Below the pieces are notes generated by a model. The model was given only the letters and a program-made list of their open reading frames with translations, was not told the origin of the DNA and searched no databases. The translations under genes were made by a program, and so were the position numbers. Positions 1 to 64,000 of a stretch of 64,000 nt of DNA are shown one piece after another. This DNA is from Chloroflexota bacterium (lineage in GTDB: Bacteria; Chloroflexota; UBA11872): assembly GCA_026706485.1 (NCBI GenBank), contig JAPOYR010000006.1:21194-85193 (forward strand), in the 5' to 3' direction. Every line of letters starts with the position of its first letter. Within the stretch, counting starts at the first letter, position 1.

Positions 1-96
1 GTCCATGGGTGATCGGGTTGCAGGTCGCGAAGCTTGTATTGGAGGTGGGGAGCCACGCCCATCTCGTTTGCGGACCCAACGCCCCCGCTCCCGCGT

Positions 97-708
97 CTAC
101 GCCCAACGGTGCTCGTCGGCGGGGGATTCGATCACTCCCAGCGCCTGCAACATGCGGTCCACCAGCGCGTCCACGATCTCACTGACTTTCGACGGTCGCA
201 GGTAGAACGCCGGCTCCGGCGGCAGCACCGTGGCGCCGGCCTCGGCCAGCGTGAGCAGGTTGCGCAAGTGGATAGTCGACAGCGGCGTCTCACGCGGCAC
301 GATCACCAGGCGGCGCTTTTCCTTCAGCGTCACGTCGGCTGCTCGGTGGAGCAGGTTCGTTCCGGCGCCGCTGGCCAGCGCGCCGAGCGTCGCCATGCTG
401 CACGGCACGATGAGCATGCCGCGCACCGGGTAGCTGCCACTCGAGATCGGCGCCGCCACGTCTTGCGGCCGATGCACCGTCAAGTCACCGTGGGACTTCC
501 AGCGGGCGGCGGCGTCGCGAAAGCGCTCCTGCATTTCGTGGTGCCACATCAGCTCGCCGTAGTCGCTGCACACCACGTCGAGCCTCTCGCCGCGATCCAG
601 CAGCGCCTTGGCTGCCGCGTCGGCCAGCACCGCGCCCGTCGCCCCCGAAATGCCCAGGATCAGACTGGGGCGCGGCCCTCCGTGGTCAGGCAACCCACAC
701 GCCGGCAA
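97..708 (-). CDS. ubiX: UbiX/Pad1-family flavin prenyltransferase (MqnL-like)
   Basis: GISGATG flavin-binding N-terminal motif; about 200 aa, collinear with UbiX. Overlaps the UbiA gene by 23 nt. Last gene of the ubiD-ubiA-ubiX operon. Confidence 0.8.
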   Translation of the reverse strand: MPACGLPDHGGPRPSLILGISGATGAVLADAAAKALLDRGERLDVVCSDYGELMWHHEMQERFRDAAARWKSHGDLTVHRPQDVAAPISSGSYPVRGMLIVPCSMATLGALASGAGTNLLHRAADVTLKEKRRLVIVPRETPLSTIHLRNLLTLAEAGATVLPPEPAFYLRPSKVSEIVDALVDRMLQALGVIESPADEHRWA

Positions 709-1552
709 TGGTGAACACCAGCGCGGTGATCGCCACGTAGCCGTTCATGTTGAAAAAGGCCAGGTTGAGCCGCGACAGGTCGTTGCGCAGCAGCGCGTGC
801 TCATAGATGAGCAGCGCCCCGATCAGGCCCACGCCCACCCAGTAGGGCCACGACAGCGGGGCGATCAGACCCAACACAATCAGCACCACCACCGTGAGCG
901 CATGTGATCCCCGTGCCATCTGCAGCGCGCGACGGGTGCCGAATCGCGCCGGCACCGAATGCAGCCCGCGCTTTCGGTCGAACGCCAAGTCCTGGAGGGA
1001 GTAGAGCACGTCGAATCCCGCAATCCAGAACATCACCACCAGCGCCAGGACGATGGCCTCCGCGCCGATTTCGCCGCGCACCGCAATCCAGCCGCCGACG
1101 GGCGCGATGCCGTCGGCCAGGCCCAACATCCAATGGCTCAGCCAGGTGAACCGCTTCGTGAACGAGTAGAGCGTCACGGTGACCATCGCCACCGGCGCCA
1201 GCGCCAGCGCCAGCAGGTTGAGCTGCCACGCGGCGATGTGCAGCAGCGCGAATCCGGCCGACGCCAACCCGAGCATCTCGACGCGGGACATGCGCCCGGC
1301 GGGCAGGGCGCGCTCGGCCGTGCGCGGGTTCGCCGCGTCGAGTCGGGCGTCGATCAGGCGGTTTGCCGCCATGGCGCCCGTGCGCGCGCCGGCCATGGCG
1401 ACCGTGATCCACAAGAACGTGCGCCAGCCGGGCCATCCGTCCTGCGCCAGCACCATCCCCAGAAAGGCAAACGGCAGCGCGAAGATTGTGTGCTCGAACT
1501 TGATCGCGTCGAGATACAGACGCAGGCGCATCGCGGCGGCGGCCGGGTTCAT
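686..1552 (-). CDS. UbiA-family aromatic prenyltransferase (4-hydroxybenzoate polyprenyltransferase-like / MqnP-like)
   Basis: 288 aa polytopic membrane protein. Shows UbiA-family features (NRLIDARLD-type Asp-rich motif, DLAFDRKRGL second motif). Confidence 0.8.
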   Translation of the reverse strand: MNPAAAAMRLRLYLDAIKFEHTIFALPFAFLGMVLAQDGWPGWRTFLWITVAMAGARTGAMAANRLIDARLDAANPRTAERALPAGRMSRVEMLGLASAGFALLHIAAWQLNLLALALAPVAMVTVTLYSFTKRFTWLSHWMLGLADGIAPVGGWIAVRGEIGAEAIVLALVVMFWIAGFDVLYSLQDLAFDRKRGLHSVPARFGTRRALQMARGSHALTVVVLIVLGLIAPLSWPYWVGVGLIGALLIYEHALLRNDLSRLNLAFFNMNGYVAITALVFTIAGVWVA

Positions 1553-1627
1553 TCGCGACTCGTGCAGTCTGGTGGAGCTATCCAGAGCCTAGCGCGTCGC
1601 GCGGCTGCGCACATCCCAGTTTTCTTC

Positions 1628-3079
1628 CTAGATGCCATAGCTTGTCCACCGTTCGTCGACTCGCCGCACGATGTCCTCGTCCATCACGATGTCCGGCGGC
1701 CACTCACGCGGAAAGCCCTCCTCGGGCAGCTTGCGCGTCGCGTCGATGCCGAGCTTGCCGCCCACGTTTGCGTGCGTGGTGGCGAACTCCAGCGCGTCCA
1801 TCACGCCCTGGGCGTGCTCCGTGTCGCGGCCGGGGTCCGTATTTGCCCCGATGCGCCAGAGAACTTCGCTCAAATCGTGCACGTCCACGTCGGCGTCCAC
1901 CACGATCACGTATTTGGTGAACATGAGCTGACCCGTGCCCCAAATGGCGTGCATGACCTTGCGCGCCTGGCCGGGATAGCGCTTCCGAATCGACACGATG
2001 GCGAAGTTGTGGAACACGCCGTGCACCGGCAGGTTCATGTCCACGATCTCGGGAATGACTAGCCGTACCAGCGGCAGGAATAGCCGCTCGGTGGCTTTGC
2101 CGATCCAGCCGTCCTCCATCGGCGGTCGTCCGACGATGGTGGATACGAAAATCGGGTCGCGCCGCCGCGTCACCGCCGTCAGGTGGAACACCGGGTAGGG
2201 TTCGGCCAGCGAGTAGTAGCCGGTGTGGTCGCCGAACGGGCCTTCCATGCGGGACTCCGCGGGATCAACGTAGCCCTCGAGCACGATTTCGGCGCGCGCT
2301 GGAACCAGGATGTCGACCGTCTGCGCAGGCACCATTTCGACCGACGAGCCCCGCAGGAATCCGGCGAACACCAGCTCGTCCACGTCCGGCGGCAAGGGGG
2401 CCGTTGCGGAGTAGAGCAGCACCGGGTCGGCGCCGATGGCGATGGCCACTTCCATCCGGGTGCTCGACTCGCCGCTGCGGCGCCAGTGCTCCGCCCCGCC
2501 CTTGTGCAGCTGCCAGTGCATGCCCAGCGTCTGCGAGTCGAACACCTGCAAGCGGTACATGCCCATGTTGCGCTTGCCGCTGGCCGGGTCGTGGGTGAAC
2601 ACCAGCGGCATGGTGATGTAGGGACCGCCGTCATCCGGCCAGCAGGTGGGAATGGGCAGGCCGTCCAGCGTGGGTGCGGCGGTCTCGACGATGTCTTGCA
2701 CGGGGCCGCCGCGCACCGTTCGCGGGCCGATGCGGCCGATGTGCACGATCTCGCCCAGGGTCCGCAGCTTGCCCCAGATGCCTGCGGGCGGCGGACTCAT
2801 GGCCAGATTCAGCAAGTGCTCGATGCGGGTCTCCAACTCGGACCAGTCGTCCACGCCAAGCGCCCAGGCCATTCGCTGCTGGGTGCCGAGCAGGTTGATC
2901 GCCAGCGGCACGTTGGAGCCCTTCACATTCTCGAACAGCAGCGCCGGGCCGTCCGACTTCATCACGCGGTCGGCGATCTCGGTGATTTCGAGATGCGGGT
3001 CGACCTCGACCTTGATCCGGCGCAGCTGCCCCTGCCGCTCGATGTGGTCGATGAAGGCGCGCAGGTCGTTGAATGCCAT
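1628..3079 (-). CDS. UbiD-family (prFMN-dependent) decarboxylase (MqnM-like)
   Basis: 483 aa; N-terminus MAFNDLRAFIDHIERQGQL and overall collinearity typical of UbiD. It sits upstream of the UbiA and UbiX genes. Confidence 0.8.
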   Translation of the reverse strand: MAFNDLRAFIDHIERQGQLRRIKVEVDPHLEITEIADRVMKSDGPALLFENVKGSNVPLAINLLGTQQRMAWALGVDDWSELETRIEHLLNLAMSPPPAGIWGKLRTLGEIVHIGRIGPRTVRGGPVQDIVETAAPTLDGLPIPTCWPDDGGPYITMPLVFTHDPASGKRNMGMYRLQVFDSQTLGMHWQLHKGGAEHWRRSGESSTRMEVAIAIGADPVLLYSATAPLPPDVDELVFAGFLRGSSVEMVPAQTVDILVPARAEIVLEGYVDPAESRMEGPFGDHTGYYSLAEPYPVFHLTAVTRRRDPIFVSTIVGRPPMEDGWIGKATERLFLPLVRLVIPEIVDMNLPVHGVFHNFAIVSIRKRYPGQARKVMHAIWGTGQLMFTKYVIVVDADVDVHDLSEVLWRIGANTDPGRDTEHAQGVMDALEFATTHANVGGKLGIDATRKLPEEGFPREWPPDIVMDEDIVRRVDERWTSYGI

Positions 3080-3085
3080 CGATAT

Positions 3086-3940
3086 CTAGATCCCAACCAG
3101 CGCGGGCAGCGGCAGGTCGTAGAGGGACTCGATCACGTGGTCCGGCCGTTGATCGGCGGGCGCGGCGGCAGCCTCGGCGGCCGACGTGGTGCCGGTGAGG
3201 ACCAGCACCGACTCGGCGCCGATGGCCCGCGCCCCGGCTATGTCCGCGGTCAGCATGTCGCCCAGCACCACCAGGTCGGCGGCCTCAACCCCGGCGCGTT
3301 CCATGATGACCCGAAACATGTGCGCCGAGGGCTTGCCCACGATGACTGGCTCTTGCCCGGTGACGGCCGAAACGGCGGATGTCATCGCGCCGGCGCCCGG
3401 AATGGGACCGCTGGGCGTGGGGTATTGCGGGTCGGTGTTTACGGCCAGGTACTCGGCGCCGTCCATGATGATGGCGCGGGTCGCGCGCCGCAGCCTGTCG
3501 TAGGTCAACCCAAAGTCCACGCCGACCACCACGACCTCCGGAACGTCGTCGCCGTCCCAGGTCGCCAACTCGTAGCCGGCGGCCGCAATCTGCGTCGCCA
3601 GGCTGTCCCCGCCCAGCACGAGCACGCGGCACGGCGCTGGATGGTGCGCGCGCAGGTAGGACACGCTGGCGACCACCGCCGACACGATGCTCTCAGGGCC
3701 GGCGTCGATGCCCAGCCCCTGCAGCTTTGCCGCCAGCTCCACCGGTGTCTGGCGCGAGTTGTTGGTGATGAAAAGCGTTGGGAGCCCCAGGTGCTGCACC
3801 GCGGCCACGGCCTCGGCGGCGCCCGGGATCAGCTCGGGTCCGCGGTAGATCACGCCGTCCATGTCGAAGGCGAAAGCGCGCCGCCGGATCGGAACGAGCG
3901 CCGGCTCGTCGTCGTGCCGGTGCGGCGCGGCCGTGGTCAT
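3086..3940 (-). CDS. HAD-superfamily subfamily IIA hydrolase (NagD-like sugar phosphatase)
   Basis: FAFDMDGVIY motif I and LFITNNS motif, 284 aa. Confidence 0.65.
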   Translation of the reverse strand: MTTAAPHRHDDEPALVPIRRRAFAFDMDGVIYRGPELIPGAAEAVAAVQHLGLPTLFITNNSRQTPVELAAKLQGLGIDAGPESIVSAVVASVSYLRAHHPAPCRVLVLGGDSLATQIAAAGYELATWDGDDVPEVVVVGVDFGLTYDRLRRATRAIIMDGAEYLAVNTDPQYPTPSGPIPGAGAMTSAVSAVTGQEPVIVGKPSAHMFRVIMERAGVEAADLVVLGDMLTADIAGARAIGAESVLVLTGTTSAAEAAAAPADQRPDHVIESLYDLPLPALVGI

Positions 3941-4920
3941 TAGTCCGAGTACAGGCCGTTCACGACCATCTCGCGCCGCCAGGATCCCTGCAAGACGTCG
4001 ACGATGTTCTGCGCTGCCAGATCAGCCATGCGCACCACGCAGTCGGTGGAGATGCCGGCCACGTGGGGCGTGGCGATCACGTTCGGCAGTTGGGCCAGCC
4101 GATGGTCCGACGGCGGCTCCTTCGCGCGAACGTCCAGCGCGGCGCCGGCGATGACGCCCTGCGTCAATGCCGCGTAGAGTGCGTCCTCGTCCACCAAACC
4201 GCCGCGGGCGGTGTTCACGAGATAGGCGGTGGGCTTCATCAATCCCAGCCGTCGCTCGTTGACGAAATTGACGGTATCCGGCGTCGTGTTCACGTGCAGG
4301 GTCACATAGTCCGCGCGCCGGAACAGATCGTCGATCTCCACCAGCTCGATACCGTATTGGGCCACAAACTCCTGATCTGGATACGGCTCGGCGGCGATGA
4401 GCACCGGATCGAACCCGGCCAGCCGCCGCACCACGCTCTTGCCGATGCGGCCCAGGCCCACGACGCCGATGGTTTTGTCGCGGATTTCGTTCATCAGGCC
4501 GCGCGACCAATCGCCCTCGGCGGTGTTGGTGATGTAGGCGTACAGCTCGCGCGCCAGGGCCAGGATCATCGCCACGGCCGACTCCGCGACCGTGGTGTCG
4601 TTCGAGCCCGCGGCGATCATGGCCACCACGTCGTGGTCGGCGGCCGCGGCGGTGTCGATGGCGTCGTAGCCGACGCCCACGCGCGAAACCACGCGCAACT
4701 CGGGCGCGCTCTCGAAGACCGCGCGGGTATACGACTCGCTGCTCGCCACCGTGGCCGTGATGCCCTGCAGCAGGTCCTTGAGCTGCTCCTCGGTGGGATA
4801 CATCTGCTCCTGCGGAACCTGGGCGATGACCACCTCGTGGCCGGCCTGCTCCAGCAGGTCGCGCCAGGTGGTGTCGAGGGACTTGACGGCGAGCCGAGAG
4901 GTCACGAGGACGCGGGCCAC
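3940..4920 (-). CDS. D-isomer-specific 2-hydroxyacid dehydrogenase (PGDH-like), paralog 1
   Basis: GxGxIG Rossmann motif (GVVGLGRIGKSV), catalytic His region NVIATPHVAG. Overlaps the HAD gene by 1 nt. Confidence 0.75.
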   Translation of the reverse strand: MARVLVTSRLAVKSLDTTWRDLLEQAGHEVVIAQVPQEQMYPTEEQLKDLLQGITATVASSESYTRAVFESAPELRVVSRVGVGYDAIDTAAAADHDVVAMIAAGSNDTTVAESAVAMILALARELYAYITNTAEGDWSRGLMNEIRDKTIGVVGLGRIGKSVVRRLAGFDPVLIAAEPYPDQEFVAQYGIELVEIDDLFRRADYVTLHVNTTPDTVNFVNERRLGLMKPTAYLVNTARGGLVDEDALYAALTQGVIAGAALDVRAKEPPSDHRLAQLPNVIATPHVAGISTDCVVRMADLAAQNIVDVLQGSWRREMVVNGLYSD

Positions 4921-4992
4921 AGGGTGCTCCTAACGCAAGGGCGTGTGAGCGGTCATTCTAACGACGCGCTCACGGAGACTTACCCGACCGCA

Positions 4993-5114
4993 CTCCGTCA
5001 TTCCCGCGAAGGCGGGAATCCACCCATCATTGAATCTGGGGGCGGAGAGTATTCGCGCGGTCATCCTCACGATTGGCCGGGCATTGCAATGGTGTCCGAA
5101 GGCGGGAATCCATC
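4993..5114. repeat. MITE-like palindromic intergenic element, family A copy 1
   Basis: ctccgtcattcccgcgaaggcgggaatccacc...ccgaaggcgggaatccatcc. Hairpin ATTCCCGCGAAGGCGGGAAT at both ends. Homologous to copies at 6465-6589 and 56190-56308 and to a fragment near 54761. Confidence 0.7.
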
Positions 5115-5142
5115 CGGCCCACGTCGCCGAAGCTCGGAGCCG

Positions 5143-5607
5143 CTACCGGCCCCACTCCTCGGGCCGGTCCACGATGGCGAAGCTGATCTCGCCCTCGGCG
5201 ACGAGCTGATCGCCGATGGTCGCCCGTCCCCGCCCACGCCCGAAGTTGGCGCGCACCCGCAGCAGCTCCGTCTCCAGCCGCACCTGGTCGCCCGGACGCG
5301 CTGGCGTGCGAAACTTCCACTTGTCCAGTCCGGTGAGCATGGCGATCTTGTCGGAATTCTCGGGCAGCCCGAGCGCCGCCACCCCGCCGACCTGCGCCAG
5401 CGCCTCGACGATGATCACGCCCGGCATCACCGGAAACCCGGGAAAGTGCCCCCGCAAGACGTTCGCCTGCAGCGACCCGATGTCGTCGATGTAGCCCACG
5501 GCCCGCCGGCCGTACTCGATCTCCACAATGCGGTCGACGAAGAGAAACGGCTCCCGATGGGGAATCACCGCCTCGATCGCGGCGCGGTCCAGCGGCGGTT
5601 CCGTCAT
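5143..5607 (-). CDS. fabZ: 3-hydroxyacyl-ACP dehydratase FabZ
   Basis: Hotdog-fold sequence PHREPFLFVDRIVEI...LRGHFPGFPVMPGVIIVEALAQ. Start inferred at MTEPPL (aa 144 of ORF 5143..6036). Confidence 0.8.
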   Translation of the reverse strand: MTEPPLDRAAIEAVIPHREPFLFVDRIVEIEYGRRAVGYIDDIGSLQANVLRGHFPGFPVMPGVIIVEALAQVGGVAALGLPENSDKIAMLTGLDKWKFRTPARPGDQVRLETELLRVRANFGRGRGRATIGDQLVAEGEISFAIVDRPEEWGR

Positions 5608-5704
5608 GCAGGAATTCTCGGGGATTCGGCCGGCGGCATTGTGGCATGCGCGCGCGTCTGGATTGCCGGGAGATGCCACTCGGCGCCCGCGTGCGGCGTG
5701 GGCG

Positions 5705-6085
5705 TTACACCTGGAAGCCGAGCTCCGCGGCGGCTGCCTGCTGTTGCTCGTCGCGCGTGACGAATGCGATCTGGCCGGGATCCGGCGCGGCGTAGAGGGC
5801 CATCGCGATGTGCCACAGGTCGGCGCCGCGTAGATGGCCGGATTCGAGAACGGCCGCCATCTCGGGACCCAAGGGCCGGTCGGGCAGGACCCAGTCGATG
5901 CCGGCGACGAGGTTGGTCGCGAAGTCCAGGCGCTCGCGCGCAAACACGGCGCGCAACTCGGCCTCGAGCAGATTCGAGGCGAGCAGGCGCGAGCACGCAT
6001 CGAGGCGTCCGGCGATCGCCGATCCGGACCGATCATCGAAGGCGACGGCGATCAGCGCGGACGTATCGACGTAGGCGACGCTCAC
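5705..6085 (-). CDS. vapC: PIN-domain toxin (VapC family)
   Basis: 126 aa, N-terminal VDTSALIA acidic PIN signature. Overlaps the upstream antitoxin gene by 4 nt. Confidence 0.7.
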   Translation of the reverse strand: MSVAYVDTSALIAVAFDDRSGSAIAGRLDACSRLLASNLLEAELRAVFARERLDFATNLVAGIDWVLPDRPLGPEMAAVLESGHLRGADLWHIAMALYAAPDPGQIAFVTRDEQQQAAAAELGFQV

Positions 6086-6357
6086 TCGTTCCGCTCGGTG
6101 AGAAACCGCTCCACGGCGCCGGGACGACGGGCCACCACCTGCAGCGGGCGACGCGCCAGGCTCGATCGAACCAGGACGCCACGCCGCTCCAGATCCTCCA
6201 GCCGTTCCTCGATCGTGGCCGGTTCCGGCTGGAGCGGTCGGATTTCGGCTACCGGCTCGCCGCGATACGACACCGTGACCGTCTTCCCCTCGCGCACCTG
6301 CCGCATGACCTCGGCAAAGCGCGCCTTGGCTTCATAGGTCGAATAGATAATGCCCAT
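6082..6357 (-). CDS. Phd/YefM-family type II antitoxin
   Basis: 91 aa; N-terminal YSTYEAKARFAEVMRQVREGKTVTVSYRGEPVAEI is a typical Phd/YefM fold. Translationally coupled to the PIN toxin. Confidence 0.65.
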   Translation of the reverse strand: MGIIYSTYEAKARFAEVMRQVREGKTVTVSYRGEPVAEIRPLQPEPATIEERLEDLERRGVLVRSSLARRPLQVVARRPGAVERFLTERNE

Positions 6358-6464
6358 GCGCGGTAGTATAACCAGTCAGACTAGTCAAGTACCAATTGTA
6401 AGTTCGTCGGCGGTGGGCCGCGTCGAGCTCGTCATTCCTTCGACGGAACGCTTTTCCTTAGCCC

Positions 6465-6589
6465 CTCCGTCATTCCCGTGAAGGCGGAAATCCACCCCTA
6501 GTTGAACCTGGGGGCGGAAGGTATGCGCCCGGTCATCCCCAAGCCCGAATGGACTTGGCAAGGGTCTCCGAAGACGGGAGTCCATCCCC
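6465..6589. repeat. MITE-like palindromic element, family A copy 2
   Basis: ctccgtcattcccgtgaaggcggaaatccacccctagttgaacctgggggcggaagg... collinear with copy 1. Lies between the Phd/VapC and MazEF modules. Confidence 0.7.
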
Positions 6590-6638
6590 ACAGGTCAACC
6601 GCTGCCGTTTCGTCCACCGCCCGCGCCGTTCGCGGCGC

Positions 6639-6983
6639 TCACAGATCAAGAACCAGGCGCACGCCGGCCGCGATCCGGGACAGCAGCCGCCTTGGGGCTT
6701 GGCCGGCCCGCTCGACCAGATAGTCGCGATCCAGCGTTACGACTTGGGTCGCGTTGGCCACCGAATCCCTGGGAAGGCCCACGTCCGCACCGGGAACCAG
6801 GACGTTGCCGGGGGCGTCGAGCAAGCGCATGTTCGTCGTGAGGGCCACAGCGATCACTGTGCGCAGCCGGCTGCGGTTGAACGAATCGGCCTGGATGATG
6901 AGGACGGGACGCCGAAATCCGGGCTCGGAGCCGCGCGGCTCGGCCAGGTCGGCCCACCACACCTCGCCGCGCTCGACTACCAC
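6639..6983 (-). CDS. mazF: MazF/PemK-family endoribonuclease toxin
   Basis: RGEVWWADL...PGFRRPVLIIQ is the canonical PemK/MazF N-terminal signature; 114 aa. Confidence 0.75.
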   Translation of the reverse strand: MVVERGEVWWADLAEPRGSEPGFRRPVLIIQADSFNRSRLRTVIAVALTTNMRLLDAPGNVLVPGADVGLPRDSVANATQVVTLDRDYLVERAGQAPRRLLSRIAAGVRLVLDL

Positions 6984-7213
6984 CCGTCGGCGGTCAGACT
7001 GCGTCCCTGGGCTTGTCTGAGCTCGGGTGCCAGCCCGCTCGGCTGCTCGCCGTAGACCTGGTTCAGGCGCGACGTCACGTCTTGATCCCGGTGCTTTGCA
7101 AGGTGCTCCGCGACGGCGGTGGCGTACAGCTCGCTGCGGGACATTCCCAATGCGTCCGCCAGCGCGTCGGCGGACTCGAAGAGGTCATCGGGGAGCGAGA
7201 TGGCAACTTTCAT
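6977..7213 (-). CDS. Ribbon-helix-helix antitoxin (MazE/CopG-like)
   Basis: 78 aa, MKVAISLPDDLFESADALA RHH N-terminus. Overlaps the MazF gene by 7 nt. Confidence 0.55.
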   Translation of the reverse strand: MKVAISLPDDLFESADALADALGMSRSELYATAVAEHLAKHRDQDVTSRLNQVYGEQPSGLAPELRQAQGRSLTADGW

Positions 7214-7220
7214 ACTCTAA

Positions 7221-7236
7221 TCATACCTTAGTATGA
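7221..7236. promoter_or_regulatory. Palindromic putative operator upstream of the RHH antitoxin gene
   Basis: TCATAC-CTTA-GTATGA perfect inverted repeat within 25 nt of the antitoxin start (minus strand). Typical autoregulatory RHH binding site. Coordinates approximate. Confidence 0.4.
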
Positions 7237-7314
7237 CCACCTTAAAGATGTCGGCATCCGCCTCGCGACACCGTGCGCTCCCGGGCTGCCCGCAACCCGG
7301 GCCACCGCCTGCGA

Positions 7315-7536
7315 CTAACGCAGAAGCCCCAGGAACTCCTCGCGGGTCAGGCCGGCGTCGCGGATCAGCGCCCGCAGCAGTCCACGGCCAAGCTCGCGGT
7401 GTCGGGGTACCGAGAGCCTGCGGCCCGCCGGTCCGATCAGGATCATGTGGCTGCCCTGCGTGCGATCGCGCGTGAATCCAATCCGAGCCACGGCCTTGAC
7501 GAACTCGTCACCCGAAATAACGGGCAGGCGCGCCAC
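7315..7536 (-). CDS. hicA: HicA-family mRNA interferase toxin
   Basis: 73 aa; GFTRDRTQGSHMILIGPAGRRLSVPRH matches the YcfA/HicA dsRBD-like core with catalytic His. GTG start overlaps the hicB stop by 1 nt. Confidence 0.7.
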   Translation of the reverse strand: MARLPVISGDEFVKAVARIGFTRDRTQGSHMILIGPAGRRLSVPRHRELGRGLLRALIRDAGLTREEFLGLLR

Positions 7537-8108
7537 TAGGCGACGGAGACTTCCAGGACCTGGAACTCGGACGAGGCGGGCAGAGGCTCCCCGTGCTCAC
7601 GCATGCTCGCCAGGTAGCCGCGAATGGCCTCGCGGATATTGGCGAGCGCCTCGTCTCGCGTCCGACCCTGGCTATGGCATCCCGGAAGCGTGGGACAGCT
7701 CACCGCCTCCCAGCCGTCCTCGTCGCGCTCGAAGACCACCAGCAGGTTCAGGAGGTCCTGGCCGGCCCCGGGCGCATCCAACGCCACCGTCGCCCCCGGC
7801 GTGGGCTCGGACGCATGAGCCGCGGCGTTCCGCATGGACGCGGAAGCTCTGTACACCCTCGTGTCCGGCCGCTCCGAGATCTGAAACCCGAGTCTGCTGA
7901 GGATTCGGAAGGCGTCTTGTGAGGTGAATCCCGGCGACGTCAGACCGGTGACCAACTGCAGCACTTGCCTGATCGGGAATCGGCGCCCGTGAAGGTCAAT
8001 GAAGTATTTGTGGCGCCCGTCGGCAGCGTTGGGCTCAACGCCCCGCGTGACATCCCGGACGATCTCCGGCGTGATCGTGTACTGCGCGCTTCGAATCCGA
8101 AACTCCAT
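7536..8108 (-). CDS. hicB: HicB-family antitoxin (RNase H-like fold) fused to an unrecognised N-terminal domain
   Basis: C-terminal LLNLLVVFERDEDGWEAVSCPTLPGCHSQGRTRDEALANIREAI is the UPF0150/HicB signature. The N-terminal ~100 aa (MEFRIRSAQYTIT...RLGFQISERP) is not part of canonical HicB. Start chosen at MEFRIRS (ORF extends to 8249). Confidence 0.6.
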   Translation of the reverse strand: MEFRIRSAQYTITPEIVRDVTRGVEPNAADGRHKYFIDLHGRRFPIRQVLQLVTGLTSPGFTSQDAFRILSRLGFQISERPDTRVYRASASMRNAAAHASEPTPGATVALDAPGAGQDLLNLLVVFERDEDGWEAVSCPTLPGCHSQGRTRDEALANIREAIRGYLASMREHGEPLPASSEFQVLEVSVA

Positions 8109-8308
8109 CAAGTATCCCCGGAGTTCTTTCTTCTTTCTCTTACTTCTTCGACGATAGCATGCTCCGCGGATGGTGCAGGAGCCGGCTCCATCCAGTCCGT
8201 CGCGCTCGATGTGGGCGCCAGACAGCAGACCAGGCTCCAAGGCATGCATCCGAACCGTCCGCGGCTTATGGTAGAAATGCTCTCCATGCTTCTACCCTGA
8301 GAATCTCG

Positions 8309-8566
8309 ATGAGCCTCAACATCAAGAACGAAGAGACCTGCCGCCTGGCGCGCGAGTTGGCGCAGCTGACGGGGGAGACCATGACCGGTGCGATTACGGT
8401 TGCGCTGGAGGAGCGTCTAGAGCGCGAGCGGCGCGAACGCAGCGTCGAAGAGCGCCTGCGGGACATGCGCGCGATTGCCGCGCGTTGTGCCAGCCAGCTT
8501 GGCGACGGTCCATCCGCCGCTGATCACGGCGACTTGCTCTATGACGAGCGGGGCCTGCCGAAGTGA
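8309..8566 (+). CDS. vapB: VapB/FitA-like antitoxin
   Basis: 85 aa from MSLNIKNEETCRLARELAQLTGETMTGAI (Rv0623/FitA-like N-terminus). Stop overlaps the GTG start of the downstream PIN gene (GTGA). Confidence 0.55.
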   Translation: MSLNIKNEETCRLARELAQLTGETMTGAITVALEERLERERRERSVEERLRDMRAIAARCASQLGDGPSAADHGDLLYDERGLPK

Positions 8567-8949
8567 TCGTCGATCCCTCAGCCTTGCTGGCGGTGCTGTT
8601 TGGCGAGCCGGACGCGCAGCGCTTTGACGAGGCGATAGCACGGGCGCCGCGCTGCCGGATGTCGGCCGTCGGATTCCTGGAGGCGGCCATCGTCCTGGAG
8701 AGCCGTAGCGGCCCTGTGGCTGGGAACGAGCTCGATGCGTTCCTGCAAGCAGCGGAGATTGAGCTGGTCCCGGTCACCCCCGACCACGCGCGGGCCGCGC
8801 GCGTGGCCTGGCGGCGGTTCGGCAAGGGCAACCACCTGGCGGGACTGAACTTCGGCGACTGTTTCAGCTATGCGCTGGCGGAGGCTGCGCGCGAGCCGTT
8901 GCTGTTCAAGGGCGCGGACTTCGCGCTAACCGATGTCAAGGCGGCCTGA
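8563..8949 (+). CDS. vapC: PIN-domain toxin (VapC/FitB-like)
   Basis: 128 aa, MIVDPSALLAVLFGE PIN N-terminus, conserved acidic residues. Confidence 0.7.
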   Translation: MIVDPSALLAVLFGEPDAQRFDEAIARAPRCRMSAVGFLEAAIVLESRSGPVAGNELDAFLQAAEIELVPVTPDHARAARVAWRRFGKGNHLAGLNFGDCFSYALAEAAREPLLFKGADFALTDVKAA

Positions 8950-9076
8950 TTCCTTACGTCCTCGAATGAGCTGCCGGTGGTTGCCTCCGACACTGCGAGG
9001 TTGACCTCGGGTCCAATCGCACCCCTCGTCACCGCGCCCCCGATCTCCAACATCCCTCACCATCCGCCCGGTCGTG

Positions 9077-9105
9077 TTGTGTGAAATTGTCATATGCCGT
9101 ATAAC
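9077..9105 (+). promoter_or_regulatory. Putative sigma-70-like promoter of the marR gene
   Basis: TTGTGT - 17 nt - TATAAC in an AT-richer patch about 95 nt upstream of the MarR start. AAGGAGAG RBS precedes the ATG. Coordinates approximate. Confidence 0.35.
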
Positions 9106-9198
9106 GAAACAGGCACGGCGACCTAGCCGTTTGCACACCCCCCGCGCGCGACCACGCGATAGCTACGCGCCGGCACGACCAAGGAGAGACCTGCGGGT

Positions 9199-9657
9199 AT
9201 GAGCACGCGAAGCCAAAGCAACGGAAAAACGGACCTCGTCATCCACCGGGTTCTGATTGGGTCCCATCAGGTTTCCGAGTACCTCAACTCGGCCTGCGAG
9301 CGGGCGGGCGTGTCGCTGCCGCTGGCGCGTGCATTGCAGTTCCTGGCCGAGGCCGAAGGCCCGGTCACGCCCACGGAGCTCTCGCGCGAGCTCGGTCGCA
9401 GCCCGGCGGCCACCTCCGAGTTGGTGAAGCGGCTTGTCAACAGCGAGCAGATCACCGCGGACATCGACCCCAATGACCGTCGCTCGTTTCAGCTGGCGCT
9501 CACCAGCCGTGGCCACTCCAAGTGGCAGGGCGTGCGCGCGGAGCTCGAGGCCGCGGAGGCATACATTACTCGCCGCTATGGCAAGCGACAGTTGACGGAG
9601 CTTGCCGGCGCCATCGACGACTTGGCCGCCGCGCTCAACGGCGCCGCATCAGCCTAG
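9199..9657 (+). CDS. MarR-family transcriptional regulator
   Basis: 152 aa winged-helix protein; TPTELSRELGRSPAATSELVKRLV recognition helix region. Confidence 0.8.
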   Translation: MSTRSQSNGKTDLVIHRVLIGSHQVSEYLNSACERAGVSLPLARALQFLAEAEGPVTPTELSRELGRSPAATSELVKRLVNSEQITADIDPNDRRSFQLALTSRGHSKWQGVRAELEAAEAYITRRYGKRQLTELAGAIDDLAAALNGAASA

Positions 9658-11147
9658 GGGCGCAGATACCCGCCGAGCTTGTCGGCGAACTCCTCCGCGG
9701 CGGCGGTGTAGCTCTCGAATGGATTGGGCAGCTCGCAGAGCTTTCCGCGCACCCCGATGCCGGTCCAGTCGATCAGGTAGGGGATGACGTCCCAGCCCCC
9801 GTAGGCGTCGAGTTCGTGCCAGTCCTCGATGTACTGGTAGACAAGAAAGAGTTGGTCGTTCCAGTTCGTCAGCGCGCCGAGGTTGCGGTGGACGTCCTTC
9901 CAGTCGATAAGCGTGTCGGCCTGCGCGTCGACCAGCGCCCGCACGATGCGGCCGCGGGCGCGCGCCCGCGTGCCGGAGGGCACCGCGAGCGGATTCACGT
10001 CCCCCTGCGTGCGGCGGGGCGCCACGCCACGGCGCTGCAATTCGGCAAAGAGGCTCACCGTGGGATCGATGTGGTGATAGGACAGGTCCACCTTCACCAG
10101 ATCGGGATCGGCCCAGCCGTCGGGCGAGTCGTCGGCGAAGCGCCGCAGCTGCTCGAGCTTGGTCACCCAGTCGACCTTGCCCACCAGCATCGTCGGGTCG
10201 GTTTCTAGGCCGTCCAGACACTCGGCCCAGGCGTCCAGGGTCCAGTCGGTGTCGCTGTCGCGCCCGCGGAAGGCGCGCTCGGCGGCGTCCTGATAGATGC
10301 GCTGGATGTCGAGTGCCGACACGCTATGGCCGTCCGCCAACTCAACCGACCACGGGCCGGCCGGATTGCTTGAGATCTCCTTGAGCGTCTGCACCGGCGC
10401 GTGCAGCGCCAGATCCGGACTCCAGCCGCTTTCGAGGAGTTGCGCCACGAGCGCCGTTGAGCCGATCTTCAGCGCGGTGGCGAACTCGCTGCGGTTGGCG
10501 TCGCCCACGATCACGTGCAGCCGCCGCAGCCCCGCGTCGTCGGCCAGCGGCTCGTCGCGCAGATTGACGATGGGCCGACCGCCAAAGCGGACGCGCTGGC
10601 TCATATCGATGGTCACGAACGCCGCCCGCTGCGAGATGTGAAATGGCAAGCCGCCGTCGTCCCGATCGCTGATCGTCATGCCGGCGCCGGCGTAGAGCTG
10701 GCGCGTGGTCAGGAAGGGCATCAGCCCCGTCGCCATGTCGAGACTGAGCGGGCTGCGCCGCACGGCGTAGTTCTCGTGGTAGCCGAAGGTGTTGCCCAGG
10801 TAGTCCGTGTTGTTCTTGATGAAGAACAGGCGGCGATTCAGCTCCTGGCTCTCCACCGCGTCGAGCAGGATGGCGTCCGCCGCGTTCTCCTGCTCCACGA
10901 TGTCGTCCAGCGTGCGGCACTCGGCGGTGGCGTATTCGATGTGGCCGGAGTCCAGGTAGAGCCGCGCGCCATTGAACAGGAAGCCGCCGTTCCCCGGGGC
11001 TTCGTCCCACTCCCGTGGCGCCGGGTCGATGATGCCGAAGCGGCGCTCGGCGAAGATCACGTTCTTGACCATCGTCGCGGCCCGCGACGGCGGAAACTCG
11101 CCGGCGCTGGCGTACTCGATCTCCGTGCCGAACAGCGCGTCCTTCAT
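9654..11147 (-). CDS. pafA: Pup--protein ligase PafA (Pup-ligase/deamidase family, no Dop loop)
   Basis: N-terminal FGTEIEYA, NGARLY, KNNTDYLGNTFGYHENY, NLRDEPLAD, RRLHVIVGDAN motifs of the PafA/Dop carboxylate-amine ligase family. Short spacing between N-terminal motif and NGARLY (no Dop-type insertion). Immediately downstream of pup. Confidence 0.7.
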   Translation of the reverse strand: MKDALFGTEIEYASAGEFPPSRAATMVKNVIFAERRFGIIDPAPREWDEAPGNGGFLFNGARLYLDSGHIEYATAECRTLDDIVEQENAADAILLDAVESQELNRRLFFIKNNTDYLGNTFGYHENYAVRRSPLSLDMATGLMPFLTTRQLYAGAGMTISDRDDGGLPFHISQRAAFVTIDMSQRVRFGGRPIVNLRDEPLADDAGLRRLHVIVGDANRSEFATALKIGSTALVAQLLESGWSPDLALHAPVQTLKEISSNPAGPWSVELADGHSVSALDIQRIYQDAAERAFRGRDSDTDWTLDAWAECLDGLETDPTMLVGKVDWVTKLEQLRRFADDSPDGWADPDLVKVDLSYHHIDPTVSLFAELQRRGVAPRRTQGDVNPLAVPSGTRARARGRIVRALVDAQADTLIDWKDVHRNLGALTNWNDQLFLVYQYIEDWHELDAYGGWDVIPYLIDWTGIGVRGKLCELPNPFESYTAAAEEFADKLGGYLRP

Positions 11148-11159
11148 CAGCCGCGGGGG

Positions 11160-11333
11160 CTACTCCCCGCCGGGCTGCGGCGTCGGATCCGGGATCTCAC
11201 GAATGATGCGACGGACGTGCTCGCCCAGGTCGTCGTCCTCTGCCGGCGCGGTCTCTTCGTCCGGGGCCGTCTTGGCGGGATCGGGCGGCGCTTCGATCTC
11301 GCCCAGCGGGACGGCTCGCCACGTGATGCTCAT
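11160..11333 (-). CDS. pup: Pup-like prokaryotic ubiquitin-like protein (57 aa, C-terminal GGE)
   Basis: Translated by hand from the minus strand: MSITWRAVPLGEIEAPPDPAKTAPDEETAPAEDDDLGEHVRRIIREIPDPTPQPGGE*. Acidic, low-complexity, ends Gly-Gly-Glu. Sits between the dop and pafA homologs in the conserved order. Starts 3 nt after the dop stop, in the same frame. Too short for the 60-aa ORF track. Confidence 0.5.
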   Translation of the reverse strand: MSITWRAVPLGEIEAPPDPAKTAPDEETAPAEDDDLGEHVRRIIREIPDPTPQPGGE

Positions 11334-11336
11334 TCC

Positions 11337-12821
11337 TCATCCTCCTTCGGCGTCAAGCGCGGCCACTACATCATCGATGGTTGCGGCTTCTTCAACCAGG
11401 GCGCTAAGCCGGTCGATGCCGGGTCCGGCGACCTCGTCCAGCCGCACCGTGACGCCAACGCCATTGTGGTGCAAGTGCACCCGATCCCACTCCATAGCCG
11501 TGATTGCCTGGCCGAACCTCGCCAGCAACCTGCCCCGTACGGCGGCCCGGGTGCCTGACGGCGGTGTGGTGCGGGCTGCCTCAACCTGCGCCGGCGTCAC
11601 CAGCGTGCGCATGCGTCCCCGATCCGCCAGCCACTGATGCACGCTGAGCGCCGGGTCGAGCAGGTGATACCCAAAGTCGATGCGCCGCGCGGCATCGGGG
11701 CCTGGGCTTAGCTCCCGCAGGAGGGCCAGCTTGGCTGCCCAGTCGACTCGGTCGGCGGCGGCGCTCGGGTCGCTTCGCAGGTCGTCCAGCACCTGTCGCC
11801 ACTCATCCAGCACCCAATCCGTTTCGGCGTCGCGTCCCCGCAAGCGCTCGCAGGCGTCGAGCCACCACCATTGAATGTTCAGGGGTGATGCCAGCCGACC
11901 GTCGTCGAGCTGGATACCCGCGCCCAGCGAGAGATCGTGCGAGACCTCCCGAACAGCCTTAACGGGATCGCGCAGCCGGATAGGCGCCCGCCATCCGGTC
12001 TCGACCGCATCGAGCACCAGCGCGGTCGTCGCCGCCTTCATTCCTGTGGCCCACTCACTGCGATTGGCGTCGCCCGCGATCACGTGAAGCCGTCGGTAGC
12101 GGCTACGGTCAGCATGCGGCTCGTCGCGCGTGTTGAAAATGGGCCGGCGTGCCGTTGTATTGATGCCCACCACCGTTTCGAAAAAGTCGGCGCGTTGGGA
12201 CAGCTGCAGTGCACCCGCGTCGCCGTCTTCGATGCCCACGCGCCCCGCGCCGGCAAAGACCTGGCGCGTGGCCAGGAAGGGCACCAGGGCGTCGATGAGG
12301 TCGTCGAGCGGCACCGCGCGCAGCGTCAGGTAGTTCTCGTGGCAGCCATAGCTGCGCCCGTGATAGTCCGTGTTGTTCTTGACCAGCCGCACCCGGCCGC
12401 CGTCCAGCCGCGCGTTGTGGGCCTGCTCCGCCGCGTGCATCAGCGCCTCGCCCGCGCGGTCCTGCGCCACTAGGTCTGTCACGGTGCGGCAGGCGTCGGT
12501 GCAGTACTCGGGGTGGTTGTGATCGTTGTAGAGCCGCGCGCCGTTCAGCAGCACGGTGTCGGCCAGCAGCTCTTCGCGGGACATGCGCGAGCTCTGGGCC
12601 GTGGAGCCGAGGAGGTCGTTCGGATCGCGCGCCAGGGCGTCCACGCGGGTGCCGCGCAGGTCGCGCCGCGGGTCCTCGTCGGTGTAGTCCCAGCCGCGAA
12701 ACGCCACCGGCAGTGGCGCCGCATGAATCAGCATCGCCGACTCGAACGCAAAGTCGGGCGGTCCGGCAAATCCCTCGCAGTTGAGGCCGTATTCCGTCTC
12801 GATGCCGACCGGCCGGTTCAT
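11337..12821 (-). CDS. dop: Pup deamidase/depupylase Dop (Pup-ligase family with Dop-loop insertion)
   Basis: Start at MNRPVGIETEYG (aa 71 of ORF). About 75-residue insertion between the GIETEYG and NGARLY motifs, Dop-like. KNNTDYHGRSYGCHENY and RRLHVIAGDAN motifs. C-terminus collinear with mycobacterial Dop. Confidence 0.7.
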   Translation of the reverse strand: MNRPVGIETEYGLNCEGFAGPPDFAFESAMLIHAAPLPVAFRGWDYTDEDPRRDLRGTRVDALARDPNDLLGSTAQSSRMSREELLADTVLLNGARLYNDHNHPEYCTDACRTVTDLVAQDRAGEALMHAAEQAHNARLDGGRVRLVKNNTDYHGRSYGCHENYLTLRAVPLDDLIDALVPFLATRQVFAGAGRVGIEDGDAGALQLSQRADFFETVVGINTTARRPIFNTRDEPHADRSRYRRLHVIAGDANRSEWATGMKAATTALVLDAVETGWRAPIRLRDPVKAVREVSHDLSLGAGIQLDDGRLASPLNIQWWWLDACERLRGRDAETDWVLDEWRQVLDDLRSDPSAAADRVDWAAKLALLRELSPGPDAARRIDFGYHLLDPALSVHQWLADRGRMRTLVTPAQVEAARTTPPSGTRAAVRGRLLARFGQAITAMEWDRVHLHHNGVGVTVRLDEVAGPGIDRLSALVEEAATIDDVVAALDAEGG

Positions 12822-12840
12822 TCGGCAGCTCCGCTGTGCG

Positions 12841-13797
12841 CTATTCCCCGACGGGGATTCCGACGTCCGCGGCTTCGGCGCGTTCGAGCACGACCTGGCC
12901 GAGCGCGATGTCCCACAAGGCGATGCCCTGCGACTCGAACAGCGTGATCTCGTCGGGGCTCGTGCGACCGGGCGCGCGCCCGGCCACCACCTGGCCGAAC
13001 TCGACTGCCTCGCCCCACTGGAAGGCCCCATCCTCGACGGCGCAGATCAGGTCGCCGCACTCAATCTTCGCGCCTTCCAGATCGTCGACGAAGATGCGGT
13101 CGGCGCGGGCAACCGCGGCGCTGTCCAGTTCGCGATGCTGTGGATGGTTGGTGCCCATGGCGATGACGTGGGCGCCGCGTTCAAGCCAGTCGGCCTCGAC
13201 GACGGGGTCGGTGGCGTTGGTGGCCGTGATGACGACCTGCGCGCCGCGCACTGCCGCCTCTGCCGTGGCGGCGGGCTCCAAGTCGACATCGAGCGTGGGC
13301 GACACCTCGGCGATGAGCCGCTCAACGTTGGCCGGATTTCGCGAGTAGACCCGCACCCGCGCCGACGGTCGCACCGCGCACACGGCCTCGAGCTGCGTTC
13401 GCGCCTGCCGGCCCGAGCCGATGATGCCAATGGCTTCAACCTCGGGCGGCGCCAGATACTTCACCGAGACACCGCTCGCGGCGCCGGTGCGAAGACCGCT
13501 GAGACGTCCGGCTTCGATGACCGCGCTCAATGCCCCGCTGGCCGCATCGAACAGCACAACCACGAAGCTGATGCGCCCGCCGGGAACGGTCGGATAAAGC
13601 TTGGCGCCCATGGCGCCGAGCTCGGGATCGGCCGCGCCCATGAGTTGCAGCGCGCCCTGCGCCGTGCGCGCTCGTCGGCGACCGACGTTCGCCGACGTGC
13701 CGCGACCCTGCCGCTCGAACGACGCCTCGACGGTGCGCAGCGCCAGGTCCATATCGGCCAGGCGATCGACGTCCGCTTCGGTCAGGTACCTCGCCAT
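12841..13797 (-). CDS. Ornithine cyclodeaminase / mu-crystallin family protein
   Basis: 318 aa, Rossmann GIIGSGRQA and overall OCD/mu-crystallin architecture. Confidence 0.75.
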   Translation of the reverse strand: MARYLTEADVDRLADMDLALRTVEASFERQGRGTSANVGRRRARTAQGALQLMGAADPELGAMGAKLYPTVPGGRISFVVVLFDAASGALSAVIEAGRLSGLRTGAASGVSVKYLAPPEVEAIGIIGSGRQARTQLEAVCAVRPSARVRVYSRNPANVERLIAEVSPTLDVDLEPAATAEAAVRGAQVVITATNATDPVVEADWLERGAHVIAMGTNHPQHRELDSAAVARADRIFVDDLEGAKIECGDLICAVEDGAFQWGEAVEFGQVVAGRAPGRTSPDEITLFESQGIALWDIALGQVVLERAEAADVGIPVGE

Positions 13798-13864
13798 GTC
13801 GTTCCGTCCGTCTCACAAGGGGTTTGCCACCCGCGGAGCCGCAGCCGACCATGCCGCGAACGCC

Positions 13865-14761
13865 ATGGGCTTTCTCGTTGCACACATTCTATTCGTGGTG
13901 GGCTTTGCGCTCGCCCTGCGCCGGGCGCAGACCCGCGGCTACGACTTCTTCCTCATGACCGGGACGAACTACGCCACCGGTCTGGTCATCGGCGTCGCGT
14001 GGCTGGCCGTCGCCGGAACCGCGACGGTGGACGCCCCGACCGTGCTGCTGGGAATCGTGCAGGGCGCGCGCTTCTCGCTGGCCGTCGTGGCCATCTATTT
14101 GCTGCTGGTGCGCACAGGCGTCGGCATCACCTTCGTGCTGCTGCGCATGTCCGTCATCGTGCCCACCGTGGCCTCGATCGTGTGGTTCGGCGAACGGCCC
14201 GACCCACCGACGGTGGTCGGCATTGCGCTGCTGCTCGCCGCGCTGCCGTTGCTCACGCGCAGCGGCCGCAGCGAGGACGCCCGGCTGCGCGTGTGGTGGT
14301 ATTGGCCGGTGGTCATCGGCACGCTCAGCGTGACCGGCGCCGGCCTCATCGCCGCCAAAGCGTTCGTCGAGGTCGCCCCCATCGAAAACTTGCCGCTTTA
14401 CGCCACCTCGACATTCGCGGCGGCCACCGCCATCGCGCTGGCGACCTACCTCATGCGGCGGCGCATCCAGCCGGCGCCTCGCCCGGCCGACGCGCCAGGT
14501 TCACTTGGCTTCGGGCGCGGGTTCTTCCGCGAACCGCTGGGCCTCGGAGTCGTGACCGGCGGCGTCAACATGGGCCAGCTGGTGCTCATTCTGCTGGCGC
14601 TGCGGGACGTGCCGGGCACGATCGTCTTTCCGGCCCAGAGCGCCGGATCCGCGCTGCTCACCATCGCCGCGGGCTACCTGCTCTGGCACGAGCGCCACAG
14701 CCGCGGGACGCTGGCGGGAGCCGGCTTGGCCGCGGTTGGGCTGGTGCTCGTCAGCATCTGA
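13865..14761 (+). CDS. Polytopic membrane protein (DMT/EamA-like permease, tentative)
   Basis: About 10 predicted TM helices. Start placed at MGFLVAHIL to avoid overlap with the divergent OCD gene. Confidence 0.4.
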   Translation: MGFLVAHILFVVGFALALRRAQTRGYDFFLMTGTNYATGLVIGVAWLAVAGTATVDAPTVLLGIVQGARFSLAVVAIYLLLVRTGVGITFVLLRMSVIVPTVASIVWFGERPDPPTVVGIALLLAALPLLTRSGRSEDARLRVWWYWPVVIGTLSVTGAGLIAAKAFVEVAPIENLPLYATSTFAAATAIALATYLMRRRIQPAPRPADAPGSLGFGRGFFREPLGLGVVTGGVNMGQLVLILLALRDVPGTIVFPAQSAGSALLTIAAGYLLWHERHSRGTLAGAGLAAVGLVLVSI

Positions 14762-14814
14762 AAGCGGCGGTTGCGGGCGAGCAAACTCGTGCCCACGCGC
14801 ATGTGGCTGCGCTC

Positions 14815-14905
14815 GCCTCGTTCGTGGTGAGCCTGTCGAACCACGACCCTTCGACAAGCTCAGAGCCCGCCCTGAGCTAGCCGAAGGGGCGAACGGACTG
14901 GCGGT
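14815..14905. repeat. Intergenic repeat family E copy 1
   Basis: cgttcgtggtgagcctgtcgaaccacgacccttcgacaagctcag...ggcgaacgg. Second copy at 33818-33875. Source of the spurious VVSLSNH...FDKLRA peptide ORFs. Confidence 0.6.
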
Positions 14906-14970
14906 CGGCTCTGGCCGCGGCCCATGTCGGGCGGCTAGCCTACGTCCGTCGGCATCCCCGGAAGCAGCGC

Positions 14971-16113
14971 ATGAAGATCTCCAAGCTGCAATGCGATTTC
15001 ATCTGGACGGGTTCCCGCAACTGGCTCATCGTGCGCGTGCACACCGACGCGGGCATCACCGGCATCGGCGAGGCGTTTCCGATCGGACCCGACCGCGCCA
15101 TTGCCGAGACAGTCGATTACTTCCAATCGTGGATCGGAGGCTGGGATCCGTTCGACATCGAGCGCGTCTGGCACGAGCTCTACGCCGGCAGCCGCTTTCC
15201 CACCGGCTCGATCATCACGTCGGCCATCAGCGGCATCGACCAGGCGCTGTGGGACATCAAGGGCCGGGCGCTCGGCGTGCCGGTCTACGAGCTGCTCGGG
15301 GGCAAGGTGCGCGACCGCATCCGCGTCTACCAGTCGCCCGAGGGCGAGACGCCCGCCGCGCTTGCGGACGACGCTCGCCGCCTGGTCGAGCGCTATGGCT
15401 TCACCGCGCTCAAGATCGGCCCCTTCGCCGCGGCCGCCGACGCCTGGCCGTGGAGCCGGCAGGTCGATAGCGCCGAGGAAAGACTGGCGGCCGTGCGCGA
15501 CGCGGTCGGTCCCGACATCGACATCGGCGTCGATCCCCACGCCAAGATCTTCGAGCCCGTGCGCGCGCTGGAGATGGCCGAGCGACTGAAGCCTTATCGT
15601 CCGATGTTCTTCGAGGAACCGGTGCGGCCCGAGAACTTCGAGGCCCTGGCCAAGCTCACCGCCAAGAGTCCCATCCCCATCGCCACCGGCGAGGCGGTGT
15701 TCACCAAGTTCCAGTTCCGCGACCTGCTGGCGACGGGCGCCGCCGACATCATCCAGCCCGACGTGGCCGCCACGGGCGGGCTGACGGAGATGAAGAAGAT
15801 CGCGGCCATGGCCGAGGCGCACTACGTCAGCGTCGCGCCGCACAACCCGCTGGGACCGCTGGCGACGACGTCCAACGTGCACTTCGCCGCCACCGCGCCC
15901 AACTTCCTCATCCTCGAGTATCACGCCGACGACGTGGGCCTGCGGGCCGAAATCCTGCACGAGCCGCTGAAGCTGGAGGACGGCTACGTAGTGCTGCCCG
16001 ACGCGCCGGGACTGGGCGTCGAGTTGAACGAGGAGGTGTTCGAGAAATACCCCTACCGCCCCTGGCGCCGCGGCCGCCCCACCAAGGCGGACGGGATGTT
16101 GGCGTTCATCTAG
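14971..16113 (+). CDS. Enolase-superfamily sugar-acid dehydratase (mandelate racemase/muconate lactonizing enzyme family)
   Basis: 380 aa; D-galactonate/L-fuconate dehydratase-like. Metal-ligand region IDIGVDPH...FEEP...DIIQPD. Its TAG stop lies inside the transposon target-site duplication. Confidence 0.8.
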   Translation: MKISKLQCDFIWTGSRNWLIVRVHTDAGITGIGEAFPIGPDRAIAETVDYFQSWIGGWDPFDIERVWHELYAGSRFPTGSIITSAISGIDQALWDIKGRALGVPVYELLGGKVRDRIRVYQSPEGETPAALADDARRLVERYGFTALKIGPFAAAADAWPWSRQVDSAEERLAAVRDAVGPDIDIGVDPHAKIFEPVRALEMAERLKPYRPMFFEEPVRPENFEALAKLTAKSPIPIATGEAVFTKFQFRDLLATGAADIIQPDVAATGGLTEMKKIAAMAEAHYVSVAPHNPLGPLATTSNVHFAATAPNFLILEYHADDVGLRAEILHEPLKLEDGYVVLPDAPGLGVELNEEVFEKYPYRPWRRGRPTKADGMLAFI

Positions 16114-16203
16114 GGGATTATATACTTGACTTGATGCCAAGGCGCGGGAACGCTGGTCCGCCCCGCTGGCCGGAACCAACGGGGCGGTACCATTTTCGCT
16201 CGT

Positions 16204-16272
16204 GGGGCTGCCCCTGGTGGGGGCCGCGAAGGTTAGAGCTTGCCGGCGAGGGTTCGATCCCCTCCAGCTCCA
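16204..16272 (+). ncRNA. tRNA-like structure A (acceptor stem plus T-arm, non-canonical core)
   Basis: GGGGCTG...GAGGGTTCGATCCCCTC-CAGCTCC-A: 7-bp acceptor stem (one G-U) and canonical GGTTCGATCC T-arm. The 35-nt core cannot be folded into standard D and anticodon arms. No encoded CCA. Confidence 0.3.
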
Positions 16273-16603
16273 CACCACAGCCTAGCACGCTACCGCGCTA
16301 GCGCTGGCCTTTCGAGTCGTCGCCGTCCGACGCCTGCACCCGTAGGAGCGCCTTGGCTAGCTCCTCCGGCGTCGCGTCGTTCGGTGGGACCACGACCCGG
16401 AGTCGCTTGGCGGGCTTCGTCGGTTTCCGCGATCGTCGGGCCATGCCGAAGTATACCCCGCCACCTTTGGTACCCTTCGCGCCAGCATCAGGTCCGCGCC
16501 CGTGGCGTGGGATTCCCGGCAGCCCCAGACGGGGGCCGGGTGACCTGATGCTATGGGAATCCACCGGCAGCCGCTGGGGCTGCCCTACGTCAAGGAGTCG
16601 GGC

Positions 16604-16960
16604 ATGGATTTCACCGGGTACTTGGTCATATTCCTGGTCGTGATCGTCGTTGGCGGCGTCATTCGCTTGGCGCTCCAATCACGTCAGGAGGCGCAGGATC
16701 ATGGCGGGACGACGGACCTTGCGGAGCTCTACCGCGAGGGATGGCGCACCGAATCCGAGACCGGCACGCACGTGTTTCTCGTGAAGGGCCAGCGCGTAAA
16801 TCACATCCTGCACTTGCTGCTCTGCATCCCGACGTTCGGGCTCTGGCTGTTGGTCTGGCTGTTCGTGGCCGCGTCCGGTGGGGAACAGCGGCGGACCGTC
16901 CGCAAGGACAGCCCCGAGAGTCCGTCAAGTGACACGACCGACCGCGGCTCGCGCACCTGA
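16604..16960 (+). CDS. Small membrane protein (118 aa, 3 predicted TM), transposon cargo
   Basis: Start MDFTGYLVIFLVVIVVGGV preceded by AAGGAG RBS. TM1, charged loop, then hairpin HILHLLLCIPTFGLWLLVWLFVAAS. No family recognised. Confidence 0.5.
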   Translation: MDFTGYLVIFLVVIVVGGVIRLALQSRQEAQDHGGTTDLAELYREGWRTESETGTHVFLVKGQRVNHILHLLLCIPTFGLWLLVWLFVAASGGEQRRTVRKDSPESPSSDTTDRGSRT

Positions 16961-17103
16961 GGCCCAGCGGGTACCCTTCGCGCACCACTGGATGCGCGCT
17001 CGCGCGCGTCATATCCCGGCAGCCTCAGGCGTTGCTCGGGTGATCCAGTGGTATGGGATATGCGCCCCAGCACACGGCTGGGGCTGTCGTTTGGAGGGGT
17101 CGT

Positions 17104-17307
17104 GTGTTTACATCCATTGGGCCGCTAGAAATCCTCAGCCTGCTGCCTCTCGTGGTCATTGGGTTCCTGTTCGCCATCGCGACGTCCGCGTCAGCAACAC
17201 AGCGCGGGCACCACTGGCTGGGATGGTTCATCTGCGGCCTGTGCCTGGGGCCGCTGGCGCTGTGCTTCGCCCTGAGCCTGCAGGACTATCGGCGGGACGT
17301 AGACTGA
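17104..17307 (+). CDS. Small two-TM membrane protein (about 67 aa), transposon cargo
   Basis: GTG start after GGAGGGG RBS. VFTSIGPLEILSLLPLVVIGFLFAIA...WLGWFICGLCLGPLALCFAL. Confidence 0.35.
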   Translation: MFTSIGPLEILSLLPLVVIGFLFAIATSASATQRGHHWLGWFICGLCLGPLALCFALSLQDYRRDVD

Positions 17308-17311
17308 AGGC

Positions 17312-17659
17312 GTGCTGACGGATGACCAGCGCGTCTCGATGGGAGCACGCATGATCGCGAAAACGGGTCGCCTCGCGGACGTTGACGCGACGGTCCTAGA
17401 GGACGCCTTGGCCGAGATCGAAACGCTGACGGCGCACCTCTCACCCGACGTTCAGGATTCAGTGGCCAAGCAGTTCGTAAAAGCGTTTGGCGAGTGCCCC
17501 ACGCTCAGTCTGGAGCGTAAATCCGCACACTCGACACGTGAGGTCATTGCCCGAGTTCAACTCCCGGACCGTTGCCGGGAAATCCTCGCCGCAGTCCGGG
17601 CAGGTGAGGTTGAGCGTGTGGTTCTGATTGAGTTCCAGGCGCCAACGGGAGCGTCGTGA
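17312..17659 (+). CDS. Hypothetical soluble protein (115 aa), transposon cargo
   Basis: ORF with moderate GC3. Overlapped on the opposite strand by a 74-aa CxxC...CxxC zinc-ribbon ORF (17459-17683). Which strand is real is unresolved. Confidence 0.35.
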   Translation: MLTDDQRVSMGARMIAKTGRLADVDATVLEDALAEIETLTAHLSPDVQDSVAKQFVKAFGECPTLSLERKSAHSTREVIARVQLPDRCREILAAVRAGEVERVVLIEFQAPTGAS

Positions 17660-17780
17660 GGATCGTCGTCGCCGTGATACCATCGGCTGCCTTTCAGACC
17701 GCGTCCGGCATATTGGTTGCTGCCAAGCCGGGCGCGGTTTGTGTTTGCCCTTCAGGAACCCCTGATACTACCCCAACCGC

Positions 17781-18737
17781 CTACCGCTTGGGGTAGGCCC
17801 GCCCGCCGGCCGTGAGGTCCGCGTAGGTCAGGCGTTCGCCCACCATCCGGGCCGCAACCTCGCCCATGAGGTCCGCCGTGTCGAGTTCCCGGAGGCTCTG
17901 CCGGGTGGCCATCTCGTCCACGTAGCGCTGCAAGTGCTTGGGGCTGAAGTGGTGGTACGTCCCGTGGTAGGCCCGCTTGAGCATGGCCCAGAAGGACTCG
18001 ATGCCGTTCGTGTGCGCCTGGTCGTTCACGTACTCGCCCACACTGTGGCGGACGGTCTCGTGGTGCGGCAGGTGGTCGTAGGCCGGGTGCTCGTCCGTGT
18101 AGACCATGGCGTCCGGCGCCGCGTGGGCCGTGATGAAGAGGGCTAGCACGCTGCGGTTGATGTGGGTGATCGCCTGGGCGCGGACCTCGCGCGTCGTGCG
18201 GTCGCGCATGGCGATCACCGGAGCCTTGCCGATCGTCCCACGCCCGCGGTGCTGGCGATCCCGCGCGTGGCGGTTCTTCTCGCGGCCGCCGAAGTAGGAC
18301 TCGTCCACTTCGACCGGCCCGTCCAGCAAGTGGTCGTCAGCCGCCAGCGCTTCGCGGATGCGGTGGGCCATGAACCACGCGGACTTCTGCGTGATCTCGA
18401 GGTCGCGGTGGAGTTTCAGGCTCGACACGCCCTTGAGGTTCGTGGTGCTCAGGTAGATGCCCCACGCCCACTGGCGGAGCGTGATCTTGGAGCGCTCCAT
18501 GACGGTGCCGATCCGCACGCTGAAGTACTGGCGGCAGTCACGGCACCGGTAGGGCATGGGCTTGCCGCTGGCGACCGGCGTCACGTGCTCGCCGTCGCAG
18601 CGCGCGCACCGGACGCCATCGGGCCAGCGCTGGGCCTCAAACCACCGGCGGGCGGATTCCTCGTTCGGGAACCGGTCGGCCAGTTCCATGACGCTGATGC
18701 CCTCGCGGTGCGCTCGTCCGGGTCCCTTGGTCGCCAT
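17781..18737 (-). CDS. IS1595-family (ISXO2-like) DDE transposase
   Basis: 318 aa; N-terminal zinc-ribbon (CARCDGEH...CRDCRQYF), SYFGGREKN, GKAPVIAMRDRTT, YTDEHPAY motifs characteristic of IS1595/ISXO2 transposases. Confidence 0.85.
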   Translation of the reverse strand: MATKGPGRAHREGISVMELADRFPNEESARRWFEAQRWPDGVRCARCDGEHVTPVASGKPMPYRCRDCRQYFSVRIGTVMERSKITLRQWAWGIYLSTTNLKGVSSLKLHRDLEITQKSAWFMAHRIREALAADDHLLDGPVEVDESYFGGREKNRHARDRQHRGRGTIGKAPVIAMRDRTTREVRAQAITHINRSVLALFITAHAAPDAMVYTDEHPAYDHLPHHETVRHSVGEYVNDQAHTNGIESFWAMLKRAYHGTYHHFSPKHLQRYVDEMATRQSLRELDTADLMGEVAARMVGERLTYADLTAGGRAYPKR

Positions 18738-18808
18738 GCGTTGACCTCCGTTAAATGTGTGTAGCGACCGGGCCGACGAGATACCCGGTCGCTACACTCT
18801 CGTCTTGT

Positions 18809-18877
18809 GGGGCTGCCTCTGGCGAGGGCCGTGGGCTTCTAATCCAGGCGGCGAGGGTTCGATTCCCTCCAGCTCCA
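18809..18877 (+). ncRNA. tRNA-like structure B (same acceptor and T-arm as A, different core)
   Basis: GGGGCTGCC...GAGGGTTCGATTCCCTC-CAGCTCC-A, 69 nt. Shares the first 11 nt and last about 25 nt with structure A. Central 35 nt differ (contains CTTCTAAT loop-like segment). Direct orientation relative to A, 75 nt upstream of the transposase start. Confidence 0.3.
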
Positions 18878-19029
18878 TCTCCCAGGATGCGCGGCGGCCC
18901 GCCGCTCGTCAATCGAACAGAAACCGGACGGGCCATGTCGTGTGCTCCCTTCACTTCCTGCCCTAAGCGTAGTGGAATCCCGCCCGTTTGTCAAGTCAAG
19001 TATATAATCCCCTTCATCTAGGAATACTG

Positions 19030-19210
19030 ACGCAGCGAGTCTGGTCCCCTCATCCCACCCTTCTCCCCTGGGGAGAAGGAGCCGGACCAGCTGCCGGGTT
19101 GGGAGATGCCGCCACCGAAACTCTCCCGTCGCCGCTCGGTCGGCCCGCGGGCGACAGTCCGGTTCCCTCTCCCACAGGGAGAGGGTTAGGGTGAGGGGAT
19201 CTGCCCTGGG
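19030..19210. repeat. Nested palindromic repeat block (family F)
   Basis: cccctcatcccaccc TTCTCCCCTGGGGAGAA ... CCCTCTCCCACAGGGAGAGGG ttagggtgagggg: several perfect hairpins enclosed by an outer inverted pair. Gives spurious PSPTGRGLG-type ORFs. Confidence 0.55.
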
Positions 19211-19238
19211 CGAAACCGGGGTTGGCGACGACGGCCGT

Positions 19239-20417
19239 CTAGCTCGCCAAGACCTCCCGCAGAAGCCCGCCAATCTGCCGCAGCGTGTCAGGCCGCAGCA
19301 GGCCGAAGTTGTAGACCGCCACGCGGTCGACCGGCAGTTGCGCAATGCGCTCCAGCCGCGCGGCGAAATCGGGACCGCCGGGGTCGAACTCATCGGAGCC
19401 CCACAGCATGACCGCCAGCTCGATCTCACGCCGGGCCGACCGCGCCAGCGCGACCTGTCGCTTGGCCTCGTCGGCCTCGTCCGTCGGGTCCGGTAGCAGC
19501 AGGCCGTCGATCCGGGATGCCAAATCGGCCAGGCGCAGACCGGTGGGCCCCCAGCCTGCCGACGCGTGCGTCAGATTCAGGCGCGTTCCGGTTCCTCGCA
19601 GCGCGCGCTGCACGTCTTCCACCAGGCGTGTCGCCGATTGCTCGCGGGCTTCCAGGTAGCCGCGGAACTCCTCGTCCGCCTCGCCGCGCGCCGCGATCAT
19701 GGCCTCGAGGTCGCCGGACTCCTGTCTGCGTGACAGGCGATTGCGTAGCTCCCGCGCCACAGCCTCGCGCACCTCCACGGCGTCCACGCCGTGCGCCCGC
19801 GCCGCCGTGAGGCAGTTCTCGCAAAAGCACATCCCGGCCAGAAACCGGGTCCACGGATCGAAATCGATCAGAATGCGCTCGCGCACCCACCCGTAGGCAA
19901 ACTCCGGATGCCCCGGCCGCTCCAGCAGCGCGCTGTGCACGGGGTACTGGTCGCAGAGATCGCCCACCAGCGTTGCCAGATACTCCTGCACGTCCGGGCT
20001 CGCCGGGCACGTGGTGGCAAAGCTGCGTGCGCCGAAGGCGTTTTCCACCGCCGTATCGGGATAGGTGCGGGCGATCCACGGCTGGAGCATGCCGATCACC
20101 CAGGCATTGAGTTGGATGCCGCGTGACGGGGCGTGCTCGGCGGCCTGCGCGTAGGCGCTCAGCACCTCCGGCTCAGCGAAGACGCGGGGCTCGATGCGTC
20201 CGTACCGCTCGGCGCGGGCCGGAAAATACACCGCGCCCTGCTCGGAGTAGTGAATCGACCGCCCCAGGTTGCGCGGCGCGAAGGTCGAGATGGCGTGGTA
20301 GTTGGGGCAAAGCTCGATCGCCTCGAAGCCCGCGTCCCGCAGCCAGTCCAGCGCCGCCGCCACGCCCTCGTCGGCCAGGTCCCACGGATAGACCCAGACG
20401 GAGATTCGGCGATGCAT
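19239..20417 (-). CDS. Hypothetical protein (possible TIM-barrel glycosyl-hydrolase-like)
   Basis: 392 aa, good coding GC3, no motif I can name with confidence. Confidence 0.35.
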   Translation of the reverse strand: MHRRISVWVYPWDLADEGVAAALDWLRDAGFEAIELCPNYHAISTFAPRNLGRSIHYSEQGAVYFPARAERYGRIEPRVFAEPEVLSAYAQAAEHAPSRGIQLNAWVIGMLQPWIARTYPDTAVENAFGARSFATTCPASPDVQEYLATLVGDLCDQYPVHSALLERPGHPEFAYGWVRERILIDFDPWTRFLAGMCFCENCLTAARAHGVDAVEVREAVARELRNRLSRRQESGDLEAMIAARGEADEEFRGYLEAREQSATRLVEDVQRALRGTGTRLNLTHASAGWGPTGLRLADLASRIDGLLLPDPTDEADEAKRQVALARSARREIELAVMLWGSDEFDPGGPDFAARLERIAQLPVDRVAVYNFGLLRPDTLRQIGGLLREVLAS

Positions 20418-20514
20418 CGCGGTCTCCTCGGCGGTTGCAGTCCTATCCTAGGCTGCCAAGCCGTGGCTGCCGTCGCCCGTACTCCATTGCTGAGATGTAC
20501 CACTTTCGATACAC

Positions 20515-20874
20515 TTGCGGGTGCGCGTGGACCTGAAGCGCGTCCCGGCAGTCTTTTTCCGTTCCCGGTCCGGGGCGGAGCCGGTTCGGGACTGGCTGAG
20601 GTCACTGGATAAGCAGGATCGATTCAGGATTGGAACGGACCTCAAAACGGTTGAGTTCGGCTGGCCGATCGGAATGCCGACCTGCCGACCACTTGGACAG
20701 GGCCTTTACGAGGTGCGCACGACCCTGGGCAACAGGATCGCCCGAGTCTTGTTCTGCATCGGGGACAGTCGAATGATCCTGTTGCACGGATTCATCAAGA
20801 AAACGCAGAAGACGCCTAAGCCTGATCTCGACCTGGCACGAGCGCGCCAGCGGGCCTGGGAGGACGCATCGTGA
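20515..20874 (+). CDS. higB: HigB-like RelE/ParE-superfamily toxin (Gp49/DUF891-like)
   Basis: PAVFFRSRSGAEPVRDWLRSL...GQGLYEVRTTLGNRIARVLFCI...ILLHGFIKKTQKTP matches the HigB/Gp49 killer-protein family. Toxin gene precedes the antitoxin, 4-nt overlap. Confidence 0.65.
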   Translation: MRVRVDLKRVPAVFFRSRSGAEPVRDWLRSLDKQDRFRIGTDLKTVEFGWPIGMPTCRPLGQGLYEVRTTLGNRIARVLFCIGDSRMILLHGFIKKTQKTPKPDLDLARARQRAWEDAS

Positions 20875-21173
20875 CGACTACATCCAACCCACACCTTGGG
20901 TCTACCCTGGATGACCTGCTCGACTCCGACGGTACTCGTGCCGAAGCTGAGGCCGTCGCGGTCAAGCGCGTCATCGCCTGGCAGATCGATGAGGCGATGA
21001 CTTCCGAACGCCTCGGCAAGGCCGAAATGGCGCGGCGCATGAATACGAGCCGGGCTGCCCTGGACCGCCTGCTGGATCCCGACAACGTCTCAGTGACGCT
21101 CCGGACGCTGCACAAGGCCGCTGCCGCCCTCGACAAGCGACTCGAGATCGGGCTGGTCGACTCCCGCACCTAG
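20871..21173 (+). CDS. higA: HigA-like XRE-family HTH antitoxin
   Basis: 100 aa; helix-turn-helix ERLGKAEMARRMNTSRAALDRLL. Coupled to higB. Confidence 0.7.
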   Translation: MTTTSNPHLGSTLDDLLDSDGTRAEAEAVAVKRVIAWQIDEAMTSERLGKAEMARRMNTSRAALDRLLDPDNVSVTLRTLHKAAAALDKRLEIGLVDSRT

Positions 21174-21317
21174 CCAGACTCAGAAGTCCGCACGTGCCCG
21201 CGAAGCCCGGACCTGCTGCAATCGGCACGCCGACTTGGAACGTCTCTCGGAGTACCGTTGGGGCGAGGTCCATAATGGACCGTCGCGCGCGCCCGCTCAG
21301 CTCAAGGAAGAAATCCG

Positions 21318-22256
21318 ATGAATAACGGTCGAACGGTCTTCATGAACGGCAAGTTCGTGCCCGAAACCGACGCGCGCGTGTCGGTGTTCGACTCGGCGCT
21401 GGTGTGGGGCGACATGGTGTTCGAGACCACGCGCTCGTTCGGGCATCGCCCGTTCAAGCTGCGCGAGCACCTGGAGCGGCTGAACGCGTCCATGATCGCC
21501 AGCGACATTGACTGCGGCATGACGCTGGACCTGCTGGAAGAAGCCACCGACGAGCTCGTGCGCCGCAACGCGCCGCTCTATCCGCCCGACGTCGACTTCA
21601 CCATCGTGCACAACGTATCGCCCGGCGTCTTTGCGCTCTACGCGGACGTGGCGCCCGAAGCCGGGCAGCCGACGGTGGCGATCCACACCTGGCCGCTGAT
21701 TCCCTACATCGGGCCGATGGCGGACTGGTTCGACACCGGCGTGCACGCCCACGTGCCGCGGCAGCATGCGATTCCCGGGCGCCTGCTCGATCCGAAGGTC
21801 AAGAGCCGCTCGCGCATGCACTACCGGCTGGCGCTCAACGAGGCCCAGCGGCACGGCGACGACACCTGGGCCGTGCTGGTCGACGAGGACGGCTATCTGA
21901 CTGAAGGCACCGGCTCCAACTTCTTCGTCGTCCGCGACGGCGAACTGCTCACGCCCGAGCCGCGGCACATCCTGCGCGGCGTGACGCGGCAGTCCATCCT
22001 GGACCTGGCTGCCGAAATCGGCGTGCCGGTCCGTGAGGCCAACCTCGAGCCCTACGACGTCATCGTGGCGCAAGAGGCGTTCTTCGCCTCGACGCCTTTC
22101 GTCATGATGCCGGCCACGCGCTTCAACGACCGCCCCGTCGGTGACGGCGCCGTGGGACCGATCACATTGCGCCTGCTCGACGCCTTCAGCGAGACCGTGG
22201 GCGTGGACATCGTCGCCCAGGCCAAAGCCTACGGCCGGCGCCTCCGCGCCGGTTAG
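21318..22256 (+). CDS. Class IV PLP-dependent aminotransferase (branched-chain / D-amino-acid aminotransferase family)
   Basis: 312 aa fold-type IV pattern (FDSALVWGDMVFETTR..., EGTGSNFFVV). AAGGAAG RBS. Confidence 0.75.
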   Translation: MNNGRTVFMNGKFVPETDARVSVFDSALVWGDMVFETTRSFGHRPFKLREHLERLNASMIASDIDCGMTLDLLEEATDELVRRNAPLYPPDVDFTIVHNVSPGVFALYADVAPEAGQPTVAIHTWPLIPYIGPMADWFDTGVHAHVPRQHAIPGRLLDPKVKSRSRMHYRLALNEAQRHGDDTWAVLVDEDGYLTEGTGSNFFVVRDGELLTPEPRHILRGVTRQSILDLAAEIGVPVREANLEPYDVIVAQEAFFASTPFVMMPATRFNDRPVGDGAVGPITLRLLDAFSETVGVDIVAQAKAYGRRLRAG

Positions 22257-22952
22257 CTAACCGTCATCGGCGCCGCGCCGCAGGTTGTGCGTGAGCACGC
22301 CGACGACGCCCGCGGCGAGTCCGCCGGCGATCGGTCCGAGCCAATAGATCCAGTGCGCCTCGAATTTCCAGTTCACGATGGCGGGGCCCAGGCTGCGCGC
22401 CGGGTTCATCGAGGCGCCGGTGATCGCGCCTCCCACGAGGATCAAGGCTCCCAGCGTGGAGCCAATGGCGACGCCCGCCGCGGCCGCCGGCACCTTGCCG
22501 CTCAGAGCTACGCCGATGATCACGGTCACCAGCAGGAACGTCATCACGGCTTCGAGCAGGACGGCCTGGCCGGCGCTCACCTCCGCCGCGGGCAGCGTCA
22601 TGGCCGTGCCATGACCCATCGGCCAGGTCCAGGCGTGCAGCAGCGCACCGAACAGTCCTCCCGCGATCTGCGCCACGACGTACGGAGGGACTTGCCGCAG
22701 CGGGAACTTGCCGATGGACGCCAGGCTCAGCGTCACGGCGGGGTTGATGTGGCAGCCGGACACGTGGCCGATGGCGTACACCAGCCCCGCCAGAATGCAG
22801 GCGTGGCCAAAGGCTGGGATGAGCAGGTCGCCGGCGGCGATGCCGCCGAACCCGACTTGCGCCATGGATGTCGTCATCATCGCCACGAACACGAGCAGCG
22901 TCGTGCCGACGAACTCGGCCAGCAGGACTCGAGGCTGGAGCGACATGGTCAT
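22257..22952 (-). CDS. aqpZ: Aquaporin / MIP-family channel
   Basis: Two NPA boxes (HINPAVT, NPARS), six TM. Start placed at MTMSLQ (ORF extends to 23045 with TTG). Confidence 0.8.
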   Translation of the reverse strand: MTMSLQPRVLLAEFVGTTLLVFVAMMTTSMAQVGFGGIAAGDLLIPAFGHACILAGLVYAIGHVSGCHINPAVTLSLASIGKFPLRQVPPYVVAQIAGGLFGALLHAWTWPMGHGTAMTLPAAEVSAGQAVLLEAVMTFLLVTVIIGVALSGKVPAAAAGVAIGSTLGALILVGGAITGASMNPARSLGPAIVNWKFEAHWIYWLGPIAGGLAAGVVGVLTHNLRRGADDG

Positions 22953-23147
22953 GGGGCAATTCCCGGTCCTGGATTCCCGTGGCCGCGGGAATAACGAAAC
23001 CTCAGCCGCGCCTCGATAATTCCAGTGGGGCCGTCCCGGTGACAACGGGAGAGCCTTATTGCGATATTATCGCAATAGTGAATCCGCAATCGTTGACAAT
23101 GGGGACGATCGGCCGGCATCCACCGCGACCGGCGATCGTGGAGGTCT

Positions 23148-24449
23148 ATGCCTGAACCGCCGGACGTGACGCACTCGCACTTGTGGCGACCTGGCCAGCC
23201 GATCAACCGCCGTGCGCTGCTTGGCGTATCGCTCCTCGGCGCGGCGGCGGTGGCGACGACCCCGCTGCTCGCCCAATCGGTGACCGAGGAAGAGATCGAG
23301 GCCACCGAGCAGGAAATCGAGCGTGTGGACAGTGAGCGGCGCGCCGCCGAGGCGCTCGTGGCGGCGTCGATCGCGCGCGAAAGCACGCTGCAGCAGCAAC
23401 TGGCCGTCATCGACCGCGACCGCTACTTGGCCGCCCAGCGGCTCATCCAAGTCAAGCGGGAGCTCGAGACCGTGGAGCTCGAAGTCTTCGACATCAACCA
23501 GTCCATCGGCGATCTCAACGTCGCGTTGGCCAGCGAGACCTCGGTGCTCGAGCGGAAGGCGCGATCGCTGTATAAAGCGGGCCGCACGACGTTGTTGGAA
23601 CAGGTCCTCGCCGCCGACTCCTTCGCCAGCGCGCTCGACCGCGCGGCGTCGCTCGAGCGGTTGCTGGCGCGCGGCGTCGCCGACATTGGCCAGCTCCGGT
23701 TGCGGCGCAGCGAGATTCAGCTGCGCACGGCCGATCTGACGGCCCGTCTCGACCGGCAGCAGGAGCTGCAGGCCGAAGCCGAGTCGATCGAGGCCGAGCT
23801 GGTGCGTCGGTCCGAGGAGCAGCGCGACCTCATCTTCAACGTGCAGCAGGAGCAGGCGGAGCGCCAGGAGGATGTGCGGGCCTTTGAACGTGAGTCGGAG
23901 GCCATCGCCTACCGCGTGCGGCTCCTGCGTGACATCTACGAACGGCAACTGGTTGAAGAGGAGCGTCGGCGGGCGGCCGCTGAGGCGCTGGAGCGGGCGC
24001 AACAGTTCGCGAGCGACGTCATCAGGCAGCAGAACCCCGGCGCGGCCGGCCCCTATATCTGGCCGCTGCTGGGCCTCATCACCACCGAGTACGGCGGGTG
24101 CACCTTCGGGCAGTGCCCCCACCTGGGCATGGATATTGCCGCCTCGTCGGGCACGCCCATCGTCGCGGCCAACGACGGCGTGGTGCTCGCCGCGGGCCTT
24201 GTGGTGCCGGGCGACCGGCGCGCGTCCTACGGGATGATCGTGATCATTGCCCACAGCGAAACCGAAGAGACCCTCTACGCCCATCTCGACGACCTCACCT
24301 GGCCCCCGCCAGTCACGCCCGGGCAGTTTGTGAGCCGCGGGCAGACGATTGGGTTCGTTGGCCTGACCGGCTGGACCACCGGCCCCCACCTCCACCTGGA
24401 ATACCGGGTTGGCGGGGCCGCTAGTGACCCGCGGCAGGTGCTGGTCTAG
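23148..24449 (+). CDS. M23-family peptidoglycan metalloendopeptidase with N-terminal coiled-coil (EnvC-like)
   Basis: Tat-type signal RRALLGVSLLGAAAV, long coiled-coil, C-terminal LytM/M23 domain (HLGMDIAA...GPHLHLEY). Confidence 0.75.
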   Translation: MPEPPDVTHSHLWRPGQPINRRALLGVSLLGAAAVATTPLLAQSVTEEEIEATEQEIERVDSERRAAEALVAASIARESTLQQQLAVIDRDRYLAAQRLIQVKRELETVELEVFDINQSIGDLNVALASETSVLERKARSLYKAGRTTLLEQVLAADSFASALDRAASLERLLARGVADIGQLRLRRSEIQLRTADLTARLDRQQELQAEAESIEAELVRRSEEQRDLIFNVQQEQAERQEDVRAFERESEAIAYRVRLLRDIYERQLVEEERRRAAAEALERAQQFASDVIRQQNPGAAGPYIWPLLGLITTEYGGCTFGQCPHLGMDIAASSGTPIVAANDGVVLAAGLVVPGDRRASYGMIVIIAHSETEETLYAHLDDLTWPPPVTPGQFVSRGQTIGFVGLTGWTTGPHLHLEYRVGGAASDPRQVLV

Positions 24450-24471
24450 CCCACTCCGGCGGCTCGCCCGC

Positions 24472-24813
24472 TCAATCCAGGCGCCGGAAGAAGCACGTCC
24501 GCTCGCCGGTGTGACAGGCGGGCCCGGCTGGACGGACCTTTACGACAAGGGCGTCCGCGTCGCAGTCGATGAGAATCGACTCCACCGTCAGCACGTTGCC
24601 CGACGTGGCGCCCTTGTGCCACAGCTCTTGCCGGCTGCGGCTCCAGAACCACGCCTCGCCCGACGCCTGCGTGCGCGCCAGCGATTCGCGGTTCATGTAG
24701 GCGAGCATCAAGACCTCGCCTGTCGAGGCGTCCTGGCAAATCGCGGGCACCAACCCGCGATCGTCAAACGCGGGCTGGACGGTCTCGGCTGGCGCGGCAG
24801 CGCGCATGGACAT
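24472..24813 (-). CDS. hisI: Phosphoribosyl-AMP cyclohydrolase HisI
   Basis: 113 aa; GLVPAICQD...[19 protein letters not shown]...[10 protein letters not shown]...CHTGERTCF canonical HisI. Confidence 0.85.
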
Positions 24814-24852
24814 TGGGTCGATCCTCTCCGACGTGCGTCGCGGGCCGCCGGG

Positions 24853-25563
24853 CTAGACGGCGGCTTTCATCTGCTGGTACTGGGCCTCCATGGTTCCGTT
24901 CACCACCAGCGTCGCGTCGAGGCCATCCGCCAGCGTCTCCAGCGCGCTGCCGGGGATGGCGGCCAGCACGTAGGCGTCGGGGATTTCGGTAAACGTGCGC
25001 ATGCCGATGCAACCGAGCGAAATCGAGGCCGCGTCGCGCCCCGCGGCCGTCGGCAGCACGCCGCAGGCGGGACGGCCGAACACGCCGTCTTGCGGACCGG
25101 TCCACAGCGTGCCGCCCAGGCTCTCTTCGAGATACATCGTCTGCTTGGGCGTCAGCCACAGGATCACGTTGTCGGGTGCGAGCGGAAACGTCGCCAGGGG
25201 ACCGTAGACCGCGCCCTTCGGACCCTGATCGAAGTGCGGAATGTGCGGAATCTCCTCTTCGCGGATGTAGGCCAGCGCGCACATGTCGCCGACCAGGCCC
25301 ATCAGCTCTTCCTGTTTGGGGGCGGGCAGCTCGAATCCCATCACCATCGCCCCGATGGGACAGCCCATGTGCGCCGCCTCATCGGCGAAGAACACCTGCT
25401 CCTCGGCGCGGCGCCAAAACGTGCACGCCGACGGCACCGCGTCGGTCCACGCCGCGATCCCTGCCGGGCGCGCGTCCACGCGCGCGACCGCCACCGGCGG
25501 ATACTCGAGGTCAAGGGCGGTCTGAAGTCGGGCGGCCAGATCGGCGTGGGGCGTGGACGTCAT
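24853..25563 (-). CDS. DUF169-domain protein
   Basis: About 236 aa from MTSTPHADL; resembles the uncharacterised DUF169 family. Confidence 0.5.
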   Translation of the reverse strand: MTSTPHADLAARLQTALDLEYPPVAVARVDARPAGIAAWTDAVPSACTFWRRAEEQVFFADEAAHMGCPIGAMVMGFELPAPKQEELMGLVGDMCALAYIREEEIPHIPHFDQGPKGAVYGPLATFPLAPDNVILWLTPKQTMYLEESLGGTLWTGPQDGVFGRPACGVLPTAAGRDAASISLGCIGMRTFTEIPDAYVLAAIPGSALETLADGLDATLVVNGTMEAQYQQMKAAV

Positions 25564-25713
25564 GCTTGCTCCATAGGGCGGCAAGGCCGCCGGCGTCAGC
25601 AGGTAGGCACTGCCGAGTTCTTTAGCGAGTCACTCGATGGTGACACACCCGGGGGACAACGTCTCAATTGGGTCGACCACCGGCTGTCGGTCGCCGGCGA
25701 CTGGCGCCGTTCG

Positions 25714-26151
25714 CTAGTTCGCGGTGCTGTGGCACGGACCGCACAGCCCAAACACTTCCAGGCTGTGGCCGGTCACGGCGAATCCGGTCTCGAGCTCAAC
25801 CTCGTTGGTGATCGCGTCGAACGTGCACCGTTCGATGATTTCGACGGTGCCGCAGGTTTGGCACACGACGTGGTGCTGATCGGGCGACCGGCGCGCCAGA
25901 TAGCGGTGTTGCTCCGGTGAGGGGTGCACCGTTTCCACCGCGTCGATGTCCCGCAGGAGGTCCAGCGTGCGGTACACGGTGCTTCGCGACGCGTCGCCAT
26001 CGGATCGCTGCACCGCGCTGACCAGCTCTTCGGCTGAAATTCCGGCCGGCGCCGCGTCGATGGCCGCAAGGATGAGGCGCCGTTGTTCGGTGACGCGGCC
26101 GCCCGCGTCGCGCAGGGCGGCGAGGGTGCGGTTGATCCAGGCGGACTTCAT
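25714..26151 (-). CDS. Fur-family metalloregulator (Fur/Zur/PerR)
   Basis: Winged-helix STVYRTLDLL plus C-terminal CxxC...CxxC structural-zinc motifs (CQTCGTVEI...CGPC). Confidence 0.8.
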   Translation of the reverse strand: MKSAWINRTLAALRDAGGRVTEQRRLILAAIDAAPAGISAEELVSAVQRSDGDASRSTVYRTLDLLRDIDAVETVHPSPEQHRYLARRSPDQHHVVCQTCGTVEIIERCTFDAITNEVELETGFAVTGHSLEVFGLCGPCHSTAN

Positions 26152-26380
26152 GGCGGCCTGCCGGCGCAAACGCGTGAAATGGAGCGGCGCGGTCCAATTG
26201 TACGGCCTGTCGCCATTTGTTACGGCTTCCGATTGTTACTGAAGTCACCGACGGACCGGTCACGGTCTTCTGGGCGCGGCTCGTGCGGTGTGCGTGGCCT
26301 TGCCCACACACGCATGGCCCTGGCGGCTCGCGTGGCACAATTCCCACTGCGTTTCCGACGGCTGAGCCTCACCGCTCGAG

Positions 26381-27625
26381 ATGATCAATCCCATCCACGC
26401 TGCGGCGGGCGCCCTCGTCTTCAGTCGTCTCCGTCGGTGGTCCGGCAGCACGCTGCGGCTCAAACTCTCCGACGGCTCGCGGCGCGTCTTCGGTCCCAGC
26501 GAAGCACCTCGCCGGGTGCAGGTGGATGTCCACCACACGCGGTTCTTTACGCGCCTGCTCCTCGGCGGGACGACCGGCGCGGGCGAGTCCTACATGGCCG
26601 GCGATTGGTCCAGCCCCGACCTGACAGCCCTGCTGCAAGAGGCGCTGCGCAACGGACCGCGCCTAGGGCTGGAGTCGCACGCCAGCGTGCTCGCGCGCCT
26701 GCTGAACGCCTGGCGCCACCGGCGGCGGGCCAACACCAAGGCCGGCAGCGAGCGAAACATTCACGCGCACTACGACCTCGGCAACAGCTTCTACCGGCTG
26801 TTCCTCGACGAGTCGCTCACCTACTCTTGCGCGCGCTGGCCGGAAGGTTGCGACGACCTTGGCCAGGCCCAGCGAACCAAGCTGCAAGACATCTGCGACA
26901 AGCTGGAGCTGAGCCCCGACCACCACGTGCTTGAAATTGGGAGCGGATGGGGCGGCTTCGCGCTTCACGCCGCCCAGACGACCGGGTGCCGCGTGACCGG
27001 CATCACGATTTCGCGAGAACAGCTCGAGCTTTCACGAAAGCGTGTCGCCGAGGCGGGCTTGGGCGACCGCGTGGATATCCAGTACTGCGACTATCGCGAC
27101 ATCGAGGGGCAATACGACCGCGTGGTCTCCATTGAGATGTTCGAGGCCGTCGGGCGTGCCTATTGGCGATGCTTCTTCGAAGTCTGCGGGCGCGTTTTGC
27201 GGCCGGGCGGCCGGATGCTGCTGCAGACCATTGCCATTCCCGACGCCGACGTCGACCTGCCCTACCGCGGCGCCGGATGGATCAGCCGCTACATCTTCCC
27301 TGGCGGGCTGTTGCCGGCCATGTGCGAGATCGCCGAGGCCGCGGCGACGCCGCGCGGCGACCTTGCCGTCCGGACCGTGGATGAGATCGGCCCGCACTAC
27401 GTCCGCACCCTGGATACGTGGCGCGAGCGCTTTTGGAGCCGCATCGACGACGTCCGGCGGCTGGGTTTCGACGAGACCTTCGTGCGGATGTGGGACTTCT
27501 ACCTGGCCACGTGCTCGGCGGCGTTTGCCGCCGGGCACACGCGCGATGTCCAGGTATTGCTGGAGCACGTTGGAGAAGCGGCCGAGCCCTCCGGCGAGGT
27601 CGTCGCCCTCGGCACGGCCTCCTAA
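26381..27625 (+). CDS. cfa: Cyclopropane-fatty-acyl-phospholipid synthase
   Basis: SAM motif VLEIGSGWGG; NIHAHYDLGNSFYRLFLDESLTYSCA conserved Cfa block. Confidence 0.85.
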   Translation: MINPIHAAAGALVFSRLRRWSGSTLRLKLSDGSRRVFGPSEAPRRVQVDVHHTRFFTRLLLGGTTGAGESYMAGDWSSPDLTALLQEALRNGPRLGLESHASVLARLLNAWRHRRRANTKAGSERNIHAHYDLGNSFYRLFLDESLTYSCARWPEGCDDLGQAQRTKLQDICDKLELSPDHHVLEIGSGWGGFALHAAQTTGCRVTGITISREQLELSRKRVAEAGLGDRVDIQYCDYRDIEGQYDRVVSIEMFEAVGRAYWRCFFEVCGRVLRPGGRMLLQTIAIPDADVDLPYRGAGWISRYIFPGGLLPAMCEIAEAAATPRGDLAVRTVDEIGPHYVRTLDTWRERFWSRIDDVRRLGFDETFVRMWDFYLATCSAAFAAGHTRDVQVLLEHVGEAAEPSGEVVALGTAS

Positions 27626-27746
27626 CGGCCCCGCCCAAACATTCAGTTGAATGGGGCGCGGGAATCTCTCACCCTTTCTAACGAAGGCTGCGTCCTGACT
27701 CTTGGTTCCCGAAAGCAATTGTGGGTGAAGAAGCCCGAGACCCGTC

Positions 27747-28652
27747 GTGACCTCTGAGACCGTACCCGCCGTCCGGCGGGACGCTCCCGAGTCCGAGTCC
27801 CCGTCGCGCGTGCACGCCGTCGTTCGCAACCTCCCCTTCACGCTGGTGCACCTCTTGGCGCTTGCCGCCATTTGGACAGGTGTGAGCTGGCCGGCCGTGG
27901 TGGTGTGCCTGGGCCTCTACTGGATGCGCGTGTTCTTCGTCACCGGCTTCTACCACCGGTACTTCTCCCATCGCAGCTATCGCACGTCGCGGGTATTTCA
28001 GGCGGTGATCGCCTTTCTGGGCACGACCGCCATGCAAAAGGGGCCGCTGTGGTGGGCCGGGCACCACCGATTTCACCACCGGCACTCGGACGATGAGGAG
28101 GATGTCCACTCGCCGCTGCACGGCGGTTTCTGGTGGGCGCACATCGGCTGGCTCATCCGCGTGAGCCGCGACGACACGCGCTGGGAAGAGGTCAAGGACT
28201 TGGCCCGCTATCCCGAGCTGCGCTTCTTCGAGAGCCACTACCGGCTCGGCATGGCGGCCTATGCGGGCGGAGTGATTGGCCTTGGATTCTGGCTGGAGCA
28301 CGCATTCCCACAGACGGGCGTCACCTGGGGGCAGGTGCTCGTGTGGGGCTTTGTCATCAGCACGGTGATGCTGTGGCACACCACCTACCTCATCAACTCC
28401 GGCGCTCACATGTGGGGCAGCCGCCGGTTCGATACCAACGACACCAGCCGCAACAACTTCTGGCTGGCCCTGGTCACCATGGGCGAGGGCTGGCACAACA
28501 ACCACCACCGCTATCCCGGGGCCGAGCGCAACGGGTTCTATTGGTACGAAGTCGATGTCACGCACTGGCTGCTCACGGTGCTCAGTTGGTTCGGCCTCGT
28601 GTGGGACCTGCGCCGTCCGCCGCGCCACATCTATGAGAGCGCCTCGCGCTAG
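27747..28652 (+). CDS. Membrane fatty-acid desaturase (acyl-CoA/acyl-lipid delta-9 type)
   Basis: Three histidine boxes HRYFSH, HHRFHH(RH), HNNHH; 4 TM. Confidence 0.8.
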   Translation: MTSETVPAVRRDAPESESPSRVHAVVRNLPFTLVHLLALAAIWTGVSWPAVVVCLGLYWMRVFFVTGFYHRYFSHRSYRTSRVFQAVIAFLGTTAMQKGPLWWAGHHRFHHRHSDDEEDVHSPLHGGFWWAHIGWLIRVSRDDTRWEEVKDLARYPELRFFESHYRLGMAAYAGGVIGLGFWLEHAFPQTGVTWGQVLVWGFVISTVMLWHTTYLINSGAHMWGSRRFDTNDTSRNNFWLALVTMGEGWHNNHHRYPGAERNGFYWYEVDVTHWLLTVLSWFGLVWDLRRPPRHIYESASR

Positions 28653-28800
28653 CGGCGCCCTCGGCCACCCTCGGAAGCTCGCTTCGCGAGGGCGGTTCGC
28701 GAACCGACCCGACCAAATTTCGCCTGCTGCTGTGGGCAATTCCTCTTGCCCGTCGGCGGCGTTCGGCCAACACTAGGCAAAGGGCGATCGGAGGGGCATC

Positions 28801-29709
28801 GTGCGGGTAGCGCTCACCGGCGGTAGCGGCCTCATCGGCGGCGCGGTCACCGCCGCGCTCCTGGCCGATGGCCATGAGGTCATCCATCTCGTCCGCCCGC
28901 CCCGTCGCGCCGCCGAGGGTCAGGTCGCCTGGGATCCAGCCGGCGGCACCATTGACGCGGGCGGTCTCGAGGGCCTCGACGCCGTCGTGCACCTGGCTGG
29001 TGAGCCGACGACCGCCTGGCGTTGGACGGCCGCCAAGAAGCGCCGCATCTACGCCAGCCGGGTGGACGGAACGCGGCTGCTGGCCGAGACGCTGGCCGTG
29101 TTGCAGTCTCGCCCCCGCGTCTTCGTGTCCTATTCCGCAGTGGGGTATTACGGCGACCGCGGCGACGAAGTCCTGCGTGAGGACAGCCCGCCGGGGTCAG
29201 GTTTTCTGGCGAAGGTCGCGACCGACTGGGAGGCCGCCGCGCATCCCGCCACCGGCCGCGAAATCCGGGTAGTGCATCTGCGCGGCGCGCCGGTTGTGGC
29301 GGGCCACTCCGCGTTTCTGACGCGCCAGGCGCCCGCCTTCAAGCTTGGGCTGGGCGGCCCGCTGGGCAGCGGCCGCCAGTGGTGGCCGTGGGTGGCGCTG
29401 GAGGATGTCGTCGGGGTCGTGCGGCATGTGCTGGCGCGCGACGACATTAGGGGCCCTGTCAACGTCGTGGCTCCGGAGCTGTGCACCAATTTCGAGTTTG
29501 CGCGCACCTTGGGTCGGGTGCTTGGCCGACCGGCCCTGCTGCCGGTGCCATCGCCGCTTCTGCGAGCGGCGATGGGCGAGATCGCCGGCGAGATGCTGCT
29601 GGCCAGCCAGCGCGTCGAGCCGGCCCGGCTCGTCGAGTCCGGCTACCACTTCCACTTTCCAATGCTGGAGCCCGCCCTGCGCCACGCGCTCAGTCGCCCG
29701 TTCGCCTGA
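28801..29709 (+). CDS. TIGR01777/YfcH-family epimerase-like protein (SDR39U1, DUF1731 C-terminus)
   Basis: N-terminal GGSGLIGG Rossmann motif and C-terminal DUF1731-like region. Confidence 0.7.
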   Translation: MRVALTGGSGLIGGAVTAALLADGHEVIHLVRPPRRAAEGQVAWDPAGGTIDAGGLEGLDAVVHLAGEPTTAWRWTAAKKRRIYASRVDGTRLLAETLAVLQSRPRVFVSYSAVGYYGDRGDEVLREDSPPGSGFLAKVATDWEAAAHPATGREIRVVHLRGAPVVAGHSAFLTRQAPAFKLGLGGPLGSGRQWWPWVALEDVVGVVRHVLARDDIRGPVNVVAPELCTNFEFARTLGRVLGRPALLPVPSPLLRAAMGEIAGEMLLASQRVEPARLVESGYHFHFPMLEPALRHALSRPFA

Positions 29710-29778
29710 GACTCGACCGCCGCGCGGCGGTGCGGGAGACTGCCCGCGTCCAGCGCCGCTCGACGGTAGAGGGAATCC

Positions 29779-30894
29779 ATGCTCAGCACTGAAGGATGTC
29801 GGGCGCGCACGCGCCGCTTGCTCGAATGCGTCGACGCCGACGTGGAGGCGCTCGTCGTCACGCGGCCCGAGCACGTTTTCTACCTGGCCAACTACATGCC
29901 GTCGCCCAACGACATTCACCACCGCGCGCCGCAGTACCTGGTCATCCAACGCGACGGTCCGACGACGCTCGTCCTCGACGGATTCGCGAAGCTCGACGGC
30001 GAGCCCGCCGTTGACGAGGTGATCCACGGTCCCTGGGGCGTGGCGGAGCCCGACGTGACCCGCGCCCACTGCACGGCCCGTGCGGCGATCGACCTGATTG
30101 GCAAGCTCGGGAGCGCGATTGTCGGCGTCGAGCATGCCGCCGTGCCCGCCGCGTTCGTCGAGGCGGCGCACGACGTGCGGGACATCGAGCCGCACCTGGG
30201 CCTCATGCGCCAGGTCAAGGACCCCGATGAGCTGGAGCTGATCCGCGCCGCCGTGCGCGTCGGCGAGGCCATGCACGCGGCCTCGTGGGAGTGCCTGGCG
30301 CCCGGCATGCGCGAGATCGACGCCTACGCCGCCATCGTGACCGCCGGCCTGGAAGTGGCCGAAGGCCCGTTTGTGATGATGTGCGAGTTCATCTCCGGCC
30401 CCCGCGTTGTGCCGCGCCGCGGCGACCCCGGCCCGCGCGTCATGGAACCCGGCGACAACGTCGTCATGGACCTGTTCCCCTACGTCAACGGTTACCGCTG
30501 CGACCTCACCAACACCATCACCCTCGGCGGGCGGCCCACGCCGGGGCAGCAGGACGCCTTCGACGCGGTGCACGAGGCGCTGACGGCGTCCGAGGCCATG
30601 ATTCGCCCCGGCGTGCGCGCGCACGAAATCTACGCCGTGCAGGACGCCGTGCTGCGGCGGGCCAACCCGGACTGGGGTCTGCCGGGCCACGCCGGACACT
30701 CGCTCGGTCTTGAGCATCCCGAGGCGCCGGACTTCGTTCCGGGCGTCGAAGGCGAGGTGCTGGAGGGCATGGTCATCGCCCTCGAGCCGGGCGCCTACGG
30801 CATGCCCTTCCACGGCGTGCGCCTGGAGCACAACTATCGCGTCACCGCCGATGGTTTGGAGCGGCTCTCGAATCACCGGCTGGGGCTGGTGTAG
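29779..30894 (+). CDS. M24-family metallopeptidase (Xaa-Pro aminopeptidase/creatinase fold)
   Basis: Pita-bread metal-ligand pattern D...D...H...E...E (DLFPYVNGYRCDLTNT, HSLGLEHPE, VIALEPG). Confidence 0.75.
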   Translation: MLSTEGCRARTRRLLECVDADVEALVVTRPEHVFYLANYMPSPNDIHHRAPQYLVIQRDGPTTLVLDGFAKLDGEPAVDEVIHGPWGVAEPDVTRAHCTARAAIDLIGKLGSAIVGVEHAAVPAAFVEAAHDVRDIEPHLGLMRQVKDPDELELIRAAVRVGEAMHAASWECLAPGMREIDAYAAIVTAGLEVAEGPFVMMCEFISGPRVVPRRGDPGPRVMEPGDNVVMDLFPYVNGYRCDLTNTITLGGRPTPGQQDAFDAVHEALTASEAMIRPGVRAHEIYAVQDAVLRRANPDWGLPGHAGHSLGLEHPEAPDFVPGVEGEVLEGMVIALEPGAYGMPFHGVRLEHNYRVTADGLERLSNHRLGLV

Positions 30895-30933
30895 CCGATT
30901 CAGACCCGCGACGAGCCTGCTGCCGAAACGAGC

Positions 30934-31371
30934 CTAGAGGTGGACGACTTCGAGGTCTTCCCAATGCCGACCGAGATACTCCGCCACAAGGCGCCGGTGG
31001 CAATGTTCCGGCGTGTCCTCGCTGCATAGCAAGCATCCGTCGGCGAGGGCCTGCCGTACGCTCGGCGTTTCCTGGATGCGCCGATCATCCATCAGCGCGA
31101 GAAACTCTCGCTCGTAGGTCGCCCAATCGCGATGCTCTTTGCGGTATGCGTCGAGCATCTCCTTGGTGGGCGCCAGATTGGGCGCATGGACGTACTCCAT
31201 CCGACAAATCTCGCGGAGAAAGTAGGCCAGGTCATCTCGCTTGGCGAAGCCCGCCAGTTGCGAGACGTTGTTCAGCCGCACATCCACGACTCGCTTCGCA
31301 CGCGAGGCCAGAAGGCGCCCAAAGAAGTCGGCGGCGGAGGTCTTTGTGAAGCCGATGGTGTAGAGCCTCAA
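30934..31371 (-). CDS. DUF488 (YeaO-like) family protein, copy 2
   Basis: 145 aa; N-terminal LYTIGFTKTSA and C-terminal LLCSEDTPEHCHRRLVAEYL motifs of DUF488. ATGA overlap with the upstream DUF488 gene. Confidence 0.7.
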   Translation of the reverse strand: MRLYTIGFTKTSAADFFGRLLASRAKRVVDVRLNNVSQLAGFAKRDDLAYFLREICRMEYVHAPNLAPTKEMLDAYRKEHRDWATYEREFLALMDDRRIQETPSVRQALADGCLLCSEDTPEHCHRRLVAEYLGRHWEDLEVVHL

Positions 31372-32042
31372 GAGCCATTCTCCCAGTCGTCCCCGCCGAC
31401 GGTCGATTCCGCGCCGACATACGCCACTTTCGCCGTCTGACGGGCCATCGCATCGGCGATCAAATCATCACGGGAGCGAGGCGTCCCCCCGTTGTCGGGA
31501 CCCTCCATCGCGAACATTTCAATCTGCTGGACTGGCGACAGCTTGTGCAGGCTCACCAGCCGGTCCATGGCGGCGGCGTGCTCTTCAAGGCTGCCGTCCG
31601 CATGGATGTGTGCCACGTCCACCTCGCGGTCGACCAGCGCCCTGGCGACCAGCAGCGTGCGGTGACAGTCCAGCGGCTCCTTCTCCGCGCACATCAGCAC
31701 GATGCGACGCTCATCGGCGCCGTGAACGATCTGCCGGATGCCGTCGTCGAACTCGTCGCTTTCCGCCAGCCGGTCGTATCGCACTCTCCCCTCGGCGTCA
31801 TAGCACGACCGATCCCGTGGTCGGCCGCCCAGCTCTCCGCCCAGGAACGCATAGCCGATTCCGGCGCTTTCCAGCGCCTCGGACAGGACTCGATGGCCGA
31901 AGTGCGGTGTATACCGGCTGTACGGCGACGACCGAACATCCGCCACTTCATCGATGCCATGCGTCCGAAGCAACTCCAGAAACGCTTCAAGCGAATGGTT
32001 GGAGTGCCCGATGGTGAGAACCGGGTGCTGCGTTGCGCTCAC
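31368..32042 (-). CDS. DUF488 (YeaO-like) family protein, copy 1, with C-terminal extension
   Basis: 224 aa; VLTIGHSNHSLEAFLELL and VLMCAEKEPLDCHRTLL motifs, plus about 80-aa acidic tail. Confidence 0.7.
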   Translation of the reverse strand: MSATQHPVLTIGHSNHSLEAFLELLRTHGIDEVADVRSSPYSRYTPHFGHRVLSEALESAGIGYAFLGGELGGRPRDRSCYDAEGRVRYDRLAESDEFDDGIRQIVHGADERRIVLMCAEKEPLDCHRTLLVARALVDREVDVAHIHADGSLEEHAAAMDRLVSLHKLSPVQQIEMFAMEGPDNGGTPRSRDDLIADAMARQTAKVAYVGAESTVGGDDWENGS

Positions 32043-32054
32043 GGCACTTCCGCG

Positions 32055-32801
32055 TCAGGGTCTGATGACGGCGGCAATGAGTTTATACGCAAAGCCCTCG
32101 AACGGTTCGCCGAGGCTGAGGGTCAGGAATCGGTCGTCGTCGACCACGAATGAGCCCGCCCCCAACTCCGTGGCCGCTTGTTCGCTGGCGGGATCGGTGA
32201 TGCGGAGCGAATAGATATTCCCGTGGTAGCTGAACTTGCCCCGCAGCCGATAGGCATTGTTCTCCAGATTGCGGGAAATACGTACTTTCAATCTCTCGAT
32301 CTTGATAAGGCGTAGTGAACTGCGGAGAGAATTGGCCAGATCTTCCGGCACGCTGTCGTTGAGACCGCTTCCGCTGTTGTGCCCGTTGATCCAGAGTGTC
32401 TCGGATTGGTCGGCCCACTGCGGCAAGGTGTTCCAGGCGATGCGGCCAATCTTGGCCCAACGGCGCTTGGGGTCGAGCACCCAGTTCTCTTGCTGGTAAC
32501 CCTGCGGCCTTGCGCGAAGAACTGGCACGTCGATGACGTCGAGAGTGTGCGGCTCGCTCCCATCTTCGAGTTGCTGCTCGTACGCCGAGACTTCCTCGTG
32601 ATCTCGATCGCTGACCGGCCGGATCCACCCGCCCGTGCGTCCGTCCGCGAGGAGCTCTTTCCCGGCCACGCAGCGCCCACCCATCTTGCGCGAGTTTGCG
32701 AGACAGACGATGCGCTTGGTGGTGGCGGACGACCTCGGATTGCTTCTCGCCCAAAGTCGATCGAGCCAGTTCATCGTTCGCGACTGGTCCAGGCTCAACA
32801 C
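32055..32801 (-). CDS. Uncharacterised 248-aa protein heading the DUF488 operon
   Basis: No recognisable family. Conserved-looking core RIVCLANSRKMGGRCVAGKEL...GGWIRPVS. C-terminal half has markedly lower GC (about 50%). Confidence 0.4.
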   Translation of the reverse strand: MLSLDQSRTMNWLDRLWARSNPRSSATTKRIVCLANSRKMGGRCVAGKELLADGRTGGWIRPVSDRDHEEVSAYEQQLEDGSEPHTLDVIDVPVLRARPQGYQQENWVLDPKRRWAKIGRIAWNTLPQWADQSETLWINGHNSGSGLNDSVPEDLANSLRSSLRLIKIERLKVRISRNLENNAYRLRGKFSYHGNIYSLRITDPASEQAATELGAGSFVVDDDRFLTLSLGEPFEGFAYKLIAAVIRP

Positions 32802-32930
32802 CCTAAGGCTGTCACCCTATCTCTATGGCGAGCCCCGCTGGGCGCCGGTCGAGGAAGGGCGACAGTTGACCACGATGCACCCATGCGGGAAGGTCAACCC
32901 ACCACCAACGCATCTGTGACGGAGGCGGCG

Positions 32931-33782
32931 ATGGCCGTTGAGGCGGCGACGCAGCGGATTGATGACCGGGACTGGGCGGCGCTGACCCTTGGCGAGCGCA
33001 TCCGGCAAATCGAGGTCGAGGGCTACCTGGTGCTGCCCGACCTGCTCACCTCCGAGCAGGTGGCCGGCCTCAAGGCGGTCACGGCGACCTGGGAAACCAT
33101 TGCCACCGACTACAGCAAGAGCCAGCAGGTGCGCCCCGGCGTGGAGTTCGCCGGCGGTCTGATGAACGATCTCATCGCGAATCCGCCGACGCTGGAGTTC
33201 CTGCGCGCGCTCTGCGGTCCGGACATCATCCTGATGTCGGTGGCCTACGCCCGCTCGGAGCCGGGCCATCCCGGCATCAGCCTGCACACCGACGGCCAGC
33301 CTTACGGATCCAGGATCTTCGGTCAGGGCGGCAGCACGCCGTTCATGGTCCGGGTGCTCTACTACCTCGACGACCTGACGCCCGAGGTCTCGCCGTTTCG
33401 CGTCGTACCGCGGTCGCATCTCTCGTTCCACGCCGACGCGAATCCATATCTCCGGTTCGAGGGCCACCCCGAAGAAGTCATGGTCCCGGCCAAGGCGGGA
33501 TCGGCCGTGCTGATCAACCACCGCGTGTTCCACGGCAACTTCCCCAACACCGGCGATCGGCCGCGGGAGATGATCGCCATCGCCTATCGGCCCGCCTGGG
33601 CGGGGCCGCAGGGCGACGTGCCGGCCTGGGACGCCGATGCCGTGGCGGCGCTGCCCGACCACGTGCGCTCGCTCTTCGCCGACCGCAACACCCGCCACTG
33701 GCTACCCGAGGGCGGCAACAAACCCGAGGGAATGCAGTCCGAGGCGCCGGGCATGAACCCCAGCCGCTGGGAGTTGGTCTAG
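32931..33782 (+). CDS. Phytanoyl-CoA dioxygenase (PhyH)-family Fe(II)/2OG oxygenase
   Basis: HTDGQP...HLSF...NHRVFHGNFPN facial-triad region. GGAGG RBS before MAVEAATQR. Confidence 0.7.
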   Translation: MAVEAATQRIDDRDWAALTLGERIRQIEVEGYLVLPDLLTSEQVAGLKAVTATWETIATDYSKSQQVRPGVEFAGGLMNDLIANPPTLEFLRALCGPDIILMSVAYARSEPGHPGISLHTDGQPYGSRIFGQGGSTPFMVRVLYYLDDLTPEVSPFRVVPRSHLSFHADANPYLRFEGHPEEVMVPAKAGSAVLINHRVFHGNFPNTGDRPREMIAIAYRPAWAGPQGDVPAWDADAVAALPDHVRSLFADRNTRHWLPEGGNKPEGMQSEAPGMNPSRWELV

Positions 33783-33817
33783 GAAATCTCTGAGTAAACC
33801 CCTAATCCGCGCCAAGC

Positions 33818-33875
33818 CGTTCGTGGTGAGCTTGTCGAACCATGAACGGCCCTTCGACTTCGCTCAGGGCGAACG
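33818..33875. repeat. Intergenic repeat family E copy 2
   Basis: ccgttcgtggtgagcttgtcgaaccatgaacggcccttcgacttcgctcagggcgaacgg. Confidence 0.6.
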
Positions 33876-33926
33876 GATCAGGGTCGAATCGATGGGCTTT
33901 TTCAGAGCATTCCTAGCGGTTTCGAG

Positions 33927-35006
33927 CTACTCGGCCGAGGGCGCCTCGTTGCCCCATTCGTAGGACGGCACGCGCACGTTCCGTTCCTGCAGCGGCAGCG
34001 CCACGCGCGCGCCGCCCTGAAGGTGTGACTCGTGGAAGGCGAATCCCAGCTCGGTCACTAGGCGCGCGCGGTCCAGCCCGCAGATCGAGGGCCGGCCGTC
34101 GCGAATCGCGGCCACGAGGTCCCCGACGGCCACGCGGCCGGCGTCCGCCAGACCGCCTCGGTCGGGTAGCTCCAGCGGCTCGGCCGCCAGGCCTTCGCGG
34201 CCCAGAAAGCCGAAGCCCTCGCGCACGCGCCACACCAGGGCGTCGCTGGCATCGTTGGTGACCAGCAGCCGGCCGTCGGTCCCCAGCACTTCGTAGGCAT
34301 GACTCGGCGCGCCCTCGCGCATCACGTGCGCGAACTTGTTCTCGTCCCAGCCGAACATCCCGCGTCCCGGCGGATCCAGCCGGTCCCGCGCGTCCGCCGG
34401 CAGGCTGGAGACGTCGTTGACATAGCCGGCGGCCCAGGTTGGCTCCGGATGTCCCGCGAGCGTAAGCATCACGTCCAGCCAGTGGCAGCCGTGGTTGAGC
34501 AGCTGCGCCAGGCCAAAGCCGAACACCGCCTGCACCTCGCCGATCATCCCGTCCGCCAGCAGCTTGGCCAGATGCACGTAGGGCGGCCACCAGGCGCGGT
34601 CGAGGCCATAGACCACGCCCACGCCGTTGGCCTCGCACGCGTTGACGATGCGATCGACCTCTTCCATGGTCGTGCACAGCGGCTTCTCGAAGAACACGCC
34701 CCGCGCTCCGGCCGCGACGGCCTGCTCGCACTGGTCCGCGTGCATGGTTTGCCGCGTGGCGATGCAGACGATGTCGGGGTCGACCGCTTCGAGCATCCGC
34801 GGATAGTCGTTGAAGTCGGGGATGTGATCGCCCCAGGCCGCCTTGAACTCGCGCCGCGTCTCGTCGCCGTAGTCGAAGACGCCGACGATCTCGGTGTCGG
34901 GCACCGCGTCGAACGCCGCCGCCCAGTTGTGGCTCTGCCCCACGCGATCCAGCATGCGGTGGCAGCCGGCAATCGCCACCCGTAGAGGACGATCCGAAGC
35001 GCTCAT
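33927..35006 (-). CDS. Gfo/Idh/MocA-family NAD(P)-dependent oxidoreductase
   Basis: N-terminal Rossmann LRVAIAGCHRM, EKP motif (FFEKPLC), 359 aa. Confidence 0.8.
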   Translation of the reverse strand: MSASDRPLRVAIAGCHRMLDRVGQSHNWAAAFDAVPDTEIVGVFDYGDETRREFKAAWGDHIPDFNDYPRMLEAVDPDIVCIATRQTMHADQCEQAVAAGARGVFFEKPLCTTMEEVDRIVNACEANGVGVVYGLDRAWWPPYVHLAKLLADGMIGEVQAVFGFGLAQLLNHGCHWLDVMLTLAGHPEPTWAAGYVNDVSSLPADARDRLDPPGRGMFGWDENKFAHVMREGAPSHAYEVLGTDGRLLVTNDASDALVWRVREGFGFLGREGLAAEPLELPDRGGLADAGRVAVGDLVAAIRDGRPSICGLDRARLVTELGFAFHESHLQGGARVALPLQERNVRVPSYEWGNEAPSAE

Positions 35007-35016
35007 CCGCGACCGC

Positions 35017-35838
35017 CTAGTCTTCCTTGGGCTTGATGTCGTGATTCATGGCCCATTCGGGGTAGTACTGCCGCATTTCGGCCCCAGGAGCGGGCGCGCC
35101 CAGCGGCTGCGGCGGCATGCGGAACGGTCCGGGCACCGCGATCATCTCACTCCAGATGTGGACCAGTCCCAGCGCGCGCGAGAGCCGCGACGACGGCACG
35201 TTCCAGGTCGAGGTCGTCCACCACACCAACTTGCCCTGCTCCAGGATCCAGCGACCCGCCGCCGCCGCCACGGCCCGCCCCATGCCGCGCAGCTGCTGAT
35301 CGGGCGCCGAGTCGATGCCGATCTCAAGCAGCTCGTCGCTTTCGACGCGAATCGACGCCAGCGAGACCAATTGGCCGTTGTCGAAAATGCCGAACCCCCC
35401 GATCGACTCGTCCAACAAGCAGTGCCAGAAGATCTTGGGATCGGCCAGTGATCGAATCTCGTCGCCGCTGAGATAGACGGGACGCGGGTCGTCTGCTTCG
35501 CAGAAGCTCTCCTCGTCGGCCACCATGCAGAAGTAGGGCCCCCAGCCGGTGAGTCCGTGAGGAAGCGTGGCCCGGCTGATCTCGTAGGCGCCGTAAATCG
35601 AAAACAGCAGGTCATAGCTGAGCCCGCCCAGTGCCGATTCCAGCGCCGGCGCCCAGTCCGGTCGGACCGTCACCACGCCGCGGCCGCCGAGACCCACGGC
35701 GAGCACCGGAGGCCCAAGTTCCAGTCGCGCGTCCAGGGCGACGACTGGCACTTCGGGCGTCGCCAGCGGCTCCAGCGATGCCCCCAGCCGTCCTTCTTGC
35801 CAGGGCATCAGCCGCTGCCGCAATCGCTCAACGGCCAT
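35017..35838 (-). CDS. GNAT-like acetyltransferase domain protein (tentative)
   Basis: C-terminal motif-A-like QQLRGMGRAVAAAA. Start inferred at MAVERL. Confidence 0.45.
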   Translation of the reverse strand: MAVERLRQRLMPWQEGRLGASLEPLATPEVPVVALDARLELGPPVLAVGLGGRGVVTVRPDWAPALESALGGLSYDLLFSIYGAYEISRATLPHGLTGWGPYFCMVADEESFCEADDPRPVYLSGDEIRSLADPKIFWHCLLDESIGGFGIFDNGQLVSLASIRVESDELLEIGIDSAPDQQLRGMGRAVAAAAGRWILEQGKLVWWTTSTWNVPSSRLSRALGLVHIWSEMIAVPGPFRMPPQPLGAPAPGAEMRQYYPEWAMNHDIKPKED

Positions 35839-35995
35839 GGAGTCGGTTCCCCTCGACATCGTCGAATCCGTGCCGCGAAGCGATTCGCCCCGCCGGCAGC
35901 GATCACGCGGGGATCGTAGCAGTCGGCTGCGTTCCCGACCGCACCGCCTATCGCGGTGTAACCTTGCGGCAGTCGTCGGCGCCCAGGGGTCGCAG

Positions 35996-36814
35996 GTGCA
36001 CAACCTCAAGTTCTTGCTCACCGCCGCTGGCATCGTGCTGTTTTTCGTGGCGATCAGCGCCATGATGTTCTGGGGGGCCGCCACCTGCGGCGAGGCCATG
36101 CGGCAGGAAGCGGAGGCCACGCCCGTGGCCACGCCCGTCCCGGGGCCGGAGGGAACGCAAGCCGTCGATGAGGGCTTCGGACCGGTCCAGCTCATCGGCG
36201 TGCTGCTGCTCGGCGGCGGTCTCTACTATTTCTGGCGCCGCCAACGATCGCTCTACGAGTCCATCAAGGCCCGCGAGGGACCGACGCTGAATACGCGCGT
36301 TCGAAGCTCGATCGCCCAGCTCAACGTTTCGCACGAAGGCGAACCGGTGATCGAGGAGCGCATCCGGGGCATCGAGGAGCTCGGAAAGATCGTCCAGGAG
36401 TCGCCGCAGGACTACTGGCCCGTGATGGACGTGCTCAGCCGCTACGTGCGCCAGAACGCTCCGCTCGATGCCGAGCGCGCGGACGATCCCGAGATCGTGC
36501 GCCCGGACGTGCAGATGGCCATGACCACCATCGGCGCTCGCCGGCACACGCGGCGCGGCAGCGACCGGCTGAACCTCTCCGAGACGGACCTCCGCGGCGT
36601 GCATTTGCCGGGCGCTCACCTCGAGCGCGTGGACCTCTCAGGCGCGCGACTGGACGGCGCCGTGCTCATCAACGCCCATCTCGAACAAGCGGACCTGACT
36701 GGCGCGAATCTCACGCGCGCGGATCTGCGCGGCGCTCAGGGTGTTTCGAGCGCCCAGTTGGACGCCGCCGTCACCGCCAGCTCGACCCGACTGCCGGAGG
36801 ACGTGGCGCCCTAG
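35996..36814 (+). CDS. Pentapeptide-repeat membrane-anchored protein
   Basis: N-terminal TM then tandem A(D/N)LxG pentapeptide repeats (LSETDLRGVHLPGAHLERVDLSGARLDGAVLINAHLEQADLTGANLTRADLRGA). Confidence 0.6.
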   Translation: MHNLKFLLTAAGIVLFFVAISAMMFWGAATCGEAMRQEAEATPVATPVPGPEGTQAVDEGFGPVQLIGVLLLGGGLYYFWRRQRSLYESIKAREGPTLNTRVRSSIAQLNVSHEGEPVIEERIRGIEELGKIVQESPQDYWPVMDVLSRYVRQNAPLDAERADDPEIVRPDVQMAMTTIGARRHTRRGSDRLNLSETDLRGVHLPGAHLERVDLSGARLDGAVLINAHLEQADLTGANLTRADLRGAQGVSSAQLDAAVTASSTRLPEDVAP

Positions 36815-38697
36815 GACGCGGTGGTGCGCCCTTCGAGCGTCAACGGCCAGTCGGCCGCGGACGACTCCTCGCCGGCGGGCTGATTCACCAGCCGACGCGC
36901 CGCGTCCACGATGCCATCGACGCTCAGGCCGTGCTCCGCGCGCAAGCTGTCCGCCGGTCCGTGATCGAGAAACTGGTCCGGCAGGCCCAGGCGGCTCACC
37001 GTGATGTCGCGCCGGCCGTGGTCGGCCAGCAGCTCGAGCACGGAGCTGCCGAAGCCGCCCATGCGGTTGTGGTCCTCGATCGTCACCACGCGTCCCGTTC
37101 GCTCAGCCGCCTGCACGATCAGCTCCGCGTCAAGCGGCTTGACGAAGCGCGCGTTGACGACCGTGGCGTGAATGCCGTGGTCGGCGGCCAGGATATCCGC
37201 GGCTTTCAGCGCCGGATGCACGGCCCACCCAATCGGCAGCAGGGCGACGGTACCGCCTTCGCGGAGCACTTCGCCGCGACCAATGGGCATCTGGCGCAGC
37301 GGCTCGTCGCAGGGCACCCCGCGGCCCGCGCCGCGCGAATATCGAATCGCGAACGGCCGATCCGAGGCGATGGCGGTTGCCAGCAGGTGCCGCAACTCGT
37401 TTTCGTCCTTGGGCGCGGCGACGACGAGGTTGGGAATGGCGCGCAGATAGGCCAGGTCGAGCACGCCGTGATGCGTGCGGCCGTCGTCACCCACGACGCC
37501 GGCGCGATCGACGCCCAGCACGATCGGCAGCTCCTGGATCGCGATGTCGTGCACGATCTGGTCGAACGCACGCTGGAGGAAGGTCGAGTAGATGCACACC
37601 ACCGGTCGCAGGCCCTGGGTGGCCAGGCCGGCGGCCAAGGCAAGGGCGTGGCTTTCGGCGATGCCCACGTCGTGCACGCGTCCGGGCAGCGCTTGTTGCA
37701 GGTCCGCGAGCGCGGTGCCTTCGAGCATGGCCGCGCTTACCGCGACGATTCGCGGGTCGTCGCGCGCCAGCTCGGCCAGGGTTTGCGCCAAAACCTTGCT
37801 ATAGCTCGGCGCGGCGGTGGCTCCGACCGCCTGAGCCGTGCCCGGCTGATGCAGCGTCACCGGATCGCTCTCGGCGGCGGGGAGACCGCGGCCCTTCTGC
37901 GTGAAGACGTGCACGGCGACCGGTCGGCGGAGCGCCTTGGCCGCCTGCAGCGCCTCTTCCAGGGCGCGAAGGTTGTGACCGTCGATGGGACCCTCGTAGG
38001 CGAAGCCAAACGCCCCAAAGAACTCCTGGGCCGAGCCCGAAGGTGAGGTGGGCGCGGTTTCGCGCTGGGACGGGGTGAAGCGGCTGTCTGGAGCGGGCGG
38101 CGTCCAGTCGTAGTGCCGACCCTGACCCAGGTTGCGGCCCAGCGCCCCGACATTGGGCGAGATCGACATTCCGTTGTCGTTCAGAATGAGCACCAGCGGC
38201 AAGCCGAGATCGCCCGCATGGTTCAGCGCCTCGAAGACGACGCCGGAGGTGAAAGCCCCGTCTCCGATCACCGTGACGACCGAGGCGTCGTCGCCGTGGA
38301 CACGGCTGGCGAGGGCAACGCCCGCACCGGCCGACACGCCCGTTCCGGCGTGACCGGCGCCGATGACGTCGTGCGGGCTCTCCTCGCGCGCGGCAAATCC
38401 CGACAACCCGCCCGGTTTGCGCAAGCTCTTGAAGTCGTCGGCGCGTCCCGTGACGAGCTTGTGCGCGTAGGCTTGGTTGCTCGTGTCCCAGATAATCGGG
38501 TCGCGGGGGCTTTCGAAGACCCGGTGCAGGGCCAGCGTCAGCTCGACCACTCCAAGATTCGAGGCGAGATGACCGCCGTTGGCCTGAACCGTATCGATGA
38601 TTTCGGCGCGAATCTCGTCGGCCAGGGCCGCCAGCTCGTCGGCGGCAAGCTGGCGCAGGTCGGCCGGCTCACGAACGCGATCGAGAATTCGGTTCAC
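36811..38697 (-). CDS. dxs: 1-deoxy-D-xylulose-5-phosphate synthase
   Basis: 628 aa; TPP motif GDGAFTSG...NDN and transketolase-like domains. N-terminus MNRILDRVREPADLRQL. Confidence 0.9.
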   Translation of the reverse strand: MNRILDRVREPADLRQLAADELAALADEIRAEIIDTVQANGGHLASNLGVVELTLALHRVFESPRDPIIWDTSNQAYAHKLVTGRADDFKSLRKPGGLSGFAAREESPHDVIGAGHAGTGVSAGAGVALASRVHGDDASVVTVIGDGAFTSGVVFEALNHAGDLGLPLVLILNDNGMSISPNVGALGRNLGQGRHYDWTPPAPDSRFTPSQRETAPTSPSGSAQEFFGAFGFAYEGPIDGHNLRALEEALQAAKALRRPVAVHVFTQKGRGLPAAESDPVTLHQPGTAQAVGATAAPSYSKVLAQTLAELARDDPRIVAVSAAMLEGTALADLQQALPGRVHDVGIAESHALALAAGLATQGLRPVVCIYSTFLQRAFDQIVHDIAIQELPIVLGVDRAGVVGDDGRTHHGVLDLAYLRAIPNLVVAAPKDENELRHLLATAIASDRPFAIRYSRGAGRGVPCDEPLRQMPIGRGEVLREGGTVALLPIGWAVHPALKAADILAADHGIHATVVNARFVKPLDAELIVQAAERTGRVVTIEDHNRMGGFGSSVLELLADHGRRDITVSRLGLPDQFLDHGPADSLRAEHGLSVDGIVDAARRLVNQPAGEESSAADWPLTLEGRTTAS

Positions 38698-38744
38698 AAT
38701 GCCCCCTTGGCCAGGATCGGCCAGTTCCCGATGGTGCCTGCTTT

Positions 38745-39764
38745 ATGACCAACGCGCAAAGCCAGCCCAGCCGCCGCCCGCGGGTGCTCAGCCTGGTCGA
38801 GTTGGCCGGACCCGCGGTTAAGCGTCTGCGGCGTGTCGCCGATCTCACGCTGCGCCCCTGGACCGAAACCCAGGAACTGGTCGATCCGCTCGAACTTGCG
38901 GCGGAGATCGAGGAGCACGGCTATGGCGCCCTGTTCATCGAAGCGGACTTCGTATTCGAGGAAACGATTGTCAGCGCGCCGACGTTGCGGTTCGTCGGGA
39001 TTTGCCGCGTGGACCACGGCCACGTCGACCTCGACGCGGCCGCGGCTGCCGGCGTGGTGGTGGCCAACACTCCGGGCCGAAACTCGCAGGCGGTTGCCGA
39101 ACTCACGCTCACGCTCATGCTCAATCTGGTGCGCCCGGTGATCGAGGCGTCTCGGTTCGTTGCTGAAGGCGCCTGGGCCGATCCCACCGCCGGATACACG
39201 GGCTTTCGCGGCACGGAGCTCGGCGAGCAGACCGTCGGCATCATCGGCCTGGGAGCCATTGGGCGGCGCACGGCCGCCTTGCTGCGACCGTTTGGCTGCC
39301 GGATTCTGGCCAGCGACCCGGCAGTTTCCGCCGAGGAGATGCACGCGCTCGGCTGCACCGCCGCGTCGCTTGACGAGCTGCTCGCTGCCTCAACCCTGGT
39401 CGCGGTGCACTGTCCGGCGCTCCCCCAGACTCAGGGCCTCATCGATTCCGCCGCCCTGGCCAGGCTGCCGTCCGGGGCGCGCCTGGTCGCCACGACCGGC
39501 GAGGGCGTGGTGGACACCGCGGCCCTGGCCGCCGCCCTCGAGGACGGCCGGCTCGCCGGCGCCGCGCTCGACGTGTTCGAGACGCATCCGCTGCCTCCCG
39601 AGCACCCCCTGCTCTCGGCGCCGAACGTGATCCTCTTGCCGCACATCGGCGGCGCCACCGACGACACCGTGACGCGGCACTCCGACATGATCGTGGACGA
39701 CTACCTGCGCTTTCTGGCTGGCGAGCCACTCCTCAATCCGGTTCCGCCAAACCCGCGTTCATGA
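38745..39764 (+). CDS. D-isomer-specific 2-hydroxyacid dehydrogenase, paralog 2
   Basis: GIIGLGAIGRR Rossmann motif, catalytic LLPHIGGAT region. Confidence 0.75.
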   Translation: MTNAQSQPSRRPRVLSLVELAGPAVKRLRRVADLTLRPWTETQELVDPLELAAEIEEHGYGALFIEADFVFEETIVSAPTLRFVGICRVDHGHVDLDAAAAAGVVVANTPGRNSQAVAELTLTLMLNLVRPVIEASRFVAEGAWADPTAGYTGFRGTELGEQTVGIIGLGAIGRRTAALLRPFGCRILASDPAVSAEEMHALGCTAASLDELLAASTLVAVHCPALPQTQGLIDSAALARLPSGARLVATTGEGVVDTAALAAALEDGRLAGAALDVFETHPLPPEHPLLSAPNVILLPHIGGATDDTVTRHSDMIVDDYLRFLAGEPLLNPVPPNPRS

Positions 39765-41224
39765 CCGCTGCGACCGCCTATCTCGGCGTCGACATCGGCT
39801 CGTCGGGGACGCGCGTGGTGGCGCTGGATTCGACGGGCCAGATCCGGGCGGTCGCCGAGCGGAAGCGTGGGCGCAGGCCGATCGTTATCGCCGACCTCGA
39901 GCGCAGTCTCGACGTCGACCGCATCTGGTCCGAGGTCGCGGCGTGCGTGTTCGAGGTGGCTTCGCAATGCGCCGGTGTCCGGTCGCTCGGGGTGTGCGCC
40001 ATGCGCCAGACCCTCGTGGTGCTGGACGACGAGGAGGCGGTGCTCTTCGCCTCGGGCAATGACGACCTGCGAGCGTCGCTCCACGGCGCCGCTGTCGACG
40101 CCGCCCATGGGGACCTCCTCATGCGTCAGACGGGTCGTGCGCTGGCGGCGATCTCCTGGCCCGGCAAGCTGGCATGGGTCGAGGCCGAGGCGCCGGACAT
40201 CGCGGCGCGCGCCCGAGCGGTGACCACGCTCGAGGGCTGGATCGTGCGGCGCCTAACCGGCGCCGATTCGATCGGATCGGTGAGCGCCGCCGAAACCGGC
40301 GCCCGATCGGTGCCTGAGGCACGCTGGCTGGACGCCATACTCCCCGACTGGACCCACTCGCTGCGCCCGCCGGTCGCGGACGGCGCCGCCGCGTCCCAAA
40401 TGTCCGCCACCCAGGCCCGGACGCTCGGGCTGCCCCGGGGGCTGCCGGTTGCGATGGGCGTACCCGACACGCATGCGGCGGAGCTGGGCTCGCGGACGGC
40501 GGGTTTCGCCGACGGCGACTGCGTGACCGCCGGGTGGAGTCTCACGACCGTTCGGCCGCATGCGGCGTGGGATGCCGAGGCTCCCGTTTGGCGGGGTCTT
40601 CGCATCGGCGGCGGCTACCTGGCCGAGAGCAACGCCGGCGACCTGGCCAGCGGCTATGCCTGGCTGAGCCAGGGCGGCGACGGCGAGCTGACCAATCTGG
40701 CGAACCCGACCGACTCCGCAGCCGAGCGCGGGTTCTTCGCCACAACCGGCGCTCGCGTCATGGACGTGGCGGCCGTGGGTCTCGGAGCCGCCGGGGTGGT
40801 ATCGCCCATGCCCTTCGCCGAAGCCGTGCCCACGCGCGAGCTGCTGGCCACCGCGGTGCTGGAGGACATGGCCTTTGTCGTGCGGGGAAACCGCGATCGC
40901 TTGCCGCCGTCGATGGCGCCCGACGCGCCGGTGCGCTTGACCGGCGGGTTCGCCGCCGCTCCAGCCGCGAGCCCGATCTTGGCGAACGTGCTGGGGGCGC
41001 CGGTGGCGGTCTACCCCGGGATTCCGGTTACGGCCATCGGCGCCGCGATCTGTGGGGCGGCTGCGTCGGGTGACTTCACGCTCGACGAGGCCGCGACGCG
41101 GTTGGCGCCGGCGCCGCAGCTCCACGAGCCGGACCCCTCGGCCACGCGCGCGTACGATGGACACTACGCATGCTGGGTGGACCTGAGATCCCGGCTGGAG
41201 GCCTTTGTGCAAGAGACGCTATGA
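39761..41224 (+). CDS. FGGY-family carbohydrate kinase
   Basis: N-terminal YLGVDIGSSGTRV actin-fold ATPase motif, 487 aa. 4-nt overlaps on both sides. Confidence 0.65.
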   Translation: MTAATAYLGVDIGSSGTRVVALDSTGQIRAVAERKRGRRPIVIADLERSLDVDRIWSEVAACVFEVASQCAGVRSLGVCAMRQTLVVLDDEEAVLFASGNDDLRASLHGAAVDAAHGDLLMRQTGRALAAISWPGKLAWVEAEAPDIAARARAVTTLEGWIVRRLTGADSIGSVSAAETGARSVPEARWLDAILPDWTHSLRPPVADGAAASQMSATQARTLGLPRGLPVAMGVPDTHAAELGSRTAGFADGDCVTAGWSLTTVRPHAAWDAEAPVWRGLRIGGGYLAESNAGDLASGYAWLSQGGDGELTNLANPTDSAAERGFFATTGARVMDVAAVGLGAAGVVSPMPFAEAVPTRELLATAVLEDMAFVVRGNRDRLPPSMAPDAPVRLTGGFAAAPAASPILANVLGAPVAVYPGIPVTAIGAAICGAAASGDFTLDEAATRLAPAPQLHEPDPSATRAYDGHYACWVDLRSRLEAFVQETL

Positions 41225-41886
41225 ACTCCGCCGCAGCGCGAGCCGCGGTGCTCGAGGCCAGGCAGGCCATGTACCGCGAGGGATTGGTCGTGGGCACGGC
41301 GGGAAACGTCAGCATCCGCGCCGACGGCCACACCGACGCCATGCACATCACTCCCAGCCGCATGCCGTCCGACGAGACGACGGTCGACGACATCGTGACA
41401 GTGACATTCGACGGCGATCCCATCGAGGGCGACCGCATCCCGTCGGTCGAGTGCCTCATGCACGGGGCGGTCTATCGGGCGCGGGAGGACGTTCGCGCGG
41501 TGGTCCACGCGCACCCCGTGTTTGCCAGCGTGCTGGCCGTGCGCCATGAGGAAATCCCGCCGATCCTCGACGAGCAGGTCGTGTACGTCGGCGGTGAGGT
41601 CGCGGTCAGCGACTACGCCCCGTCCGCCACCGAGGAACTGGCCGAGGCGACCGTTGCCGCCCTGGGTCCGCGGATGGCCGTGCTGCTGGCGAATCACGGC
41701 ACCCTCGCGGTGGGGTCCGATCCCGAGCATGCGCTCGAGGTCACCCGGCTGGTCGAGCGTCTGGCCCAGATTTGGTACTTCGCCGACGCCCGACCGGGGA
41801 GCCGGCAATTGCCCGAAGACGTGGCCGCCGCTGAACGCGATATCTTTCACATGCAACGACAGGTCGAGATCGATCAATGGCGCTGA
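41221..41886 (+). CDS. Class II aldolase/adducin-family protein (L-fuculose-1-P aldolase / ribulose-5-P 4-epimerase-like)
   Basis: GNVSIR, zinc-ligand histidines (HAHP, HG), about 220 aa. Confidence 0.75.
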   Translation: MNSAAARAAVLEARQAMYREGLVVGTAGNVSIRADGHTDAMHITPSRMPSDETTVDDIVTVTFDGDPIEGDRIPSVECLMHGAVYRAREDVRAVVHAHPVFASVLAVRHEEIPPILDEQVVYVGGEVAVSDYAPSATEELAEATVAALGPRMAVLLANHGTLAVGSDPEHALEVTRLVERLAQIWYFADARPGSRQLPEDVAAAERDIFHMQRQVEIDQWR

Positions 41887-42245
41887 AGGTTCCGGGTTTT
41901 CTCTTGCGACGGCTCTACGTGAAGGGCAGCATGCGAGCCACGGACGACGGGTTGGCGCTAGACCTCTGCAACACGCTGGGGTCGGGCTACGCCCGGCGCT
42001 TGCTGCCGGTGGCGGTCAACGGCGTCGAAGTCAATCTGGCGGACTGCTTCTTCGAGGTCGACGGTGTCCAGCACGGCTTTGCCGAGGTCACGCCGGAATC
42101 GCCGTTCGGCCTGGTGATGAACAAGACGTCGACGCTGGTCGTCCGCGGCGTCGACCTGCCCCAGGGCCCGGTCACGCTGCGTCTCGGCTTCGAGGTGCAG
42201 GGACTTGGGGACCTTTCCTTCGAGATCACGGACGAGGCTGGCTAG
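41877..42245 (+). CDS. Hypothetical 122-aa protein
   Basis: Overlaps the aldolase stop by 10 nt; no family recognised. Confidence 0.3.
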   Translation: MALKVPGFLLRRLYVKGSMRATDDGLALDLCNTLGSGYARRLLPVAVNGVEVNLADCFFEVDGVQHGFAEVTPESPFGLVMNKTSTLVVRGVDLPQGPVTLRLGFEVQGLGDLSFEITDEAG

Positions 42246-42286
42246 CCGGCAGCGCGCCGCCATGAGCGGCGCGCGCCCGGAATAGC

Positions 42287-43270
42287 ATGCGCTGCTTCGT
42301 CACCGGAGCCACCGGCCAACTCGGAAGCGCGCTCGTCCGCGAACTCGCCGCCGGCGGCCACCAGGTCACGGCGCTGGTGTTGCCCGGCGACCCATGGGCG
42401 GCGCCGGCGTTCGAGGGCCTCGACGTCAGCCAAGCGACGGGCGACGTGCGGGACCCGGCGTCGTACCCGGATGAGACCTTCGACTGGGTGTTCCACCTGG
42501 CCGCCAACCAATCGTTTCACCGGCGCGACCACCAGATCCAATGGGAAATCAATGTCGACGGCGTGGCGCACCTGCTCACTTGGCTGGCGGCGCACCCGCC
42601 GAGGCGCGTGGTGCACGTCAGCTCGCTAGCCGCGGTGGGGCTTGCGGACCGGCTCGAAACGCCGATGGACGAGATGACACCGTTTGAGGCGGCGGAGCAC
42701 GGGCTGATGTACGCCATGTCCAAGCAGGCGGGGGAACGGATGGTGCTCAAGGCGGCGTCGCGGGGACTCCCCGCCGTGGTGGCCAATCCGGGCACGGTGC
42801 TCGGCCCGTGGGACCGCAGCGGCCATGCCTGGCGCATGCTGCGGCCGCTGGTGCGCGGCTGGGTCCGCGCCGTGCCGCCCGGGGGCAACAGCCTGGTCGA
42901 CGCGCGCGATGTCGCGCGCGGCCTCATGGCCATGGCCGCCGGCGCCCGGGCTGGTCAACGCTACCTGCTCACCGGTCACAACCTCACCTACCGACACCTC
43001 GCGAAGCGGGCGGGACGCATCGCTGGCAACACCGGGCCGATCGTCACCCTGCCGCGTTGGTTCCTTACGGGGCTCGGCGTCACCGTCGAGCCGCTCGCGG
43101 ATCTTGTGGGCATCGATTCGCCAATCGCCCACGATGAACTTGTCACCGGGGCAAGTTACCTGTACTTCAATGCCAGCAAGGCCCATCGGGAACTGGGCTT
43201 TCGGCCGCGGCCCCTCGACGTCACGCTCTACGACACGTTGGAGTGGTACAGAGCTGCGGGATTCAACTGA
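42287..43270 (+). CDS. NAD-dependent epimerase/dehydratase (extended SDR)
   Basis: TGATGQLG Rossmann motif, YxxxK (YAMSK). Confidence 0.75.
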   Translation: MRCFVTGATGQLGSALVRELAAGGHQVTALVLPGDPWAAPAFEGLDVSQATGDVRDPASYPDETFDWVFHLAANQSFHRRDHQIQWEINVDGVAHLLTWLAAHPPRRVVHVSSLAAVGLADRLETPMDEMTPFEAAEHGLMYAMSKQAGERMVLKAASRGLPAVVANPGTVLGPWDRSGHAWRMLRPLVRGWVRAVPPGGNSLVDARDVARGLMAMAAGARAGQRYLLTGHNLTYRHLAKRAGRIAGNTGPIVTLPRWFLTGLGVTVEPLADLVGIDSPIAHDELVTGASYLYFNASKAHRELGFRPRPLDVTLYDTLEWYRAAGFN

Positions 43271-43290
43271 GCCCGAGCGAAGTCCGCTTG

Positions 43291-43322
43291 GTGTAGGGGC
43301 GCCTCTCGTGGGCGCCCGTGCG
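43291..43322. repeat. Palindromic repeat family C copy 1
   Basis: GTGTAGGGGCGCCTCTCGTGGGCGCCCG. Copies at 44725-44760 and 57781-57810. Confidence 0.6.
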
Positions 43323-43324
43323 GC

Positions 43325-43708
43325 TTACTCCGCCGGCTCGTCCAGAAAGACCGTTTGCCGCGCCTCGCTGGAAAACGCCACCAGCAGCGTCGCCGTGTCC
43401 TCGCCGACGTTTATCGCCCAGTGCCGCACACCCTGAGGCACATGCAACAGCGATCCCGCGGAGAGCGTGACCGTCTGCGATCCGAGCGTGTGCTCGATCG
43501 TGCCTTCCGCGACAAACACCAGCTCGTGGCAGTTCGGGTGGTAGTGCTCCGGATTCGAGGAGCCGGGCTCGAACTGGGCGCGCCCAAAGGTCATCCCGCT
43601 GCCGGGCGTCAGGTCAGCGTCCGCCAGCCACTCCAGCGACACGCCCGGCACGTAGTCACGCCGGCCGCGCCCCACCGTCACCACGCGCGGCTCTTCCGCC
43701 TCGCTCAT
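43325..43708 (-). CDS. Cupin-domain protein
   Basis: Two cupin motifs (PEHYHPNCHELVFV; HVPQGVRHWAIN). Confidence 0.7.
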   Translation of the reverse strand: MSEAEEPRVVTVGRGRRDYVPGVSLEWLADADLTPGSGMTFGRAQFEPGSSNPEHYHPNCHELVFVAEGTIEHTLGSQTVTLSAGSLLHVPQGVRHWAINVGEDTATLLVAFSSEARQTVFLDEPAE

Positions 43709-43830
43709 CGACTCCGCCTTCCGCGACTGAGAATGCTCACGCGCCGCGCCAGCCTACGCTACTCCGTCGCCGTCCGATCCCACTGCTACCCTGACGCCAC
43801 TCGATCCCCCACCCATCCCAGGCGACATCA

Positions 43831-44694
43831 ATGGCGGCACAGGCATCTCCCGAACCACCCAGACTCCTTCAGTTGGCGGCGATCAACAGCTTCATGGGCC
43901 ACCCGAGCCCGGACCGGGAATGGAGCTTCGAACGTAAGATCGAGGAGGTAGCCGGGGCCGGATTCGACGGGTTCACGGGACGCGCACCACCCATCACCCG
44001 CCAGATGGTGGACGACTCGGGCCTGCTGTTCTGGTGCACGGCCGATATCGAGACCTCGCGTGACGTCAGGCCCGCGCTCACGGCGGCGCAGGACGCCGGC
44101 GCGGCGACGGTGAACGTGCAGATGGGCAACCACGACACGCCCACGCGCTCGGCGGTGGCGCTGGCCCGCCGCACGCTCGCCGCGGCGGATGAAATCGGGA
44201 TCGAAGCGGCGATCGAGGTGCACCGCGACACGGCCACCGAGACGCCCGAGAAGGCCTACGCCCTCGCGGACGGCTTCGCCAAGGCCGAAGGCCGGCTGCT
44301 GCCCATGGTGTGGGACCACTCCCACCCGGCCGTGATCAAGCACCTCCCCCCGCCGTTCGCCGGCCGCCTGCTCGACCGACCCGAGCTGGTCCAAAACTCG
44401 AACTGGTTTCACCTGCGCGCATTCAACGGGCATCACGCGCAGGTGCCGGTGATCGACGGCGACGGCAATCCGACGTCGGAGTTTCACGACTGGATCGAAT
44501 TCGTCGACGAGCTCATCAAGCTCTGGCTGGAGGCCGCGGCCCCCGGCGCCATCCTGTGGACCTGCCCCGAGATGATCGCCAGCGGCTACCGGCTCTCGGT
44601 GTTCACGGACAACTGGCGGCAGGCGCTGTTCATTCGCGACGCGGTCGCCGACGTCTGGCGCCGCCAACTGCCCGACTGGTCGCCGCCGGCATAG
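43831..44694 (+). CDS. Sugar-phosphate isomerase/epimerase (xylose-isomerase-like TIM barrel), tentative
   Basis: 287 aa, AP-endonuclease-2/TIM-barrel-like pattern with conserved E/H/D positions. Confidence 0.5.
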   Translation: MAAQASPEPPRLLQLAAINSFMGHPSPDREWSFERKIEEVAGAGFDGFTGRAPPITRQMVDDSGLLFWCTADIETSRDVRPALTAAQDAGAATVNVQMGNHDTPTRSAVALARRTLAAADEIGIEAAIEVHRDTATETPEKAYALADGFAKAEGRLLPMVWDHSHPAVIKHLPPPFAGRLLDRPELVQNSNWFHLRAFNGHHAQVPVIDGDGNPTSEFHDWIEFVDELIKLWLEAAAPGAILWTCPEMIASGYRLSVFTDNWRQALFIRDAVADVWRRQLPDWSPPA

Positions 44695-44724
44695 CGCCGC
44701 CGCCGCAGTCCCGAATCATCTAAT

Positions 44725-44850
44725 TCGTGTAGGGGCGCCCCTAGTGGGCGCCCGTCCGGATCGTCCCGAGCTACCGATCCAGTCCCATTGGGGCTGCCCT
44801 AACACCCACTCGACTCTGCCCGGTGGCCCAGGCTGCGTGCAGCCTGGGAT
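44725..44850. repeat. Repeat mosaic: family C copy 2 followed by family D copy 1
   Basis: GTGTAGGGGCGCCCCTAGTGGGCGCCCG ... GGTGGCCCAGGCTGCGTGCAGCCTGGG. Confidence 0.6.
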
Positions 44851-44916
44851 TTCGCCCGCGGAACCCGCAATTGGTGACCCCGCAGGAAACACCTGCGCTT
44901 TTGCAATGAAACTTAC

Positions 44917-44945
44917 TTGACAGAGACACACTCAAGTCTTACGAT
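44917..44945 (+). promoter_or_regulatory. Consensus sigma-70-type promoter upstream of the hsp20 gene
   Basis: TTGACA - 17 nt - TACGAT about 55 nt upstream of the ATG. GGAGGAGGA RBS. Coordinates approximate. Confidence 0.5.
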
Positions 44946-45001
44946 ACTCCCGACAGATCGAATCGGCGGTCCGAGAGGCGGACCGTACGGAGGAGGACAC
45001 G

Positions 45002-45433
45002 ATGGCCACCATTCAGCGTTGGGACCCGTTCCGCGAGTTGCTCGGCATTCACGACGCCATTGGACGTCCCTGGCGTCGCTCAGCGCTGCCGACCCGCACA
45101 TCGTCGTGGGTGTTGCCGGTCGACGTCCGCGAGGACGAGGACGCGATCGAGATCAGCGCCTCGCTGCCCGGCGTCGCGAAGGACGACATTGACGTTTCCG
45201 TCGAGCACGGCGTGCTCACCATCCAGGCCAAGACCGCCGAGGCGGACGAGGCTGCGGGCGACGGCTATGTGCTGCGCGAGCGTCGCGCCGGCAGCTTCCG
45301 ACGCGCCCTGCGCCTGTCCGACCGGGTGGATGCCGCTGCGGCGACATCCAGCTACGCCGACGGCGTGCTCACGGTGACCGTGCCCAAGCTGGAGACCAGC
45401 AAGCCCAAGCGAATCGAAGTCACGGTTTCCTAA
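45002..45433 (+). CDS. Hsp20/alpha-crystallin small heat-shock protein
   Basis: 143 aa; alpha-crystallin domain with AxxxxGVLTV motif (ADGVLTVTVPK). Confidence 0.85.
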   Translation: MATIQRWDPFRELLGIHDAIGRPWRRSALPTRTSSWVLPVDVREDEDAIEISASLPGVAKDDIDVSVEHGVLTIQAKTAEADEAAGDGYVLRERRAGSFRRALRLSDRVDAAAATSSYADGVLTVTVPKLETSKPKRIEVTVS

Positions 45434-45447
45434 CCACCTCCCCCCAC

Positions 45448-45480
45448 GGCGGCGGCCCGGGCATGCTCGGGCCGCCGCCG
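45448..45480 (+). terminator. GC-rich hairpin downstream of the hsp20 gene (putative intrinsic terminator without T-tract)
   Basis: GGCGGCGGCCCG-GGCATGC-TCGGGCCGCCGCC inverted repeat 15 nt after the stop codon. Confidence 0.35.
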
Positions 45481-45583
45481 GCGCGTTTCCGCCAGGATCC
45501 GGCGGCGCGAATAGACGCGCTCGCGCCGCCCCGCTACCGTTCTCGCAGCCGCCGGTCAGGCCGGGCGGCCCGGAGACGCCCCT

Positions 45584-46543
45584 ATGAAGGTGCTGATCGT
45601 CCCGCACGCCGACTACTACGTCTTGCCGACCGACGAGCTTCGCGCGGAGTTTCCCGACGCGACCTTCGTCGAGCCGCAGACCCCGGAGGAGCGGCTGCGC
45701 GAGGTCGTCGACTCGGATGCCTTCTACGGCACGCCAACCGGCGAAGAGATGCGGGCGGCCACGCGCCTCCGCTGGATTCACAACCCCGGCATGGGCATCG
45801 ACCGGCTGATGAAGGTGCCCGAGATCGTCGCCTCCGACGTCGTGATCACCAACTCGCCCGGTCCCCACACCAACCCCATGGCCGACCATGCGTTCATGTT
45901 CATCCTGGCCCTGGCGCACTGCCTGGTGGAGACGCTGGAGGACCAGCGTCAGCGCGTGTGGGACACGGTGAAATACAACCACCGCATGCTGCCGCTCGAC
46001 GGAAGCCGTTTAGGAATCCTGTCGATGGGCGGCGTCGGTCGAGCCGTTGCCCAGCGCGCGCTGCCGTTCGGCATGCACGTGTACGCCATGGATCCCAGCC
46101 CCACCGACGTTCCCGCCGGCGTGCGCAAGGTCTATCCGCCCGAGGAATTGGACGAGATGCTGCGGCACACCGACTGGCTGGTCGTCACGTCGCCGTTCAT
46201 TCCCGCGACCGCCGACCTGATCAATGCCGAGCGCATGGCGCTCATGCCCGAGGGCTCGCACATCGTCGTGGTGTCCCGCGGCGGGATTGTGAATGAGGAC
46301 GCGCTGGCCGAGGCGCTGCACGGCGGTCACATCGCGGGCGCGGGGATCGACGCGACGGCCGTTGAGCCGCTGTCCCAGGAGAGTCCGCTCTGGGACGCGC
46401 CCAACATCCTCATCTCGCCCCACAGCTCGGCCTTGAGCACGACGCTTGCCGCCGAGCGCCAGGAAATCTTCTTCGCCAACCTGCGCCGCTTCGCCGCAGG
46501 CCGCTCGCTGGCGTTCGTCTGCCCCGTCGGCCGGGGGTACTGA
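45584..46543 (+). CDS. D-isomer-specific 2-hydroxyacid dehydrogenase, paralog 3
   Basis: GILSMGGVGRAV Rossmann motif, ISPHSSA catalytic His region. Confidence 0.75.
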   Translation: MKVLIVPHADYYVLPTDELRAEFPDATFVEPQTPEERLREVVDSDAFYGTPTGEEMRAATRLRWIHNPGMGIDRLMKVPEIVASDVVITNSPGPHTNPMADHAFMFILALAHCLVETLEDQRQRVWDTVKYNHRMLPLDGSRLGILSMGGVGRAVAQRALPFGMHVYAMDPSPTDVPAGVRKVYPPEELDEMLRHTDWLVVTSPFIPATADLINAERMALMPEGSHIVVVSRGGIVNEDALAEALHGGHIAGAGIDATAVEPLSQESPLWDAPNILISPHSSALSTTLAAERQEIFFANLRRFAAGRSLAFVCPVGRGY

Positions 46544-46624
46544 GTCTTAGGCGCGGATCGCCTCGCTTGGCCGTAACGCGCCGTAGTGGGAGTATTGGGG
46601 CACGGGCGGTTGGAGGTCGGACCC

Positions 46625-48370
46625 ATGGCGCATGACGGCAAGGTCAATGCCGGCAAGCTGAGCGATCTCGCGCCCGGTCGCTGCCACAGCCTGCGCGTCA
46701 ATGGGCGCACCCTGGTGCTCGTCCGCGACGGCGACGCGGTGCATGCGCTCGACAATCGCTGTCCCCACATGGGATTCCCGCTCGACCGCGGCAGCGTGGA
46801 CGACGGGATTCTCACCTGCCACTGGCACCACGCGCGCTTCGACGTGACCACGGGCGGCACGTTCGATCTTTGGGCCGACGATGTGCCGGCATTCCCGACC
46901 GATGTGATCGACGGCGACATCTGGATCGACCTGCGGGCCGATCGCGACGAGCTGGCGCATCACCGCCGCCGTCTGCGCGACGGCCTGGAGCGCAACCTGT
47001 CGCTGGTCATCGCCAAGGCGGTCATCGGCCTGCTGGAGGCCGGCGCGAACCCGCGCGAGCCGTTCCGCATTGGGCTGGAGTTCGGGGTGCGCTACCTCGC
47101 CGACGGCTGGGGGCAGGGCCTCACGGTGCTCACCTGCATGATGAACCTGCTGCCCCGGTTACCGCGCGACCAGCATGCTCGGGCGCTGTTTCACGGGCTG
47201 TCGAACGTGGCGAGCGACTGCGCGGGGGCCGCGCCGCGATTCCCCGCCGGTCCGCTCCCCGACGCTCCCGCCGATTCCGCCGCGCTCAAGCGCTGGTTCC
47301 GCCGCTCCGTCGAGGTTCGCGACGCCACCGGCGCCGAACGCTGTCTGCTCACCGCCGTGCGGGCCGGATTCGAGCCGGAGGCTCTGGCCGACATGCTGTT
47401 CGCCGCCGCGACCGACCACCGCTACCTGTCCAGTGGCCACGTGCTCGACTTCACCAACAAGGCGCTCGAGGCGCTTGACGTCGCCGGCTGGGACCTTGCC
47501 GAGGGCGTGCTGGCCTCGCTCGCTCGGGGGTATGCCAACGCGCAGCGCATGGAGGAGTCCAACGCCTGGCGGCGGCCGCACAACCTGGTGGAAATCCTGG
47601 AGGACTCGTTTGGCGAGATTCCAGATGTCGCCGCGGCGGCTGATCGGCGAGCTCCTTGGGCTGACCGCGGAACGCTGATCGACACTGTCCTGGGCGACGA
47701 CCCCGACGACATCGCCGCGTCGCTCACCGCCGCGCTGCGCTCGGGCACCGGCCCGGTGCAGCTCGCGGAGACCGTCGTGCAAGCCGCGGTCACGCGGGTT
47801 GCCCGTTTTCACGTCAGCAACGAGTTCGGCGACTGGGACCGCGCGCTGCACACGCTGTCGTTTGCCAACGCGGTTCGCTGCGGCCTGATGCGGTCGCCGT
47901 CGCGCGAGTTGGTGCGTGGCGTCTACGACGCGGCCATGAGCGTCTACCTCGACCGCTTCCTCAACGTCCCTCCGGCGCGCGTGCCGAGTCTCGACGGCCA
48001 GCCGCCGACGCCGGGCGCCGAGCTGCTGCGGCAATTGCCCGACATCCTGGATCGGCGGCAGCGCGTCGACGACGCCGCGCGGGTGGTAGTCGAGTACCGC
48101 GCCGGCGATGGGCGCGACGACGATCTCCTCGCGGCCATGGGCGGTGCGCTGCTGCGCGAGGACCGCAACTTCCACACCATCCAGGCGGTTGAGGCGGCGA
48201 TGCGGCAGTTCGACCTAGCGACGCAATCTGAAGACGCCACCATGGCCCTCGTGGCCGGCGCGCGCTATCTCGCGGCGCACGCGCCCACGGTGCGCGCCCA
48301 GGGCCAGACGTTTCAGATCGCCCAGCGCCTGCATCGTGGCGAGGCGCTCTACGAGGAATCGCCCGACTAG
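46625..48370 (+). CDS. Rieske [2Fe-2S] domain fused to a large uncharacterised alpha-helical domain
   Basis: CPHMGFPL...CHWHHARF (CxH-x17-CxxH) in the first about 100 aa. The following about 480 aa is unrecognised. Confidence 0.55.
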   Translation: MAHDGKVNAGKLSDLAPGRCHSLRVNGRTLVLVRDGDAVHALDNRCPHMGFPLDRGSVDDGILTCHWHHARFDVTTGGTFDLWADDVPAFPTDVIDGDIWIDLRADRDELAHHRRRLRDGLERNLSLVIAKAVIGLLEAGANPREPFRIGLEFGVRYLADGWGQGLTVLTCMMNLLPRLPRDQHARALFHGLSNVASDCAGAAPRFPAGPLPDAPADSAALKRWFRRSVEVRDATGAERCLLTAVRAGFEPEALADMLFAAATDHRYLSSGHVLDFTNKALEALDVAGWDLAEGVLASLARGYANAQRMEESNAWRRPHNLVEILEDSFGEIPDVAAAADRRAPWADRGTLIDTVLGDDPDDIAASLTAALRSGTGPVQLAETVVQAAVTRVARFHVSNEFGDWDRALHTLSFANAVRCGLMRSPSRELVRGVYDAAMSVYLDRFLNVPPARVPSLDGQPPTPGAELLRQLPDILDRRQRVDDAARVVVEYRAGDGRDDDLLAAMGGALLREDRNFHTIQAVEAAMRQFDLATQSEDATMALVAGARYLAAHAPTVRAQGQTFQIAQRLHRGEALYEESPD

Positions 48371-48374
48371 CGGT

Positions 48375-48560
48375 ATCCGGTGGCCCAGGCTGCGCGCAGC
48401 CTGGGCGATTCGACCACGACCGGTCCCACGCTGCACGCAGCGTGGGCCACCGAAGGCTCTCTCGGATTGTCATTCCGAGCGCAGCGAGGAATCTAAGGAG
48501 CGGGGAGAAGGCGCAACGTCCTTAGGGTCCTCACATTCGTTCGGAGTGACACGTCAAGTC
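48375..48560. repeat. Repeat mosaic: family D copy 2 (two hairpins) followed by family B copy 1
   Basis: GGTGGCCCAGGCTGCGCGCAGCCTGGG ... CCCACGCTGCACGCAGCGTGGG ... GTCATTCCGAGCGCAGCGAGGAATC. Confidence 0.6.
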
Positions 48561-48576
48561 CGGCCGAATGCGGCCC

Positions 48577-49701
48577 CTACGCCGCCCCATTCGTTGACGG
48601 CGTCGCGAAGTCGAAGAGCTTCAGCGCCGTCTCGCCCATGATCTTGCGTTTCGTCTCCGCGGGAAACGGCTTGATCATCACCTCGCGCGGGTGGTCGAAG
48701 TCGTGGTGCGGCCAGTCTGACGCGAAGACCACGTGGTCCTTGCCATCGATCAGGTCGATCAGCGTCACCAGGTCTTGCGGACGCTCCGGCTCTTCAACCG
48801 GCTGCGTGCAGAAGTAAAACTCGCGGATGTAGTGGCTCGGCGGCTTGGTGAGCAGGGGCGCCTGGTGGCGCAGCTCGTGGTACTCCTTGTCCAGGTGCCA
48901 CAGGACGTAGGGCACCCACGACACGCCGCCTTCCGTGAACACGACATTCAGATCGGGGAAGCGCACCGGCATGCCGGTCTCGATCATGCTGAAGATGTTG
49001 GCCATCAGCGCGAATCCATGCTCCACCGAATGCCGCCCCAGCTGGGTCGCGAACTGCTCCGTGTTGAAAGGGAAGTTCGTGTGCAGGATTCCGCCGACGC
49101 TGTGCAGCATCACGGGGCAGCCGGTTTCCTGGGCGGCCTCGAAGATGGGGTCGTACATCGTGTGGCCCCACAGGGGGCGGACGGCGCAGGTCGGCAGGAA
49201 CACGCCGACGAAGTCCTTGCGTGAGCCGTATTTGCGGATCTCCCGCGCGGCGTCCTCCGGGTCTTGCGGCGCGGCCAGGACGGTGCCGTACAACCCCTGC
49301 GCAGGGTCCGTCCAACGCTCCGCCAGCCAGGCGTTGAAGGCCCGGGCCACCGCCGCCGCGAAGTCGGCCTGCGGCAGGACGGCCATCCGCAGCAGGAAGT
49401 CGGGGAACAGGATGGCGATGTCGATGGACATGGCGTCCAGGTCCTCGCGCATCTGGTCGGCGGTCGTCACCGTGCGGTGCGTCAGGCCGCGGCCAGGCAC
49501 CGGCAGGTCGAAGGGTGTGGCTGGTGCGTATCCCGGAGCCTCCAGGTAGCGGCGCGGCACGTCGCCCAGGTGTTCCAGGGCCACGCGCCACGGTTCGTCG
49601 CAATAGGGCGCCAGCGCCTCGGGGGGATCGTTGGCGTGCACGTCGCAGTCGACGATGACGAGGTCGTTGACCGTGAGCGGACGTTCGCGCTGGGCCGCCA
49701 T
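48577..49701 (-). CDS. Amidohydrolase_2 (ACMSD/lactonase-type) family protein
   Basis: VIVDCDVHAN N-terminal metal-binding motif, HSVG, FASDWPHHD C-terminal motif. Confidence 0.7.
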   Translation of the reverse strand: MAAQRERPLTVNDLVIVDCDVHANDPPEALAPYCDEPWRVALEHLGDVPRRYLEAPGYAPATPFDLPVPGRGLTHRTVTTADQMREDLDAMSIDIAILFPDFLLRMAVLPQADFAAAVARAFNAWLAERWTDPAQGLYGTVLAAPQDPEDAAREIRKYGSRKDFVGVFLPTCAVRPLWGHTMYDPIFEAAQETGCPVMLHSVGGILHTNFPFNTEQFATQLGRHSVEHGFALMANIFSMIETGMPVRFPDLNVVFTEGGVSWVPYVLWHLDKEYHELRHQAPLLTKPPSHYIREFYFCTQPVEEPERPQDLVTLIDLIDGKDHVVFASDWPHHDFDHPREVMIKPFPAETKRKIMGETALKLFDFATPSTNGAA

Positions 49702-49829
49702 GTAGGAACTCACTGGGTTGTGGGAGGCTGATTCTAGCCCGGAACGATCTTTTCCGTGCCCGACCAGCGTGTTGGGCATGTGAGAGTCGCCGACACCCTG
49801 GGCCGATCGATGCCAAACGCGTCGCCGAG

Positions 49830-52100
49830 CTAGCTGGCTCCCGCCGTCGCCGCGCTTACGGTCGCGGGGATCCTTTGGTAGCTCACCGTATCCGGAATCT
49901 GCGGATCGGTGGTCAGCGTGACGCTGTCCGGGTAGCGAACCACGTGCGTACCGCCGCCGATCCAGGCCCAGTTCTTGCCATACGCGTTGAACGTCTGGCG
50001 CGGCGCGGCGAGCGTAAGGCCGTGGGAGCCGAGGCTGAGCGTCTGTTCGTTGCCGATATGGTCGGAGAGGTAGATGGCGTCGGCGGACGTTGCCTCGTCG
50101 GTCGCAAAGGTCAGTGTCAGATCGATCGGTGCCCGCTTGCGGTTGTAGAACACGCTGGTGATGAATCCCGGGCCCGGCAGATCGATCCGGACCGGCCCGG
50201 CATACGCGTTGGCCGCGAGCTCTCCGCGAATATCCGGCCGCTTTGCGCGCTGGGGATGTTGCCGGGTGACGTGCGACATAAAGCGCACGGCCACGCGCGC
50301 CCCCTGCCCTGAGACTTGCGACAGCGGGTAGTTGATCAGCTTGTGCAGCGCAACCTCGTCCGCGCCGCCGACCAAGGCGTTGGCAATGGCCTGGATGATG
50401 AAATGCGCCACGTCCGTGTCGTCGAAGTACGCTCCCAGCCCGGGATCGTCCTGCAGGCCCATCTCCATCGCGATGAGCCGTCGGGTGCCGGCCAGCGGGT
50501 CCGGTTCGCCCACCGTTTCCGAGAGGCCGTCGAGCGCCGCGCGGTAGTTGGCGGCCATCTCGTATACGCGCTCGGGCTCCTTGTGCAGCGTGAGGGACAT
50601 GTCGTGGAACGAGAAATTCCTGGCAACCAGGGCTTCACGATCGGTTTGCGCGGCCAGGAAGCTCACCCAGCCGTCCCAGAACTGCATTTGTCGCGTCGTG
50701 TCGTCACAGCTCCGATCCACGACGCTGAGCGATGGAAAGATCAGGCGCGCCCCAGGGTCGGCGGCGATCATGGCCTCGTACGCGACCTGCACCAGGCGGT
50801 ACAGCAGGCGCTCGCGCTCGGCGTCGTCGATCTCGTTTGCGGCGGCCGGACCCGAGCCGTCGGTGCGGTCCACCCATCGCTTGTGCGGTTCTCCGCCCCA
50901 GGCATAGCCCGGCATCCGCGGGCGACAGATGTCCGGTTCGTTCGCCGGAATCCAGCGCGAGATCGAATTCAGGCCCGACGCCGACGGCGTGGCTCCTCCG
51001 TCGAGCGGCCGTCGGCTCTCGACCACGCCGCGGACGAACCGGCCGAAGTGGTTCGACGGATCGGCAGCCGGCAGCTCGAGCCCGTTGGGTGGGTTGAACT
51101 TCGCGGGCTCCGACACCCCGCCGCCTGCATACGCCGGCGTGAACTGCAGCAGCCCGATGACCTCCCTCGAGACGCGGAAGTTGCGGTCGGTGGCGATCGT
51201 GGGCAGCGCGGCATCGCTGTACGAGTCCATGGCGCTCCAGATGAACTGCTCACGGGCCCACCAGAGCCCAAGGCGGTTCATGTGATCGATGCCGGCGGCG
51301 ACACCCTGCTCGCTGGCCAGGGTGCAGCCGAATCCAGGGTCGATTCCCTTGACCGTGCCCGGGAGGTCGTCGGAGATGCCGGACGCCTCGTCCGAAAGCG
51401 CGAACTCCTCGGGCAAGACGGTGTCGGTCGGCAGGCCGGCCTGGCCTTGGAAATATCTCTTGTAGTTTTGCCCCAACACGCCAAGTCGGACATTCCCGCC
51501 GACTCTCTCGAGCCCGAGATTGGCAAAGAGGTTTCGAACCTTGCCGGCAAAGCTGCGTGGCCGGGATCTCGCCGCACCCGTCTGAAGGGCTGGATTGGAG
51601 GTGATGAACGCCGCAATCGTGGAATCGACCGCCGTCACGTGGCTGTATTGGGGCCAGCCGTCGAATTCGAGCTTGGTGGCGTTCGAGAAGCTGCGTGACA
51701 CGCGAGGCCCGGTCACGATGAGATCGACGATGGGCGCCAGGCGCGCCGCGCCGCCGGCCCGCGGCTGGGAGAATAACGCGCAGGCGAAGAGCTGATACCA
51801 GTTGCCGGCGTCGCTCCACACGCGGCTGATCGGCGGGCCGTACCACGCGTGGCCGCCGGCCGCGTCGTAGAGCGACCAGAATTTCGGACCGGCGGGGTCG
51901 TCGCGGACGTAGAAGCCCAACAGACCTCCGTCGATTGGGAAGAATGCCCCGTCCACGGTCTCGATCGCGTCGGGTGGAAGCAGCTGCTCGGTCCCGAGGA
52001 CAGGTGGCGATGTCGAGATTCGGGCAATGCCCCCGGCGGCAAGCGCCGCCATGACGGCGAGAAACCGACGCCGGCTCAAGATGGCCGCGTGACTTGGCAC
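49830..52100 (-). CDS. Large Tat-secreted hypothetical protein (756 aa)
   Basis: Twin-arginine signal SRRRFLAVMAALAAGG. No catalytic motif recognised. Confidence 0.4.
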   Translation of the reverse strand: MPSHAAILSRRRFLAVMAALAAGGIARISTSPPVLGTEQLLPPDAIETVDGAFFPIDGGLLGFYVRDDPAGPKFWSLYDAAGGHAWYGPPISRVWSDAGNWYQLFACALFSQPRAGGAARLAPIVDLIVTGPRVSRSFSNATKLEFDGWPQYSHVTAVDSTIAAFITSNPALQTGAARSRPRSFAGKVRNLFANLGLERVGGNVRLGVLGQNYKRYFQGQAGLPTDTVLPEEFALSDEASGISDDLPGTVKGIDPGFGCTLASEQGVAAGIDHMNRLGLWWAREQFIWSAMDSYSDAALPTIATDRNFRVSREVIGLLQFTPAYAGGGVSEPAKFNPPNGLELPAADPSNHFGRFVRGVVESRRPLDGGATPSASGLNSISRWIPANEPDICRPRMPGYAWGGEPHKRWVDRTDGSGPAAANEIDDAERERLLYRLVQVAYEAMIAADPGARLIFPSLSVVDRSCDDTTRQMQFWDGWVSFLAAQTDREALVARNFSFHDMSLTLHKEPERVYEMAANYRAALDGLSETVGEPDPLAGTRRLIAMEMGLQDDPGLGAYFDDTDVAHFIIQAIANALVGGADEVALHKLINYPLSQVSGQGARVAVRFMSHVTRQHPQRAKRPDIRGELAANAYAGPVRIDLPGPGFITSVFYNRKRAPIDLTLTFATDEATSADAIYLSDHIGNEQTLSLGSHGLTLAAPRQTFNAYGKNWAWIGGGTHVVRYPDSVTLTTDPQIPDTVSYQRIPATVSAATAGAS

Positions 52101-52217
52101 TTAGGTCGTTGCTCCGATGCTTCGGCAGAACTGCGAACGGCGAGGGGCGTTTCCGCACCGTACAAGAGCTTTGGAATCCGCGTGCCTGCTCCCGGCCTTC
52201 GGATCGGGGGCTTGCTC

Positions 52218-54566
52218 CTACGAGGCGATGCCCGACGCGTCCGCTTCAGCCGAGGACGGCGAATCCAGGCGCACCGGCCACCAGTTCCAGCGGCGCAGCA
52301 GGATCACCAGGCTGGGCACGAACAGCGCGCGCACGACGAAGGTATCCAGCAGGACGCCCAGCATCACGGCGAATCCCAGCTGGAAAATGTCGCGCAGGGG
52401 CAGTGTGGCCAGGATCGAGAAGGTGCCGGCCAGGATCAGGCCAGCCGAGGTGATGACGCCTCCGGTGCGCGCCACTGCCAGACGCGTGCCTTCGACCAGG
52501 CCACGCGCCCGAATCTCCTCGCGGACGCGCGACATGATCAGGATGTTGTAGTCGGCGCCCAGCGCGGCCAGGAAGATGAACATGAAGACGGCGTTCTGAT
52601 AGCCCACGCCGGGATGCCCCATCAGGTTCTGGAAGATCACGACCGATATGCCCAGCGCGGAGAGAAAGCTCAACAGCACGCTGCCGATGAGGTAGGTAGC
52701 CGCGACCAGGCTGCGCAGCAGCAGCAAGAGGATGAACCAGATGAGCACCACCACAATCGGTCCGACAAGCCGAACGTCGGTGTTCACCGAGGCCCATGCG
52801 TCCGTCTGCAGCGCGGTTGGGCCGCCGACCAGGACCTCGGCGTCGGCCAGGCTGGTGCCCTCGACCGTGCTCCGCGCCGTCGCGCGGACTTCGTCGATGC
52901 GCTCGATGGCCGGAATGCCGTAGGGATCGTCCCCCATCACCACGTCCAGCCGGGCCGTGCTGCCGTCGGGCGAGATGAAGCGGCCGGCGGCCATGAAGGC
53001 CTCGATCACGGCTTGCATTTGCGGATCGGCGTTCGACGGCGGACGGGCCGCCGGTGCGCCGGTTGGCGCGCCGCCCCGGAGGATGCCGGGCGGAAGGTTG
53101 GCAACGGCCGCCTGCAGCGCGGCTGGCTCCACGGCCGGCGCCTCGCCCGTGGGCCGCGTGGGTCCGCTCACCCGCGTGACGCCCGGGATGTCGGCGATGG
53201 CCTCGGCCACGCGGTCGACATCCACCAGGCTGGTCAGAACGTTGTCGGTATTCAGATAGACATTCGTCGGCGCCAGCTCACCGGCGCCGAAGGCGTCGTC
53301 CATGATCTGGGCGCCGATCTTGGACTCGGCGTCGTCCGGGAAGCCGCCGATGAAGCTGAAGTTGGGGGTGATGGTGGGCGTGCCGGCGGCGAATGCCACC
53401 AACAGCACGAAGGTCGCCGTGAAGGTGGCCACCGGGCGGCGGGTCACGAAGTCCGCGACGCGCGACCAGATGCGGGAGTGCTCGGTGCCGGTCACGTGCA
53501 TGCGTCCGGGCCAGAACGCCGCGCGTCCCAGCAGCACCGCCATGGCTGGAATGAACGTAAGCCCGCTGAGCAGCATCAGGAACATCGCCAGCGCCAGCAC
53601 CGGCCCCATCGTCTGAAACGATCCGAACGTGGCCAGCAGCAGCGCCAGCATGGCCGCGATGGTGGTGCCGGCGCTGGATGCAATCGCGGGTCCCACCCGG
53701 CGCAGCGCCACCTGCATGGCGCGCCAGCGGTCGGGCTGTTGCCGCAGCTCCTCCCGATATCGGGCCACAATGAAGAGCGTAAAGTCGGTGCCGGCGCCGA
53801 ACATGAGCACTGACATCAGCGCCGTCACCTGGCCGTTGAGCAGCAGCCCGGCGTTTTCGGCCAGCGTTGCCGCCACTCCCTGGGCGATCACCAGCGTCCA
53901 ACCCACGCCGGCCAGCGGAAGCAGGGCCAGCGCGGGTGAGCGGTAGATCAGCAGCAACAGCACGAGGACGAAGAGCACGGTGAAGAGCGTCACCCGGAAG
54001 TCGATCGACGCGAACACCTCCACGGCGTCGGAGATGATTCCCGCGGGACCGGTGATGGCCACGGTGAGACCCGCAGCGGCGGTTCCGGCGCGCGCCTGGT
54101 CGCGAATCCAGCGAATGACCTCGCGAAACTCCTCCTCCGCCGGCGAGCCGCTGATCGTTACGATCGTCGTCACGGTTGTGCCGTCCGGCGCCAGCAACGC
54201 GTTCGCCGCCATCGGAGAGGAGGTGCTCAGCGCGAGCACGTTTTGGATGCCGGGCGGTGCGTCGGGCGACTGCAGCGTTTCGTCCACCCGCGCCACGGCC
54301 GCCAGATCCGAGTCGGACAGGCCGTCCGGTTGGTGGAAGACGACGATGGCGGGAATGCCCTGCCCGCGCGGGAATTTTTCCCGGACCAGTTGGAGGACGC
54401 GCAGGGACTCCGAGCCGTCCGGGAGGAAGTTCTCCTGCTCGTTGGTGGTGACGTCGGAGAGCGGCGGGGCCGTGACGACCACGGCGGCGCCCACCACGCC
54501 CCAGATGGCGATGACGATCGCCGCCCGGCGCCAACTGGTAGCAAAGCTGGCAACTAGCCCGAACAT
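52218..54566 (-). CDS. MMPL-family (RND-superfamily) membrane transporter
   Basis: 782 aa, two 6-TM bundles separated by periplasmic domains. Typical MMPL N-terminus. Confidence 0.8.
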   Translation of the reverse strand: MFGLVASFATSWRRAAIVIAIWGVVGAAVVVTAPPLSDVTTNEQENFLPDGSESLRVLQLVREKFPRGQGIPAIVVFHQPDGLSDSDLAAVARVDETLQSPDAPPGIQNVLALSTSSPMAANALLAPDGTTVTTIVTISGSPAEEEFREVIRWIRDQARAGTAAAGLTVAITGPAGIISDAVEVFASIDFRVTLFTVLFVLVLLLLIYRSPALALLPLAGVGWTLVIAQGVAATLAENAGLLLNGQVTALMSVLMFGAGTDFTLFIVARYREELRQQPDRWRAMQVALRRVGPAIASSAGTTIAAMLALLLATFGSFQTMGPVLALAMFLMLLSGLTFIPAMAVLLGRAAFWPGRMHVTGTEHSRIWSRVADFVTRRPVATFTATFVLLVAFAAGTPTITPNFSFIGGFPDDAESKIGAQIMDDAFGAGELAPTNVYLNTDNVLTSLVDVDRVAEAIADIPGVTRVSGPTRPTGEAPAVEPAALQAAVANLPPGILRGGAPTGAPAARPPSNADPQMQAVIEAFMAAGRFISPDGSTARLDVVMGDDPYGIPAIERIDEVRATARSTVEGTSLADAEVLVGGPTALQTDAWASVNTDVRLVGPIVVVLIWFILLLLLRSLVAATYLIGSVLLSFLSALGISVVIFQNLMGHPGVGYQNAVFMFIFLAALGADYNILIMSRVREEIRARGLVEGTRLAVARTGGVITSAGLILAGTFSILATLPLRDIFQLGFAVMLGVLLDTFVVRALFVPSLVILLRRWNWWPVRLDSPSSAEADASGIAS

Positions 54567-54760
54567 CTAACGCAACCCTATGGCGACGGCGCGAGGTTGA
54601 TTGTGAACAAATGTACGAAGTCCCGTGGTCCCGGCCTTCCGCGCGGCGCCGCGAGGTCGCAGAATTGGTCCATGGATGAGTTGTCCGGACCACGAACCAA
54701 ACTTCGGCGGCCCGCAGCGCCGGGCGGCGTGCGCGCCGCACTGCGCGGACTCCTCACCTT

Positions 54761-54790
54761 CGTCATTCCCGCGAAGGCGGGAATCCAGTC
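54761..54790. repeat. Family A hairpin fragment
   Basis: CGTCATTCCCGCGAAGGCGGGAATCCAGTCC inside the 440-bp MMPL/Ldh2 intergenic region. Confidence 0.6.
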
Positions 54791-55008
54791 CGGACTGCGC
54801 CGATTCCTGAAGCTGTTGGTGGACCCCATCGGACCCCGGGGCGCCGGCGCCATGCCCTCCGGGCCGCGGCCCCACGTCCCCGTGCGGGGCGCCTGGGAGT
54901 CCGCCTGCGGCTGGGAGGCGCGCTGGAATGCCTGGCTGGCCAGTCCCACCGGCCCCATGTGGCGCGGCGACGGAGAGCAGCCCCACCGCCGCTAGTCCGG
55001 GCCGACCG

Positions 55009-56055
55009 TCAGGCGATGTCCAGCCCGAGGGACGCGGCGCTGTCCACCAGGTCCTGCCACACGTCGTCGTGCAGCGGAATCCCGTCGCGCTCGCGCTGTA
55101 GGCGGGTGCGCGCCTCTAGGTCGCCGGGCGCCAGCACTTCGCTGAATCCCGGCGCGGGCTCCGCCGCGTGGACCTGGTCGACCAGCTCCCGCGCGCCGCT
55201 CAGGTAGGCGTCCATGTCGCGGAAGAGGTCGGCCCGCGCGAACAGCATCGTCACGCCCTGGTGGCGCATGATGTCGCCCCCGCGCGTTTCCTCGGCGAAG
55301 TCGTCCGATCCGGAGAAGGTGCGCCCCAGGAACTCGGCGGCCATCATCAGCGCGTAGCCCTTGTGCGCCCCGAAGGGAACATGGCCACCGCCGTCGAAGA
55401 ACGCCTGAGGATCGGTCGTCGGATTCCCCTCGGCATCGATGATGCTGCCCGGCGGCAGCGTCTCGCCGCGCTTCTGGGCGTTGACCACCTTCACGCCGGA
55501 GAGCGCCGTGGTGGCGAAGTCGAACATCATGGGCGGCGCGCCCGCGACGGGGAAGCCCATCGCAATCGGGTTGGTGTGCAGCACGCGCGTGCGACCGCCA
55601 TAGGGCACCGTCTGCGGGTCGACGGCGCCGAACCCGCCGGCGCAAACCAGCGAGACCTGGCCCTCCGCCGCGGCCATCTCCACGTAGTGGCCCAGGCGTC
55701 CGATGTGGTGTGACTGGACCAGCGAGACCAGGGCCAGGCCGGACGTGGCCGCCTTGCCGATGCCCAGCTCGGCGCCGTACTTCGCCGCCACCTGCCCAAA
55801 CGTCCAGTTGCCGGTGACCAGCGCCCCGCCGTCGAGGTCTTTGAGGGCTTCCGGGCGCGCGCACGGCAGCAGTTGGTCGGCCCTGATGGCGGTCACGTAC
55901 CCCGAAAGCTGTGTGACCCCGTGGGTCACGACGCCGCTCATGTCGGCGATGACTAGATGGTTGGCCACGTCGGCTGCATTCTCGTCCGTTGCTCCGGCGG
56001 CGCCCAGGATCTCGAGCACGATCCGCCGCAGCTCGCCCGCTTGTTTCGTGACCAT
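55009..56055 (-). CDS. Ldh_2-family (malate/L-lactate/sulfolactate type-2) dehydrogenase
   Basis: 348 aa; HGVTQL, HHIGRLG, NPIAMGFP conserved blocks. Confidence 0.75.
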   Translation of the reverse strand: MVTKQAGELRRIVLEILGAAGATDENAADVANHLVIADMSGVVTHGVTQLSGYVTAIRADQLLPCARPEALKDLDGGALVTGNWTFGQVAAKYGAELGIGKAATSGLALVSLVQSHHIGRLGHYVEMAAAEGQVSLVCAGGFGAVDPQTVPYGGRTRVLHTNPIAMGFPVAGAPPMMFDFATTALSGVKVVNAQKRGETLPPGSIIDAEGNPTTDPQAFFDGGGHVPFGAHKGYALMMAAEFLGRTFSGSDDFAEETRGGDIMRHQGVTMLFARADLFRDMDAYLSGARELVDQVHAAEPAPGFSEVLAPGDLEARTRLQRERDGIPLHDDVWQDLVDSAASLGLDIA

Positions 56056-56189
56056 GGCTTCGTCCTCGTTCCAGCGCGCATCGACTGCCCGCTACCGATG
56101 GTGCGCGATGCCATGCCCGGCCGCCACCCCACGGCGGAGCCCCTGACCATCGCTTCGTCAATCCCGCGGACGGCGACCGTTGCGCAATC

Positions 56190-56308
56190 CTCCGTCACTC
56201 CCGCGAAGGCGGGAATCCACTCGTCATTGAACCTGGGGGCGGATGGATTCGCCCGGTCATCCTCGAGCTTGGCCGGGTTTTGCAGAGGTCTCCGGACACG
56301 GGAATCTA
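56190..56308. repeat. MITE-like palindromic element, family A copy 3
   Basis: ctccgtcactcccgcgaaggcgggaatccactcgtcattgaacctgggggcggatgg...ggacacgggaatc, collinear with copies 1 and 2. Confidence 0.7.
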
Positions 56309-56346
56309 GCTGACGCTGCAATCTCGTGGCGTTGCTCAGACCGTGC

Positions 56347-57573
56347 CTAATTCTCGAAGAGCACGACATCGACGTCCTCAATCCGCTCGTCGGTCGTGTA
56401 GCGCCAAATGCCGATGAAGCCGCGGCGCAGGTCGCCGTTCTCGTCCCAATCCAGCGTCCCCGAGGCGCCGTCGTAATCGACCGCGCCGCCCGCGCCGAGT
56501 ATTTCGAGCGCCCGGGCAATGCCGTCCGGCCCCGCAAATACGACTTCTCCCGGTCCGCCGCCCACCGCGCGCAGCTGGTCGCGGATCGCGGCGCCGTCGG
56601 TGCTCGCGGCCGTTTCGGCCGCGAGCGCTAGGGCGACGGTGGCGTCGTAGACCTCGCGGACGTACGTGCCTGCCGGGGGCTTGCTGTAGGCGTCCAGGTA
56701 GGCCGCCTCCCACCGAGCGGCGGACTCGCTGGCCGGCGGAGGGGCCGGCCCGGTGCCGTACATGCCGGCCAGCGCGGCGCCGCCGATTGCCTGGACCAGG
56801 GCCGGGCTCTTGACCCCGTCGCTGAAGACGAACTGGTCATAGATCCCGCGCTCGAGCGCCTCGCGCAGGATGACCTCCGTCTCCGTTGAGTAGACGATCA
56901 GGATCAAGGCCTGAGCGCCGGTGGCGGCCGACTGCCGCAGGGCGTCGGCGAACTCGGTTTGTCCAGGTTCGATCGCTACGGCAGTGATGGCGCCCTCCCA
57001 GGCGTCCTGCAAGGACTGGACCAATCCCAGCCCCCAGGCGTCGTTGCGGTAAATCGCGCCCACGTTGTCAAAGCCCCGATCGCCGGCGACCCGCGCTAGG
57101 ACTGGGCCCTGCGCCACGTCGGACAGGGCGACGCGGAAGAAGAAGTCGTCGTCCGCGGCGTCGGTCAACCGGGGTGAGGTGGCCGAGGGGCTGACCATGG
57201 GAATCTCGGCCGGCCCGGCCACGCGCTCGACCACTGCCAGCGAGTTGGCGCTGGTGCTGGGTCCGACGAGCGCGTGCACGCCTTCATCCTCGATCAGACG
57301 CCGCGCTTCTACGACTGCCGTGTCCGGGTCGAGCGCGGTGTCGCCGACGGCTGTCTCGACCGGCCGGCCGAATACACCGCCGGCCTCGTTAACGTGCGCC
57401 ACCGCCAGTTCGAAGGCCCGCTGCCGATCCTGAGCGTTCTGCGGCGCCCCCTCGCTGATGTAGGTCAGCAGCCCGAGCTTCAGCGGCTCAGCCGGCGCCC
57501 CGTCGCACGCCGCCAGTGAGACTGAAAGCAGGCCCGCCGCCAGCAGCCGGATAGCGCGCGATCTGATTGACAT
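56347..57573 (-). CDS. ABC transporter periplasmic substrate-binding lipoprotein (branched-chain amino acid/LivJ-like type)
   Basis: Lipobox LAAC, type-1 PBP fold pattern. Start at MSIRSRAIRLL. Confidence 0.7.
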   Translation of the reverse strand: MSIRSRAIRLLAAGLLSVSLAACDGAPAEPLKLGLLTYISEGAPQNAQDRQRAFELAVAHVNEAGGVFGRPVETAVGDTALDPDTAVVEARRLIEDEGVHALVGPSTSANSLAVVERVAGPAEIPMVSPSATSPRLTDAADDDFFFRVALSDVAQGPVLARVAGDRGFDNVGAIYRNDAWGLGLVQSLQDAWEGAITAVAIEPGQTEFADALRQSAATGAQALILIVYSTETEVILREALERGIYDQFVFSDGVKSPALVQAIGGAALAGMYGTGPAPPPASESAARWEAAYLDAYSKPPAGTYVREVYDATVALALAAETAASTDGAAIRDQLRAVGGGPGEVVFAGPDGIARALEILGAGGAVDYDGASGTLDWDENGDLRRGFIGIWRYTTDERIEDVDVVLFEN

Positions 57574-57714
57574 AACGAATGTGCCCTCAGCGCCGGGTCG
57601 CCGCCGGCGCGCCACGGCGTTTCTCACCGATGCGATGTGCCGCAGTCTCCCATGGCAACACCCTCAGCAGGTGTTGCACTTCGTTTGTGAATCGGCCGAC
57701 TCCAGCCTGGACCA

Positions 57715-57810
57715 GCAACGTTGTCGTTCCGAGCGCAGCGAGGAATCTGAGGGGCGGATACGGCGCACGGCCCCCTCTCCTGTAGGGGCACCCCTAGTGG
57801 GCGCCCGCCC
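57715..57810. repeat. Repeat mosaic: family B copy 2 followed by family C copy 3
   Basis: GTCGTTCCGAGCGCAGCGAGGAATC ... CTGTAGGGGCACCCCTAGTGGGCGCCCG. Confidence 0.6.
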
Positions 57811-58646
57811 TACTCCAACCCCAGCAGCTCCAGCGAATTGCGATGGATGATCCCGTCGAGAACCTCGTCGGGAATCCGCGGCAGGTTCGTGCCCTCGACC
57901 TGGTCGTTCAGGCGGCGCATGTCGTCCATGCCTTCCTGCGGCGTCCAGAGCGGGAAATCGGACCCGAACAGCAGCTTGTCGGCCACGCCCCACTCGACCA
58001 TCAGCACCAACGCCTCCCAGGCCTGGTAGGGCCGTACCCAGCCCCCGCCCGAGACGTCGGCGTAGACGTTGGCGTGCTTGCGGATGACCACCGCGCAGTC
58101 GCGCTGCCACGGGTGCGCCATGTGCGCGATCACGAACTTGAGGTCCGGGAACGCCTGCGCCACCTCGTCGATCAGGAGTGGATGGCTGTACTTGAGGATC
58201 GCCCGCGGATTCGGCTGCGTGCCCATGTGCGAAAGGATTGGCAGTCCCAGGCGCTGGGCCTTCTCGTAGAGGGCGAAATAGACCGGATCGGCCGGATTGA
58301 AGTGCGCCAGCATGGGATAGATCTTGATCCCGCGCAGGCCCAGGTCGACGCCCCGGTCGATCTGGTCGAGATAGCCGTCCTCGGTCGGATCGATGCCCAT
58401 GAACCCGATGAGCTTGTCCGGGTCCCTGGCCACCCAGTTGGCGGTGAAGTCGTCGGGACTCAGCATGCCGCAGGCCAGCGCCCGCACCCCGAACACGATG
58501 GCCCGATCAACCGCCTCCATGGCCTTGGCATAGGTCTCGAACGGCAGCGGCTGCATGGGCGCATACCCCGCCCGCACATCGGCCCGGCGGGACGCCGCGC
58601 TCACATGCTCCGGCTGCAGGCAGTGCGTATGAACGTCGACGATCAT
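57810..58646 (-). CDS. Amidohydrolase_2-family protein (sugar-lactonase-like), paralog 1
   Basis: MIVDVHTHCL metal motif, HMAHPW, FGSDFP. 278 aa. Confidence 0.75.
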   Translation of the reverse strand: MIVDVHTHCLQPEHVSAASRRADVRAGYAPMQPLPFETYAKAMEAVDRAIVFGVRALACGMLSPDDFTANWVARDPDKLIGFMGIDPTEDGYLDQIDRGVDLGLRGIKIYPMLAHFNPADPVYFALYEKAQRLGLPILSHMGTQPNPRAILKYSHPLLIDEVAQAFPDLKFVIAHMAHPWQRDCAVVIRKHANVYADVSGGGWVRPYQAWEALVLMVEWGVADKLLFGSDFPLWTPQEGMDDMRRLNDQVEGTNLPRIPDEVLDGIIHRNSLELLGLE

Positions 58647-58705
58647 TGAGTTTCCTTCCCTGCTTGCGCGACCGATCCCTTAGGCAGCGTTTGCCGGAAA
58701 GACCC

Positions 58706-59899
58706 TTACCGCAGCTGGTCGCGCCCCTTGAACGACGGCACGTTCAGCCGCAGCGTGGGTCGGTGCAGGTCGTAGAGGTCCATCGGCTGGTAGGGATGGT
58801 CCTTGGCGGCCTCCTCGTTGAACTCCACGCCCAGGCCGGGCCGGTCCGGGATTTCCAGCCACCCGTCTTCAACGGTCAGCGGGTTGGCGCACACCTCGAA
58901 CCGCCACGGCTCCGGCGGGAAGTGCTCCAGCGTCAGGAAGTTCGGGACGCAGGCCGCCATCTGCACCGCCGAGGCGTAGGACACCTCGCCGTTGGGGTTG
59001 TGCGGCGCGAACGCGGCGTAGTGGGAGTCCGCGATGGCCGCGATCTTGCGCGCCTCCAGCATTCCGCCGCAGTGGGCCATGTCCGGCTGCACGATGTCGG
59101 CGCCCCCGTGGTTCAGCAGCTGCTGAAAGCTGAAGATCGTGAACAGGCGTTCGCCCGTGGCGATCGGGATGTTGAGCTTGCTGCGGACGTAGGCCATGGC
59201 GTCCAGGTCTTCGTGGGGGATGGGCTCCTCGAAGAAGGTGATGTTGTACTCCTCCACCGCTTTGCCCGCCCGCACGGCGTTGCCCACGGTGTTGAAGATG
59301 CCGTTGCAGTCGATGTAAAGGTCGATGTCGGGTCCCACGGCCTCGCGCACCGCGCCCACGGCCTCGACGCCGGTGTTGAGGATGTTGTTGTCCATGCGAT
59401 AGAAGTCGATGCCCTCGCGGGCGCCCCACGGGTTGAACTTCATTCCCTGGACGCCCAGCTTCAGCGCGGCCTTGGCGGCCTCGGCCATCTGCTCCGGGCT
59501 CATGCCCTGCCGGTACCAGGCGTTGGCGTAGAGCTTCACCCGGTCGCGCACCTTGCCGCCGAGCAGCTCGTAGACCGGAACGCCCAGCGCCTTGCCCTTG
59601 ATGTCCCACATGGCCGTCTCGACGCCGCTGATCGCGCTCGTCAGCACCGCCCCGCCGCCGTAGAACGCCCGCCGGTACAGCTCTTGGAAGTGCTTCTCGA
59701 TCTCGAACGGGTCCTTGTCCATGAGATAGCGCTTCAGCTCATGAACCGCCGTTTCGGCCGTCGCCGACCGGCCTTCGAGGGTGGCCTCGCCGATGCCGTG
59801 CAGGCCGTCGATGTCGGTCTCGATCTTGACGATCAGCCAGTTGCGCCACGACCCGCCGACGAGAAAGGTCTTGATGTCCGTGATTTTTCTTGGTCGCAT
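58706..59899 (-). CDS. Enolase-superfamily sugar-acid dehydratase, paralog 2
   Basis: 397 aa; same family as 14971-16113 (KxK, DIDLYIDCN, FFEEP, DIVQPD). Confidence 0.8.
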   Translation of the reverse strand: MRPRKITDIKTFLVGGSWRNWLIVKIETDIDGLHGIGEATLEGRSATAETAVHELKRYLMDKDPFEIEKHFQELYRRAFYGGGAVLTSAISGVETAMWDIKGKALGVPVYELLGGKVRDRVKLYANAWYRQGMSPEQMAEAAKAALKLGVQGMKFNPWGAREGIDFYRMDNNILNTGVEAVGAVREAVGPDIDLYIDCNGIFNTVGNAVRAGKAVEEYNITFFEEPIPHEDLDAMAYVRSKLNIPIATGERLFTIFSFQQLLNHGGADIVQPDMAHCGGMLEARKIAAIADSHYAAFAPHNPNGEVSYASAVQMAACVPNFLTLEHFPPEPWRFEVCANPLTVEDGWLEIPDRPGLGVEFNEEAAKDHPYQPMDLYDLHRPTLRLNVPSFKGRDQLR

Positions 59900-59970
59900 G
59901 GGCGTGCAGCTCCTTGGCGTGAGTCGCCGGGTTCGCGGTGGTTCGGGCCGGGCCTAGAAACGTCCGCCGA

Positions 59971-60813
59971 TCATTCGAGCCCCAGGAGTTCCAGGGTGTT
60001 GCGGTGGATGATTCCCTCGATCACGTCGTCCGGGATTCGCGGCAGGTTGGTGCCCTCCACCTGCTCGTTGAGGCGGCGCATCTTGGTCATGCCCTCCTCG
60101 GGCGTCCAGAATGGGAAATCCGAGCCGAACAGCAGCTTGTCGGCCACGCCCCACTCGACCATCAGCACCAGGGCCTCCCAGGCCGAGTAGGGCCGCACCC
60201 AGCCCGCGCCCGAGACGTCGGCGTAGACGTTGGCGTGCTTGCGGATCACGACCGCGCAATCGCGCTGCCAGGGATGGCCCATGTGCGCGATCACGATCTT
60301 CAGGTCCGGGAAGGCCTGCGCCACTTCGTCGAAAAGCAGCGGGTGGCTGTACTTCAGGATCGCCCGCGGATTCGGATGCGTGCCCACGTGAGACAGGATC
60401 GGCAGCTCCAGGCGCTGGGCCTTCTCGTAGAGGGCGAAGTAGAACGGATCGGCCGGATTGAAGTGCGCCAGCATGGGATAGATCTTGATCCCGCGCAGCC
60501 CGAGCTCGACGCCGCGCTCGATCTCCTCGAGATAGCCGTCCTCGGTCGGATCGATGCACATGAACCCGATGATCCGGTCCGGGTCCTTCGCCACCCACTC
60601 GGCGGTGAAGTCGTTGGGACTCAGGGCGCCGCACGCTAGGGCGCGCACGCCAAAGACGACGGACTTGTCCACCACGCGCATGGCTTCTTGATAGGTTTCG
60701 AACGGCAGCGGCTGCATGGGCGGATACCCCGCCCGCTCGTCGGCGCGGCGCGAGGCCTCGCTCACGTGATCCGGCTGCAGGCAGTGCGAGTGGACATCGA
60801 TGATCACGGGCAA
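59971..60813 (-). CDS. Amidohydrolase_2-family protein, paralog 2 (recent duplicate of 57810-58646)
   Basis: Protein collinear and highly similar to paralog 1. About 85-90% nucleotide identity by eye over the first 250 nt. Confidence 0.75.
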   Translation of the reverse strand: MPVIIDVHSHCLQPDHVSEASRRADERAGYPPMQPLPFETYQEAMRVVDKSVVFGVRALACGALSPNDFTAEWVAKDPDRIIGFMCIDPTEDGYLEEIERGVELGLRGIKIYPMLAHFNPADPFYFALYEKAQRLELPILSHVGTHPNPRAILKYSHPLLFDEVAQAFPDLKIVIAHMGHPWQRDCAVVIRKHANVYADVSGAGWVRPYSAWEALVLMVEWGVADKLLFGSDFPFWTPEEGMTKMRRLNEQVEGTNLPRIPDDVIEGIIHRNTLELLGLE

Positions 60814-60859
60814 ACCCTCCGTGTGCGTGTATGCGAACCCGTCAGTTGCGTCAGAACTC

Positions 60860-61714
60860 TCATCCCTTGACGGCGCCGGCGGTGATGCCCCGCACCAGCC
60901 CTCGCTGCAACACCAAGACGATGATGAAGATCGGCACCGCCGACAGCGTCGACGCCGACATGGCCACCGCCCAGTCGGTAGCCGTCTGCTCCGCCGTGAA
61001 GGTGGTGCTCACGCCAATCGGCAGCGTCTTGACGTCGGATGTGGTGGTAAACACCAGGGCGAACAGGAACTCGTTCCAGGCCAGAATGAACGCGAACAGC
61101 GCCGTGGCCACGATGCCGGGCACCGAGAGCGGCAGGATCACCCGGAAGAGCGCTCCCAAACGGCTCGCGCCGTCCACCATCGCCGCTTCCTCCAGGTCGC
61201 GCGGCAGGGACTGGAAGTAGCTGCGCAGCAGCCAGAGACAGAACGGCACCGAAAACGTCGTATAGGTAATCACAAGCGCGATCAGGTTGTTGGCGAGATT
61301 CAGGGTCACGACGATCTTGAATAGCGGAATCAGCAGCAGCACTGATGGAACGGTGTATGTCAGCAGCGCGAACCGCCCAATCACCTCGCCGCCGGGAAAT
61401 CGCAGCCGAGCGAGGCTATAGGCGCCAAGCGTGGCGACAGCGATCGAGACAACCGTCGTGCCCGTTGCGACGATGAGGCTGTTGAGGGCAAAACGCAGAA
61501 AGACCGGGTCGAACGCCACCACGGCCATGTGGTCCCCGACGAACGCGCGGGGGAGCAGGATTTCCCCAAGGTCCCGTCGAAGAAAGGTCTCCACGGGGCT
61601 GATCGACCCCACGACCATGAAATAGATGGGAAACACGGCGAGAAACGACAGAAACAGGCCGAGCAAGGCCCGCGGACGATGATTCGCCGTGAGGACTTTG
61701 GCCACGCGCCTCAT
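60860..61714 (-). CDS. ABC sugar transporter permease (MalG-like)
   Basis: 6 TM, EAA-loop region (EEAAMVDGASRLGALFRVILP). Confidence 0.8.
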   Translation of the reverse strand: MRRVAKVLTANHRPRALLGLFLSFLAVFPIYFMVVGSISPVETFLRRDLGEILLPRAFVGDHMAVVAFDPVFLRFALNSLIVATGTTVVSIAVATLGAYSLARLRFPGGEVIGRFALLTYTVPSVLLLIPLFKIVVTLNLANNLIALVITYTTFSVPFCLWLLRSYFQSLPRDLEEAAMVDGASRLGALFRVILPLSVPGIVATALFAFILAWNEFLFALVFTTTSDVKTLPIGVSTTFTAEQTATDWAVAMSASTLSAVPIFIIVLVLQRGLVRGITAGAVKG

Positions 61715-62625
61715 CGTTCCGACTCTTCCTCGACCCAGCCGACGCGGAGCATGATCAGCGACAGCAGCACCACCAGCACCACCATCACGGCGGCGATGGC
61801 CGAGCTCATGCCGACGTTGTATTCGCGAAAGCCCGCGTTGAATACCTGCATGGGCAGCGTCAGGGTCGCTCGCGCGGGTCCCCCGCCGGTGAGCAGGTAC
61901 ACCATGTCAAAGGAGTTGAACGTCCAAATGGTGCGCAGCACCAGCACGATGACGAGCACGTAGCGCAGCGCCGGCACCGTGATGTGCCAGAACATCTGCC
62001 ACGCTGACGCCCCATCGACCTTGGCGGCCTCGTACCAGTCCTCGGGAATCGTCTGCAAGCCCGCCAGCAGCACCAGGAAGGTCCACGGCAGGCCCTTCCA
62101 CGTGAAGACCGCGATCAGCGAGATCATCGCGGTGACGCCTTCGGAGAGCCAGGCGATTGGCTCGTCGATGATGTGCAGCAGCTGCAGGAACGCGTTGATG
62201 GGTCCGAACTGCGGGTGGAGCAGCCAGACCCACACGAAGGCCGTCACGAACGACGGGATGACCCACGGCAGGATGTTGAGGGTGCGGAAGAGCCCGCGGC
62301 CGCGATAGCTGGCGTTCACGGCGAGGGCGATGATCATGCCGATGATCACCTCGCCGGCCACGGCGCCGGCCGTCAGCACCACGCTGTTGATGACGACCTT
62401 CCAGAAGCCGCCATCGGACACCAGCCGCACGAAGTTGTCGAGCCCGACGAACTCTGCAGGATCGTTGGGTCGCAGCAGGCTTTCTTTGAAGAACGCCAGC
62501 CACATCGTCGAGATCATGGGGTAGAGCACGACAGCGGCAATGAGGGCCACGGTCGGGAATAGCAGCCCTATTCCCAGGAGCCGCTCGGAATTGCGCAGGC
62601 TGAGGCCTCGAATACCCCACCTCAC
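61711..62625 (-). CDS. ABC sugar transporter permease (MalF-like)
   Basis: 6 TM, EAA motif (YEAAKVDGASAWQMFWHITVP). 4-nt overlap with the downstream permease gene. Confidence 0.8.
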   Translation of the reverse strand: MRWGIRGLSLRNSERLLGIGLLFPTVALIAAVVLYPMISTMWLAFFKESLLRPNDPAEFVGLDNFVRLVSDGGFWKVVINSVVLTAGAVAGEVIIGMIIALAVNASYRGRGLFRTLNILPWVIPSFVTAFVWVWLLHPQFGPINAFLQLLHIIDEPIAWLSEGVTAMISLIAVFTWKGLPWTFLVLLAGLQTIPEDWYEAAKVDGASAWQMFWHITVPALRYVLVIVLVLRTIWTFNSFDMVYLLTGGGPARATLTLPMQVFNAGFREYNVGMSSAIAAVMVVLVVLLSLIMLRVGWVEEESER

Positions 62626-62692
62626 CGTGGTATGCAGGGGGCGGGCCTGCGGCTAGCGCCGACGGCCCGCCCCCAAAACTGCACTCGATCGA

Positions 62693-63976
62693 CTAGTTCT
62701 CGTCGATCACCTTTTGGACTTCGGCCTCCGCCCAAGCCGCGGCGTCCTCGGGGCTTTCACCGTCGAACACCATGATGAACATGTCCTTCACGATGTTACG
62801 AGCGGTCACGGTCCCGAGAAGTCCCGAGCCCTTGGACCCGTACTTCGATCCGCCGACCCACGCCATCTGCGAGGCGTCCACGCCCGCGCGGATGATGTGC
62901 GCCACCGGTGCGATGCGCGGGTGGCCCCAATACTCGTCGCTGTTCTGCACGTCCACGTGCGTCGGCGCCCAACCGATCACCGTGCTCTGGAACCACTCCT
63001 GGTAATTCGGGCGGTCGAAGAGCGCCGCGAAGAACTCCGCCATGCGGTCGGGGTAGTCCGTCTGCGTGGTGATGTTGAGGATGTTCATCCCCGCCAACCC
63101 GGCGCCCGTGCCAGCCACGCTCGGCTGCGCGACGGCGGCGACCTGCTCCAGCATTTCCGGCTTGTCGGCCAGGAATGTGCCGGAGAACGAGGTCGACGAC
63201 ACCATGTGCGCCGTGGCGCCGCGGATGAACTCCGTCCGACCGTGGCCCTCGTGGCGAGCGGCCGCGCCCGGCGCGGAAACCTCGTCCAGGGCCTTGGCCA
63301 GCTTGAGCGCCGCGATGGTGCCTTCGCTGTTGATGGAGTTGTTGCCATTCTCGTCGAAGACGTAGGCGTCATGCGCCGGCATCAAGCTCCACGCCATCTT
63401 GGGATGGGCGTCCAGCAGGTAGGTGAAGTAGCCGTAGATGTCCGGCGGGTTGTTCAGCGCCTGGGCGTTCGCCAGGATGTTGTCCCACGAGTCCGGGGCC
63501 GGCAGACTGTGCTGCGCGTAGAGGTCGCTGCGGTAGTACAGGATGTGGGGCCACAGGAACTGCGGCACGCCATAGTTCACCCCGTCGACCGCGGTGGCGT
63601 TGAGGTCGTTCTCGCCAAAGATGTCGCGCCCCATCAGGTCCAGCGCGTCCGTCGCCGGCGCGACGATCTCTTGTCCCGACCAGCTCCAGGTTGCGTCCGG
63701 CTGGCTCCAGACCATGTCCGGCAGCGTGCCGGCGGCCTTGGCCGCCAGGATCTTCGGCTCGGTCTCGCGGAACGGCACCACTTCGCGGTTCATGCGCACG
63801 TCGGCTGAAATGCCGGCGCGGGCGAACCATGCGTCCTGCGCCGCCACGCCCAACGGCCGCGTCTCGAAGTCCCAGAACGAGATGTCGAGGATCTCGCGTT
63901 CGACCATGACTTCCTCGACGACCCGCTGCGTGATGACCTGCTGGACGGGAACTTCCCTGATGACTTCCTGCGTCAC
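62693..63976 (-). CDS. ABC transporter extracellular solute-binding protein (family 1), probably 5'-truncated by the window edge
   Basis: SBP_bac_1-like. N-terminal region of the ORF lacks a signal peptide, so the true start likely lies beyond position 64000. Confidence 0.65.
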   Translation of the reverse strand: MTQEVIREVPVQQVITQRVVEEVMVEREILDISFWDFETRPLGVAAQDAWFARAGISADVRMNREVVPFRETEPKILAAKAAGTLPDMVWSQPDATWSWSGQEIVAPATDALDLMGRDIFGENDLNATAVDGVNYGVPQFLWPHILYYRSDLYAQHSLPAPDSWDNILANAQALNNPPDIYGYFTYLLDAHPKMAWSLMPAHDAYVFDENGNNSINSEGTIAALKLAKALDEVSAPGAAARHEGHGRTEFIRGATAHMVSSTSFSGTFLADKPEMLEQVAAVAQPSVAGTGAGLAGMNILNITTQTDYPDRMAEFFAALFDRPNYQEWFQSTVIGWAPTHVDVQNSDEYWGHPRIAPVAHIIRAGVDASQMAWVGGSKYGSKGSGLLGTVTARNIVKDMFIMVFDGESPEDAAAWAEAEVQKVIDEN

Positions 63977-64000
63977 GACCTTCTCGACCGCGACTTCCTT

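Follow-up and report, generated by a model that had tools for sequence, protein, structure and literature searches.

The three tightly packed minus-strand genes at positions 32801/32774..30934, where GC is lowest in the 64-kb window (the whole stretch of DNA that was analysed, 64,000 nucleotides), are, on the evidence of their sequences, one operon and an instance of the three-gene module PDC-M45. PADLOC models matched all three: PDC-M45A matched gene A (E 1.3e-81, residues 27-247 on profile positions 3-224 of 230), PDC-M45B matched gene B (E 6.7e-74, residues 5-214 on positions 3-197 of 204), and PDC-M45C matched gene C (E 4.2e-71, residues 1-145 on positions 1-144 of 145). PDC-M45 corresponds to cassette CAS_00153, FAM_01974>>FAM_00888>>FAM_01897 (Payne et al. 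2024, bioRxiv 10.1101/2024.01.29.577857, supplementary file 8). It is one of 145 "embedded" defence candidates, nominated for phage defence by "guilt by embedding", for which location within BREX, DISARM or type I RM systems served as the basis (Payne, Hughes, Fineran & Jackson 2024, bioRxiv 10.1101/2024.01.29.577857). The name "PDC-M45" had no mention in the searchable literature, where validation studies cover other candidates. The locus itself holds no surprise for a specialist, and existing tools (PADLOC, Pfam) detect it; the module is of a computationally known, biochemically uncharacterised kind, and its defence function is a prediction. The operon is laid out as follows.

32055..32801, minus strand: gene A, DuOB (dual OB-fold) protein, PADLOC PDC-M45A; ORF of 248 aa from a GTG at 32801
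32043..32054, minus strand: A-B spacer of 12 nt, cgcGGAAGtgcc, from the stop of A to the start of B; contains GGAAG (Shine-Dalgarno-like)
31368..32042, minus strand: gene B, 224 aa, GTG start; long DUF488 paralogue, PDC-M45B; core domain plus acidic C-terminal extension
30934..31371, minus strand: gene C, 145 aa, TTG start; short DUF488 of the 'active N3' subclade, PDC-M45C
32802..32933, no strand assigned: divergent intergenic region between A and the PhyH gene, presumed site of the operon promoter

Because homologues of A are 227-240 aa long and begin MNWLD, its true start is probably the ATG at 32774, yielding a protein of 239 aa. A first-pass annotation of this DNA had described a tightly coupled three-gene unit with a 12-nt gap followed by an ATGA overlap, lying between a convergent M24 peptidase gene and a divergent PhyH gene. 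The coupling, the gap, the 4-nt length of the overlap and both flanking orientations held up; the overlap itself reads TTGA (31368-31371), the TTG start of C lying over the TGA stop of B. The promoter presumably lies within 32802..32933. Scans around the operon found neither a sigma-70-like site nor a terminator, and an Rfam scan of the same region gave no match.

Composition, age and genomic contexts of the module

We next consider composition, from which horizontal acquisition had been proposed on a hand-counted GC content of ~47-55% over 32221-32340. The count was locally right, as the computed value was 50.8% and 120-nt windows there fell to 48%. Sliding-window and codon calculations likewise distinguished the operon from its host. 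At 62.4% GC, compared to 67.7% for the window, it ranked bottom among the 1868-nt windows of the 64 kb (z = -3.0), an equally low value occurring in 0.08% of them. GC3 values for A, B and C were 0.755, 0.773 and 0.767, respectively, compared to 0.860 +/- 0.045 for the 57 other genes (z -1.9 to -2.3), and codon adaptation was also low (z -1.3 to -2.3). However, the trio occupies the identical M24/PhyH site in five other Chloroflexota species-level relatives, with similarly low GC (59-62%), and the acquisition is therefore old. Recent acquisition was ruled out by this synteny and the equally low GC; the atypical composition and the mobility of the family stand. Taken together, these findings describe a mobile accessory unit acquired long ago in the Chloroflexota lineage and retained under purifying selection (dN/dS 0.11-0.26). 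A metagenome scan for empty sites, using the M24 peptidase, returned 3 contigs, one with the trio and 2 ending inside the M24 gene. Neighbours of the window copy and of its five syntenic relatives were metabolic genes; Hma, BREX and TcmP were not found near the trio in any of them, the entire 64 kb of the window lacked Hma and BREX homologues, and no mobile-element genes were seen near Chloroflexota chromosomal copies.

Gene-neighbourhood analysis found co-occurrence of the trio to be conserved. A, B and C were collinear, in that order, in 78 of 79 genomic loci spanning Chloroflexota, Nitrospirota, Alpha- and Gammaproteobacteria, Acidobacteriota, Latescibacterota and Binatia. The pairwise divergences of the three proteins were correlated (r 0.59-0.72), and DuOB-DUF488 fusion proteins were found (P0271, P0363 and P0385). 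Gene order, correlated divergences and fusions suggest that A-B-C is a functional unit. Its distribution is patchy, with at least 490 matching stretches in 185,579 species-representative genomes, as found with two narrow peptide patterns.

Several relatives lie inside or next to defence systems. The arrangement HmaB-ABC-HmaC occurred at two loci (L032 and L034); at L058 HmaB was directly upstream of the trio and at L073 HmaC was directly downstream, both Hma genes being present in the flanks of each. Two further copies were nested in BREX operons, as BrxC-PglX-ABC-PglZ-BrxL (L094) and PglX-ABC-PglZ-BrxL (L093), and an Agrobacterium plasmid carried CBASS-ABC-TcmP/DUF5131-integrase. Immediate neighbours also included a type II REase, MADS, PARIS AriA, Schlafen-like and HEPN proteins. 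Across 74 loci, most immediate neighbours were not defence genes, the commonest being a phosphotriesterase-family gene (12 loci) and VTT-domain genes (8 loci), and the trio was frequent in Dehalococcoidia beside non-defence genes. The first-pass view of a conflict- or defence-like module thus gained from the PDC-M45 match, the BREX and Hma embedding and the relative in a CBASS island, but the window copy itself lies outside any defence island.

Carriers of the module included 23 plasmids and 8 IMG/VR contigs, with plasmid-borne versions in Citrobacter, Klebsiella, Salmonella and Acinetobacter. Copies on small plasmids adjoined replication, partition and addiction genes, and on one 4.2-kb mobilizable plasmid the module supplied 2 of the 4 annotated CDS in addition to a DuOB match. 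A phage early region carried it with an XRE repressor-like gene, beside Sak4 and a Cas4-like exonuclease. None of 50,697 sequenced phage records contained a DuOB match, and megablast against complete E. coli genomes turned up nothing near-identical to the Citrobacter plasmid version. The plasmid/phage-like variant (e.g., Citrobacter pCF1807-5 and Acinetobacter pApiAE13b) reads DuOB - DUF488(N3a) - mSLOG/DUF4326. Its operon is equally tight, its DuOB is ~30% identical to A, and its C-type DUF488 is clearly closest to gene C (phmmer E 9e-53 for the Acinetobacter plasmid). It differs from the window operon in its carriage on small plasmids, in having the C-type gene first after DuOB, and in its third gene, a DUF4326 enzyme of the same enzyme clade, usually fused to a minimal SLOG nucleotide-binding domain, which replaces the long DUF488 (B).

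The DuOB protein and the two DUF488 enzymes

Gene A, previously thought to match nothing nameable, is a full-length member of Pfam PF22557 (DuOB), scoring 222.7 bits against a cut-off of 27 over profile positions 1-210 of 210. A profile search of PDB sequences with A found no relatives, no NCBIfam model matched A, B or C, and searches for "DuOB" or "dual OB" in the searchable literature returned unrelated matches only. The family comprises ~3,800 clusters at 50% identity and includes a RecQ-like helicase-DuOB fusion. The structural model of A shows two OB-fold barrels and resembles ssDNA-binding OB proteins; the protein is basic (pI 8.9). Its parts are as follows.

32442..32723, minus strand: OB1, residues 27-120, from the alignment of homologues and model secondary structure
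32658-32705, minus strand: OB1 motif CLANSRKxGGRCVAGK, conserved, basic/aromatic
32610-32627, minus strand: OB1 motif WIRPVS, conserved, basic/aromatic
32481-32495, minus strand: OB1 motif QQENW, conserved, basic/aromatic
32150..32450, minus strand: hypervariable, lowest-GC segment of A, residues ~118-218, linker and most of OB2

OB1 is the more conserved half (majority-residue fraction 0.66-0.77). Compared to the syntenic relative L004, the hypervariable segment was only 0.64-0.65 identical at the nucleotide level, whereas its flanks were 0.92-0.97 identical; its GC content was 48-51% in 120-nt windows and its family-wide conservation was 0.51-0.63. The dS of A was 0.7-1.0, as opposed to 0.13-0.6 in the flanks. 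Positive selection on A left no direct signal and was not supported, as dN/dS was ~0.2; dN and dS were both raised, which instead fits recombination or allele replacement. Such hypervariability of the second half would be expected of a component that contacts an invader, and we predict that DuOB, which evolves fast, binds DNA. Gene A of L004 carries a premature stop, possibly an assembly error, with B and C still present.

Both downstream genes had been assigned to DUF488 from TIG and CHR motifs, an assignment that Pfam DUF488 (PF04343) bore out well above its cut-off of 22.2 (B 87.0 bits, E 2e-24; C 79.7 bits, E 4e-22). B contains TIGHSN (residues 10-15) and LMC-x7-CHR (motif residues 118-128), while C contains TIGFT (residues 5-9) and LLC-x7-CHR (motif residues 116-126). 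The relevant segments are listed here.

31659..31691, minus strand: predicted active site of B, C118-A-E-K-E-P-L-D-C126-H127-R128, at a strand end, loop and helix start
31371..31625, minus strand: C-terminal extension of B, residues 140-224, in which a conserved strand/helix portion leads into an acidic tail that is disordered in part
30994..31026, minus strand: predicted active site of C, C116-S-E-D-T-P-E-H-C124-H125-R126

Residues C118, E120, C126, H127 and R128 of B were invariant in 31 homologues. When the window copy was aligned with homologues from 78 loci, their conservation stayed at or above 95% across the 79 sequences, and the active-site motif of C reached the same level in its own set of 79, composed in the same way. 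In the model of B, C118 closes a strand (114-118) and C126-H127-R128 opens a helix (127-138). The acidic tail of ~80 aa noted earlier in the first DUF488 copy was confirmed: residues 140-224 hold 16 D/E and 6 K/R (net charge -9.8, pI 4.5), with modelled helices at 155-166, 170-177 and 191-210 and pLDDT below 50 at 168-185 and 208-224. The extension is covered by the PDC-M45B profile. C, the most conserved component (mean pairwise identity 0.65 vs 0.55 for A), passed the model for DUF488-N3a, the 'active N3 subclade' (PF22751; 45.2 bits, cut-off 27), whereas B, at 13.8 bits vs 27, fell below both the N3a and N3i thresholds; thus, only C belongs to the N3a subclade.

The modelled fold of B is Rossmann-like, as in the rhodanese-phosphatase superfamily (PTP/DSP phosphatases and relatives), and resembles Cys-phosphatases and tetrapyrrole methylases, an RNA 5'-phosphatase being among the matches. 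Foldseek returned no significant PDB match for the B model, and PDB sequence searches with B (single sequence and profile) and C found no relatives. The Cys...Arg topology is compatible with a phosphatase loop, but the spacing is C-x9-R (C-x7-CHR) compared to the canonical CX5R. Tetrapyrrole methylases scored as well as phosphatases, and the fold alone therefore cannot fix the chemistry of B. We predict that both proteins are cysteine phosphatase-like enzymes. The DUF488 family is very large: in a word-index search, more than 7,400 sequences at 90% clustering scored as relatives of B. To our knowledge, DUF488 has no measured activity and DuOB is equally unstudied; mentions of DUF488 in the searchable literature were incidental.

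Predicted function and relation to known systems

We put forward a tentative explanation, which we regard as the likeliest of those considered and as plausible though not quite probable, in which DuOB of the PDC-M45 operon senses ssDNA or DNA ends and directs the two DUF488 enzymes to process phosphate or sugar-phosphate groups against invaders. The conserved OB1 would bind single-stranded nucleic acid or an exposed DNA end, while the variable OB2 would set target or partner specificity. DuOB would then recruit both DUF488 enzymes, probably as one complex, and each Cys...Cys-His-Arg site, which is phosphatase-like, may act on the terminal phosphate or sugar-phosphate group of the bound end, taking it off or passing it on and leaving phage or plasmid DNA unfit for replication, ligation or packaging. 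Substrate and chemistry are inferences, as are the complex and any effect on phage. In favour of the explanation are the profile matches, the conserved three-gene unit, the relatives in defence contexts, the mobility of the module, the RecQ-like helicase-DuOB fusion, the resemblance of B to Cys-dependent phosphatases that include an RNA 5'-phosphatase, the Cys/His/Arg motif kept in B and C, and the hypervariable second half of A. Weighing against the explanation as a whole are the metabolic neighbours in the window and its five relatives, the mostly non-defence neighbours elsewhere, the departure of the cysteine-arginine spacing from CX5R, the lack of a significant Foldseek match in the PDB and a dN/dS of A (~0.2) that gives no direct sign of positive selection. 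A bolder version, possible but on the doubtful side, holds that DuOB-DUF488 is a new class of immune system or mobile-element weapon that would covalently edit nucleic-acid termini through a cysteine enzyme of biochemically unstudied fold, with the recombining, hypervariable OB2 as specificity determinant and an interchangeable third enzyme (long DUF488 or SLOG-DUF4326) tuning the chemistry.

We questioned whether the module instead serves its mobile carrier, acting in counter-defence or establishment by guarding or modifying the element's own DNA ends or entering ssDNA, or by destroying a nucleotide-derived immune signal. We consider this unlikely. It would account for the small-plasmid copies next to replication, partition and addiction genes, for the large share that the module takes of the annotated coding sequence on the 4.2-kb plasmid, and for the phage early-region copy beside Sak4 and the Cas4-like exonuclease; moreover, SLOG-DUF4326 fusions like that of the plasmid variant are typical of viruses, and ORF83, a SLOG-like protein of a phage, acts against Avs (bioRxiv 10.1101/2025.06.06.658234; PMC9503650; PMC7824862). 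Plasmid carriage does not discriminate, however, since defence systems are themselves common plasmid and prophage cargo, and the nesting of the trio in chromosomal BREX and Hma operons and a CBASS island, the zero matches among the sequenced phage records and the stability of the module in Chloroflexota chromosomes away from mobile-element genes argue against a service to the element. An accessory role in repair or end-healing of the cell's own ssDNA or RNA, for example at 3'-phosphate, 5'-phosphate or cyclic-phosphate ends, would fit the long vertical inheritance of the module at a single chromosomal position surrounded by metabolic genes, with the purifying selection noted above, the phosphatase-like fold of B with its RNA 5'-phosphatase match, OB-fold and RecQ-fusion contexts typical of DNA maintenance, and the frequency of the trio in Dehalococcoidia beside non-defence genes. 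It too seems improbable given the patchy distribution, the atypical composition, the carriage on plasmids and phage-like contigs, the BREX/Hma embedding and a hypervariable, recombining DNA-binding subunit, which is unusual in a repair factor.

A toxin-antitoxin or abortive-infection module, in which one DUF488 would arrest growth once freed on infection from restraint by its partners (the acidic tail of B or DuOB), is very unlikely. Although the module is compact, translationally coupled and plasmid-borne, is often found beside TA genes (CcdAB, RelE/ParE, HicB, BrnA, Phd, HEPN/NTase), and has in the acidic, partly disordered B tail a segment that could sit on the basic DuOB as a nucleic-acid mimic, the Pfam, NCBIfam and PADLOC searches matched no member to any known family of toxins or antitoxins. 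The catalytic motif is kept in both paralogues, and therefore neither resembles a dedicated inhibitor; likewise, the retention of B and C in L004 despite the stop in A, unless an assembly error, argues against A as an essential antitoxin.

Returning to the proposed sensing and processing of nucleic-acid ends, the trio, as a compact, self-contained and widely mobile three-gene unit, offers a tractable route to the chemistry of DUF488 and DuOB and a way to test one of the 145 embedded candidates. Given the versions on Citrobacter, Klebsiella, Salmonella and Acinetobacter plasmids, experiments are feasible in standard hosts.

Compared to PTP/DSP-fold phosphatases with non-protein substrates (laforin, SEX4, PTPMT1 and baculovirus RNA 5'-phosphatase), B is 7-15% identical, with a Foldseek E that is not significant, and its loop is longer than CX5R and carries a second Cys and a His. 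DuOB shares OB-fold topology with tandem-OB ssDNA binders (RPA, PriB/SSB, CST, Pot1/TEBP) and likewise bears conserved basic and aromatic residues, in OB1 strands 1-3. As in the DuOB/DUF488-N3 family, A spans the full DuOB domain, C scores above the 'active N3' cut-off and the Cys...CHR motif is intact in B and C; in contrast, B lies below the N3a/N3i thresholds and has the extra acidic C-terminal extension, and DNA-end-processing chemistry is a prediction for every member of the family. The closest correspondence is to PDC-M45, whose A, B and C models the window trio matches over almost their whole length, its genes sharing one strand and following the order of the cassette. Copies of the trio embedded in BREX and Hma elsewhere show the kind of nesting from which PDC and HEC candidates were nominated. 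The window copy, in contrast, is neither inside nor beside any defence system, embedding being a criterion for nomination rather than a requirement of each copy.

Identity and layout of the three genes

Three consecutive minus-strand genes were present in the window, as the first-pass annotation had claimed:

32055..32801, minus strand: gene A, DuOB protein (248-aa ORF)
31368..32042, minus strand: gene B, long DUF488 paralogue (224-aa ORF)
30934..31371, minus strand: gene C, short DUF488 paralogue (145-aa ORF)

Between the TGA stop of A and the GTG start of B lie 12 nt (cgcGGAAGtgcc), and the TGA stop of B is overlapped by the TTG start of C, so that the proposed tight coupling stands while the overlap reads TTGA rather than ATGA. 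Gene A is probably translated from the ATG at 32774, given that its homologues measure 227-240 aa and open with MNWLD. The flanks were also as described, namely a convergent M24 peptidase and a divergent PhyH dioxygenase, and other metabolic genes complete the neighbourhood.

Protein A had been called unrecognised; instead, it matches Pfam PF22557 ('DuOB, dual OB-containing domain') over its full length (E 7e-66). As stated, B and C belong to DUF488 (E 2e-24 and 4e-22, respectively), and C passed the 'active DUF488-N3' model. In PADLOC, A, B and C matched PDC-M45A, PDC-M45B and PDC-M45C, respectively, over almost their whole length (E 1e-81, 7e-74 and 4e-71), while NCBIfam returned zero matches for all 3. 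The 145 PDC ('phage defence candidate') cassettes were nominated because copies nest within BREX, DISARM or type I RM operons, PDC-M45 being the three-family cassette CAS_00153 (supplementary file 8, Payne et al. 2024, bioRxiv 10.1101/2024.01.29.577857). We found no experimental test of PDC-M45 in the literature, the validation work having concerned other candidates.

The invariant residues of A (ANSRK, R43-C44, G47-K48, W59-x-R61-P62 and E105-N106-W107) fall on strands 1-3 of OB1, the first of its 2 OB folds; strands 1-3 are the usual ligand face of an OB fold. In the structural model of B, strand 114-118 closes with invariant C118 and helix 127-138 opens with invariant C126-H127-R128, and C carries the same Cys...Cys-His-Arg motif. 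This arrangement is consistent with the rhodanese-phosphatase superfamily, in which Burroughs and Aravind reportedly placed DUF488 in 2023, although the motif loop of B is longer than the CX5R phosphatase loop. Foldseek gave no significant match for B, and sequence and fold searches of the PDB found no solved DUF488 structure. The additional 85 residues of B form an acidic, partly disordered stretch (net charge -9.8); DuOB is basic (pI 8.9).

Composition and history in Chloroflexota

Formal calculation bore out the low GC content noted earlier. GC was 50.8% over 32221-32340 and 62.4% over the operon versus 67.7% for the window, the operon being the lowest among all same-size windows (z = -3.0); both GC3 (0.755-0.773 versus 0.860 +/- 0.045 in 57 other genes) and codon adaptation of the trio were low. 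The trio occupies the same M24/PhyH site in 5 other species-level relatives (L080, L001-L004), metagenome contig L101 has the same arrangement, and B has a 100%-identical match in an NCBI protein of a Chloroflexi MAG. Because trio GC is 59-62.5% in all syntenic relatives, against 68-69% in the surroundings, the low GC is old or intrinsic and does not mark recent arrival. We therefore rejected recent horizontal arrival in this lineage.

GC3 and codon adaptation were lowest in the window at small plus-strand ORFs (20515-20874, 20871-21173 and 17312-17659; GC3 0.75, 0.79 and 0.68), which may be other acquired genes; the first 2 overlap by 4 nt, resembling a toxin-antitoxin pair. Separately, an insert of ~138 bp (33779-33916), single-copy in this window, lies between the PhyH and GFO/IDH/MocA genes, which are only ~10-20 bp apart in L080 and L001-L004. 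With hairpins inside it and imperfect inverted repeats of 23 nt (CTAGGAAATCTCTGAGTAAACCC / GGGCTTTTTCAGAGCATTCCTAG) at its edges, the insert resembles a miniature element, either mobile or structured.

Within the trio, A is the most divergent.

Identity of window proteins to their counterparts in relatives L001-L004
Flanking proteins: 80-97%
C: 77-97%
B: 82-93%
A: 66-74%

Both dN and dS of A were elevated (dS 0.7-1.0; dN/dS ~0.2). In a sliding comparison with L004, identity was 0.64-0.65 at 32150-32450 versus 0.92-0.97 elsewhere; this segment encodes residues 118-218 of A, comprising the linker and second OB fold (OB2), and coincides with the lowest-GC patch. Family-wide, conservation is higher in OB1 than in OB2, and declines from C to B to A. 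The divergence of A agrees with a specificity segment having been replaced by recombination, and does not prove positive selection. In L004 itself (MAG COS3_bin_17), a break in the DuOB frame at 8531-8556 splits the ORF, with B and C intact, and the corresponding NCBI entry (P0019) has just 167 aa; either the gene is a pseudogene or the assembly is at fault.

Distribution, architectures and genomic embedding

Using a profile of 29 DuOB proteins, we found at least 490 relatives in 185,579 species-representative genomes, a lower bound because the scan used only 2 narrow peptide patterns; an exhaustive profile search of 1.84 billion representatives gave 3,812 DuOB clusters at 50% identity. Co-occurrence is conserved, with same-strand order A-B-C kept in 78 of the 79 best loci; the lone exception is a 2.4-kb contig ending after A. 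Pairwise divergences of the 3 proteins correlate (r 0.59-0.72). Chloroflexota/Dehalococcoidia form the majority, joined by Nitrospirota, Alpha- and Gammaproteobacteria, Vicinamibacterales, Latescibacterota, Binatia and Thermodesulfobacteriota. Eight of the 79 loci (L015, L021, L025, L043, L046, L060, L061 and L063) carry tandem DuOB genes (A-A-B-C), suggesting that DuOB can duplicate and perhaps works as a heteromer. Natural single-chain DuOB-DUF488 fusions occur (P0271, P0363, P0385 and P0158), and P0361 (859 aa) is a RecQ-like helicase (DEAD, Helicase_C, RecQ_Zn_bind) carrying a C-terminal DuOB. DuOB proteins P0036, P0242, P0258 and P0293 bear an N-terminal extension of ~100 aa lacking a Pfam match, which in P0036 looks by eye like an XRE-type helix-turn-helix.

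Plasmids carrying DuOB relatives numbered 23, among them replicons of 4-36 kb from Citrobacter, Klebsiella, Salmonella, Leclercia, Acinetobacter and Moraxella. The module on these is DuOB-DUF488-DUF4326, in which DUF4326 mostly comes as a fusion with a minimal SLOG domain, and its DuOB is only ~30% identical to that of the window. Judged by phmmer, the DUF488 of the plasmids clearly corresponds to C (E 9e-53) and not B (E 3e-5); the invariant core is therefore DuOB plus a C-type DUF488, and the third position is filled by a long DUF488, as in the window, or by an mSLOG-DUF4326. One of the two architectures is present on each of 8 IMG/VR contigs; in L095 an XRE repressor-like gene precedes the trio, with Sak4, a helicase and a Cas4-like exonuclease alongside. 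No DuOB module was found among INPHARED sequenced phages.

Nesting in defence operons, the basis of PDC nomination, was reproducible for the trio. In L032 (Nitrospira) and L034 (Latescibacterota), HmaB and HmaC immediately bracket the trio; L058 has HmaB as the next gene upstream and L073 has HmaC as the next gene downstream, both Hma genes being detected in the flanks of each. The order is BrxC-PglX-[A-B-C]-PglZ-BrxL in L094, matched by PglX-[A-B-C]-PglZ-BrxL in L093. On Agrobacterium plasmid pAt1D1108a, the trio is flanked on one side by a CBASS operon (cyclase, HORMA and AAA ATPase, with an HTH/ImmA pair) and on the other by a TcmP-DUF5131 pair together with an integrase and a Phd antitoxin. 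The 147 immediate neighbours at 74 loci included type II restriction enzymes/DUF4928 (5), HmaB/HmaC (4/3), Schlafen-like (5) and Swt1-like HEPN (4) proteins, as well as MADS proteins, DUF499/DUF1156 and AriA. The commonest were phosphotriesterase-family (PF02126) genes (12), followed by VTT-domain proteins (8); many copies of the trio are accordingly 'solo'.

In many Dehalococcoidia loci (L011, L012, L014, L023, L024, L026, L028 and others), a same-strand ORF of ~316 aa directly follows the trio, ~100 bp downstream of C. It may be the phosphotriesterase-family gene, though the two were not matched locus by locus, and that adjacency could reflect lineage synteny or a functional link. Genes for DUF5131 and the 'three-Cys-motif partner' TcmP directly adjoin the trio in 3 unrelated genomes, of Thermodesulfobacteriota, Binatia and the Agrobacterium plasmid (L027/L082 7857-9846; L039; L102 9086-11230), with orientation towards the trio differing between L082 and L102, the 2 loci where it was seen; the pair may be another co-travelling candidate system.

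Possible function and relation to known systems

Our leading reading, which we hold tentatively and at slightly less than an even chance, is that the trio is a nucleic-acid-end-processing conflict module. The analysis establishes which families the proteins belong to, that the trio is a mobile unit found embedded in defence operons, and the folds, motifs and fusions; as to substrate, chemistry, complex and phenotype, we infer that DuOB would recognise ssDNA or an end and recruit B and C, which would strip or transfer terminal phosphate or sugar-phosphate groups. Plasmid carriage, together with a SLOG-DUF4326 partner typical of viruses, would suit a module serving the mobile element itself through counter-defence or end protection, which we consider unlikely. 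Accessory repair or end healing, to which the long, quiet residence amid metabolic genes in this lineage points, seems to us equally unlikely, and a toxin-antitoxin or abortive-infection cassette more improbable still.

The locus belongs to a computationally catalogued kind (PADLOC PDC-M45, Pfam DuOB, DUF488-N3a) whose defence role is that of a candidate. To this catalogue we add the DuOB plus C-type DUF488 core common to 2 architectures, embedding of the trio in Hma as well as BREX, an OB2 segment that is hypervariable and low in GC, the DuOB-DUF488 and RecQ-DuOB fusions, and a Chloroflexota copy that is ancient and syntenic. A specialist would find a PDC-M45 locus unsurprising; it is still a compact entry to 2 large families without known biochemistry.
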